Origin: Phaeosaccion multiseriatum
Taxonomy: Eukaryota > Protista > Ochrophyta, other classes
Direction: 5' to 3'
NCBI GenBank assembly: GCA_965112735.1
Contig: OZ218952.1
Location: 682,001-746,000, forward strand
DNA: 64,000 bases
This document shows positions 1 to 64,000 of the stretch, one piece after another. A model generated the notes under the pieces. That model was given only the letters and a program-made list of their open reading frames with translations. It did not search any database and was not told the DNA's origin. Each line of letters opens with the position of its first letter. Position 1 is the stretch's first letter. The position numbers and the translations under genes are program-made.

Positions 1-1
1 G

Positions 2-1576
2 GGCAGAAGCGGTAGCAGTGCAGGAGGAGGAGGAGGAGGAGGAGGTGGGGGAGGGGGCGGGGGTCTTAGCGACAGCGGTGAGGATGGAGACGTTCGCTCT
101 GTGCCTGTTTTCCGCGTGGAGCCGCCCCACATCCCCCCTGCGCGTCTAGCGCTTATTCGGAAGGCGGTGCTGGTGAGGTCAGCGCGGGTGTCTGTAGAGC
201 AGGAGCAGACGGACTTGTCAAAGTTTGTCAGTTCAGGTAAGGGGGGAAGGCGTCGTGGGAGGTGAAAGAATGGTGAGGTGCCCTATCCTCTGTGCCCCGT
301 GGACTCACTCTATCCTCTCCCATGGTTTGATTTGTGCTTGTGCTGTCCCTCAGTCCAACAGGCAGTCGAGGAAGAGCGCGAGAAGGACCGAGAACGGCGG
401 AAAGTAGAGCTGACCAAGTGCGAGGCCAACATCAAGGCCCTTCTGAAGCAGAAGGCTGACCTAGAGAAGAATAAGAAAGGCATCGAGTGGTTAATGGACA
501 AGATGCTAGAGCAGCAGCGGCGGCAGGAGGAGGAGGAGGAGAAGGAGAAGCGAAAGGACGAGGGCACCACCGAACATGGAGTGGTCGGAGGGCAGGTAGA
601 GGCGGGAGGCGGTGGAGGGAAGGACAAGCAGAAGCAGGACAAGTTGGTGATACAGCAGCCGCGGCAGGGAGAAGCAACGGAGGCTGGACGAGGCCCAAAC
701 GAGCAGCAGGGAGGACACAAGAGGAAAAAGAGTCTTGCTTCAGATATCATCGAACGGGCCAAGGGAGGCATAGATAGCCCCAAGAAGAAGAGGAAGAGGG
801 AGGAGGCGGCGGTGGTAGGAGCAGCTTCAAGTACGCTCGGGCGAACGCAGATAGAAGGCGGATGGAGCGCCGCCGCAGCCGCAGCAGCAGCAGAAGAGGG
901 GGGGGGGGGAGGGGGAGGAGGAGGAAGAGGAGGAGGAGGCGGGGGAAATGAAAAGGAAGAGGAAGAAGGACGGAGCGGAGCAGACGAAGGAGAAGGGACG
1001 GAGAAAGCAGTCGCAACAGGCGGCAGCAAAGACGCGGGAGAAAGCAGCGGGAAAGGGAAAGGGAAAGAGCAAGAAGAACAAGAACAAGAGCGAAATGGCG
1101 ATGATAAAGCAGCACCAGCAACAGTAGCAGCATCATCATCACCGTCAGCAGCACCATCACCACCATCAATAACAACCACAACTACAACAGCGGAAGAAAC
1201 ATCATCATCAACATCAACAGCAGAAACAACCACATCTGTAACAGCAGCGAAGAGAACAGCAAAAACAGCACCACCAACAATAACAACCCCAGCGGCAGCA
1301 GCCGCAGCAGCAGCAGCAGCGATAACATTTCCAACAACAGTAAACGCAGCATCAGCTGAAACAGCAGCAGTGGCAACAACCGCAGTAGTAGCAGCAGCGG
1401 AAACACCACCACCACCACCACCACCACCACCACCAACAGCAACAACAATAACCGCAGCAGAAGCAGCAGCAGCAGCAGCCACAGCAACAGCAACAGAATC
1501 TAAGCAGGCAGCTCCCACCGACGCCGGCAGTCATGGCGATGGTGGAGAAACCTCTGAAGTGCCGAAGAAGGAATAA
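2..1576 (+). CDS. 3' end of a low-complexity/coiled-coil protein of unknown function (exons <2-236, 354-1576)
   Basis: Open frame from position 2. Phase-1 GT-AG intron 237-353 (TCAG|GTAAG...CCCTCAG|TC) joins it in frame to the 278-1576 ORF. Rich in E/K/G/A/T. Confidence 0.6.
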
Positions 1577-2399
1577 GTTGTGGTCATTGAGAGAGAGAGA
1601 CTCCTTTCAGAGAGACATGTGCAATCAATCCATAGATGTTTGTAAGTAGCGTAGCTTAAGAAGAAGAAGAAGAGGGCTCCAATAATTTTTTTGTACGAAC
1701 TCCGCAAAATGACGGCTGGGAGAAGCGCTGTAGCTCTTCGTGTAGCTCTTTGATATGCCTGCCGACACGTAGTCTTTCGGCTTTCATCGCTGTTTCCCTT
1801 CCCTTTTTGTCAGCATTTCTGCAAGAGCACTCCCCCTTGCCGCCCGACCCCCAAAAAACGGGCAATTTGGGCGATTCTTACGCAAATCGAGTGTTAAAAT
1901 TAAGAAAAAATGAAGGGATGAATGGAACGATTCTTCATAGCAGAGCAGGCACATGCCTCACTCGATGGATCTCTCCACTTCGTTACATACAAACATATGC
2001 ATGCATGTGGCTTCTTCTTCCATAACTTCTTCTAACTAAGTACTCCCTTCTCACTGTACTTTCCTTCTCAGAAGTACTAGTTAGCATGTCAGCAGGGGCT
2101 TTGCTGTTGCTGTTGCTGTTGCTCTTCTCCTCGTCGTCCACCGTGTCACAGCACTTGCCCAGGTCAGGGGGGCTCCCTAACGTACACATCCTCCGCCAAT
2201 CACAGATGGGCGACAGAAAGCACCTACTAGCACTAGAGCGAAGCACCAACATGAATTACCTAGCCCAAGCCCAGGCCCAAGCAGTCCCCTGCAAGCAGTC
2301 CCCTGCAAGCAGGGCACCTCTTCCCCTCACTCGTACACTCGTAAAGTCAAACAGTCATACGCTCATAACCTTTGTCTACTACGAGTAACTTTGCACGTG

Positions 2400-2814
2400 T
2401 CAGTGAGCGGAGTCCTGTATCATCTCGCACTTTTGCAGCGCGTTGTCGAGCCGCACGTCGAACGAAGCCAACCACTCCAGACTGGAGTCAAGGTACGACG
2501 GCTTCGTCAAAAGCTCGTCCGTTGCCTTCGTGCTGCCGGCCCTAACGCCGTTCTTCTTCGTCTGCTGCTGCTGCTGCTGCTGCCCGCCTGCCTTCTCCGT
2601 CTTCCCCTCCTCACCATCACCACCACCACCACCACCACCACTGCGGCTGCTGAGCCCACCACCGCTCGCCGCATGCGCTCTTCGTAACTCCCTCGTCATC
2701 CACGCCATGTCCACACCTCCCGCATCGTCCAGGGGCACCCTTCTGCACATCAGGTCGACCTCCGCAGCTGACACGATGCCTCCTGAAGCAGTTGGTGATA
2801 CGGCAGTGGTACAA

Positions 2815-2856
<42 letters not shown>

Positions 2857-3685
2857 ACGGTGGCGTGATGCTTGAGACATTCCAGACCCAAAAGCGTGCG
2901 GCGTACGTCGGGAAGCAAGATGGCCAAGCCCTCCCCAGCACCAGTGCCCAGGGGGGGTCGCTGCGGCAGATGGCCCCCGTTGGTACTACTCCTCTCCAGC
3001 AGTCTCTGGCGGCGATTGGCAGCCGCGTTGGAGCTCACCACATCGTGCCAGCGAAGGTGCTTGGTTTTGAGATGCTCCTCCACCTTGGCAAACGCCGAGG
3101 CACACAAGGCCTTCTCCGCGTCGTTCAGCGGCTTGCGCTTCTTGTTCGTCGTCGCCTTGGCGCTGTTGGATGATGCTACGCCAGAAACACGAGCCGATTC
3201 CTCCGGCGGAGCTTTCCGCCCCGACCGAAGCACCAGTGACTTGCCTGCCCCGCTCATTCCGAAGGGGTTGAAGGGATCAGCGCCCCCTCCTTCTCCGCCA
3301 CCACCACCACCCCCACCACCACCCACCCCCGGAGGAGCCAGCAAGCCCGAGCCGTAGGTTAGCGGCGAAGGAGAAGACGCAATGTTCATGAGCGGTCTGC
3401 GCTTCTTGTCGGCCAGGAAGGCCATGAACTTTAAACTGTCGATACCGCCCAGGCTCTGCTGCAGTTGCGTCTGCGGCGGAAACTGCTTCGGCCGCCGCTT
3501 CTTCTGCTGCTGCTGCTGCTGCTGTTGCTGCTGTCGTTGCTGCTGCTGATAATGATGAGCGTGGTGATGGTGATGTTGCTGATACTGCTGCTGATGCTGC
3601 TGGGGCTGGGGAGGCACGCGTAACTGCCGGAGATACATTTCCATCTGGTGCTGCTGAAACTGCTCCTGGAGTATCCGGTACTCTG

Positions 3686-3725
<40 letters not shown>

Positions 3726-4089
3726 CCGCTGCTTGTCCTCCTCTCCCTCCTCCTCCTCCTCCTCCTCCTCCTCCTCCTCGTCGTCGTCCTTGTCGTCGTC
3801 CTTCCCCGGGGGCGGCTGCTGCTTGCGCTGCCCCGAAGAAGAAGCAGATGAAGACCCCCCGGTGGCCACCGTCTTCGGAGAAAGGGCCACCGTCTTCGGA
3901 GAGAGGGCCGGGAAAGACACACCTCCCGTGGAGCCGCTCTCGCGAGTCGCATCCGTCGCCTTCTCTGCCCTTTCTGTTGCCCCCTGTCCTGGCCCTGGAC
4001 CTTGACCTTGCCCTTGTCCTTCCTCTTTCGTGTCCTTGTCCTCGTCCTCGTCCTCTCCGTCGAAGTCGCTATCACCATACTCATCATCG

Positions 4090-4153
<64 letters not shown>

Positions 4154-5469
4154 GAGCTCTGTCATTGGTCTTGTTGCCTGCACCCGCATCGCCAGCTGTA
4201 ACGGAAGCAGCCCGGTGCTCGCTGCTACTCTTCTCTTCATCATCCTCTTCCTCCTCCTCGTCGTCGTCGTCGTTGTCGGTGTCATCCCATTCCCTCTCCT
4301 CGTCGTTATTGCTTCGCCCTTTTCTCGACCTCCTCCTGCTCCTCCTTCGCCCTTCCTTCCTCTGCTGTGTTTCCTCATTGTGCCGCCCTCCCTCTGCCTC
4401 CTCCTCCTCTGTGTAATCCTCCTCCTCCTCCTCCTCCTCCTGCCCCTGCTCCTCTTTCTCCTTATCCTTCTTCTTCTGCTTCTCCTTCTTCCGCCTTCTT
4501 ATCGCCTGTGTGTTGCTCTTCTCTAAATTTGAGTGCAAATGATCCAGTGCCGTGTGCCGCTGCTGCTCCTGCCACTGCGCCTTTCCCAGAAAGCCCTCCG
4601 GGGCAGCAGGAAAGTCCGGAGGCGGGCTCCACATCCCGGCCGGAACGAGTGGAAGTACAGCATTGTCCCTCTCCCCCTGCTCCCTCCTCCACTTCTCCTC
4701 CTGCTGCAGCCGCCGCCGCCGCTGCTGCTGCTGCTGCTGCTGTTTGCTTTGCTTCTGCTGTAGCTGTTGCTGCTGGCTCTGGCTCGCATTTGCATGCTGC
4801 CACTCGAGATCCTTCCTTCTGCTCCCCTCCTTGTTGCCCCCCCCGCCCCCCCCCTCTCTTTTCTCCTCCTCGATCTCGTCCATCAACATGGCCATTGCCT
4901 CCATTGCACCCCCCCCCCCTGCTCCCGAACCGCCGCTGGGTACCACTACTTCCCCTCCTCCTCCTCCTCCTCCGCCACCTCCTCTGTTGGTCACTTTCGC
5001 CCCTCGACTCCGCCCTCTGCTGGCGTTACACCCGTACGCCCTACAAGAAGCGCAGGGAGTCAGTCAGTCAGGCAGTCAGTCAGTCAGTTAGTCAGTCAGT
5101 CAGTCAGGCAGTCAGTCAGTCAGTCAGTCAGGCAGTCAGTCAGTTAGTTAGTCAGTCAGTCAGGCAGTCAGTCAGTCAGTCAGGCAGTCAGTCAGTTAGT
5201 CAGTCAGTCAGGCAGGCAGTCAGTCAGTCAGTCAGTCAGTCAGTCAGTCAGTCAGTCAGTCAGTCAGTCAGTCAGGCAGTCAGTCAGTCAGTCAGTCAGT
5301 CAGTCAGTCAGGCAGTCAGTCAGTCAGTCAGTCAGTCAATTGTGTCAAGTGTAAGGGTGGAAGGGGTACGAAGAGGGGCAGATTGAAGCAAGGGGCAGGG
5401 GGCAGAGGGGGAGGGTAAGAAAAACAACACTCAGCCAGTCTGGGGGGAACGAAATAAACAAACAATGGC

Positions 5470-5563
<94 letters not shown>

Positions 5564-6589
5564 GAAGCAGGCTGCAAACCCCAGAGCCAGTACGATGGAT
5601 GTACGCGTAGTTGGGTATCCACCAGTACCCACCGGTACCCATCCCATCCACTGCCATCCCATCCCGGCAGCGTGCCGTGTTCCTCCTGCATGTCTCACCG
5701 ATTGAAGCCCGTTTCGTACAGTTGCCGCCAGCCCTGCATGCGCTGTTCCTCCTGAATACGCTCCTCCTGCTCCTGTTGGTGCTTCAGCCCCTCCAGATAC
5801 ACGTCTGTGGCGGTCTTGGTGAGCGTGTTGGCCTTCTCCTTCCGCCGCCCCTTGGGAAGTTGGTGATACGGGTACTGCTGCGGCTGCTGCTGCTGCTGCC
5901 TAATGTGGGAGGAGGGTAGCTGCCCGAATGTCAGCTGTTTCGTCGCCGCTTGCTCCTGCTGCTGCTGCCGCTGCTGCTGCTGTTGATGGGCTGTCGGTGC
6001 CACCCCAACCGCAGGGGGCATGTGCGGGTGCTGAGAGGTGGAGGGGCCCACGGAATGAGCAGTGCTCCCCCCGCCACCGCCACCGCCAGAAGCAGCAGCA
6101 GATGCATTTTGCTCCCCTGCCCTCCTCCTCTTTGCACCCATTGCCCCTCCTCCCCTGTCTGTGAGTGCCATGGAGCCTGCAGCACTCGCCTCCGGCCCCT
6201 CCGCCTGCTGGTGTAGCGCTCCGATGTCTTCTCCGTACGAGGATACGACTGCTACATCACCAAGTACGGCTGTATCATCAACTGCTGGTGCCACCAACGC
6301 CCCTCCATCATCAGTGGCGGCACCTCGAAGCTTTTCTTCCAGCTCTCTCTTCAACGCTGCGATTTTCCGTCTCTCCTTCAGATACTTTTCCCTCAGACGC
6401 CTTTTCTCCTCCTGCTGCTGCTTCTTCAGTCGAAGCTTCTCCTTGCGCAACAGCTCCGCCGTCTTGGTCACCCTCTCCTCCCTCTTGAGTAGGTCCTCCT
6501 TCCTCATGGCTAGGGCTTTCCCGGTCTCGCTGTTGTCTCTCCTACGTAGCGTCCCCTCATCCCGACCCCCTCCTCCTCTCGCCCGCCGT

Positions 6590-6626
<37 letters not shown>

Positions 6627-7656
6627 GCTGCTGCTGTATTGCTGGATCCTCCCCCAGGGGGGCTAAGTTGTCTTCGCTGGAGCCCATGCCGCTGCTATCC
6701 TCCGAAGAATTCGCGTTGGACTCTGTCTGAGGCACCACGATCTCTCGCTTGATATGCCTCTTCTTCCCCGCTGCTGCTGCTGCGGCTGCTGCGTCTAGCG
6801 GAGGCACGGTAGGCACCGACACCACAACGCCTGTCCCACCACCTTTGCCCCCCGGCGAGGAGGAGGAGGAGGAATGCGCGGCAGACTTGGACTTGTTTCT
6901 GTCTTTTCCGCCCGTTTCCTCACCCGTGACGCCTGCTACACCGTCCGCGGCGGCGGCACCGTGACCCTGACTCTGACCTTCCTGAGCCGGCCCCCCTGTC
7001 AGCTTTCGACTCGTGCCGCCCCGCGAGAGAAGATTCTTACGTGTGATGGAGCCTTTCAGCCACGCCGCCCCTCTGCTGAGGACCTCTCTCCTCTTCATTG
7101 CGTCCTCGTGCATCTGGGTAACGTCCCTGCTGAGAACCTTCGCCACTGCCCGGGCAGATACGGAGGGATCTTTGAGAGTCGCCAAGCCTGCATCCGCGAG
7201 CCCCTGCAAGAAGAGGTTAGTTGCCGACGGCAAGAGTCCTGCGATGATGTTAGCGGGACTGACGAGGGCGTCGATGGGGCGCCGGGTGGCCTCAGTCACA
7301 CACGCCAGAATCTTGATGAGAAAAACGAGCTTCTCTTTCTTGCTCAGGACGGCCGCTCCCTCCTTCCCCTTTTCCTTCTGCTGCTGCTGAGCGTCCTCGT
7401 TGTTTGCACGGCTCCCCCCCTCGATACCAGGCGTCTCTTGACTCTCGTCTCCACCCTGCTGCCTACGAAGGCCGCGGTCCCCATCGTATAGGCCCTTGCC
7501 GAAGCCAGTCTTATCCTCCACACTCTCGACGATGGCCCGTAAGTACTGGAAGGGCGGGCGACAGAGCAGCTTCGTGGATAGCTTCACATCGCTGCTGCTG
7601 GTAACTTCCTTCAGCGCTGACTTCGATTTGGCCGCCTGGACTTGAAGCGGGGGCAT
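2400..7656 (-). CDS. Large protein with an N-terminal IFT54/TRAF3IP1 (MIP-T3)-type calponin-homology domain, coiled coil, long Q/E/D-rich regions and a possible degenerate EF-hand region (exons 7656-5699, 5040-2400)
   Basis: KLSTKLLCRPPFQYLRAIV...TGFGKGLY, KLVFLIKI and NIIAGLLPSATNLFLQGLA match the IFT54 CH-domain pattern (KLLxKPPFRxLHDIV..TGF..GLY / IVAGxEPExTNxFLQxLA). Phase-2 intron 5698-5041 joins the two large ORFs in frame. The start codon is uncertain. Confidence 0.7.
5059..5563. repeat. Intronic microsatellites: (CAGT)n at about 5059-5338 and (CAA)n at about 5470-5563
   Basis: Directly visible tandem repeats inside intron 5041-5698. Confidence 0.95.
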
Positions 7657-7930
7657 TCTGGGCGAAGCGTGTGCGTCCACCCACTACTCTCTTCCTCTCC
7701 TCCTTCCCAACCTCTCCTGGCGAGTGACGACGGACATGTGGGCAAATGAAATTCACGATGTCTCCGAGGTCTTATCCAGCACTCTTAGGTCACTCAAAGC
7801 GCGGAATAGGTGATGCTACGTCTTCTTCTAGGCAGTAAGATGCAGCACGAGCGGTAGGAGGGGATAGGATGATGCTATATATTACAGATATATATACGGA
7901 TAGGATGAACGTTTCGTATGCCACCTGTGA

Positions 7931-8995
7931 ATATGCGGCGACCAACACGTGCACCTTCCTTCCCCCTCTCCGCCCTACACCAAGCTCCTCACGTCGAAGG
8001 CGAGGGCGGACTTCTTGGAACGACTAAAAGCCATCCCACAGCAGGTCCAACGGGAGAAGTACCTGGCCAGAGCCCTCAGCCACAGCGTGAAGGGTGCTGG
8101 TGCGTGGCTCCACCTTCAGCCGACCAAGACGGCAGGGGGAGCACTCCACCTGACCGACGCCGAGCACAAGAGTGCCATTCGGCGAAGACTTGGCTTTGAC
8201 CCCACCTACAGCAAGGACTGTCATAAGTGCTCTGGCAAGGCGCTGACGGAGGGGCACATCGTCACCTGCACCAAGACGGGACTCAGCACACCCCAACACG
8301 ACGCTGTGCAGAAGGCACTTGTCACCCTGCTGAAGAGCCAGGGCCTGGGCAGAGGGATCGTCCAGAACACCGGCTTCCCCTTCTTCATGAGGGCAAGAAC
8401 GGTCACCCCGCGACGAGGGAGAGGGGGGAGCAACGCCGTGAGGAGTGACGCCCACGTGGCCAAGCAGATGGAGATGGACATCGTGACTCCCCCCAGGATG
8501 TTTGAGCTTCCGTCCGATCATGAATATGGCGACGGCCACAAGTCCCTCATGATCGACGTCACGCTCACAGATGCCACCAACACCACCAACCGGGCCAAGG
8601 CATCGAAGGAGGCACTCGCGGCAGCCAAGAAGGCTGAAGCGACCAAGCGGACCAGGTATGGGGTGCCACAGGTAGGCATGGAAGGCCAGGGTGGGGACAT
8701 CCACTATGACCCCACGCGGTACCACCTTGTCCCTTTTGCCATAGAACAGCAAGGTGCATTTGGCCCGTCAGCACAGATGTTTATCAAAACACTCGCCACC
8801 CACATGGCTGGGGGGCACGAACATCTTGACACGAGGGCTTATGCGAGGGCTGTTTGCGTCATTCGGCGACGATTAGCCGTAGCGCTCCAGCGGGCCCGAC
8901 ACGAACGATCGGTTCGCCACAGGATCCTGGCTGGTATCAACTTTGTTCCAATGGGAAGAACTGATGAGTCAGAGGGACACGACCTCGAGGGCTAA
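7931..8995 (+). mobile_element. 5'-truncated non-LTR retrotransposon remnant (CRE/R2-like), encoding the C-terminal Zn knuckle and restriction-like endonuclease; RT domain absent
   Basis: GAGAWL..P..L.L...E...AIRRRLG, CHKC-x8-H-x3-C, HDAV, DIV...IDVT, AA..AE..KRTRY, VPFAIEQQGAFG and RRLAVALQR form the typical C-terminal RLE motif series. Intronless, with no N-terminal ATG. Confidence 0.8.
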
Positions 8996-9426
8996 GTTCC
9001 CCGGGGCGGTGAGACATTACTTTTAGACAATCATAGATGGCACTTAAGGGTGTAATATACTCCTCTCCCTCTCCGCCCCCCTCTGCTCATACTTTATTCT
9101 CACCGTCTCTTTCCTTCCTTCCTTCACCATACCAATTAAGTACCACCACTTACACCATCCTACCACTCGGACCATAAGAAAGGAGTACTTGCAGTCAGAG
9201 AAGAGAGAGAGAATACGTCGCCAGTGTACAGCGCTTCCCTTGCTATCCACAGACACCACCTCGCGTGGATCCCCCCCACCCTCCCCAGTGCTGTTGTGGG
9301 GGAAGATAGAGCAGTGGGAAACTTCGAAGGCAGCGGCTGAGTGAGGACAGAAGCGAGAGGGACGATAGCGACGCAACACTCCACACCCCTCTGCGCCTCC
9401 GCTCCGCCCTCTGCGGCTCTCCGAGA

Positions 9427-10479
9427 ATGCTTCCTGACCCCTGGTATCACCAGAACATGAGCGGGCAGAATGCCATCATCATCGGCCGGAAGGCGACGCA
9501 CGACATTGTCAAGGAAGTGGGGCAGGTGTTTGACCTTAGTATCAACCCTAGGGGCAGCGGGAAGCTGACCAAGAAGATTCTGAGGGCGGGTACCGAGGTA
9601 GGGAATGGCCTTCCGAGCGGGAAAGTGACAGTCCACTACCAAGGATGGGTGCTGGATGAGAACGGGAAGAAACTCAACTCCTTTGACTCCAGCTGGGCCA
9701 GGAAGGCGCCCTTTACCTTCAAACTGGCCATGGGCAATGTGATACCCGCTTGGGAGCACGGTACGTGTGTGGGATGGGGTGTGTATTATGGCATGCACGA
9801 GTCAGGGGATTGGAGAGGGCGTTTGGGGCTGAGAGCGTGGAAGCTGAGAGCGTGGAAGCTGAGAGCGTGCCCCTTCTTTGCACAGCCGTATACTTCCTCA
9901 TGCTTCGCTCCCCTGCTCTTCCTCGTCCTTCCTGCTACTATGGGTCTCTGCTCGGCGTCTCATACATGTATTTAGTCTTTGGCCTTCCTCTGTGACCTCT
10001 TTCCTGTCTTCCTCTCCTTCTGCGGCCTCTCTCACACCCACCTCCTCTCTCTCTTCCCCACCCACCCACCAACCAACTCACATCTTCTCTCTCTCGCTCT
10101 TTCTTTCTTTCACACACACACACTCCACTGCTACTCCACAGCGGTGTCGACAATGGTGAAGGGAGAAGTAGCGGAGATCGTTGCGAGACCAGAGTACTGC
10201 TACGGCCAAAGCGGCAGCGGCGAGGACATACCCCCCAACTCTACGCTGTTGTTCGAAGTGGAGATGATTGACTGGCAACCACAGAACGCTATCTTCAACA
10301 CCCCAAACATCCTCATGGGGCTTCTCATTATCGGGGTGCTTGTGTACATCTTTATGTGGCGTGATTTGGGGGGGACTGAGCGGATAGACTACGTCAATCC
10401 TTACAACACACCAGAGGGGAAGGCCGCCCATTTAGCCCGCAGAGCCGCTGCCGACGCGGATAATAGAAACGAGCTGTAG
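9427..10479 (+). CDS. FKBP-type peptidyl-prolyl cis-trans isomerase with a C-terminal transmembrane helix (exons 9427-9760, 10142-10479)
   Basis: VTVHYQGW..FDSS..RKAPFTFKL..VIPAWEH|AVSTMVKGE..PEYCYG..IPPNSTLLFEVEM. Phase-1 intron. Hydrophobic segment ILMGLLIIGVLVYIFMW. Confidence 0.9.
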
Positions 10480-10918
10480 CGCTGCGCTGGTGGTGCTGTG
10501 CTTTGCTTCTAGGAAGAGGGCGGGCTGAAGAATGGAGCTATTGAAGGAGGATGGAGCTTGTAGGAACGGAGGGTGCGTAGAACGGATCAAAGTAGGAGGG
10601 ACGCTAATAGAATGGAGGAGGAGGAGGAGGAGGAGGAGGAGGAGGAGGAGAAGGAAGAAGAGGAGGGGGGCTGGAGGTTTCCCTCAGCCCGGTCGAGGAA
10701 AGAATTACATAAAATACGCATGAAGGCATGTGGGGGACCTTACTCCGATGTCTCGGTGGCCCCCTGCACTCAAATTACACACAAGTTGTTTGTTGTTGTT
10801 TGTGACAACCTGACTACAGCTTTGACTCAACTCGGCTTGACCACCAGACCCGCTGCATTCCTGCTGCGTGTTGCTCCAACCCCTCATACCCCACGGGGGG
10901 GGGGGGGGGTGGGGGGAC

Positions 10919-11792
10919 TTACCGGGCAGACAGGCTTTTTTTGAACACCAAACTGATGCGCTGCTGCACGTCCTCCGCGGCGTCGGTCCTCTTCTCCACC
11001 TTTATGGTGTGTTGCCACTCCGCCTGACACTCGTTAAACATGTGCACACAGTCCCCGCTTCGCACGTAAAAGGAGTGTCGCACGCTGTGGTCGTTGTCTC
11101 TCCGCAAGATGAATTGCCTCGTCTCGCCCACCGACACAACATGGGTGTCCTGGGTCCAGCTCTCGCCCTGCCCCGGGTCGCTGTGAAAGCGCATGCCTGT
11201 CTTGCCGTCGCCATAGAGGTTGATGAGGACCCCGTCGTAGGCAATACCCAAGTCTCGCTCCACCTGCTCCGCGATACGGGCGACGATGGGGCTGAAGGGT
11301 AAGGGCTGCATGACCTTGCCACTGTACTCAAAGGGCAGCCCCGAGCAGCTCTGCCACGCAGTAAGGCGGCTCTCAGACACCACCTTCTGCCCGCCGTCGA
11401 GCTCGATCTCGTCCCGTTGGAAGAGGACTTCTTTCTTGAGGTCCTCGACATACACCCCGGGGAAAGCTCTCTGGTGGACCCGAAACGGTAACTCGGCCAA
11501 CGCACCCGTCATTAAGGGGAGAGCAAGAGCAGTAGAAGCAGCAGGAGCAGCAGCAGCAGGAGTAGACCCAATGCCTTCACCGTCATCCTCATCGCCACGC
11601 CCACTCCGCCCACCGCCCGTTCCACTCGTTGGAAGCAGCCCCAGGCTCTGCATGGCCCACACCACTGTGGACAGCTGCGAAGGGCTCAGCCGCCCCTCCC
11701 CTGTCTCCATCTCCTTCGCCCACTCTTGTTCCACAGTCATAGCCAGATACGTAGCACCAGCCAGTCCTTCTTTCCCCGCCTCCTCCTCCTCG

Positions 11793-11835
<43 letters not shown>

Positions 11836-12829
11836 CCCTGCCACTACCAGGCTCTGTTGTTGCTCTGCCGCCCACATCATCACCATCACCGCTGATAGTC
11901 AGAGCTGCATCTCGAGTTGTCGCAGCAACTGCTGCTGCCACGCCCCCCTCCTTCCTACCTCCACTTCTTGCAGATCTATCAGTGCCAAAGGCCGTGCAGT
12001 CACTGTCAGCGTCAGGGTCAAAGTCTGTGCTAGGGTGAAGTAGTGCCCACGCCAGGAGGAAATCCGTGATGTGACAGATGGTCTTGGCTGACAAAACACC
12101 GCCCTGCTTTGCACCACACTCCTGCTGCTTCTGAACCTCGCGGCACACGGCGCTCATGATGGCAGCGAGTCGGGCGTCTCTCTGAAGGAGGCGGCGCTCT
12201 TCTGCTCGCCCAACACCGACGACGGCCTGTGGTCATACCACATAGGGGCATGGAGAGCCATCAGAGGACATTGGTTGCACCGTATCGAGACGCGCATGGC
12301 GGAGGGAGGGCGGGGGGTGATTAGCGATTGCTCTTCTCCTGACCTGGGAGGCGGGTTGAGTAGCGGCTCTTCCTTCTCCTCCCAGTTGGGGGATTTCCTT
12401 CTCTTTTTTTCAGCTTACCTTCGCGCAGCGAAGAAGCGCAGCAGAGACATGTGCGATGCTCAGATGATCCAAGTTGTCGTAGGCAAGCGTGACAATATCT
12501 GCAGGAGCTGCGTACTGGAGAGCTTGTGGAGCCGCTGCGCTTCTCCTACCGCTGCTACTGCTGCTGCTGCGGCTCCTGCTGCTGCCGACCCTGGTCCTCT
12601 TCCTTCTACTGCTACTACTGCTAAAATCACTCGTCTTCCAGCCACTACTGTTCCTGCTCGTACTCCTTCCATAGACAGTATCCCTCGACAGAATAGAGGC
12701 GCTGGTGAAGGCATCACTTTGGAAAGGATTGAGCAGCAGAGAGAGCGTGAAGCACGGGACGAGGCGAATCCTCGCCCCCGCTCCAAGCCTATTGCCATTT
12801 CTTCTCCTCTTCCTCTTTGTTTTGATCAT
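10919..12829 (-). CDS. AlkB-family (ALKBH2/3-like) 2OG-Fe(II) dioxygenase with putative plastid presequence (exons 12829-12419, 12226-10919)
   Basis: SRLTAW..FEYSG..LINLY.DG..GMRFHSD..SVGETRQFILR..GD..M..Q..WQH.I..RISLVFK. Phase-0 intron 12418-12227. Hydrophobic segment ending in QSDA-F. Confidence 0.85.
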
Positions 12830-12939
12830 GTGGCTTTGACAAAGTGTGAAGGGGGGACGGGGGAAAAGAAAAAATAAGAGAGATGGCAGTGGATGGTACG
12901 ACTTTCCTCTCCCACTTTGTTTATGTACGGCTCCGCGAG

Positions 12940-14142
12940 ATGACCGTTCTCGTGGCGCTACTGATGCTGCTTCTCGGCTCCCATCCGGTGCCAATAGAGA
13001 GCTTCACTACCTTGAACTCCCTGAGGCTGGGTAGTAGCAGTGCCAGGAGCATTAGCGAGCAAGAGGGGGCGTCCCAGGAGCAGGTTGGGAGAGGCCGTAC
13101 CAGCAGCAGGAGGACGGGCTTGGTGTCTCGCTCCACCCTGTGGGTGGCTCCATCAAAAGGAGTTGTCACAGCGGCAGCAAAAGCACCGGCAGCGGCTGCG
13201 ATTGACCCCAAAATCTTGGGCTGGGCCAAGAAGTCTGCTCCAGATGCAGAGGTTCAAGTCTCCGAGGTACGTCGTCCTCGACCCTATTCGCTGTCTCCAC
13301 CCTATCTATTGTATCATCCTACCACGCTTATACTTGGCACGAGAGTCTGCCCCCGTCGCTGTGCTCTGACTTCCCACACGCTTCCATTAATAGATGTGTC
13401 CACCACCCCCACTCATGCAGCCAGACGTCTCCCCTCCTCTCCTCCTTTCTCCTCCTCTCTGCCCACTCACCATCGCTCCTCCCCCCACCCCCTCTCCCAA
13501 AACAAAGCACAATGCACTAATCAACCTCCCCCCCCCCAACACTCACCCCGTCACCCTCTCCTCCCCCTCCCCCCGCCTTACCATCAGGCGGCTTCCGTTG
13601 CTGAGGTTCTGGCTGACCTCTGGAGCCAAGTCTCCAATGCCCTGGACAGCCCCTCCAAGGAGGCCAGTATCTTCCTCTTCGTCCCCGGCTGTGCCGCCCT
13701 CCTGCAAGCCTCCACAGTGCAAGCCTTGCTCGAGCATATGCAGCTGTGTGAAGACGTGTGCGAGAAATACGGTACCGAGGTCACGCTCTCTGCCAAGTAA
13801 GATGTATGCATTAGTGCGTACTTGCTTTCACCACAAGGGATATATGGCATGGTAACTAATCACACCCCCTGGCCAAGCAAGACGCATGCTTATACACCCC
13901 CCCCAACCCCCTCCTCCTCTTCATCCTCCTCCTCCTCCTGCAGGAAAGTTGGGGAGGATGGATGCCCGACCCCCATGCTTCATCTGCGCAGGAGGGAGGT
14001 CAAGGACGAGGAATTCGCCTACGACCCCTTCTGGGACGAGGGTGACTGGTAAGTAAGCTTAAATAAGCCTCCTCAGCACAGCTTCCTCAGCGTACACACT
14101 ACTCACATGCGTTAAGTCGCACGCATTCTCCCACTGCCGCTG

Positions 14143-14180
<38 letters not shown>

Positions 14181-15733
14181 ACTGCTGCTGGCGGCTAGGC
14201 GGTAGTGCTCGTTTTTCCTGTAGTGCTGGCGCTCCTGCTTTTCGACGCCCCGAGACAGTCCCTGAAATTGATTCCATTCGGCTGCTCCTCACCCTCCAAC
14301 TCGAACCTTGTCATTTGTTCACCCCTTAACCTCAGGGACCTCGACCCGGCCTTGTTCGAAGGCTCGGATGACGAGGAGCGCTCTTCAAGGCAAGTGACTT
14401 GAAGGGAGACTTAACGTGCTGGTGAATACATTGTCGTGCTTCGTACTCCTTCACTCACTCACACCATCTTTCTTCTTCTCTCGTCCCCGTCTATCTATGC
14501 GCGTTGGTTGTAATTCTGTGTCTCTACGCCCCGCCACCTGGTTGTGTGACCCACACCACAGTCGAGCGCCAGAGACCAACGTGGAGGCAGTTCGCGTGAG
14601 CAAGGAGTGGGTGCAGACTGTGGTCACTGACTTAGGTGTGTGTCCCTTCAGCGTGTCTGCAGAGAAGGCGGGACTGCCGGTGAGTGAGCAGAGTCGGCGC
14701 GTGAGGGTGGGCGGGCCGGCGGGCTCTCTCCCTCTCCCCCCCTGTTTTTGTCTCTGTCCCTTCTCTCTTCTCTCTCTCTCTGCCTCTCTTTCTCCTCTTT
14801 CCTCTCGCTTCCTTCTTTCCTCTCCCTCCTTTCCTGTCCCTCCCTCCCTCCGTCCCTCTCCCTATCCCTTTCCCTCCCCTTCACACACCCCCTCCCCCCC
14901 CCTCCCCCTCCCTCTCCCAAAAGGTGGGCAATGTGCACTACCCAATCACTCGGGCGTCTTCATCCGAAGCGGTGTACGCGGAGTACTGGAAGGAAGTGTC
15001 CCACTTGGTGCGCTCGAGCGACCAAGTACTAAGTACCACCCTCCTCATTACACCCAGCTTTGGTATGGAGAATGTAGAGGCATACGACTCGTTCTGTACC
15101 ACTCTCACTTCGCCCCTCGAGACGCTCAAGCTTGAGGACGACATTCAGCTTGTGGTGAGGGAGGAGAGGGAAGGAGGGAGGCCAGGGAGGGAGGGAGGGA
15201 GGGAGGGAGAGAAGGAGGGAGGGAGGGAGGGAGGGAAGGAAGGAGGGAGGGAAGGAGGGAGGGAGGGAAAGAGGGAGGCCAGGGAGAAAGGGCGTGGTAG
15301 TAGAGGGAAGGAGGGAGGGAGGGAGGGGAGGGGAGGGGAGGGAGGGAGGGAGGGAGGTGGCCATGCTCCGTCCTCAGTGGAGGAGCATATCCTTTCTTAA
15401 CTTCTTACTTTCCCTGACACCTGCTTGGGAGCCAAAACACATTCTCAAGCCTTCCCTCCCCCGCCCCCCCCCCCCCTCTCTCCCCCCCTCTCATACACCT
15501 CACCCACACCTCTCCTACCCCCCCACTTGCCAACTCTCTCTCCTTTCTCATGCCCGTCCCGGTGTCAATGGCTATTTGGCTATTTGGCTATTCCCTTTGG
15601 TCGCACAGTTCTTCCATCCGCAGTACACCTTCAGGGATGGACAGGACCGGTTGGGCTCGGGGTCTGCGGCCAACTACGCCCGCCGCAGTCCCTTCCCCAT
15701 GATCAACATCCTCCGGACCACGCAGGTAGGAGT

Positions 15734-15783
<50 letters not shown>

Positions 15784-15885
15784 TATGTGTGTGTGTCTAT
15801 GTTTGTGTGTGGTGGGGGTAATGTCCAGTCCAGTGTGCCTCACCGCTCCCGTGCCTCCCTACCCCTCCTCTCTCTCTCTCCTCTC

Positions 15886-15927
<42 letters not shown>

Positions 15928-17319
15928 CACCCTCTCTATCTCTTCTGCTCCCCCCCCCTTCGCTTTGTGATGGCACCCCCACCAACCGCACATCTGTACA
16001 CCTGCACACAGGTTCGAGTGGGTCAGAAGAGTATCCCTACTGGGCTTGTGTACACTCAAAACGAAGAGGTGCTTGATCAAGTGGGGGCAGGTGAGACAAG
16101 GAACGAGGAGGGATGGAGAGGGCGAGAGAGAGAGAGAGGTGGCAGGATAGTGATGGCCATTGGAAGGAAGGAAGACGGACGGATGATCAGGCTCCTCACC
16201 CCAACTCACCTTCTTAGTCCCTCCCTCGGGCCCTTCCACTCCTTCCGACTGATGAAGATGCCTTCCGTCTTTGCCTCTCGCCTGAGGAAGTGTATTCATG
16301 CGTCCTGACACCTCCTTCTTTGCATTCTGTCTTCCCATACAGCGAATACGGTTGGTTTTTGACACTATTGTTATTCCTATTGTTGTTGCCTGCATGACTC
16401 ATTCTTGCTCGTCAGATGAGCTGCAGCGTATGCTGGAGCAGCGTGAGTGGTCGGGCGTCAAGGGAAAGAAGGTGGACAGAGCCAAGGCCCGCGTTGACTA
16501 CTACGCCACCGCCCGCAGGCTGCAGGGCCTGGATATGGCAGGGAAGGTCACAGATGGTGGTGAAGGCGTAGTAGGTGAAGGTGAAGGTGAAGGTGGCGCA
16601 CCAGCAACAAAATCACCACCCACAGAGGGGGGGGCGAAGGAGCAGGAGCAGGATGGCGCGAGCGTGAGCGGTGACAGTGATGCGGCATCCGCACGGCAGG
16701 TGAGCAGCAGCGATGGGGACCAAAAGGGCGGGCACTCTGTGACGTTTCTCTCCTTTTTCTTTGGGTATTCCCCTCATAACCCAAGACCGGCAGGCAACAT
16801 GCTCTGTCTCTGTTTGTTATGGCAGAAAGACAAATGTGAATCGACTCTCTCTACTTTGGAGCGTCACGAACTGATTGAGTGTATTATTATTATTTTTTTA
16901 TTTTATTATTTATCATTACATTGTGTGTATGTGTTTTGCTGTGCGCTTCATGTATGGCGCAGGCTCAGGCTCAGGCCAAGGCTGCGGCTCAGGCCGCGGA
17001 GGCAGAAGTTCGGCTATATGTTGAGCAACAGCGACAGCTGCTACAACAACAGCAGCAACAGCTGCAAGCAGTGCAGGCGCAGCAGCAGCAGCCAGCAGCA
17101 ACAGTAGCAGCAGCAGTGCCAGCACCAGCGGCACCAGCAGCACCAGCACCAGCCGCACGTGTTGGTGCTACAGAAGGCCTGTTGGAGGTGGAGAAGGAGG
17201 ACTTCCAGACTATCGCCAAGGTGCTTGTGAAGCGCCTCACCTTCAACAAGCCCGTGCAGCAGGAGGCCTTCGACGACTTCAGCGCCGCCGTGGATCGCGT
17301 CCTTCGGGGGGGACAATAA
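12940..17319 (+). CDS. DUF1415-like protein, probably plastid-targeted (exons 12940-13266, 13588-13796, 13944-14048, 14336-14389, 14562-14679, 14924-15154, 15609-15725, 16012-16090, 16416-16699, 16963-17319)
   Basis: WVQTVVTDLGVCPF, TTLLI.P.F, IQLVFFHPQYTF and ANYARRSPFPMINILR match the DUF1415 motifs. Signal peptide MTVLVALLMLLLG...ES-F. All exon phases are consistent. An alternative ATG lies at 12883. Confidence 0.8.
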
Positions 17320-18310
17320 ACAATAAATAAAAGGCCCAATTTTATAATTTTTTCCCTCCTCTCCCCTCTTCGCTGCCATCCCTTCACGGTTAATACTTCG
17401 CAGGGCTATAATGTGAGGCGTGGCTGGATTGAATCTCTCTCTCTCCCTCCCCTGCCAGCCAAATCCACCCCACCAAAGAGACCACCCTGGTCCTGGTCCT
17501 CGTGTGATGACTCACCCTGTTCAGCGATCTGTGGAATGCTTGGGTTCTGCATCTATTCTTCAGACACAAGCGGAGAGACCCTGTGCAACAAAAGAAAGGT
17601 GGGACAGCAATGGGGCCCGCCGTGAGCGACAAGAGAAAACACCGGGGTCCATTTGGACGGAGAAACTGAATTATCCAAAGCAGATTGGCGAGAAAGATGG
17701 AACCAAGCATACGCTAGCCTGTCGATACTGTATAGCTTTCGGGGACAGCGTTGACAGGGGCCGGTAGCCCGTCTCTCCTTCCCTGCCCTTTCCGGCCACT
17801 TCACCTCCCCCCCCCCCCAAAATGGGCCTGCTCCCGGCCGAGTTTTGACAGCAATGCAAGCACGCCTGCCATCGCCGCCGCGGTAAATTTTGGTGTTGGC
17901 TACCGGACGCAACTCCTCGCCCTCTGTTGAGGTTCTGCCTACGCGCGTCCGTCCCGCAAGTCCACCACACACACACAGCGATAAAAGTAAAAAGGGAAAA
18001 GGAAGAAATTTCCCAAGAATGGGAGAGTAGAAATATATGAAACACTCTCACCTCTCCTCACCTCCCACCACCAACCCTGACGACGCACCCACTGTGTTCG
18101 TCAGAGAAGGTCTAATTAAAGCAGCTAACTAACGCGAGTTCCTAACAGCAGCGGATCACACGGGCAAAAAGGCAGGGGGAAAGGCGTGGGCCGCGCTTGG
18201 CGTTAGCTTTGTCCGAACTTGGGCAGTTGCGCCGCGAGGGCCGACAGATATGAGAGGAAGGTTCTGGAGCTAGGAAAGGGCGACGGGAAGGGGAAAGGCC
18301 GGGAGCCGCC

Positions 18311-19758
18311 ATGAGTCTCCCCAAGTTCCATCATCGGGGCTCGTCCCCTGGGAGTGGCATTCACCACACGCTGCAGAAAGGCGTTACCGGCAACAACGTC
18401 AGCGGCAAAACGCTTGCCGGCGGTGGCCGGGGCAGGAGCAGCAGCAATGGCAACAGCTACTCGCTGTGGCAAGAGCAGCCGGGGAGTAGTGGAGGGGGGG
18501 GGTCGGTGTGCAAGACGTGGAAGGTCTTGCTCATCTTCTTGCTGGGTCTTTCAGTCTTTCTGACTTTGCTCATCCTGCTGGAGATGGAGGGCTTTAGTAG
18601 AGAAGGCTTTGGAAGCGGCTGCCTCCACAACCACCACTACCCAGGTAGAGGCAATGCTGCAGAATCAAGAGCAGGCTTGCCGTTCTGGGGCGACAATTCT
18701 CGTGGGGGTGGCATGTCATCGAGTGGCGAGGTGCGAGGGACAGAGGGCAGCTTTGGGAGGGGGGTGGCGGCGGTGGGACATAAAACGACGGGGTTTGACA
18801 GCAGGAGCGGGAGTGGGCCCGCGGGGTGGTGGGGGGGCGCGGGGACAGGGGACGCTCTTTTGATGGAGCAAGTCGAAGTGGTAGATCGGTTGGTACCGAA
18901 GGCCGCGAGTGATATGTGCAGACAGGCAGCTACGACGGTGTTTGGGTCGGCGAATAACCTTGGAGAGCTCTTTGCCCTGCGGCACCGCAGAGTGATGGAG
19001 CTGGACGGGTACCGGGAGGGCATCTACTTTATCACGGCCAATCTGCACAACAACGCTGAGGTGTTCCCCTCTTGGCAACGGGAGCTCCTTAAGCTCGTGC
19101 TTATGCTCGAAGACACGTACTCTACCAATGTGTTTGTGTCCATATACGAGAGTGGGAGCACCGACGACACCCCTCGCTATCTACAGAACCTCGAGGAGCA
19201 GCTGAGGATACTGCAGGTGTGTGTGCGTGCGCGCGTGTGTGGTGTGTATATGTTTGTGTTGGCATGGAATGAGGGGGTGCTGGCCTTCCCCTTTCCCCTA
19301 CAAAGCACACAGAGCAATGTATGCTGCCGTTAACCCCTTTGGCAGTGCGTACATTGGATGGTAACTCATCACACACCACATGTAATTGTCGTACCAACGA
19401 AACACAACGAAGCACACCAGCATCTCCTAACTCCCGCCCCCACCCCACGCCCCCCACGCACCGCAGATTCCCCACGCCATCGCCACTACTCAGCTGAAGC
19501 GCAAGCAGGGAGAGGAGCGCATCCCGTTCCTGGCCTCTATGCGCAACAAGGCTCTGGAGCCGCTCTTCGACTCCAAAATAACATACGACCAAGTACTCTT
19601 CCTCAACGACGTTTACTTTTGCGCGGAGGATATGTTATCTCTAGTTTACCAGACCAACCCACACTACCACCTACAGCAGCAGCAGCAGCGGCGGCACCAG
19701 CAGCATCAGCAGCACACGTCCTTCGGGGCACCCGCAGCACCCGCAGCACCACCACCAC

Positions 19759-19797
<39 letters not shown>

Positions 19798-22700
19798 GGG
19801 CAGCGGCAGGAGGGGCAGCGGCCGGGGACGGGAGAGACGAGAGGGTTGGTGGTGGTGGCGGCGGCGGTGGTGATGGTGAAGCGGTGCCAGCAGGGGCAGA
19901 CATGGCGTGCTCCACAGACTGGATAGGCAAGAAGCCGGACTGTCCTGAGTGCGCTGACTATCGGCTCTACGACATTTGGGTGGGCGTGGACAAGAACGGG
20001 AGAAAGTTCCTCAACGAACCACCCTATCTGGAGGACGAGGAGTCCGCGCTGGCATTGCAGCAGGGAGTGCCCTTCGAGGTGTTCTCTTGCTGGAACGGAA
20101 TGGTAAGAGAGGGGAGTGGCATACACATAGCAAAGGCTGTGGATGGAGGTCTATCCTCTGTACGTCGCTCGTTCTTTTGGGCAGCCCCCCCCCACACACA
20201 CGCCCTCTCCCTGCTGCCTCTGTTGCTCTTTCCCCCTAATGCTTGTGATTCTCTATGCAGCAAGCAAACCACGCGCTCCTCATTGATTTCGACGCGTTTT
20301 TCTCGGCCCTAAGCGAGTACCCCCTCCCCCCCCCTTTCCTCCCTTTTTCTCTCTCTTCAACGCCAGGTGAGCATCGACGCGGATGTGTTTCAACGCGACT
20401 TACTGCGCCTCCGGGCAGGCAGAGAGGGCATTGAATGCGCCGCCTCCGAGTGCGAGCTCCTCTCGCGGGACTTGTGGGAAATCGGTCGGGGAAGGATCGT
20501 CGTGGTGCCCTCGGCAGTCGTCGCCTACGACCTTGACGTGTTTGTGAATGTACCTCGGCCCCCGCCTGTCAGCCAGCTCATGCTGCTGCCGAGCTTTGAA
20601 ATGCCGTACCCCACCCGGCTGGTGTGCTGCCCATTGCCCAAGGGGAAGGACTCGTACGACACATGCTTTGACGACACGGTGTGGAGGGCGGTGTACGCCA
20701 TGGACGGTGTGCCTCGGGCGCTGTCAGCCGGAGGGGGTGGTATCAGCGGGGGGGTGGGGGGAGCTGTGGCAGCGGTAGGCCTCGGAAGTCTCGGAGGAGG
20801 ACTAGCAGGAGGAGGAGGAGGTGGTGGTGGTGGTGGTGGTGGTGGTGGCGGAGTTGCTGGGGCAGGGCAGGATCATGTGCTTTCCATCATGCTGTCTACT
20901 GAGGAGGTGGGTGGCAGGCAGAGCAAAACGTTTGAAGACCTGGCGCGGGGACTGAAGGAGGAGGGCCTGTGTACGGAGGAAGAGAAGGCGCGTTTGGCAT
21001 CGTACGCCATCCCTGCTCGAATCATGCAGAGCGGCAAGACGAACCTGCTGACAGCCTACTCGTTTGAGGTGATGCAAGGCCCCCTGCACTGGATGCATTT
21101 GCACCCCTGCCACGAGTATGTCTTTCTGGACGATGACCGTATCTTGACTTTCCTGGAGAAGCGCTATCCTCAGTTCTTGCCGGTGGTCGACGTCATCTCT
21201 AACGGAGCAGAGCTGGCGGACTTTGCGCGCTACCTCTTTATGTATGACATGGGGGGCGTGTATGCCGACCTGGACACCAAGCCGCTGCTACCCATGCACA
21301 GCATCTTCTCCCCCACGGACCGCTTTGTGGTGGGGCTGGAGAGCGATTTCCTCTCGGAGGAAACGGCGAAAGCCTGGGCCTATTCCCGAGCCAGGTCCCT
21401 GTCGCTCCACGCCTTTGCAGCAGCGCCCAAGACGCCAGTCATGTGGAGCGTTGTGGAGAGGGTGGCGGGGAGTCTGCAAGACCCCACGGGCGTGTATCAG
21501 GAGATTCACGCTCGGGCCGTGGGGGCCTGCCATCACCTCGAGACCATCCTTAAGACGGGACCGGGTGCGTTTACGGACGTGGTGTTGGCGTACAAGGCCG
21601 GCTTGGAGGCGGAGGTCGAGGCTGCGAAGGTGGTGGCAGTGGATGTGGCTTTGAGAGTAGAGGCAGAGGATGCGGCGAAGGAGGTTGCAGTACATGTAGT
21701 AGACTCAGTCAAGTCGGAAGAGGCAGGAGGTGGTGGTGGAGGAGGAGGAGGAGAGGGGGTGGAGGCACGGCAACCCGGTGACGAGCAGCAGCAGCAAAAG
21801 GAACGGGAGAAGTGGCGAGATCAGCTCAAGCGCGAGCGGGTGCAGCAGGAGCAGCGCTTAGCGGAGAGGCAAGCGGCCAGCAATGCCGTGAAGGTGTTGG
21901 GCATACCCTCCTTCTCATCCGCCAACTCCAATGGCGACAACTTTTACCGCCTGCAGCGACGAGAGGCTCTCGAAGGGTGGCCGAGCTATGTGGAGCACTT
22001 TAACTTGGGCACTTGGCTGCGTTCGTGTAACGGCAACGCCATGGAGGGCATCCGTTACGACTACATTCCCTTGGGCGGCTTCATGTTCAAAAAGCAGTGG
22101 ATGGCAATGCATGCCAAGGCCGCCACCTGGACCCACCCGCCGCTGTATGTTTATCCACCCCTGTCCACGCCGGTGGCGGTGGGAGGTAGACCTGGCGGAG
22201 GGCAGGTAGCGAAGGAGGAGGAGCCCTTTTTGTTTCTGGAGATGACCAGCGAGGGAGTGGTGAAGGCGAGCCGGGGGTTGGGACCGATGGACTTGAACGC
22301 AGAGGAGTTGTGGAGACTGCCTTCCTCCTCCTCCCCCTCGTCCTCCTCCTCCTCCTCCGCAAATGCAGCAGGTGGGCTGGCGGCAGCAGCAGCAGCAGCG
22401 TTCAATACAGAGACGAGGATGAGTAGGCTGATGAAGGCCAAGAAGGGCATCAATGCGGCGGCAGCGGCCCTAGCAGAGGGCGTTAGCGGCTTGGGTATCG
22501 GCGGCTTGTTGGGGTCCGGGGCGGAAGAGCAAAGCCAGGGGGTGGCGTTCAACCTTCAGGGAGACGGAAACCTCGTCATGCATGCCTACGACGAACGCAA
22601 GGGGGACGATTTTTGGAGAGAGGGCAACTGTAATGAGCGCATCACCAGCGGCCGGGTCACGTGGGCTGCGGGGTACGTCTCCCCATGGTCGGGCGGTTGC

Positions 22701-23444
22701 TTCTTTACCATTCTGCGTCCGGATGGGCGGCTGGCCATGTACGCAGGGCGAAGTCCCGAAGAGGTGCCTAGGCTGGGCGACAGACTCGTTTGGTGGCAGG
22801 GGGGGTGCGATGTGAGAAAGGCAGACGAGCTCGAGCCAGGAGACTGGCTTGTGCCGGGCACCTTCCTCTTCCAGGCAGCTGCGGGAGAGGGGGAGGAGGA
22901 GGGGGTGGGAAGGGGTAGTGAGAGTTTGGCGCTGTATCAGCACCAGCAAGGCCCCCTGTGCGCCTACCGCGGTTACAGAAAAGAGGACTTTGACGGGAAA
23001 GGGCTCACTGCCGTCCAGCCCGTTGATCCTGGCGCAGCAGGGGCAGCAGTAGCAGCAGCAGCAGCAGCAGAAGCAGCAGCAGGGGCAGGAGCAGCAGCAG
23101 CAGGGGCAGGAGCAGGGGTATCACCGATTCCGTTTTGGTGCAACCTTGACCCCGCACGGAAGAACACAAGACCGGGCAAGTACTTTACAATGCTGCAGCT
23201 GGATGGGAACGTGTGCACCTATCGAGGCAACGGGCCCCACGACCCCTCCAACTCGGCAAGGTGGTGCTCGTACAAAGTCGTACCGCCGTCGCTACAGGAG
23301 CAGCAGGAGGACGAGGAGGAGGGTGAGAGGGCTTTCCACAAGCTGGTGTTGACCGCCGACCCGGAGCCTCAACTGCAGTGGCTGGACCAGGCAGGCAGGG
23401 TGCGGTATTCGATGCTTCTAGACGAGGCCGCTGCTCGATGGTAG
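18311..23444 (+). CDS. Type II membrane multidomain glycosyltransferase: CAP59/GT69 domain + GT32 (DXD) domain + C-terminal bulb-type lectin-like repeats (exons 18311-19216, 19467-20102, 20367-23444)
   Basis: TM helix VLLIFLLGLSVFLTLLILL. GT69 motifs: ANLHNN, VFVSIYESGSTD, RIPFLASMRNKALEPL, FLNDVYFC, YDIWV, VFSCWNG, ASECELL..DLW. GT32 motifs: IPARIMQ, W..LHP..EY, ADFARYLFMYDMGGVYADLD, KTGPGAFT. Lectin motifs: LQGDGNLV, LQLDGNVCTY. Confidence 0.85.
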
Positions 23445-24380
23445 CTGATGTAGCGGGCGCGACAGGAAGGCCCCCCTCTTTGCTCCAGGGATAAGATGGC
23501 GAGGGGGTTGTAAGGGTACACACTTCCCCTACCTATCCAGGTTTGGGGTCAGTTTTGGGCCCGATTTTTGGAACGGTCACCCACCACCACTCCTGAGCCC
23601 CCAACTCGACGACCCTTCGCCAACACTCACTCTGTCCATGGTTCCCGGGTAGGGAGTGGGTGACCGCTGTTTGAAGCGCAAGGCCGTCGGACTTATCAAC
23701 TCTGGCCTTCCCTGCGATGTCTACAGCTTTTGGTCGCGTCACAGGAGGTGTTGATTTTATATACTTACTTCCCTTATACCCTATTCCCTGCTCTGTGTCC
23801 ACATTACAAAGCAAAGCACACACCCATACAACACTATTCAATTTTCGCTTCCCCACATGACTTCATATTTGTGTTAACGAAAAGGAGGAAGTTGCGAAGT
23901 TGAGAGGTCAGGCAGTAGTAGTAAAGCACCATTAGGGGAAGAAAGAGGAGTAAAGCACCATTCAATGACAGCATTTCGCAGTTTACAGGCCATAACTTAG
24001 ACTCAAATGTTTTCTCCCTTGCTCTGCAGCAAGCTCTGCAGCGAGCTCCGCAGCCAGCAGTGCATCTCTATTAGCGTTTCATGCCGTCTCCCTCCCCCTT
24101 CCCCTTCAACGGTATGCTGTATCACTTCTCGGAACAACGTATCGTTCATTGCATCCGAAGCCTAGGAGAGGCTCTTGAGAACCCCCCCCCAGAGGGGCTT
24201 CAAAAGAGGTTTCAGATTGCCTTTTCCCTTTTACTTTGGGCTCAAGAGAGACTTCAGACGCTTCAGATAGCCAGCTATTTAGACAGGCTTACTGGGAGAG
24301 CCTTCAGATGTGCCTTTACTCGGAGAGCCTTCAGATGTGCCTGTGCCTTTAGAGAGGCATCTATTATCTCTCTTGGAGCA

Positions 24381-25350
24381 TTAAAGGGGCCGCCTGAGGC
24401 ACATTCCCAATTCCGCAATGTCCTCCACGCTCCCTAGGAAGCACGGCACTCTGTGGTGGGTGGTGAGGCAAGGAGAAAGTTAACAAACTCGCAAGTGTGT
24501 GCGTGCGTGTGTGTATGTGATGTGTGTAGGTATGTGTGTGCATGCATGTGTGTATGTGCGTGCGGGTGATGTGTGTATGTATGTATGTATGTATGTGTGT
24601 GTAAGTGTGTGTGTGCGTGCATGTATGTGCGTGTACGTGTGTATGTGTGTACATAAATATGCGTGCATGTCACCTGTGATGTGTGCTGACCGGGCGGACG
24701 TCAAGGATGCGTTCAAAGCCTGTTGTTGCCGATCCTCCTGCCTGCTCCATTATCATACCGATGGGGTTCGCTGCGGCAGGAGGGGAGGGGAGGGGAGCGG
24801 GGGATATGTGGGGGGAGGCGGAGTCAGGCCGTCAGTCAATCAGTCAGTCATCCATTCAGTCGTGTCAAGTCCGTGCAGTCCGTCGGTCGGTCCATCGGTC
24901 CATCGGTCCGTTTGTCCGTCCCTTCTCACCTTCGTAGAGCAGCCTTAGCTTGCCATTTGCGCTCTTTGTATCTGCAGGGTACCCGAAGATGCCTCCCTCG
25001 TGCAAGATGTAGTGAATATCGGCGATGAGAGCCCCCATATAGCGGTACGTGTAGCGCTCGCCGGATCTGCCCACACAGTAGGGTAGAGGGGTATAGTATA
25101 AGCGTGAGAGCGAAAGGAACAGGGCTGCCGATGACTCATAAACCCCCACCTTAGATTCTCCGCTGGACCTTCTCTCTCTCGTCGCCCTCCCTCTGTGTCC
25201 CTTTCCCTCCCTCCCTCCCTTCCCCGCTACCCCTCCTCCTCCCCCCCCCCCTGCTCTCCTCCCCTCTCTCCCTCCAATATCCCACCACCATCCTCCACCA
25301 TCTTCCTTCTCCTCATCTCATCTCCCTTCACCACCCTCCTCCTCCTCCTC

Positions 25351-25382
<32 letters not shown>

Positions 25383-28300
25383 TCCCTCCTCCCCCTCCTC
25401 CTCCTCCTCCTCCTCCTCCTCCTCCTCCTCCTCCTCCTCCTCCTCCTCCTCTTCCCTCACCTGCCCTTTCCCTCTTTGAGCATACGAAGATAGTCCACGA
25501 TCCTCTCGTCCCATCCAGGGCTGTTGGCCTCGTTGATGGAGTACGTCTTTCCTCTCCGTGGGATGCGAATGTTCGGTTCGGTCAACACAAACTCGCCTGC
25601 GTGAGGCATATGGGCAAGTTGTTTTTTTAGATTCAGGTTCCAAATAAGCATTCTATTCTTATAAAGAGAGAAGAGAGAGAAACAAAAACAAAACAAAACA
25701 AGACTGCCCCTCCACACGCCCACACTCCGTCCACCCATTCACGCCCTCACGCCCTCACGCACGCATTCACGCCCTCACGCACGCACGCACTCACTCACTC
25801 ACCCCTCTGTGTGTCCAGTGTGAATCCCTGCACGCCTGACCCCATGGTGATGACAAGCTTGGTGGAAGCCCCGTAGAGGCAATACCCTGCAGCCACCATC
25901 TGGTTGCCCGGTTGGAGTACCGTCCTCCGTCCGATCTTACCTGTGGAGGGAGAGAGAGAGAGAGAGTGGAGGAAGGAGGAAGAGAGAGAGAGGGAGATGG
26001 AGAGAGGGAGAGAGAAAGAGAGAGCGCACCAACCAGCGCAACACGTTTATATATACCCCGGGAGTGGGCGGGTGAGAGAGAGGGTGGGAGGGTGGGTGTG
26101 AGGTATGGATGGAGGCTGCCTGCCTGCCTGCCTGCCTGCCCATCCACCGCCGATATACCTGCCTGTCTGTCTGTCTGCCTGCCTGCCCATCCACCGCCCA
26201 GCTGCCTGCCTGTCTGCCTGTCTATCTGCGTGCCCTCCCACCCACCCATATGCTTGTCTACGTGCCCATATGCCTGTCCAGTCTCACCTCCCAGAGGCCT
26301 TCGTAGGATACCGAAGATGGTGCCTGTGGGGAGGCCTGCTCCGATGTTGGAGGAGCCGTCCAGAGGGTCGAACACAGCCGCGTACTCGCCTGGACAGAGA
26401 GAGGACAGGGAGGCGGAGAGGGTGAGAAGCAGAGAGGAGGGTGGTGAGGGTTAGGGTGCGGAGATGAGAGGAGAGAGGAGGACAGGAGAGGAGGGGACAG
26501 GGTTGAGGATGGAGGGGATGGTGAGAAGGAGAGAGAGAGGAGAGAGGAGAGGGGAGGGGACAGACCTTAGGGTGGAGCAGATGGTGAGAAGGAGAGAGAG
26601 GAGAGAAGGGAGGAGAGGGGAGGGGAGGGACAGGCTTTCGGCTGGAGCGGATGATGAGAAGGGCGAGGGAGGAGAGGAGAGAGGGGACGGTGGGGTAGGT
26701 GCAAGTCCGACGGTCCGCTCAAAGAGCTCATCTCAGTCACTCCTCCCACTCACTCCCTTCCTCCCCTCTGCTCCCTCCGTCCCAGTCCCCACGATGCACT
26801 TTGATCGCCCTGTTCTGCACACCCACGGAATGATACTCGACAGAGTGATGAAAAACTGACGAAACTGACAAGTCTTGCACAGCCACCCACCCACCCACCC
26901 ACCGCTGAAATCGTCGTGATCCACAACCACGGAACAAAGCTGCGGGAATTCCTCCTCCTCGCTGGCCACGCAGCTCATACCCCCCGGGGAGCACATGCCC
27001 CGCACCATGATGGTGTTGGAGACAACGTCAAGCATCTTCTGGGCCTCTCCCTGGATGTTCAGGGCTGAGAGTCAGTCAGTGAGGAATTGCAGGCATATGG
27101 GTAGAGCATAGTTGTTAGAGACAACGTCAAGCATCTTCTGGGCCTCTCCCTGGATGTTCAGGGCTGAGCGTCAGTCAGTGAGGAGTTGCAGGCATACTGG
27201 TGGTGGAGGGTGGTCAGTGAGTTATAGGCATATGGGTAGAGGATGGTTGTTAGAGACAACGTCAAAGCATCTTTTTGGGCCTCTCCCTGGATAGTTCAAG
27301 GCTGAATTTGCAGGCATATGGCCGCGGAGTCTCCCGCCTCACCATCAGACTCGTAGACACCGGCGAGATCGTCGGTTTGGGCCCGTTTGACGAGGCGCGA
27401 GAGTTGTCTACATGTGCTTTCTGCTGCTCGCATTATATCCGCAATGCCTGAGGGAAGGGAGAGAGAGGGAGGGCATCGAGAAGGAGGGTGGGAGAAAGGG
27501 GGTAGGAGAGAGGGAAAGAGGGATAGAGCGGGGGGGAGAGAGAGGGAGAGAAAGAGGGGGGGGGGGGGGGGGGTTATAGAGAGAAAGAGGAGATGGAGCG
27601 GGTTTCGTGAAAAGAGTTGGAGACACAAGAGAGAGAGACAGACGAGAGAGAGAGACGGATGGATCACAAAGCACACACACGAGAGAGAGACGTATAGGAA
27701 CAACGTATAGGACACAAAGCACACACAATACGAAAAGACACGAGGGAAAGAGAAAAGGACGAAGGCAGAGAGCGTGAAGAGAGCGAAGGACAAAGGCTAA
27801 ATGAGGGCAGAGGAAGCGCATCTTACCATGTACTTTTGGGTCCCTCCACGCCTCCACCTCGAGCCATCTGTTGAAGGATTTGGGCTGATTATCATAGTCT
27901 TTCCTGCTGCTACTTGCCCCGGGGTCGACGAGACTATTGCTAATACCGTTGCCAAGCTTCCAAAGCTCCCGCTCCTTCTCCTGTGGGTGGTGTTGGTTGT
28001 TGTGGTGGTGGTGATGGTGTTGTGTGTGTAGAGAAAAAGACAGAAAGAAAGAGAAAGAGAGAGAGCGGAAGGAAGACAGAAGAGTATGGGATAAGCGCGG
28101 GCATTTCGGCCTAGTCTAGCAGTGCAGTCATGCTCTTTAGTAGTAATATAGACACATCACGGAGACAAGGCCGAAGGAACTGGATAACACGGCGACCCAC
28201 TACCACGACCAAGGGACAGAGTCTTCTTTCCCTAAACAGCCAGCGGATGATACTACTCAAGGCAGGCGGCAACACAGCTTCGGCCACAAGTATCACTCAG

Positions 28301-28725
28301 AGCGTCAAGTGCGCTTTGCGTCACGACAACCCCCCTTCGCTATGCAGAAGAAGAAAGAGAGGAGCTCTCACCAGAAGTCTTCGCCTCTCTCTTGCTGCCA
28401 CCGCAGCCGCTTCTTCATCCGTGATCACACTTAGTCGAACGCTCCTGCCCCCACCCCCCCGCTGCCTCCTTCCTGTGGTGAAACCCTCTGGCCCCCTCCC
28501 TCCTATTGCGGCTGATGCCCCAGCCCCTGATGGCACCATTCCCCATGCTCGTGCGGTTGTAGCTACTGCTGCTGCTGAAGGCCGAGCTCCAAAGGTGGAG
28601 AAGGCACTGCCCGAGCCGAGGAGGGACAAACCAATGAGGATGGCCCCCTCTCCCCCGATCCTTCTCCTCCTCCTACCCACCCTTCCACCACTCGCAGGGT
28701 CACTATCTCTGAAAGTAAGTTTCAT
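24381..28725 (-). CDS. fbp: Fructose-1,6-bisphosphatase class I, plastid-targeted (exons 28725-28372, 27980-27827, 27447-27343, 27064-26903, 26389-26288, 25940-25803, 25596-25461, 25066-24930, 24770-24674, 24450-24381)
   Basis: [90 protein letters not shown]. Presequence [14 protein letters not shown]. Phases are consistent. Confidence 0.92.
27015..27322 (-). repeat. Triplicated unit of about 100 bp containing an intron 3' end plus the start of an FBPase exon
   Basis: GAGACAACGTCAAGCATCTTCTGGGCCTCTCCCTGGATGTTCAGGGCTGAG occurs at about 27019 and 27118, with an indel-degenerate copy at about 27253. Confidence 0.9.
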
Positions 28726-30060
28726 ACTATTGGTTTGTCTGTTTCTGCTGCGCCTGCTGCTATCCTCCTGGCAAAGAGGCAGCATCCTCGGGGGGGTAAT
28801 AAGAATTTCTTTACGTAAACAAAAACCATACTCCTCCATCCACCCTATCTCCTAACACACTCGACCCCCGACGTGCTATCGGCGTTTGCGGATACCAGTT
28901 TCGCCAGTTGTGTCCCTTGGCGTTCACCATCCTTCCCCCTGCCCGCAGGCAGAACTCGCAGCTGCCCTCTCCTCCCCCTCTTCGAGGCTCACTTCTACTG
29001 GTGAATGACACCGTGGCTGCCCACCAGTTCCGAAGATTGACACTCCCTTGGGATACTCCCTTGGGCAGGAGTATGCTCTCCTCCTCCTTCTCCACCACCT
29101 CCTCCTGCTCGTCCTCCTGCTCGTCCTCGTCCTCGTCCTCCTCCTCCTCCTCCTCCTCCTCCTCCTCCTCCTCCTCCTGCTCGTCCTCCTCCTCCTCCTC
29201 CTTCTCCACCTCCTCCTCCTGCTCGTCCTCCTTCTCCTCCTCCTCCTCCTCCTCCTCCTCCTCCTCCTCCTCCTCCTCCTCCTCCTTCGACTGACGGAGC
29301 ACGCGCTGATCGCCTAGACCGACTCGAAGCAGCAGCGAGTGGGAAGGAAGGCAGCCACCCCGTATGGCAGACGGCGAGAGGAGGAGGCTCTGGTTTCTGG
29401 TTTGTCCTCTCTCTTGGTTGCTCCCATCGAGATCCAGCGCGGGTCCTTCTCCACAGGGTGTGGTGTTGGCCAGAAACTAGAAGTGAATAAATAGCCAAGC
29501 CTCGCAGTAACTAGTGGTGAGCAGCCAGGCCTCTCTGTCACAACTGACTCCCCTTGCTTGCCTCCTGACTCCTCGAAGGCAGGCCTTGAGTGAGCGAGTG
29601 GTAGCAAGGCCGGTCAGCGTAGACACACACACACTCGCCAAGGGGTGGGTGGGGGTGGCACTCAAACTGGCGACAAGCAGCATCGACCAAGGCCTGCCTT
29701 CCCTAGAGGAGTCCGGGGGGCAAGCTACGCCCTGGGCTCTGTCTCGAACCTGAGTAACCTAACACCCTAATTCACAAAGGATGGAGCAAGTCGATAGATG
29801 GTCATGCCTGCTCCTCACTCCCTCCAGCTGAGGCCCCGCGGCGGGATGGATGGATGGTCATTGGCGAGAGTGAGGAGATGACGTGGAAGGGTCTGTCCCG
29901 GTTGGTCCAACAATCTCGTTCGTCGGTGGTGCGTGCTTTCGGCTGCGCTCTCCACCGCACATGGATATTCTTCCCAAATACCCACACCCCAACCTTTTGC
30001 GTAGTGAGAAGCTCCGTGTGAGCTCCACCCCTTCCCTCTCATAATTCCTACACCACCAAT

Positions 30061-31002
30061 CTACCCCGACGGGAAGTCGTAGATTTGTTTCTCGAAGCTC
30101 CTTCTGCCGTCGGCCTTTCGCGGCACCGTCTCGTCGCCCCCCACAACGGTCGTACGGTGTAAGATACGCACCCCGACCTCCGCAGCCCTCTTTTGCGTGC
30201 CCAGGCACGCGTAGTGTGCCAAGCCCAAGTTGTCTGTAATGAGGAAGTCGCCCGCCTGCCACTTCATCTTGAGGCCAATGGCGTCCATACGAGCTTCGAT
30301 GGCTTGCGTGATCTCTTGCTGAATGAGAGCGGAGGGCAGCATCTTGGCCGAGGGGTCGTCCACAGAGACGGTTTCGGTTTCTTCGATCCATCCGTCCACA
30401 AAGGGCTCGCCGCAGTGGAATACGAGTGTCGGCTCCTCCTCGTCGTCGTCCTCTCCTCGTCGATACGGGTGGCTGCAGACCAATGGATGGACCCGAGCCC
30501 CCTCCCTCCCCCCCCGCCTACTGGCCGTCACCATCCACAATCGGTCCCAGCGACTCCTTTGCTCGTTCGGCAAGCTCTCGTACAGCTCTTTCAAGGGCAC
30601 AAAGTACGTGTCGCCACCTTCAATGACGGAGGGGAAGAACATGGTCTGGAAGGCGAACGGTGTCGCCACGAACGTCCCGTCGATGTGCCATCCGCTCCGC
30701 CCGACGTTGCGGCATCCCTCTTCCTCCACATTGCTCACCCGGAAGATGTCGGGATGCGGCGACTTGGGATGCTTGTAGAAGGTGCTTTCTACTCGGCCCA
30801 GATGCTTTGAGATCTCCACCTGCTGCTCCCCAGTCAAGTCTTGCCCGCGGAAGAGCAGTGCTCGTTCTCTCCGTACGTCGGCCTTGAGCTTGGTCATGAA
30901 GGCGGGATCCCGCAGCACCCCAGGAAGAGACAGGTCCACACCAGTCGCCTCCGCACCGAAGCACGTTGTGAGCGGACGAAGAGTGTAGCTGAAGCCCAAC
31001 AT
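30061..31002 (-). CDS. TauD/TfdA-family alpha-ketoglutarate-dependent dioxygenase, intronless
   Basis: LRPL...FGAEATGVDL, LLFRGQDLT.EQQ, GWHIDGTF (HxD), GGDTYF, VHPLV..HP, WQAGDFLITDN...AH, RILHRTTV. First ATG at 31002. Confidence 0.88.
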   Translation of the reverse strand: MLGFSYTLRPLTTCFGAEATGVDLSLPGVLRDPAFMTKLKADVRRERALLFRGQDLTGEQQVEISKHLGRVESTFYKHPKSPHPDIFRVSNVEEEGCRNVGRSGWHIDGTFVATPFAFQTMFFPSVIEGGDTYFVPLKELYESLPNEQRSRWDRLWMVTASRRGGREGARVHPLVCSHPYRRGEDDDEEEPTLVFHCGEPFVDGWIEETETVSVDDPSAKMLPSALIQQEITQAIEARMDAIGLKMKWQAGDFLITDNLGLAHYACLGTQKRAAEVGVRILHRTTVVGGDETVPRKADGRRSFEKQIYDFPSG

Positions 31003-31147
31003 CCTCTCTCGTATCTCTTCTCTTTTTTTTTCTATCCATCTTTCTCTCTCGTTTCTCTCAGAATTACTTTTGAACCATCCCTTCCCTTCTGATAAATCCC
31101 CTTCTCTTCCAAGGTTATACTCGATTTTACTCGTACTCCTGCTTACG

Positions 31148-40962
<9,815 letters not shown>

Positions 40963-42070
40963 TGAGGTGGAGGAGGTGCGATAGGAACGAACTGAAACTG
41001 AAACTGAACTGAAACTGAACCAAATGAGGGATCGAATGAATCAATCCCTCAGTACATACACGACAGCACCCAGAGCAAAGTCCATCAGGTTCAGTCAACC
41101 ACACGGAGCGGGACGTATGCGGGAGAGGGGAGGAGGGGAGGAGGGGAGAGGGGCAGCACAAGCCAGACAGGGCAGAGGCGCAGGCTGCTGAGGCTGCTGA
41201 GCGATCATTTTGTTACACCCCCGCCCGCCTGCCTGCCACTGCTTGCTGAGCAGGCCACAACTAACGAGGCCACTACTGTGCGGAGGGGCGAAAGCGTCGA
41301 GAGGGAGGAAGGGGGAAGGAGGGGAGGGTGTGCCCGCCCACACTCTCCGTGCTGTGATGTGCGGCAGAGAGGTGGGGATGAATGAGAGCGTTCGTGCATG
41401 TCACTTGCGCACTTTCGGTACGTGTTGTTGGGTCGGCTGCACCCCAAAAGTTATTACTTATTACATGAACATGAGTTGATGAGCGAGCTGGCTCGTGGAC
41501 CCTGCCGTGCTCTCCTGCGCACCGAGAACCTCCCCCCCGGGGCCCCTTCTCAGGCCTGTCCTCTGGCCTCTGTCCTCTGTCCTCTGTCCTCTGTCCTCTG
41601 GCCTCAACATTCTCCTCCCCTTCCTGCTCTGTTCTGTCTATACATTAATGAGCGAATCAAGCATTGATAAAAGAGCGGTCCCCAACTTCCATGGCAGTCA
41701 CTCCTAACGTAAGCATTACGTAAGCCAAAATGCCTCAGGTACTGGTCTGTTCGGTCGATCAGTCGCTCAAGTCTCCACGGCACTTGAGTGGTCCTTCAAG
41801 GCCTTCCATCTCTCCTTCTCCTCTCTTCTCTATCATCCCGTTCAGTCCTTACGGCACTCGGCTACTTCCAGTAATCTTACGTGAGTAGTCAGTAATCTTA
41901 CGTGAGTAGTCATTCGAGGCCATCCCTTGTACCTCTCTCCTCCCTTCTCACTTTTCCTTCATCCTCTATTACGTGAGCCGGTCATTCAAGGCCTTCTATG
42001 CTCTCTTCTCTCACTTTCCCTTCCTCCTCCATTCCGTAAGTAGTCATTCACTTTTTTCCCTTCATCCCGT

Positions 42071-44736
42071 TCAGTCCTTACGACACTCCAATAAGCGAAA
42101 GAGGCCCCCAGCGCCTTTCTCCTGGCGTGTGACTTTGAGCCCTGCTTCCCTCACCAAGGCGGGCACGTCCTGGTTCCAGAAGCAGCCTTTCCCGCCCGCT
42201 GAAGAGAAGAGGGAGGGAGTAGAGTAGGGCAGGGTAGGGGCAGCCAGAGGGGAGGAGTGGGGGGAGAGGAAGAGGGCGAGAGGGAGAGAGGGGGAGGGAG
42301 ACGGAGAGGGAGAGAGGTAAGGAAGGAGAGGGGCAGAAAGAAAGACCACAAGAAGAAAGATGAAATTGTGGAAAGGCCCCCACACCAATGGAGCCGTAAG
42401 CACACCACAAGAAGCTTCGATATCGAGTCCATTTATGATGTTCGATATTGAAAAAGGCCACATGAACATAAATAAACGGAAACCCACATATGCACCCACC
42501 CCACCTTTGGCAATGGTGGAGGCGGTTACGTCCTGATAGGCCGCAACGGCGGGGTTGTCGCTGCGGCAGTTCTCCAGAAGAAGTACACGTCCGCCACGCC
42601 GAGTGACACGCGCCATCTCCCTGGGAGAGGGAGGGGAGTGACAAGGAAGGGGAGGGGCAACAGGGGGGCATGAGGAGAGAGGGCAGAGAAGGGAGAGGGG
42701 AGAGGGGAGAGGGGAGAGAAGGGATGGCTTGAGGGCAGAGGTATGGCGGGGCATACGCCATGTGTGTGTGCGTGTGTGCGTGCGCACGCGTGTGTGTGTA
42801 CCCTAGTCCCTCCTCCCATACCATGCCTACCCACCGAAATGACTGAATCATACAACGCCGCCCACTTCTCCCCCGCTCCTTTACATACGTAATTCTTAGG
42901 CTGATTCCTACAAGTCAATGAAGCCCCCGCCCCCCTCCTTCACCTAAGAGCCTGAGTGGGGTTGGTGAACACACACAGAGAGAAGGTGTCGACAACGCTG
43001 TCGAACGTCCCGTCTTCGAAGTCAAGCTTCTCCACGTCCATTTGCTGTAACGTGACCTTGTCGCTGCCAGGCCATTCATGAATGGTAAGGCGACAAGAGG
43101 CAGAGAGAGGCGGAGAGGGAGGGAAGAGGGGGGTGAGGGAGGGAGGGAGGGAGGGAGGGAGGAATGAGCGCATGAGGGCTGGGGAGAGGAAAGAGGGAAA
43201 CTCCTCTCCCCCCCTCCCTCTCTCCCTCCCTCCCTCTCTCCGTCCCCTCCCTCTGGCTCCCAACCCGACAAATAACTCACCCTAGACCCAGCTGGCCTGC
43301 CTTGGTCCTTGCCTCGTCGAGCATGCCCTTACTGAGATCGATGGCGTCGAGAGAGGCCACTGCCTGTGCTCCCTCTCCGAAGGAGTACTTGGGGAGGTTC
43401 AGGCCTGTGCCCACGGCCACCTCCAGCACTCTTTTGATTGATGGATGGATGGATTCATTGAAGCGCCATTATGGCAGCAAGTCAGTCAAGAAGGTGGAGT
43501 GCAGGGGAAAGAGTTGGGGGGAAGGAGCGTTATTGGAGTTTCAGTTGAATACACCTAGAGAGAAGGGGAAAAACAACCACATACATCTTTCGATCTTTCG
43601 AGACACCTCCTCCCTCCTCACCTGCCCCTGGCGCTACTTAGCAGCTCCGTCCTGAGCTGCTCTATACCCAACTTGTCCGCCAACGCGCCTCCATCAAGAC
43701 TATCGTAGTCCTTGGCGAAACCGTCGTAGGAGTCCTGTGTGAAGGCTTTGCTGCCAAACCCGGCCGGGGCCGGGGCCAGAGCCGGGGCCGAGGAGGAGGA
43801 GGAGGGGCTCTCGGCTGCGATGCTGGGGAGCGGTCCCCCTGAGCTGAGTGTGAGGAGGGGCAAAGCGGCCACCACTCCTCCCACGGACACGGTGAGCATC
43901 CTGCTGAGAGTCTCTCTCCTGCCCAGGGCGGGGCCTCTGATACCAGCACCCCGCCCTCTGCTGCTACTTCTACCACTTCTTCTATTCGTTCTATTGATGA
44001 TGTGACTGGCGCGGCTTCCACTACCACCACCACTGCTGCTGCGCACGCGCTCTGCTGCCGAGCCCTGTCCCTCCTCCTCCTCCTCCCCCTCCTCTTCCTC
44101 CTCCTCCCCCAAAAGCTGCCCTCTGTCCCGCCTGGATCCGAAGACCAAAAGATTCACGCCTACTGTTAAGTCCGAGTGCCCCGCCGCCTGCCGCCCCTGC
44201 TCCTCGTTTAGTCTACTGCCATCTACTACGACAACGGCCTCTGCGAGCGCCACACTGCGCTGCTCGTCCACACCGTGGATGTGCCACCTCACGGCCCGCT
44301 TGCCAGCAGCGCTGCATGCCTGGTCCACATAGTTCACGTAGTAGCTCCCCTTGCCTTCTACACCGTCACTCTCTCCTTGCGGCTGTCGGTGGAGCAATGG
44401 TATTTCAATCGTCATGAGGGAGAGGGGGGGAGGTTGCAAAGAGGGCATCGGGGCCGCCCCTGCTGCGGATGATGCTGGCGCAACTCCATCCTCCTCCCCG
44501 TGAGGATGAGCTGCGGACAGCCGAGTCACCCTGCAGTCTCCCTTGCAACCTTTGCGCCTCCTCCTCCCCCCTGTCCTGCAGCTGTGAAGTACGAAATGAT
44601 CTTTAGCCGGAGTGGAGCCCAGTCCTTGCTGCAATCGCTGGTGCTGGTGCTGAAGAGCAAGCGTCCAGGCGGAGCAGGTTGGTACCAGCACAAGAGCCAC
44701 CACCGCTGCCCCCGCTATAGGTCGCATCGATATCAT
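42071..44736 (-). CDS. Class I SAM-dependent methyltransferase (Methyltransf_11-like) with signal/plastid presequence and an internal Tat-like peptide (exons approx. 44736-43622, 43430-43281, 43063-42944, 42620-42505, 42198-42071)
   Basis: [12 protein letters not shown] (motif I), [53 protein letters not shown]. Signal peptide [21 protein letters not shown]. Confidence 0.85.
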
Positions 44737-45461
44737 ATCCCAAATGAAAGTGAAGTACAGGTAGAAAAGCAGAGTACGCATTTGCCAGCTGTGAGCAGCC
44801 TCACCTCGGCCGTCCCGAGGGGCCAAATTCCCCCTCCTTTCCTTTTTCATTTCCTTTTCCCTTTCCCTCTTCACCTCCCCCCCAAGTGTTAAAGGACCGT
44901 CCTAAAGGACCGCGCCTTCTCCGCCCTCGATATTTTCCTCTTTCAGCTCCTCTTCTTGTCCTGCTCTGCGACTGCTGCTGAGGTTGACGCCCTTGGCTGT
45001 ATGTGGCGCTAATTCATCCTCAACCCAAAGAGGCCTGAAGAGGTGAGAATGGGGTGCTTATGCGCCTTCCTTTTTCTCCTGCCCTTTCTGCTACCGCTGT
45101 GGCTACCACGATTGTGGGTAATCCCACGCGCATTCCGTATTGTCCTTGTATACGTACAGATAGGAAACCATAGAGTTGAGGCCTTGTCGTTAACATTTTC
45201 CCTTCTGGTGTATTATGCAGGTATCCAACGCTCCCCCCCCCCCCTCTCCTCCTCCCTGCGTCCGCGTCCCTCTCCTCCTCCTGGCCAGTCCTCGCAGAAC
45301 AGGCATCGACTGGCAGCACCTCGGCTCCGGCTTGGCTCCCTTGGTGCTGGGCTCCCTTGGTGGGCCTGGACCCGTCACTGGCCACCACTTTGCGTTGGGC
45401 GTGCGTGTCTCGTCGTTGCTGTGGTGCAAGAGGCACCACAGCAGGCTGACGCTCACCCACC

Positions 45462-48144
45462 ATGCCCAATCGACGATGTTCCCACCCGGACTGTACCAAG
45501 TGGGCAAGGGGCGGAGGCAAGTGCATGCGACACAGCGACACCAAGGTCGTGGCCAAGCGATGCGAAGTGCCCGGCTGCTCCAAGCAAGTGCAGCAAGGGG
45601 GGCGCTGCAAGAGGCACGGCGCGGCGGTGTGTATCTGCTTCTTTCGGGGGTGCAAGAGACAGGTACGACACGTCGTGTGTGTTTTTAAGAGTAGACAGGA
45701 GAGAGGGGGATTGATTTATTCCTCCCACACCCACCCACTGAAACACCAACGTGCACGTCATGAACCAAACACAAAAACCAAACAGGTGCAGAAAGGAGGC
45801 ATGTGCAAGAGGCATGGCGCGCAGGCCAACGCGGTGACAATGGCGGTCCATGGAGACAAGCTTGTCTGCAGCGTCCAAGGCTGTGACAATCGAGTTCTCG
45901 ACAGCACTCAGGGCAAGTGCCACCAGCACGGCGCAATCTTTCGGCGGTGCTCCGTACAGGGGTGCCGGAAGATGGCAGCGGAGGGGGGCGCGTGTGTTCT
46001 GCACGGAGAAGGGGAGCTTGCTGCAGCGGGCATCTTGGCGGCCACGGCAAGAGAGGAGGCAGCGGCAAGCGCGCGGGAGGTGGCTACGGCGGCGGCGGCA
46101 GGCGCAGCACCAGCAGTAGTGGCAGCAGCAGGAGTAGCAGCAACGGCACCGCGACCCCCACCAACCCCATCACCAGAAGCACAGGCACAAGCACAAGCAC
46201 AGACGCAGCCGCCGGTGTCGCGTCTCGCTTCCAGCCATGAGAAGGGCAGCAGCAGCGGCATGCCGCCCAGAGCCAGTGCACCCGGCACCTCCTCTTCCTC
46301 CTCCTCCTCCTCCTCCTCCTCCTCCTCCTCCTCCTCCTCCTCCACCCCCTCGCAGCTGGAGACGAACGGGTATCTCGGCGACAGCGAGTCGAGGGCGCCA
46401 TACATTGATTTGCTCTGTGCGGCCTCCGAGGCCGAAGGTTCATCCCCCAGTAAGGCTGCTGCTGCGGCCACTGCTGATGCTGCCACCGCCGCTGCAGGGT
46501 CCTCTGCTGGCCGTGATGGGTCTCCAAGGCCAGGAGCTCTCCCTCCCCTTCGGCCTGTTTCTTTTTTCAATGGCAGTGGCAACGGCGGTGGCAACAGTGG
46601 TGATGGTAGCAGCAGCAGCGGCGGCGGCGGCGACGGTGAAGGTGGTGGTGGTGGTGGTGATGGTCCGGGACGGGCAGCAGCAGGCAGGGGTGTGTACCAA
46701 AGTGCGTACGTCGGTAGTTCTCCTACTTCCTACGTCGGTGGTGGTCCTCCTGCCTATTCCCCCCCCGGGGGGCATGGTGGTGGGCATGGCTGGGGGGCGA
46801 ATGGCCCCTCCTCCCACATCTCCTCCATGGGTAGGGGGGGAGGCCCCCGTAACGAAAGAGGAGGAGGAGGAGGAGGAGGAGGAGGAGGAGGAGGAGGAGG
46901 AGGGGGGGGGGAGCGGCTGGGGTCCAGTCGGAGTGGGGTACGCACCGACCCCGGCGGGGTTGGCAGCGGCGGAGGAGGCAGCAGCAGCGGCTGCTGGTAC
47001 TGCTGCTATTGTCGCTGGCGCGAGCGGGTACCCCTCCATCGACGAAAAGGCGTACAGGAGCCGTATCGTTGAGGAGATGCGAGTAGCGGACATGCTTCAG
47101 GACATGAGGGATGCCCAACGAGAGGCGGCTGCTTCTGGGCGGATGATGCGGGACCCTCTCGGCGGCGGCGGCGGCGTGTACATGAGCACCTTGAACACCA
47201 ACTCCACCACCGGCATGAACCACCCCAACAGCAACAGCAGCACGACCCTTCCTGTCGGCCATCGCCCTTTTCACTCCTCGCCCCCACCACAACTCGCACC
47301 ACCCTCCGCTACCAACCACTTCCTCCCTTCTGGGGGTGGGGGCGGCGACCCTTTGTACGCGGGGGGGGGGGATAATAAGCGGTTACGGGGGCTGGATGGG
47401 GGTCCAAGGCAAGCGCCAGAGTTTTCAGCAGAGTTTTGGATGGCAACGACCACCACGCCATCGTATCCACCGCAGCGACAGTCGCAGCAGCCTCCGCCCA
47501 GGGAATTGATGGGGTGGAGAATAGAAGGACCCTCTCCAAACACTTTCGCGGATGGAGGGGGATGGGGAGGAGGAGGAGGAGGTAGTGGTGGAGGGGGAGG
47601 AGGAGGAGGAGGTGGTGGTGGTGGTGGAGGAGGAGGTGGTGGTGGTGGTGGAGGCGGAGGAGGAGGAGGAGGGGCAGGATGGGAAGGGGGATGGGAAGGA
47701 GGAGGAGGAGGAGGAGGAGGAGGAGGAGTAGGAGGAGGAGGAGGAGGGGAAGGAGGTGGTGGAGGAGGATGGGACGGAGGATGGGAAGGAGGATGGGAAG
47801 GAGGAGGAGGAGGAGGAGGAGGAGGAGGAGGAGGAGGAGGAGGAGGAGGAGGAGGACAAGGAGCAGGACAAGGAGCAGGAGAAGAAGAAGGAGGGCGGCG
47901 AAGGGGAGGAGGAGGAGGCGGATGGGAAGGAGTAGGATGGGGAGAGATGGGAGAGGATGGAGAAAGAGGAGGAGACGGAGGAGGAGGAGGAGGACGGGGT
48001 GCGATAGGCGCCGCCTCCACTGACTTACGACAGACACACACCGCCGTGTTCCCCCAAGATTTTGGTACCGAGGGGACGGGGCCGCACTTCACCTCGGACG
48101 AGGCCGTGCAGGGGGAGGGCGGGGGGCCGTGCTGCCTCATGTAG
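45462..48144 (+). CDS. Protein with five C-x4-C...G-x-C-x2-H repeats (WRKY19-like Zn-finger repeats, common in stramenopiles) and a long disordered tail; intron 45663-45785; apparent frameshift at about 46830-46910
   Basis: CSHPDCTK..GGKCMRH, CEVPGCSK..GRCKRHG, CFFRGCKRQ|VQKGGMCKRHG, CSVQGCDN..GKCHQHG, CSVQGCRK..GACVLHG. Confidence 0.75.
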
Positions 48145-48151
48145 ACACATA

Positions 48152-48342
48152 TGTTACGTTACGTTACGTTAGGTTAGGTTAGGTTAGGTTATGTTATGTG
48201 CATATTCATTGAGGCGAATGAAGTACAACATTCATTCAGGCGAATGAAGTACAAATTCATTCAGGCGAATGAAGTACAACATTCATTCAGGCGAATGAAG
48301 TAGGCTTACAATCTATCACGTGCACAGCTCGAGCTGTGCACG
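48152..48342. repeat. Pentamer repeats, four 25-26-bp hairpin-forming tandem repeats and a 24-bp perfect palindrome
   Basis: (GTTAC/GTTAG/GTTAT)n at 48152-48198; CATTCATTCAGGCGAATGAAGTACAA x4; CGTGCACAGCTCGAGCTGTGCACG at 48319-48342. Confidence 0.9.
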
Positions 48343-49247
48343 ACAGCTCCAAGAATAAAAAGGTCAAGGTCAAGAATAGAAAACAGTTTTTTTTCATCAC
48401 CCCCTCTCTTTGCTGTTCCAACTACTTTCAGGACCGTGTTAGGGAATAATTTTTTTTTTTTTTTTTTTTTTCCCTAACCCAACAACTAGGGAAGGAGGGA
48501 TCGATTCATTATTTTTTTTCTGAACTGAACTCAACTGTTATGCCCACCCCTCAAAAGCGCACGCACGCACCCACGCACGCACGCACACACACGACGACCC
48601 TCGGCCTATCAACAGAAAAACTCACACAAAAGGCGAGAGTGGTGTCCGCACCACCCCTTTGGGAATCTCACTACCTGGCGAGCCATAAAATCTTGTCCCT
48701 TCTTGGCCCCCTGCTGTATGCTCAGTCACGCCACCCCTCTCAGCCGTTACAGCGGTTACAATGGGCTCCTGAACGCGCCCAAACATGTTGCGCATCCATC
48801 CTTCAGGCCCTTGTTTCGCTCTGCTGGAGCCGGAAGTTTTTTTTGTGCTTTGGGCTGTTGACCAGCAACACCGCTGTCAGTCCTCGCTGGGCAGAGAGCA
48901 GGTAGAGAGGGAGGAGTCCTGTGGGTGTTGTTCCGCCTCCCCTCCCGCAGCAGGTTGCACCCCTCGCTTGCAATTTGCAGACGCGGCCACAGCGGCTGCC
49001 GCTCACTGCCCCCTCTGTTGCCCCTGCTGTGTCTGTCTCTCTCCTCTGACGGGAGACTCGACTCTTTACGTTTGTACTTCATCCGGAGATTCGAAGACAC
49101 ACTGCATATTGCCCTCCACTCCACCTCCAGGAACAGGACCAACCGGAGCTGATGCTGCACGCCATGCTTGGCTTGCATGGTGTGGGAATAGTCATGCCGT
49201 CGTCATGCCATGTATGCTTGGGAGGCTTGACTCTCATGGCCTCATCA

Positions 49248-50578
49248 TTAAAATGCCGAGAAGTGAAAGTCTTTCGTCCGGTGCAAGTGCTTCTCCGCAA
49301 TGACGTACTGCTCCAGTACCACCTTGATGCCGAGGCTACTCGGAGTACTCGGACGAGTGTCATTTTCATTGCAACTGGGACTCGACGCACCCGTAGTGGA
49401 CTTTGCTGCAGCCCCTCCCTTCTGCCACCTCCCTCCTGGCTCCTCTGCACTGGCTGGGCCGCCCTCCTCAACTGTCGACAAGACACCCTCCCGCTGGAAG
49501 GCGTCCCCCCGCACGTGAGCAACGAGGTTGACTCTTGGTGTCACATAGGTGGTACCAGCTTTGGTGCCAGCCTTGGTGTCAGCTTTGGCTGCCTTGCGCC
49601 CCTCGTCGTACTCGAGCAGCTCCAGCTCACCACCTCTCGCGGCCTCGGGAACCTGCGGCGACGGGGAGCAAGACCACAACAGGACACAAAAAAGCGTGAA
49701 CAAGGGGGCAATGGCGCAGCGTTGCTTTGGAAACTTCTCGAGAGTGAGTCTGCCTTTCTTCTCCATTCCAGAAGAAGCCCTCTCTCTCTTCATCTCTCTC
49801 CCCCCCCTCTCTTCCCTCTCTCTCCCACTCACCGTGACATAGAGCACATCAACTTGGTGCGCCACAAAGTGCGGCATACCCGGGTGCTCGGTCAGGTGCA
49901 GATCGACGGAGAACGAGTCCGATAATGAAGCATCAGCCTCAGCCGCAGGTGCCGTCGGGCAAGCCACCACTACACTGACGCTCATTGTGAACGCATTGGC
50001 CTCCTTTAATCGCGCCTATTCATTCAAAAGGATGGGAGTAGTGGGGGGACACAAGACACGCGAGGGCAGCAGAGGTCAATGGAATAGGCCGATGAGATAA
50101 AGGGCCGCTGTGATGATCCTCTCACCTTGTCGAAGAAGGGAAGAAGGGTCTTCAGTTCGTCTTGCTGCCGCATCTGCTGCCCCCCCTCCCGATTGAACTG
50201 GGCCATCAGCTTCCTCTTCCCCTTTACCTCGTCCTCTCCGCTGCATGACGCCAAGTGGGCGAATCTCGAAAGCAAATCTACCTGTATAGCGTTGATGTCT
50301 TCAGCAGACAAGTAGGAGGGCTCCTGCTGAACCAGAGGCTGTAAACGAGGGGTCGTGATGACCTGCTGCCCTCGCTTTCTGTGCAAAAAATTGAAGACGA
50401 AGCGAGAGAGACAGAGACAAAATATGATGCCTTTCACGGCTACAGACTTCTGTTGTCGTGACCGCTGCCGCGCCTGACGCTGCTGCTGCGGTTGTTGCGG
50501 CTGCTGCGGCTGCGGCACTGAAGAGTCTCGTGGGGCAGGTTGTGGTGGCGCCGACCTTCCCTTGCTCTTCTTCCCCAT
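49248..50578 (-). CDS. Divergent 2OG-Fe(II) oxygenase-like (prolyl-hydroxylase-like fold) protein, 3-4 exons
   Basis: NAF..., VDVLYVT|VP...GGELEL, VTPRVNLVAHVRGD and VVLEQY follow the 2OG_FeII_Oxy_3-type motif order. GT-AG introns at about 50125-50016 and 49832-49633. Confidence 0.6.
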
Positions 50579-50887
50579 GGTCGCCCCCCGGCAGACGCAG
50601 AGGGATCTTTCAATCAGATGAGAGACATACAGTGAAGAAAGGAGGCATAGTGGAGAGAGAGAAGAGAAAGAGGATCGAAAGAGATAGGACGAAGGAGGGA
50701 AAGGAGGGAGAGAGGGGTATAGAGAGGGGAGAGAGAGAGAGAGAATCGTCGTCGGACAAGGGTTTATGGTAATCCACTCGGGGCGTCGCCATTTTGTTTA
50801 GCGCGCGTAAAGCTGCCAATTAACCCTCTCTCCGGTATCGTAGCTCTATATCACTCTCTCTCTTAAGGGTGTGAATAGTGTGGGGTC

Positions 50888-51668
50888 ATGGACTGGCTCA
50901 TGAAACTTCTTCCGAAAAGTGATGCAGCTCCAGTGAGTGCGGAAGAGGGGGGGGGGGAACCGAAGGGGGAGAAGATGAACACGATGAAGAAGAAGGAGAA
51001 GAAGAGGAAGAAGAAGAAGCAGAGGATCAGGCAGCAGGAAGAGGAGAAGGAGGAGGTGGGCAACGAAGACGAGGAGGAGGAGGAGGAGGAGGAGGAGGAG
51101 GAGGAGGAGGAGGCGGAGGAAAAAACGTGTCGAGATCGGGATCCCTCCACGGTGCCAGCAGTGAGCGAAGAAAAGGGTGAGAAAGCGATGAGGGGGGCGA
51201 AGAAGCAGTACAAGACAATGCTTGTTGACAAGTCTGTTGATGAGATTAAGGTCGTGGGGCGCAAGGAAAGGAGACCTGTGGTGGGCGGGAACCATGAGAA
51301 GAAGGAGGAGAGTGAGGGGCGAGAGCCTACCCATTTCTGCCACATTGTTGTTACGCAGCCGCGTGATGCACCAATTGACGAAACGCAAAAGAACAAGTAC
51401 AAGCTTGGACTCCGGGCGAGCAAGGAGCGGATGGACACTGAAAATTCTTGGGTAGTGGAGACTGTGAACCGGGGGAGAGTCGGCGACTTCACTGGCCAGG
51501 TAACTTGGGAGCCTGGTCCTTTGAATTCCTTTTATGCATGCATGTGTATATAGTATGGTCTGTGCATTGCCCTTGGTTCCAATGATGCTGCACAGAGTGA
51601 GAATCTTTGCGCAGTATTCGTTCCTCACACACATTCCCCCGTTGTGTGCAACACAAGCCCTCACCTCT

Positions 51669-51730
<62 letters not shown>

Positions 51731-52092
51731 CTCAATCTATGCCCATCCATCTCACACGTACGTGCAGGTACAGAAAGGTGACCGAATGTGTCAAATCTAC
51801 GGCGTCCACCTTGCAGCTTCTTCCCAAAGCCCTGTCAGGGAGAGAGTGGAAACGGCGACACGGGATCGGGAGAGGGCCGACGAAGCCGCTCGTCAACAAG
51901 GCCAAAAGCCCTCTCCTCATGTATATGTGTTTGAGCGGGGCCCTGACTCCATCAAGCGCATGGCGACCATCAACCATCTCGACACGCGGGCGAGCTTTGT
52001 AACTGTGTGCCTGCCGGGGGCAGAGGCCAAGGCCACCGGCTTCGAGGTGGAGCATCAGCACATGACGGTAAGGAAGGGAGGGAGGGACTGCG

Positions 52093-52133
<41 letters not shown>

Positions 52134-55100
52134 TGTGTGTGTGTGCTGCTGCTGCGCTACGTGCGGGTTTGATGGTGCACATCGACACAGACGCAAATAG
52201 GCATGACACGAGCACCTCATCCTTTCTCGCATTGATACTCAATCGTGTGTGTGCGTGTATGCGTGTGTGCGTGCGTGTGTGTGTTGCAGGTGACGGCCGT
52301 AACCGAGGGGGGGCTGGCAGGGCTGGGCGGCGTAAAGGTCGGTATGCGTCTGCTGGCCATCAACGACGTGTTCCTCTTTGCCCAGGACTACAACTCAGAT
52401 AAGGAGCTGGCTGAGCGCCTCACAATGCCCCCCCCGAACAGTGGTCCTTACTTGGTGCTGCTGTTCAGCCTAGCCCGTCAACCCGGAGAGGTGGAGCCTT
52501 TGCTAAGCAGCCGTGCGCTCATGTACTGTCTTGGCATTCCTGCTATATCGGCTAAGGAAGCGGCAAAAGCAGCAAAGAGTGGAGACAAGAGCAAGCGCAA
52601 GGCCAACAGGGGAAAGGGAATGAGAAAGGACAGCAGTAGCGAGGACGGGGATGAGGATGAGGAGGAGGAGGAGGAGGAGGAGGAGAATGAAGAGGAGAGT
52701 GAAGAGGACGACAACACCCCGGACCCCCCCCTGGGCTTTGGGCTGTGGGAGGCCAAGGACGGAGTGAGGGTGGATAGAATGGTCGGATCCATAGACAGGA
52801 GCGACGACCCTCGCCAGGTCATGGAGGTGGCGGATGAGCAGGACGGGCCCAACGGGACGCGCGTGCTACTGGGGGGCGATCTCGTGTGTGCCGTCAATAA
52901 AAGGAGTGTGCTGGGCATGAATTTGGTGGAGTTTCATGGGGTGCTTAGGGAGGAGAGGAGCAAGGTATGGAGGTCGCTGAACGAGGGCAACACGGGCGAG
53001 AAGGAGGGTGTGCTGCAGGGGCGGTTCCTGAGGGATGTGATGAAGCGGGAGGTGGTCATCACCTTCAAGCGACTGGCCATGCGCTTCCGCGGAGGTGAGG
53101 CCGACGACGAGGAGCGAGCAGCGCTACTCTACCAGTACCACCGAGGCATGCAGCAGTCGCATGCACACTTCATTGTTGTCGAGTGCGAGCGTCAGCAGCA
53201 GCGGCGGCAGCAGCAGCAGCAGCAGCAGAGCTCGCAGAGCCTCCGTGATACGATTGTAAGCATTTCACTGGGCAAAGCGCCCTTCCGAGTCGACGAGATG
53301 AAGAGCTTCCAGGTCAAGCCCCTTGGGAAGCAAAGGTGAGAGGTCGAGTTCGGACAGGACCCATGTTTAACACGGGGATGCTGCGTTGCCCACACTGTTT
53401 TTTGTTTGTTTGTTTGTTTGTTTGTTTGTGCACCCCGTCTCCACGCCTGTCTTTCCTCCTCTCTTCTCCTCATCTTCCTCCTCACCCCCCCCCCCCCCTT
53501 CCCTCCTCCTCCTCCTCCTCCTCCTCCTCCTCCTCCTCCTCCTCCTCCTCCTCCTCCTCCTCCTCCTCCTCCTCCTCCTCCTCCTCCTCCTCCTCCTCCT
53601 CCTCCTCCTCCTCCTCCTCCTCCTCCTCCTCCTCCTCCTCCTCCTCCTCCTCCTCCTCCAGCGACGATGCACCCCCCAGGCTGTGGTCCGGCGCAGTGAC
53701 TCCCTGCCCCGAGTTGACAGGCTCGTGCCCCACCCGCCCGAAGATCCTTTGGGAAATTTTCATGGGTGAGTGCTATTTTTTAATTAAAAATTAATGCAGC
53801 GCTTTCTCGCTGAATGCTCGACCATCCCTTTAAAATAAAAGCGTACTGTCTCAGATAGGGAAGGCTATGTATGGTGTACACATACCGTATATCACCTTGT
53901 GATGAAGTGCTTCTGTTTGTGGTGGCTGGCTCTGTGTTTCTCTTCTCCCTTGTCGCCTCTCCGTGACTGGCTTTTAAGTTCTTGTACATTATGTATCGAT
54001 GGCCTTTTTGTTGCCCCCAGGTGCCCACGGCTACCCACCTGAACCGCCCAAGACCCCCCCCACAGTCGTGCCGGCAGCATCTGCAGCGAAGGGAGAAGGG
54101 CAAGCAGGAAAAGCAGCAGTAGCACCAGCAAAGGGACGTGCGGCAGTTGGTGCTCCAGTCCAGCGGCGTAGGGTCGCCAGCACGCTGTACCCCGACAGCC
54201 GTGTCATCCGAAGCGAAGCTGCGGCCATAGCCGTCCTGACGAAGCGAGACGCCGCCCACCACAGTAAGAAGGAGTTGCCTCCCTTGTGGCTGACCGTCCG
54301 TCACTCGCGTGCGGTCATTGAGGAGGCAGTGAATGGGCAGCTGACGGAAGGGGTTGGCACTGCACAAGGTAGGCGTGATGGACCTTCCGCGGCTCGGGGA
54401 GTGGGGCTGGCAGGGGCGAGAGGAAGAGGCGGTAGTACCAGCAGCAGCGGCAGGGTGAAGAGTAGCGCAGAGTTGAGGGCGGAGAAGAAGAAAGTGGGTC
54501 TGGATTTGATGGCAAGTCTTAAACTGCGCAAAGAGAAGGGAGGGGCAGCACCAGCGGCAGGCAGCAAGAAGAAGCAGCAGGGTAGCGGCAAGGAAAGCGC
54601 TCCGCTCGCTCCACCTGCAGCGCCTGCCCGAGCCAGAGGAGGGGGTCGAAAGCGAAGCAGACACGAGGGCTACGGCACTTCTGATGATGATGATGATGAG
54701 GAGGAGGACTCTTTTGACGAGGACGCGTTATTTGATGATGACGAGGACGACGACATACAGCACCTCTTGTCCAGCGGGGAGGACAATGATGATGATGATG
54801 ATGAGGAAGGGAAGGGGAAGGGGAAGGGGAAGATGAAGAAGGGGAAGATGAAGGGAAAGGGAGCCAAGGACTCTGTAGGAGGGGCAGCAGCGAGTAAGCT
54901 GGCCTCGAGCAGTAGCAGCAGGCCGAGACGGTCACGTCCTAGGGTGGACTACAGTGAGAAGGAGGAGACGGAGGAGGCCCGACTGGAGACCGCGGAATGT
55001 TTGGAAACGACTGAAGTGAGTTATAACAGCACGCTGGATCCTAAGAAGGCCTTGAAGGCCGCTCTGCAGGCGTCTCTGAAGGACGTGGCGCCCAAGGTTG

Positions 55101-55162
55101 ATGAGAAGGAGGGCAGGGAGCTGCATACGAGCAGCAGCAACAGAAACAGACGCAGCAGAAGC

Positions 55163-55197
<35 letters not shown>

Positions 55198-55288
55198 CAG
55201 CAGCAGCAGCAGTCCCAGTAGTCCCAGCAGCACAAGCCCCGGCCACAGCGCGGGTAAGAAGCGCAGGGTAAATGCCCGTGGCAAATGA
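50888..55288 (+). CDS. Multi-PDZ-like protein, paralogue A (exons 50888-51499, 51768-52067, 52290-53335, 53662-53765, 54021-55288)
   Basis: Three PDZ-like segments: WVVETV..G..GQVQKGDRMCQIYG, VTAVTEGGLAGLGGVKVGMRLLAINDV and GDLVCAVNKRSVLGM. UIM-like ALKAALQASL. Splice phases are consistent. Confidence 0.7.
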
Positions 55289-55601
55289 GACGGATGAGAG
55301 GAAAGACGTACGGAAGGACAGAGGGTGTGACGGGGATGACAGGCCAAGAGGAGGTAGACGGGGGAGGAGGATGGGGCAGACAGCAGTGAAGGAGGAGCCG
55401 CAGGACGAAGACAGATAGAGGAGGAAGGACACCTTCTGAGCTAGGAGACGTGGGGCTATGTCTAAATGTAACGTCTTTCTTCCCCCCCCCCCCTGGGAAC
55501 TTCGTCCCCGAGGTCGTACTATACTATCCCTCCGACTCGTCAGTCCTACCCATCGGGACAAAGTGAATCGATCGTTCGTGCGGGCTTGCTTGTTGAAGTG
55601 A

Positions 55602-55793
55602 TCGACCCCTGATACACTATCGCCCACTTTCTCGATAGCGCGCTATCGGCCGCGGCCGATAGCGGATAGCCGGATAGCGCGCCGGCTGGCGCCGGCCGAT
55701 AGCGGATAGCGCGCCGGCTGGCGCCGCCGATAGCGGATAGCGTGCCGGCTGGCGCCGCCGATAGCGGATAGCGGATAGTGTATCAGGGGTCGA
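55602..55793. mobile_element. MITE, 192 bp, with 20-bp perfect TIRs and a 7-bp TSD
   Basis: TCGACCCCTGATACACTATC (55602-55621) and GATAGTGTATCAGGGGTCGA (55774-55793). GAAGTGA direct repeat at 55595-55601 and 55794-55800. Internal GATAGCG subrepeats. Confidence 0.9.
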
Positions 55794-56041
55794 GAAGTGA
55801 GATTGCTAATTGGTTTGGGAATGAAGCATTTGGCATGGGAAGGGAGGGGAAAAAAAAAAAAAAAAAAAAAAAACGGTTTCAAAAAAGGGTGTTCCGTACC
55901 ATGTTATTTTTTATGCATGGCCAGCAAGGCCGCAAGCCGGAAGTTTTCCCGGCCTCTTCTGCCACTGTTCCTTCTTGTACATTAAAAAAGAAAGTGTTGA
56001 TTGAGGCTATGTGAGAGGGGATGGGCTAGAGCACTTCAAAT

Positions 56042-56147
56042 ATGCCGGAGCTCGTGGAGTACACGCTTGGGCAGCGGAGAAAAAGGTACGGCTGCACTTT
56101 CTCCCCCTCTGCCTCTCTTCCCACCTCTGTCTCTCTCTCCCCACCTC

Positions 56148-56199
<52 letters not shown>

Positions 56200-56239
56200 C
56201 CACCTCCTCTCTTCTTCTCTATTTCTCTCTCTCTCTCCC

Positions 56240-56326
<87 letters not shown>

Positions 56327-57878
56327 CTTGTCTCTCCTTGTCTCTCGCGTATTCTGCTGCCTTCCTGACTAAGGCAATAGCCCCCCCTCCTCCGCCCCCC
56401 CGCTCTCCCGCGCTGTCACTCCCCTTCGTCTGCGGCCGTCGGTCCAATATATACAGTGTTGTTGGAGACGCTATTCAGTATCGCATTCTCAATGGATTGA
56501 TCCTGGCCGTAAGCATCGTGGTTGTCATCAAGTCTGTTCGGATTCTCTGGTTCAATCACTGGAAAGCCAAGGCAGATAGACGCGAAAGAGAGGAACGTGT
56601 GGAACGATCGTGCCGTGGCACAGAAGGGAGTGGGATGCCTCCTCGTATTGCCCAAACGAGCCCTAGTCTAAAGTCCAAGATGCTGGAGGACCTCCAGCAT
56701 CCCCTGATGAGGTGGTGGCGGAGTGCGTGCAAGGTCGATGTAGCTGAAGGCGTTTCGATAATGTCCTCGGCCCTGCATGGCAGCATACTAGGGTCACTAC
56801 GGATAGCACTCTATGGGTACAAGGTGAGAAGAGGCAAAGAATTGCGAGGTGCCGCTCCATGTAGATCCGAGAGGGGGGGGGAGGAGAAGAAGAAGAAGAA
56901 GGAGGAAGAGGAGGAGAACGGGAAGTACACGCGGCGTCAAGCGGTATCTTACTCGCTCTATCTTGCTGCTTTCGGTTTGGCTTGAGCTGTGCTTGAGTCA
57001 TCGAGCTGTACCTATGGTGGCTGCTGCCCCCCAAGTAGTCTCATCTACTAACCCAATCATCTGCCGCGTCCCTCCCTCGTCGATCCCTCGCGCCCTTCCT
57101 GCCCTCCTTGCCCCAGACTATACGAGGCGTGTCGGTGTTGGGCGGAAGTGTGACCATCGCTAGGCTGCATGGCCTCGAGATAGTGTTGTTTCTGGTCATG
57201 TTCACGCCGCTCTTCGCTACTCGTATGGTGGAGGTGGCCTGCGGGGGCTGGAGCAAGACCCCTTTGACAGTGTACGCTGTCATGTCCTCATGTTCTCTCA
57301 TTGTCGCCGTCCTCGCCCCCCTCGGTTTCTGTCTCTATGGTACTGTTTCTGCCCAAGCCGCGAGCTTTGTATTCTTTGGAACATTGTTTGTATCCATGAC
57401 CCGAGACGTCGTTTGCGTGTCCTCTGCAATACGAGCAATGGAGAAGACCCTCGCCACCATTCCCAACAGCAAGACGACGCCGCTCTCACAGCGGGGCGCC
57501 GTAGCAGATGCCACCAGGGCTCTGGAGACACTCCACGGAATCAATCGAGAGACATTGGGGTACATTGGTGTGGTGTGGGCCCTGCTCATTGTCTTCAGCG
57601 TGGTGCCCTATCTGAGGCAGCACCACAGCCATTGGGCATTTTTAAGCGTCGTGTTCATGTGTGCGTTCGCCACGGTTACACCACTGGCCCAAGATCAGCA
57701 GAAGGTGGACGTCGGCAAAAAGCAAGCGGCAAGTGGCCGCAGAATAGTGGTGGGAGAATGCACGGAAGGACGGTCGAAGTACTGGCTGGACCGGCCTGAC
57801 ACGGGAGGAAGGTCGAAGTACCGGCTGGACCAGCCTGACGCGGAGCCCCTCCAAGTCAGTCAAGACACCGCCGCGTGA
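56042..57878 (+). CDS. Predicted 7-transmembrane (GPCR-like topology) protein of about 390 aa (exons 56042-56085, 56457-56823, 57117-57878)
   Basis: Phase-2 and phase-0 GT-AG introns give one frame with about seven hydrophobic segments and a long loop between TM5 and TM6. No family motif was recognised. Confidence 0.6.
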
Positions 57879-58135
57879 TAAAAAGAGTCGTAGTTTTGCT
57901 AGACTGGCACCATTCCTGCTGAAAATGTCGAAATGTCTAACTGGCTGGATGGCGAAAATTGGGCCTTGAATCTGGATAGGGGCCAGTCTAGCAAAAGTAC
58001 GACTCTTAACACACACGCGCTGCAATTGATGCCGTCGTTTGTCGTCCGTCCGCCCGCTCTGAGGTCTGACAAAACAATGTATAATTGTATAAAAAAGAAA
58101 AGCGTTTCATAGGGAGGACGAAAGGCGTAGCTTGA

Positions 58136-58253
58136 TCGACCCCTGATACACTATCGCCCACATTCTCGATAGCGCGCTATCGGGCCCCGGGGGGCCGGAT
58201 AGCGTGCTATCGGCCGCCGGCGATAGCGGATAGCGCGCCGGCTGGCGCTGGCG
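58136..58253. mobile_element. Second, partial copy of the same MITE (left TIR plus internal repeats; right TIR missing)
   Basis: TCGACCCCTGATACACTATCGCCCACATTCTCGATAGCGCGCTATCGG is nearly identical to the 55602 copy. Confidence 0.85.
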
Positions 58254-58508
58254 ACCTCTAAAAAAAAAAAAGGAGAAAGGAAAGAAAAAGAAAGAAAAAA
58301 AGAAAAAAGCAACAAATGAATTCTCAGTTTAAGTTCTTTGGTGCTAATGTTCCCCCCCCCCCCTTTTATTATAATAGAAGGACTTCACAACCCAGAGAGT
58401 TCTTCTCTCTTGATGAAAACGTTTAACGCTTCCTCTCTTTGTTAATGTGAAGCTTTCATAGGAGAGGGAAGGAATGAGAGGAGCAGCAGCGACATCAAAG
58501 ACAACATC

Positions 58509-59706
58509 ATGAATAGTGCTCGAATCGTCGGGGTCGGGGAAGATAGTGGAGAGAGAGAGAGTGTAGGGTGTGTAAGCGGAAAGACGAAGACGGCAAGTGA
58601 GAGTGCGAAGCAGACGAAGGAGAACAAAACGAAGAGACGAAAGAATCAGGAAGAGGAGAAGGCGGAGGTTGAAAGGGAGTACACCGACGAGGTGGAGGTC
58701 GTCGAAGAGGAGGATAATAACCCCGTCTACAGTGTTGTCGAATCTGATGATGAGGTTGATGTTGAGGAGGTTGGGCAAGATGTGGTGGACGTGACCAGTG
58801 AGACGGAGGACAGCGAGGACCGCGCACCTACCCATTTCTGCCACATCGTTGCTCGACAGGGTCGGAATGGGACCACCAGGGGGCTTGGACTCCTTCCAAA
58901 CAAGGCGTGTATCCGCAGGGAGAATGCTTGGGTAGTGGAGACGCTCCAGCCGGACGGAGTGGGCCGTGAGACGGGCCAGGTATGTATGTCCTTGAGTGCT
59001 TGGTGGTTCTTCGGTGCGTGGAGTGAGGGTTCCTTGTGTGTTTGTATATACACACAGTTGTGTGGGTACGTGCATGAGTGTGTGCTATTGTACTGGGCTT
59101 GATGGCATCTTGCTGGCACTGTTGAGTTTCCCCCCCCCCCCCCCCCCCCCCCCACTGATGCTGCACACAGTGAAGACCGGTGTCACGCACTCTGTCTATG
59201 CTTGTGCCTCGGTTCAAGCCCTCATCTCTCTCTCTTTTTGTCTCCCTCTCTGTCTCTATGCCGTCTCTTTCTGCCTCTCGCTCTCCCCACCTCTCTTTTT
59301 CTCCCTTTCTCGCTCTCTCGCCCTCTCCCTCCCTTTCTCCCTCTCTACCCCCCCCTCTCTCCCACACACATACACACACATACGCAGGTAAGTCCTGGTG
59401 ACCGGCTGTGGCAACTCAACGGCCATCAGATTGCCGTGACTCCCAAGAAGGGGGGGGGGCGAACACCGGTCAACCAAAGGGTGGAAGAGGCTATCAAGGA
59501 TAGGCAGCAGATAGACAGTGGCCAGCGGCTCCTAGTCTATGTGTTTGAACGGGGCCCTGACTCCATCAAGCGCATGGCGACCATCAACCATCTCGACACG
59601 CGGGCGAGCTTTGTAACTGTGTGCCTGCCGGGGGCAGAGGCCAAGGCCACCGGCTTCGAGGTGGAGCATCAGCACATGACGGTAAGGGAGGGAGGGAGGG
59701 ACTGCG

Positions 59707-59741
<35 letters not shown>

Positions 59742-61215
59742 TGTGTGTGTGTGTGTGTGTGTGTGAGTGTGTGTGTGTGCTGCTGCTGCGCTACGTGCGG
59801 TTGATGGTGCACATCGACATAGACGCAAATAGGTATGACACGAGCACCTCATCGTTTCTCGCATTGATACTCAATCGTGTGTGTGCGTGTATGCGTGTGT
59901 GCGTGCGTGTGTGTGTTGCAGGTGAGGGCCGTAACCGAGGGGGGGCTGGCAGGGCTGGGCGGCGTAAAGGTCGGTATGCGTCTGCTGGCCATCAACGACG
60001 TGTTCCTCTTTGCCCAGGACTATAACTCAGATAAGGAGCTGGCTGAGCGCCTCACAATGCCCCCCCCGAACAGCGGTCCTTACTTGGTGCTGCTGTTCAG
60101 CCTAGCCCGTCAACCCGGAGGGGTGGAGCCTTTGCTAAGCAGCCGTGCGCTCATGTACTGTCTTGGCATTCCTGCTATATCGGCTAAGGAAGCGGCAAAA
60201 GCAGCAAAGAGTGGAGACAAGAGCAAGCGCAAGGCCAACAGGGGAAAGGGAATGAGAAAGGACAGCAGTAGCGAGGACGGGGATGAGGATGAGGAGGAGG
60301 AGGAGGAGGAGGAGGAGGAGAATGAAGAGGAGAGTGAAGAGGACGACAACACCAACGCCAACAGGGGAAAGGGAATGAGAAAGGACAGCAGTAGCGAGGA
60401 CGAGGATGAGGATGAGGAGGAGGAGGAGGAGGAGGAGGAGGAGAATGAAGAGGAGAGTGAAGAGGACGACAACACCCCGGACCCCCCCCTGGGCTTTAGG
60501 CTGTGGGAGGCCAAGGACGGAGTGAGGGTGGATAGAATGGTCGGATCCATCGACAGGAGCGACGACCCTCGCCAGGTCATGGAGGTGGCGGATGAGCAGG
60601 ACGGGCCCAACGGGACGCGCGTGCTACTGGGGGGCGATCTCGTGTGTGCCGTCAATAAAAGGAGCGTGCTGGGCATGAATTTGGTGGAGTTTCATGGGGT
60701 GCTTAGGGAGGAGAGGAGCAAGGTATGGAGGTCGCTGAACGAGGGCAACACGGGCGAGAAGGAGGGTGTGCTGCAGGGGCGGTTCCTGAGGGATGTGATG
60801 AAGCGGGAGGTGGTCATCACCTTCAAGCGACTGGCCATGCGCTTCCGCGGAGGTGAGGCCGACGACAAGGAGCGAGCAGCGCTACTCTACCAGTACCACC
60901 GAGGCGTGGCGCTAACTGCGCATGGCAATTTCATCGTCGTCGAGAAGCAGCAGCAACAGCAGCAGAGCTCGCAGAGCCGCCGGGATATTATCGTGAGCCT
61001 CTCATTCGGCACGGCACCCTTCCGAGTCGACAAGGAGAAGATGCGACATGTCGTGCCGGCAGAGGCGATAACGGCACAAAGGTGAGCGAGCGCGTGATGC
61101 GCAAGGCCGGGTGGGGACGAGTACGTGGTGTGTTTTGGTAAGAGTTAAGAGCACAAAAAAGCGGCGCAGGTTTACAAGTTTTTCAGCTGTTGTGTCGTTG
61201 TTGGTGGTGCTTCTG

Positions 61216-61291
<76 letters not shown>

Positions 61292-61753
61292 CGTGTTCTG
61301 TTTGGTACTTCCTGTGCCCTCGCCTCGTTTCCGTCGTCCCTCACTGCTGCGGGCGAGCACTGTCTCTGTCCAGACCGGCTGTTCCTCCTCTCTCCTCCTC
61401 CTCCTCCTCCTCCTCCTCCCCCTCCCCCTCCTCCTGACACTCTACATCCCTCTCCCCTCCCGCCCCCCCAGCGCCGATGACCCCCCCAGGCTCTGGTCAA
61501 GTGCAGTGACTCTGTGCCCCGAGCTGACGGGATCACGCGCTTTGGAATTCGAGATGATCATGGGTGAGTGGCGGTGGCGTCTGTTATGGACTGGTCTGCT
61601 GACTGCAAAGTATTTATATGTTCCTTTCCTTTTCTTTCCTTCTTCCCCTATTGGCGTTTTTTTGGTGTGTGGGCTTTCCTTTCCTTGGGTTGTCTCCTCA
61701 TCTTATCCTTCTGTTCCTTTTCTCTTCTCACTGTACAATGTATACATATATGC

Positions 61754-61798
<45 letters not shown>

Positions 61799-62171
61799 CG
61801 ACATGTTTGTTGCCCCTCGCAACTTCCAAGTCGGCCATGGAGTATCTGTAGAAAAGGCAGCAGGGGGAGCAGCAGGGCAAGCAGCAGCAATAGCAGGCCA
61901 GAGCAAGGCTGTCCGCAAGTGGGACACGAACAAGCACATGGGGCTTCTGTCTCCCTTTTTGCTGACGCTCCGCCACTCGGGGCCAGTCCTTGCGGCAATG
62001 CCTGCACAAGGAGCTGGGCATGAGGTGGCCGCCCTCCGATCCTCTCGGGCCACCGCCACCACCCCTACTGCTCGCAACCTCGCTGCTTCAATCAGCCGGG
62101 GACCGGAGTGGAACGGCGGGACGGCGTTCAAAACTCCAGTATGGACGGGAGAAAGGAGCAATGGCGGCGGC

Positions 62172-62222
<51 letters not shown>

Positions 62223-62344
62223 AAGAGTAGGGCGGAGCTGAGGGCGGAAAACAAGAAGCTAGGTCTGGCTACGGTGAAGGGCAGCGGTGGCCGCGGCACC
62301 ACCGCCACCACCACCACCACCACCACTACCACCACCACCACCAC

Positions 62345-62379
<35 letters not shown>

Positions 62380-64000
62380 GTGGTAAGAGTACGGAGCAGT
62401 TGAAGGTGGAGAAGAGCACCCTGGGTCTGGGAACGACAGCGGGGTTGGGCAAAGAGAGGGAAGGGGGGGCGAAAGGCAGCAAGAAGCAGGACAAGGAGAA
62501 GCAGCAGCCATCCTTTGGGAAGAAGGAGCAGCAGGGTAGCAGGAAGGAACGAGCAAGGCCTCCGCTTCCTCCACCCACAGGGCCTTCCCGAGCCAGAGGA
62601 CGGGGTCGAAAGCGACCCAGGCCGGCTGACAGCGTCACGTGTTCTGACGCGGACGATTCTTTTGACGAGGATGCCCTGCACGACAACGATTTCGACGAGG
62701 ACGACATCGACGGCCTAGACGGCTTGTCTGACCTGTGGGAGGACAATGAGGAGAAGGAGAAGGAGGAGGAGGAGGAGGAGGAGGAGGAGGAGGAGGGGGG
62801 GGGGTCGGCAGCCAAGGGGAGGGGGGGGGGGAAGGGGAAGGGGAGGGGGATGGGAGATGGAGCCAAGGACTCTGTAGAAGGAGGGGGAGGAGGGGCAGCA
62901 TTGAGACCAAGGAGGAGTCGTCGCCTGGTGAATTACAACGTCGATAGGAGTAAGTATGGGGACGAGGATGAGGAGGAGAGGTTGCTGAAGGAGGCGGAGA
63001 GTCAGAAGAAGGCGGAAGTGAGCTATAACAACACGCTGAGTCAAGAAGAGGCTTTGGAGGCGGCGCTGCAGGCGTCTCTGGAAGATGTGGCGCGCAAGGG
63101 TGATGAGAACGGGGGTGGAGAGGTGCGCTTGTTGAGCACAAGAAGCAGCGGAAGCAAACGCAGCACATGCAGGAGCAGAAGCAGGAGCTGCAACCGGAGC
63201 GGTGGCAGTAGCAGTGGCGCGGGTAGGAAGGGCCGGGCAAGGGATGCGGATGTGAGAGAGGACCAGGGAAAGGAGGAAGAGTATGATGGAGATAACAGGC
63301 GGAAGAGGAGGCGGAGGGGGGAAGGTGGCACAGACAGCGAGAAGGAGCCCAAGGACAAAGATAGAGACAGATCGAGGAGGAAGGAGAAGGAGAAGAGTCG
63401 GAGGAGGGAGAAGAAAAGGAAGAAGGAGAAGAGGAAGGGAAAAGACCGGAAAAGAGAGGAAGAAGGAGAAGAGAGGGGTCGGAAGGACGACAAGAAGAGG
63501 AGAAGAGAGAAAGATGGTGAGAGGAGCCGCCACCATCACCGCCGCCACGATCGCCATCACAAAGACAGAAGGGAGGAGCGAGAGGAGGGACGTGAAACTG
63601 TCACTGGGGAGGGGAAAGGAAGCACGTGGCCTGACACCAAGGAGAGGGGTAGAAGAGGTGGGAGGGAGGCTGAGACTCGGATGGAAGGAGTGAAGGGAAC
63701 GGAGGGCAGGAGTGAGGAACGGCCGAGTGGTGCGAGTGTACATGAAGGGAATGGGTGCTCAACCTCTCCACCAGGAAGGGGGGGGGCGGGAGGTGTAGTA
63801 GGTGGAGAGCAACAGCGGCAGCAACGGGGGCTCTCTGCTAGGGAGGTAATGCTCGAAGGCGGACGGCACGCAGCGGGAGGAGGAGGAGGGGGAGGAGCAG
63901 GAGGGGGAGGAGCAGGAGCAGGAGGAGAAGCAGGAGGGGAGGGACGAGGAGGAGACGGAGGAGGAGGAGGAGGAGGAGAAGAAGCACGAGGAAACGGAGG
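58509..64000 (+). CDS. Multi-PDZ-like protein, paralogue B (exons 58509-58979, 59388-59681, 59922-61081, 61472-61563, 61852->64000); runs off the window
   Basis: Same exon structure as paralogue A. The last exon stays open to the window end and contains UIM-like EEALEAALQASLED and an R/K/E-rich tail. Confidence 0.7.

Follow-up and report, generated by a model that had tools for sequence, protein, structure and literature searches.

What is known of glycosyltransferase families GT69 and GT32 comes mainly from the synthesis of mannan and capsule in fungi. Cmt1, Cap59 and Cap6 of GT69 are alpha-1,3-mannosyltransferases, and Och1, Hoc1 and Csg1 of GT32, a family with the GT-A fold, are alpha-1,6 or IPC alpha-1,2 mannosyltransferases (PMC12493134). 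Here we analyze a locus of Phaeosaccion multiseriatum, found in a 64,000-nucleotide stretch of DNA (the window), where the two families are paired in a conserved chain that is predicted to end in a tandem bulb-lectin tail. To our knowledge, little is known about the enzymes that make microalgal wall, scale and mucilage glycans, and the fusion provides a concrete candidate for such a pathway. The product is probably a Golgi-type, four-module enzyme that adds two alpha-linked sugars successively to one glycan while tethered to it by its lectin domains.

Inspection of the locus, all features of which lie on the forward (+) strand, yields a spliced product of 1539 aa from three exons and two introns, both GT..AG and phase 0. 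This agrees with an earlier note on this DNA, which had described two phase-0 introns and about 1540 aa and had quoted all of its coordinates correctly. Exon 1 (18311..19216, residues 1-302), delimited by its open reading frame and the splice donor CTGCAG/gtgtgt, carries the cytosolic tail, the signal anchor, a weakly conserved stem and the beginning of the GT69 domain. Intron 1 (19217..19466, 250 nt) begins GTGTGT and finishes CGCAG, and is followed by exon 2 (19467..20102, residues 303-514), which holds the GT69 core and an 80-residue Q/A/G/P low-complexity insert. Intron 2 (20103..20366, 264 nt) begins GTAAGA and finishes GCCAG. Exon 3 (20367..23444, residues 515-1539 plus the stop) is an open frame of 1025 codons, containing the GT69 end, a linker with a conserved Cys, the GT32 domain and both lectin domains.

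The claim of a single polypeptide is likewise supported, because ten relatives align colinearly and without gaps over both exon junctions; exon 3 is colinear as well. The alignment of the relatives passes straight over the intron 1 junction, and at intron 2 the residues SCWNGM/VSIDADVF align gaplessly with SCWNGMVVMNANLF in the relatives. Several relatives (P0002, P0005, P0098 and P0004) are each a single uninterrupted ORF on their contigs. A false join, in which two to three adjacent genes, or else a pseudogene, had been mistaken for a single gene, might be suspected from the absence of transcript support for this genome and from the long low-complexity inserts, five of which are in frame in the window protein, are missing from all relatives and may or may not be translated. 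Such a join is nevertheless highly improbable. Nothing interrupts the frame, the two junctions match the relatives exactly and the identical module order recurs in uninterrupted ORFs elsewhere. GC3 is 0.71-0.79 across all conserved coding segments versus 0.54-0.55 in the introns (0.54 in intron 1); among the ten relatives 87 columns never vary, and the window protein retains 81 of them. The only public runs that cover the locus stem from a single study and consist of DNA contigs, with both introns present and breaks at simple repeats, and are uninformative on splicing. We conclude that the locus is one gene, predicted to give one polypeptide with GT69, GT32 and tandem bulb-lectin modules; with that share of invariant residues retained, the fusion enzyme is likely active.

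The predicted topology is type II (N-in, Golgi-type), as had been proposed. The sole strong hydrophobic segment, VLLIFLLGLSVFLTLLILL (18524..18580, residues 72-90), would serve as the transmembrane signal anchor, with a mean Kyte-Doolittle hydropathy of 3.11 over 19 residues as compared to 1.79 for the second-best segment, and relatives carry an N-terminal hydrophobic segment at the matching position. The GT69 (CAP59/Cmt1-like) catalytic domain (19019..20624, residues ~237-600) is split by both introns. Pfam CAP59_mtransfer (PF11735) matches exon 2 at 1e-33 (117.4 bits) and residues 239-300 of exon 1 at 5.7e-12 (46.2 bits), where the gathering cut-off is 28.8 bits. Within the GT69 region, every position at which the ten relatives agree is retained save for F->L at residue 529; retained residues include E258, D285, N349-D350, D447, D453, D471, E537, E542 and D549. 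The protein resembles Cryptococcus Cmt1, Cap59 and Cap6 in its type II topology, in a Pfam family score far over threshold and in the presence of family-conserved acidic and Cys residues. In contrast, the fungal enzymes stand alone at ~450-600 aa, whereas the window GT69 domain opens a chain of four modules, bears the low-complexity insert and has a predicted activity. Searched by sequence against the PDB, the GT69 exon returned no solved GT69 structure, and its matches (e.g. fatty acid synthase, FAM155A) were set aside as low-complexity artefacts.

Downstream lies the GT32 catalytic domain (21006..22019, residues ~728-1065), assigned from Pfam Gly_transf_sug (PF04488; 2.5e-13 on exon 3, 51 bits versus a gathering cut-off of 23). 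Its DXD motif, YADLD (21261..21275, D815-L-D817), sits where the earlier note had placed it, and D815 and D817 are invariant in 10/10 relatives and the window protein. The family closing motif, H-x-N-x-G-[ST]-W, occurs at residue 1058, and a 93-residue charged insert in the window protein is missing from relatives. The Gly_transf_sug domain and DXD are shared with GT32 enzymes of the Och1, Hoc1 and Csg1 type, and the closest solved structure is the Och1 alpha-1,6-mannosyltransferase (9n3s_A, E 3.1e-8), where the likeness is limited to ~80 residues around the DXD. Because GT32 has Gal and GlcNAc transferases among its members, neither linkage nor donor follows from the family. As compared to those enzymes, the window GT32 domain is fused at both sides.

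The remaining tail is, as judged from profiles and models, two tandem beta-prism II (bulb-type, GNA-like) domains, despite a Pfam miss. The earlier note had expected a domain scan to report B_lectin, and there it erred: Pfam B_lectin (PF01453) found no match up to an E-value of 10 in the tail, whether whole or in pieces, nor did it match the tails of nine relatives. The lectin assignment therefore relies on more sensitive tests. Domain 1 spans 22056..22811 (residues 1078-1329; VIA-align and hhalign) with an S/A-rich loop insert of 78 residues, and domain 2 spans 22818..23426 (residues 1332-1534; AlphaFold/VIA-align and phmmer) with an Ala/Gly loop insert of 37 residues. With the tail as query, phmmer gave 90 matches among 1.84 billion representatives (best E 4e-17), and 8/10 of the matches scanned carry Pfam B_lectin; the matches to B_lectin proteins are centred on domain 2. 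For domain 1, hhalign of a family-only profile against the B-lectin profile gave 97.8% over 104 columns (E 8.3e-13). Against the PDB, the family-only profile placed monocot-type (B-) lectins in 21 of its top 22 matches, at E-values of only 0.004-0.3. Sub-threshold matches of FAP42_B3 to the tail (Pfam/NCBIfam, E 0.015-0.055) were dismissed as noise.

Structural models point to the same fold, as the earlier note had anticipated. The AlphaFold model of domain 1 superposes on garlic lectin (1kj1_D) with a VIA-align Z of 12.0 and an rmsd of 2.4 A over 102/109 residues, while domain 2, modelled alone at a pLDDT of 69.8, superposes on gastrodianin (1xd6) with a Z of 12.5 and an rmsd of 2.7 A over 110/110 residues. 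The top 32 rows of the domain 2 fold search are all B-lectins, with the next Z at 3.3, and for the tail Z falls sharply to ~3.5 beyond B-lectins. The long loops of the 474-residue tail model kept the E-values of plain Foldseek weak, and a clear match emerged with the loops trimmed and VIA-align applied. The AlphaFold alignments contained true B-lectins, so the models could be drawn to that fold, a bias from which the sequence and profile tests are free. In comparison with tandem and single-domain bulb lectins (GNA, garlic lectin and gastrodianin among the latter), the window models cover entire lectin chains, with a Z of 12 and an rmsd of 2.4-2.7 A. The succession of two beta-prism II domains, each of three sub-units, is as seen in the tandem bulb lectins SCAfet (1dlp), LLPA (3m7h) and pyocin L1 (4le7). 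What sets the window tail apart from known bulb lectins is a divergence too great for Pfam B_lectin, long disordered loop inserts and a junction to enzymes, rather than being free or toxin-fused.

Inspection of the six lectin units reveals a more qualified picture for sugar binding than had been drawn. Where QxDxNxVxY sites had been claimed, none of the six units is strictly canonical, two are one substitution away (0.03 expected by chance) and the other four are clearly degenerate. The near-canonical putative sites are I-2, QGDGNLVMH (22557..22583, Y->H), and II-2, QLDGNVCTY (23196..23222, V->C). The earlier list of repeats had correctly placed LQGDGNLVMH at 22554 and LQLDGNVCTYRG at 23193; it had overlooked the sixth unit, LVLTADPEPQLQWLD (23343-23387), and had counted as a repeat DELEPGDWL, the strand with which the second lectin domain starts at its N terminus. 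It is unlikely, although conceivable, that these domains have lost sugar binding altogether and act instead as structural, oligomerisation or protein-recognition modules. Plant S-locus receptor kinases and neoculin are precedents for such a role, and S-receptor kinase and neoculin are among the fold matches. Consistent with loss are the degenerate units described above, and relatives P0005, P0099, P0101 and P0102 lack a recognisable sugar site. The near-canonical pair at this excess over chance argues against it, as does conservation: the II-2 pattern Q-x-D-x-N/S-x-V/C-x-Y is retained in all five two-domain family members, and relatives P0003 and P0004 have a strictly canonical I-2.

The relatives were found with the GT32 core as query, since a query with the whole exon-3 product was flooded by candidates sharing low-complexity words and came back empty. 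They come from green algae (Cymbomonas, Chlamydomonas incerta and Edaphochlamys are the named ones) and from marine metagenomes/plankton. The fusion architecture is therefore not exclusive to the Phaeosaccion multiseriatum genome, as predicted from these sequences. The earlier note had supposed the architecture to be undescribed. We found no paper describing a GT69, GT32 and bulb-lectin architecture, and to that extent the supposition stands, but the relatives already sit in public databases, filed as 'hypothetical protein' and annotated with the two GT domains only. Standard annotation has overlooked a widespread lectin domain across the family, with Pfam blank in ten tails. The ESM Atlas held no large cluster with this architecture. 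A GT69-domain tree neither supported nor contradicted one exclusive clade of all fusions.

Arranged on a type II anchor, the lumenal part would consist of GT69, GT32 and the two tandem beta-prism II domains, in that order. GT69 and GT32 would transfer two alpha-linked sugars successively to the same glycan, with the lectin tail acting in cis to hold the enzyme to the glycan that it uses or makes. This tethering may serve to target the enzyme to already-glycosylated acceptors or to retain it on a growing chain. Two successive alpha-linked transfers are most likely because both families are retaining according to CAZy, the GT32 fold is GT-A and the invariant acidic residues are retained. Identification of the sugar is the weakest step of the argument; by analogy it is most likely mannose, since mannose is what the characterised members of GT69 and most fungal members of GT32 transfer, and what lectins of the GNA type typically bind. 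Sequence leaves the donor undecided because GT32 also includes Gal and GlcNAc transferases.

A more elaborate activity can be envisaged, although we regard it as doubtful, in which the protein works as a processive co-polymerase, much as LARGE and the two-domain glycosaminoglycan synthases of bacteria do. Here GT69 and GT32 would take turns in building a polymer of repeating disaccharides, e.g. a mixed-linkage alpha-mannan, with processivity provided by the lectin tail. The presence of two different GT domains and a product-binding module in each chain, the conservation of the fusion among distant algae and the analogy to LARGE and EXT enzymes would all fit such a polymerase. Sequence, however, cannot tell polymerisation from two single additions, and no polymer is known for the organism. 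We prefer the tethered enzyme making two successive additions. As a tentative extension, the fusions may represent a conserved algal Golgi 'glycan assembly-line' family in which GT69/GT32 alternation yields a polymer of walls, scales or mucilage, of a mixed-linkage alpha-mannan type. It is equally speculative that the cryptic tandem lectin acts there as an in-cis processivity clamp. If true, the protein would be the founding example of that algal enzyme family and the first eukaryotic glycosyltransferase whose carbohydrate-binding module has a bulb-lectin fold.

The fusion can be compared with two described designs of multidomain glycosyltransferase. With LARGE1/2 and EXT1/2 it shares two distinct GT domains per type II chain, with a common glycan as the target (here a predicted one). 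These enzymes differ in their family pairs (GT8+GT49 and GT47+GT64) and have no lectin module, and polymerase behaviour is hypothetical here. With the ppGalNAc-transferases (GT27 plus a ricin-type lectin) it shares the arrangement of a Golgi type II glycosyltransferase bearing a C-terminal lectin in cis; the GT families differ, the lectin is a beta-trefoil there and a beta-prism II here, and one catalytic domain there compares with two here. The ppGalNAc-transferases would be the closest functional parallel to what the tail does, as analogy rather than homology, and the fusion would extend the 'catalytic plus lectin' design of mucin-type O-glycosylation to another lectin fold.

Inspection of the window reveals three long open reading frames on the + strand between 18311 and 23444. 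Exon 1 (18311-19216, +) closes with CTGCAG, and gtgtgt opens the intron after it; exon 2 (19467-20102, +) is flanked by caccgcag and gtaaga, and acgccag lies just upstream of exon 3 (20367-23444, +). The introns measure 250 and 264 nt, both in phase 0, and the predicted spliced product spans 1539 aa with one stop, at its end, in agreement with the two phase-0 introns and ~1540-aa product described in an earlier note made from the sequence. The positions listed there for YADLD (21261), LQGDGNLVMH (22554) and LQLDGNVCTYRG (23193) were exact. GC content at third positions is 0.71-0.79 across all conserved coding segments versus 0.54-0.55 in both introns. No transcript reads were found for the locus; the four public runs that hold it, all from one study, are DNA, since their contigs continue through both introns, and contigs over the locus are interrupted only at simple repeats.

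Pfam places CAP59_mtransfer (GT69) in exon 1 (5.7e-12) and exon 2 (1e-33) and Gly_transf_sug (GT32) in exon 3 (2.5e-13), all well over the curated cut-offs. The GT32 DXD motif is YADLD, where both Asp residues are family-invariant, and the closest solved structure to this part is the initiation-specific alpha-1,6-mannosyltransferase Och1 (9n3s_A, E 3.1e-8). Sequence searching turned up no solved GT69 structure. A 71-residue N-terminal tail precedes the one strongly hydrophobic segment (residues 72-90, mean hydropathy 3.11), giving a predicted type II signal-anchor layout of the kind usual in Golgi glycosyltransferases. Pfam and this single segment bear out the proposed type II membrane protein in which GT69 is followed by a GT32 domain carrying YADLD. 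The B_lectin match also expected of a domain scan was not found: Pfam B_lectin matches neither the tail (residues 1066-1539), even at E<=10, nor the tails of nine relatives with the same GT69+GT32 fusion.

Three tests more sensitive than Pfam agree on a tail predicted to be two tandem bulb-type lectin domains, where domain 1 (residues 1078-1329) begins immediately past the GT32 closing motif HFNLGTW and domain 2 covers residues 1332-1534. With residues 1066-1539 as query, phmmer returned 90 matches at E<=1e-3 (best 4e-17) among 1.84 billion representative proteins, and PF01453 is present in 8 of the 10 scanned. The signal arises mostly from one unit, YFTMLQLDGNVCTYRGNGP...W, which aligns to each lectin sub-domain in turn. 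A profile of domain 1, built from the glycosyltransferase family only and excluding B-lectins, matches a true B-lectin profile with 97.8% probability (E 8.3e-13), and the 104 matched columns take in all three sub-units. When a family-only profile was run against PDB sequences, monocot-type (B-) lectins made up 21 of the 22 top matches, at E values of only 0.004-0.3. AlphaFold modeling of the whole tail gave a low mean pLDDT (58.7) because of long low-complexity loops. Within it, the ordered stretch (protein 1078-1329; model residues 13-264) fits onto garlic lectin 1kj1_D with Z 12.0 and an rmsd of 2.4 A (102/109 residues), and domain 2 folded alone (pLDDT 69.8) superposes on gastrodianin 1xd6 (Z 12.5, rmsd 2.7 A, 110/110 residues), in line with the beta-prism II fold that had been anticipated. 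For both domains the top 32-33 rows of the structure-match list are B-lectins, after which Z drops to about 3.5. The AlphaFold input alignments contained true B-lectins, which may have pulled the models towards that fold, a bias from which the phmmer and profile tests are free.

To address whether the modules form one protein or reflect a false join or pseudogene, we turned to relatives. Querying with the GT32 core recovered five proteins, 881-1232 aa long, that each combine PF11735 with PF04488, and a profile search added five more. The named members are Cymbomonas tetramitiformis CYMTET_47687, Chlamydomonas incerta HXX76_015785 and Edaphochlamys debaryana HYH03_018362; marine or environmental assemblies are the source of several of the rest. 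The relatives align colinearly with the spliced protein from signal anchor through tail, and both exon junctions (...LRILQ/IPHAI... and ...SCWNGM/VSIDADVF...) are gap-free; at the second, the relatives have SCWNGMVVMNANLF. Four relatives, P0002 (a TARA metagenome scaffold), P0005 (GCA_013565615.1), P0098 and P0004, are each a single uninterrupted ORF on their own contig, so that a single chain needs no assumed splicing in those organisms. The predicted protein also keeps 81 of the 87 alignment columns invariant among the ten relatives. These comparisons argue strongly for the single polypeptide claimed earlier and make a false join or pseudogene very unlikely. In a GT69-domain tree, all fusion proteins fall within one 17-row group (support 92/93), which also holds a few proteins annotated with GT69 alone and whose internal branching lacks resolution.

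Family members differ in their C-termini. Two lectin domains occur in the window protein, P0001, P0002, P0098 and P0126; P0004 and P0005 stop after one; and in the chlorophyte relatives (Cymbomonas, C. incerta, Edaphochlamys) a single lectin domain precedes Cys-rich modules that stand in place of the second. Such modules lie at about residues 950-1161 of P0003 and at the C-termini of P0099 and P0101, and those of Cymbomonas give weak, below-threshold PAN_1/PAN_4 matches (E 0.0016-0.004). Five in-frame, trinucleotide-repeat low-complexity inserts in the window gene, absent from 10/10 relatives, are read from the genomic + strand as Q/A/G/P (19656-19895), poly-Gly (20721-20870), E/A/V/K/Q (21600-21878), S/A (22305-22538) and A/G (23010-23120). 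The public DNA runs yield contigs that break off or pile up at these inserts, with very high word depth at 22137-22530.

None of the six sub-units has the strict QxDxNxVxY motif named in the earlier note, and two are near-canonical. QGDGNLVMH (22557-22583, +) in domain 1 differs by Y to H and QLDGNVCTY (23196-23222, +) in domain 2 by V to C, two one-substitution matches compared to 0.03 expected in shuffled protein. The second is retained as Q-x-D-x-N/S-x-V/C-x-Y in 5/5 members with two lectin domains, P0003 and P0004 have the strict motif at the first, and four relatives lack a recognisable site. Given these non-strict sites and their uneven retention, sugar binding is plausible but not assured.

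Neighbouring genes within the window give no sign of a glycan-synthesis cluster, as they are unrelated to glycan synthesis: a 2OG-Fe(II) oxygenase (10919-12157, -, 2.2e-15), a TauD-like dioxygenase (30061-31302, -, 9.4e-30), an M16 peptidase (32133-34109, +, domain match) and a MIP-T3/IFT54-like ORF with a CH-like domain (5695-7680, -, Pfam 1.5e-17). The latter, an intraflagellar-transport protein, suggests that the organism probably builds a flagellum.

Full-text literature searching found no paper on a GT69+GT32 fusion or on a glycosyltransferase with a bulb-lectin domain, consistent with the architecture being undescribed. Relatives do exist in databases, where they are unnamed or 'hypothetical', except for a JGI record that received the automatic name alpha-1,3-mannosyltransferase, and where precomputed annotation covers the two GT domains only and misses the lectin part. 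The ESM Atlas holds no large cluster with the GT69+GT32+lectin architecture. Separately, GT32 (Gly_transf_sug) is often fused there to a second GT, namely Anp1 (GT62) in bacteria and GT2 or Glyco_transf_7C in giant viruses and phages, making two-GT chains around GT32 a recurrent theme. The modules are all known, as are the two-GT and GT-plus-lectin design principles; what appears new, judging from sequence and models, is this combination and its cryptic lectin.

Taken together, the predictions describe a type II membrane protein that combines two lectin-fold domains with two glycosyltransferase domains that look intact. Such a protein would reside in the Golgi, where each GT domain may add one alpha-linked sugar to the same glycan, which the lectin tail would hold in cis. 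The sequence would fit polymerisation as well as two single additions, and the target may be a wall polymer, a glycoprotein or a glycolipid. By analogy, that sugar is most likely mannose, the usual ligand of GNA-type lectins and the sugar transferred by known GT69 and fungal GT32 enzymes. The characterised GT69 enzymes Cmt1, Cap59 and Cap6 are alpha-1,3-mannosyltransferases, and fungal GT32 enzymes are alpha-1,6 or IPC alpha-1,2 mannosyltransferases (PMC12493134). GT32 also includes Gal and GlcNAc transferases, which makes mannose a weak step. The nearest functional analogies would be the ppGalNAc-transferases, whose ricin-type lectin domain steers the catalytic domain to substrates already glycosylated, and LARGE and the EXT enzymes, which make a repeating polymer with two GT domains of one chain.
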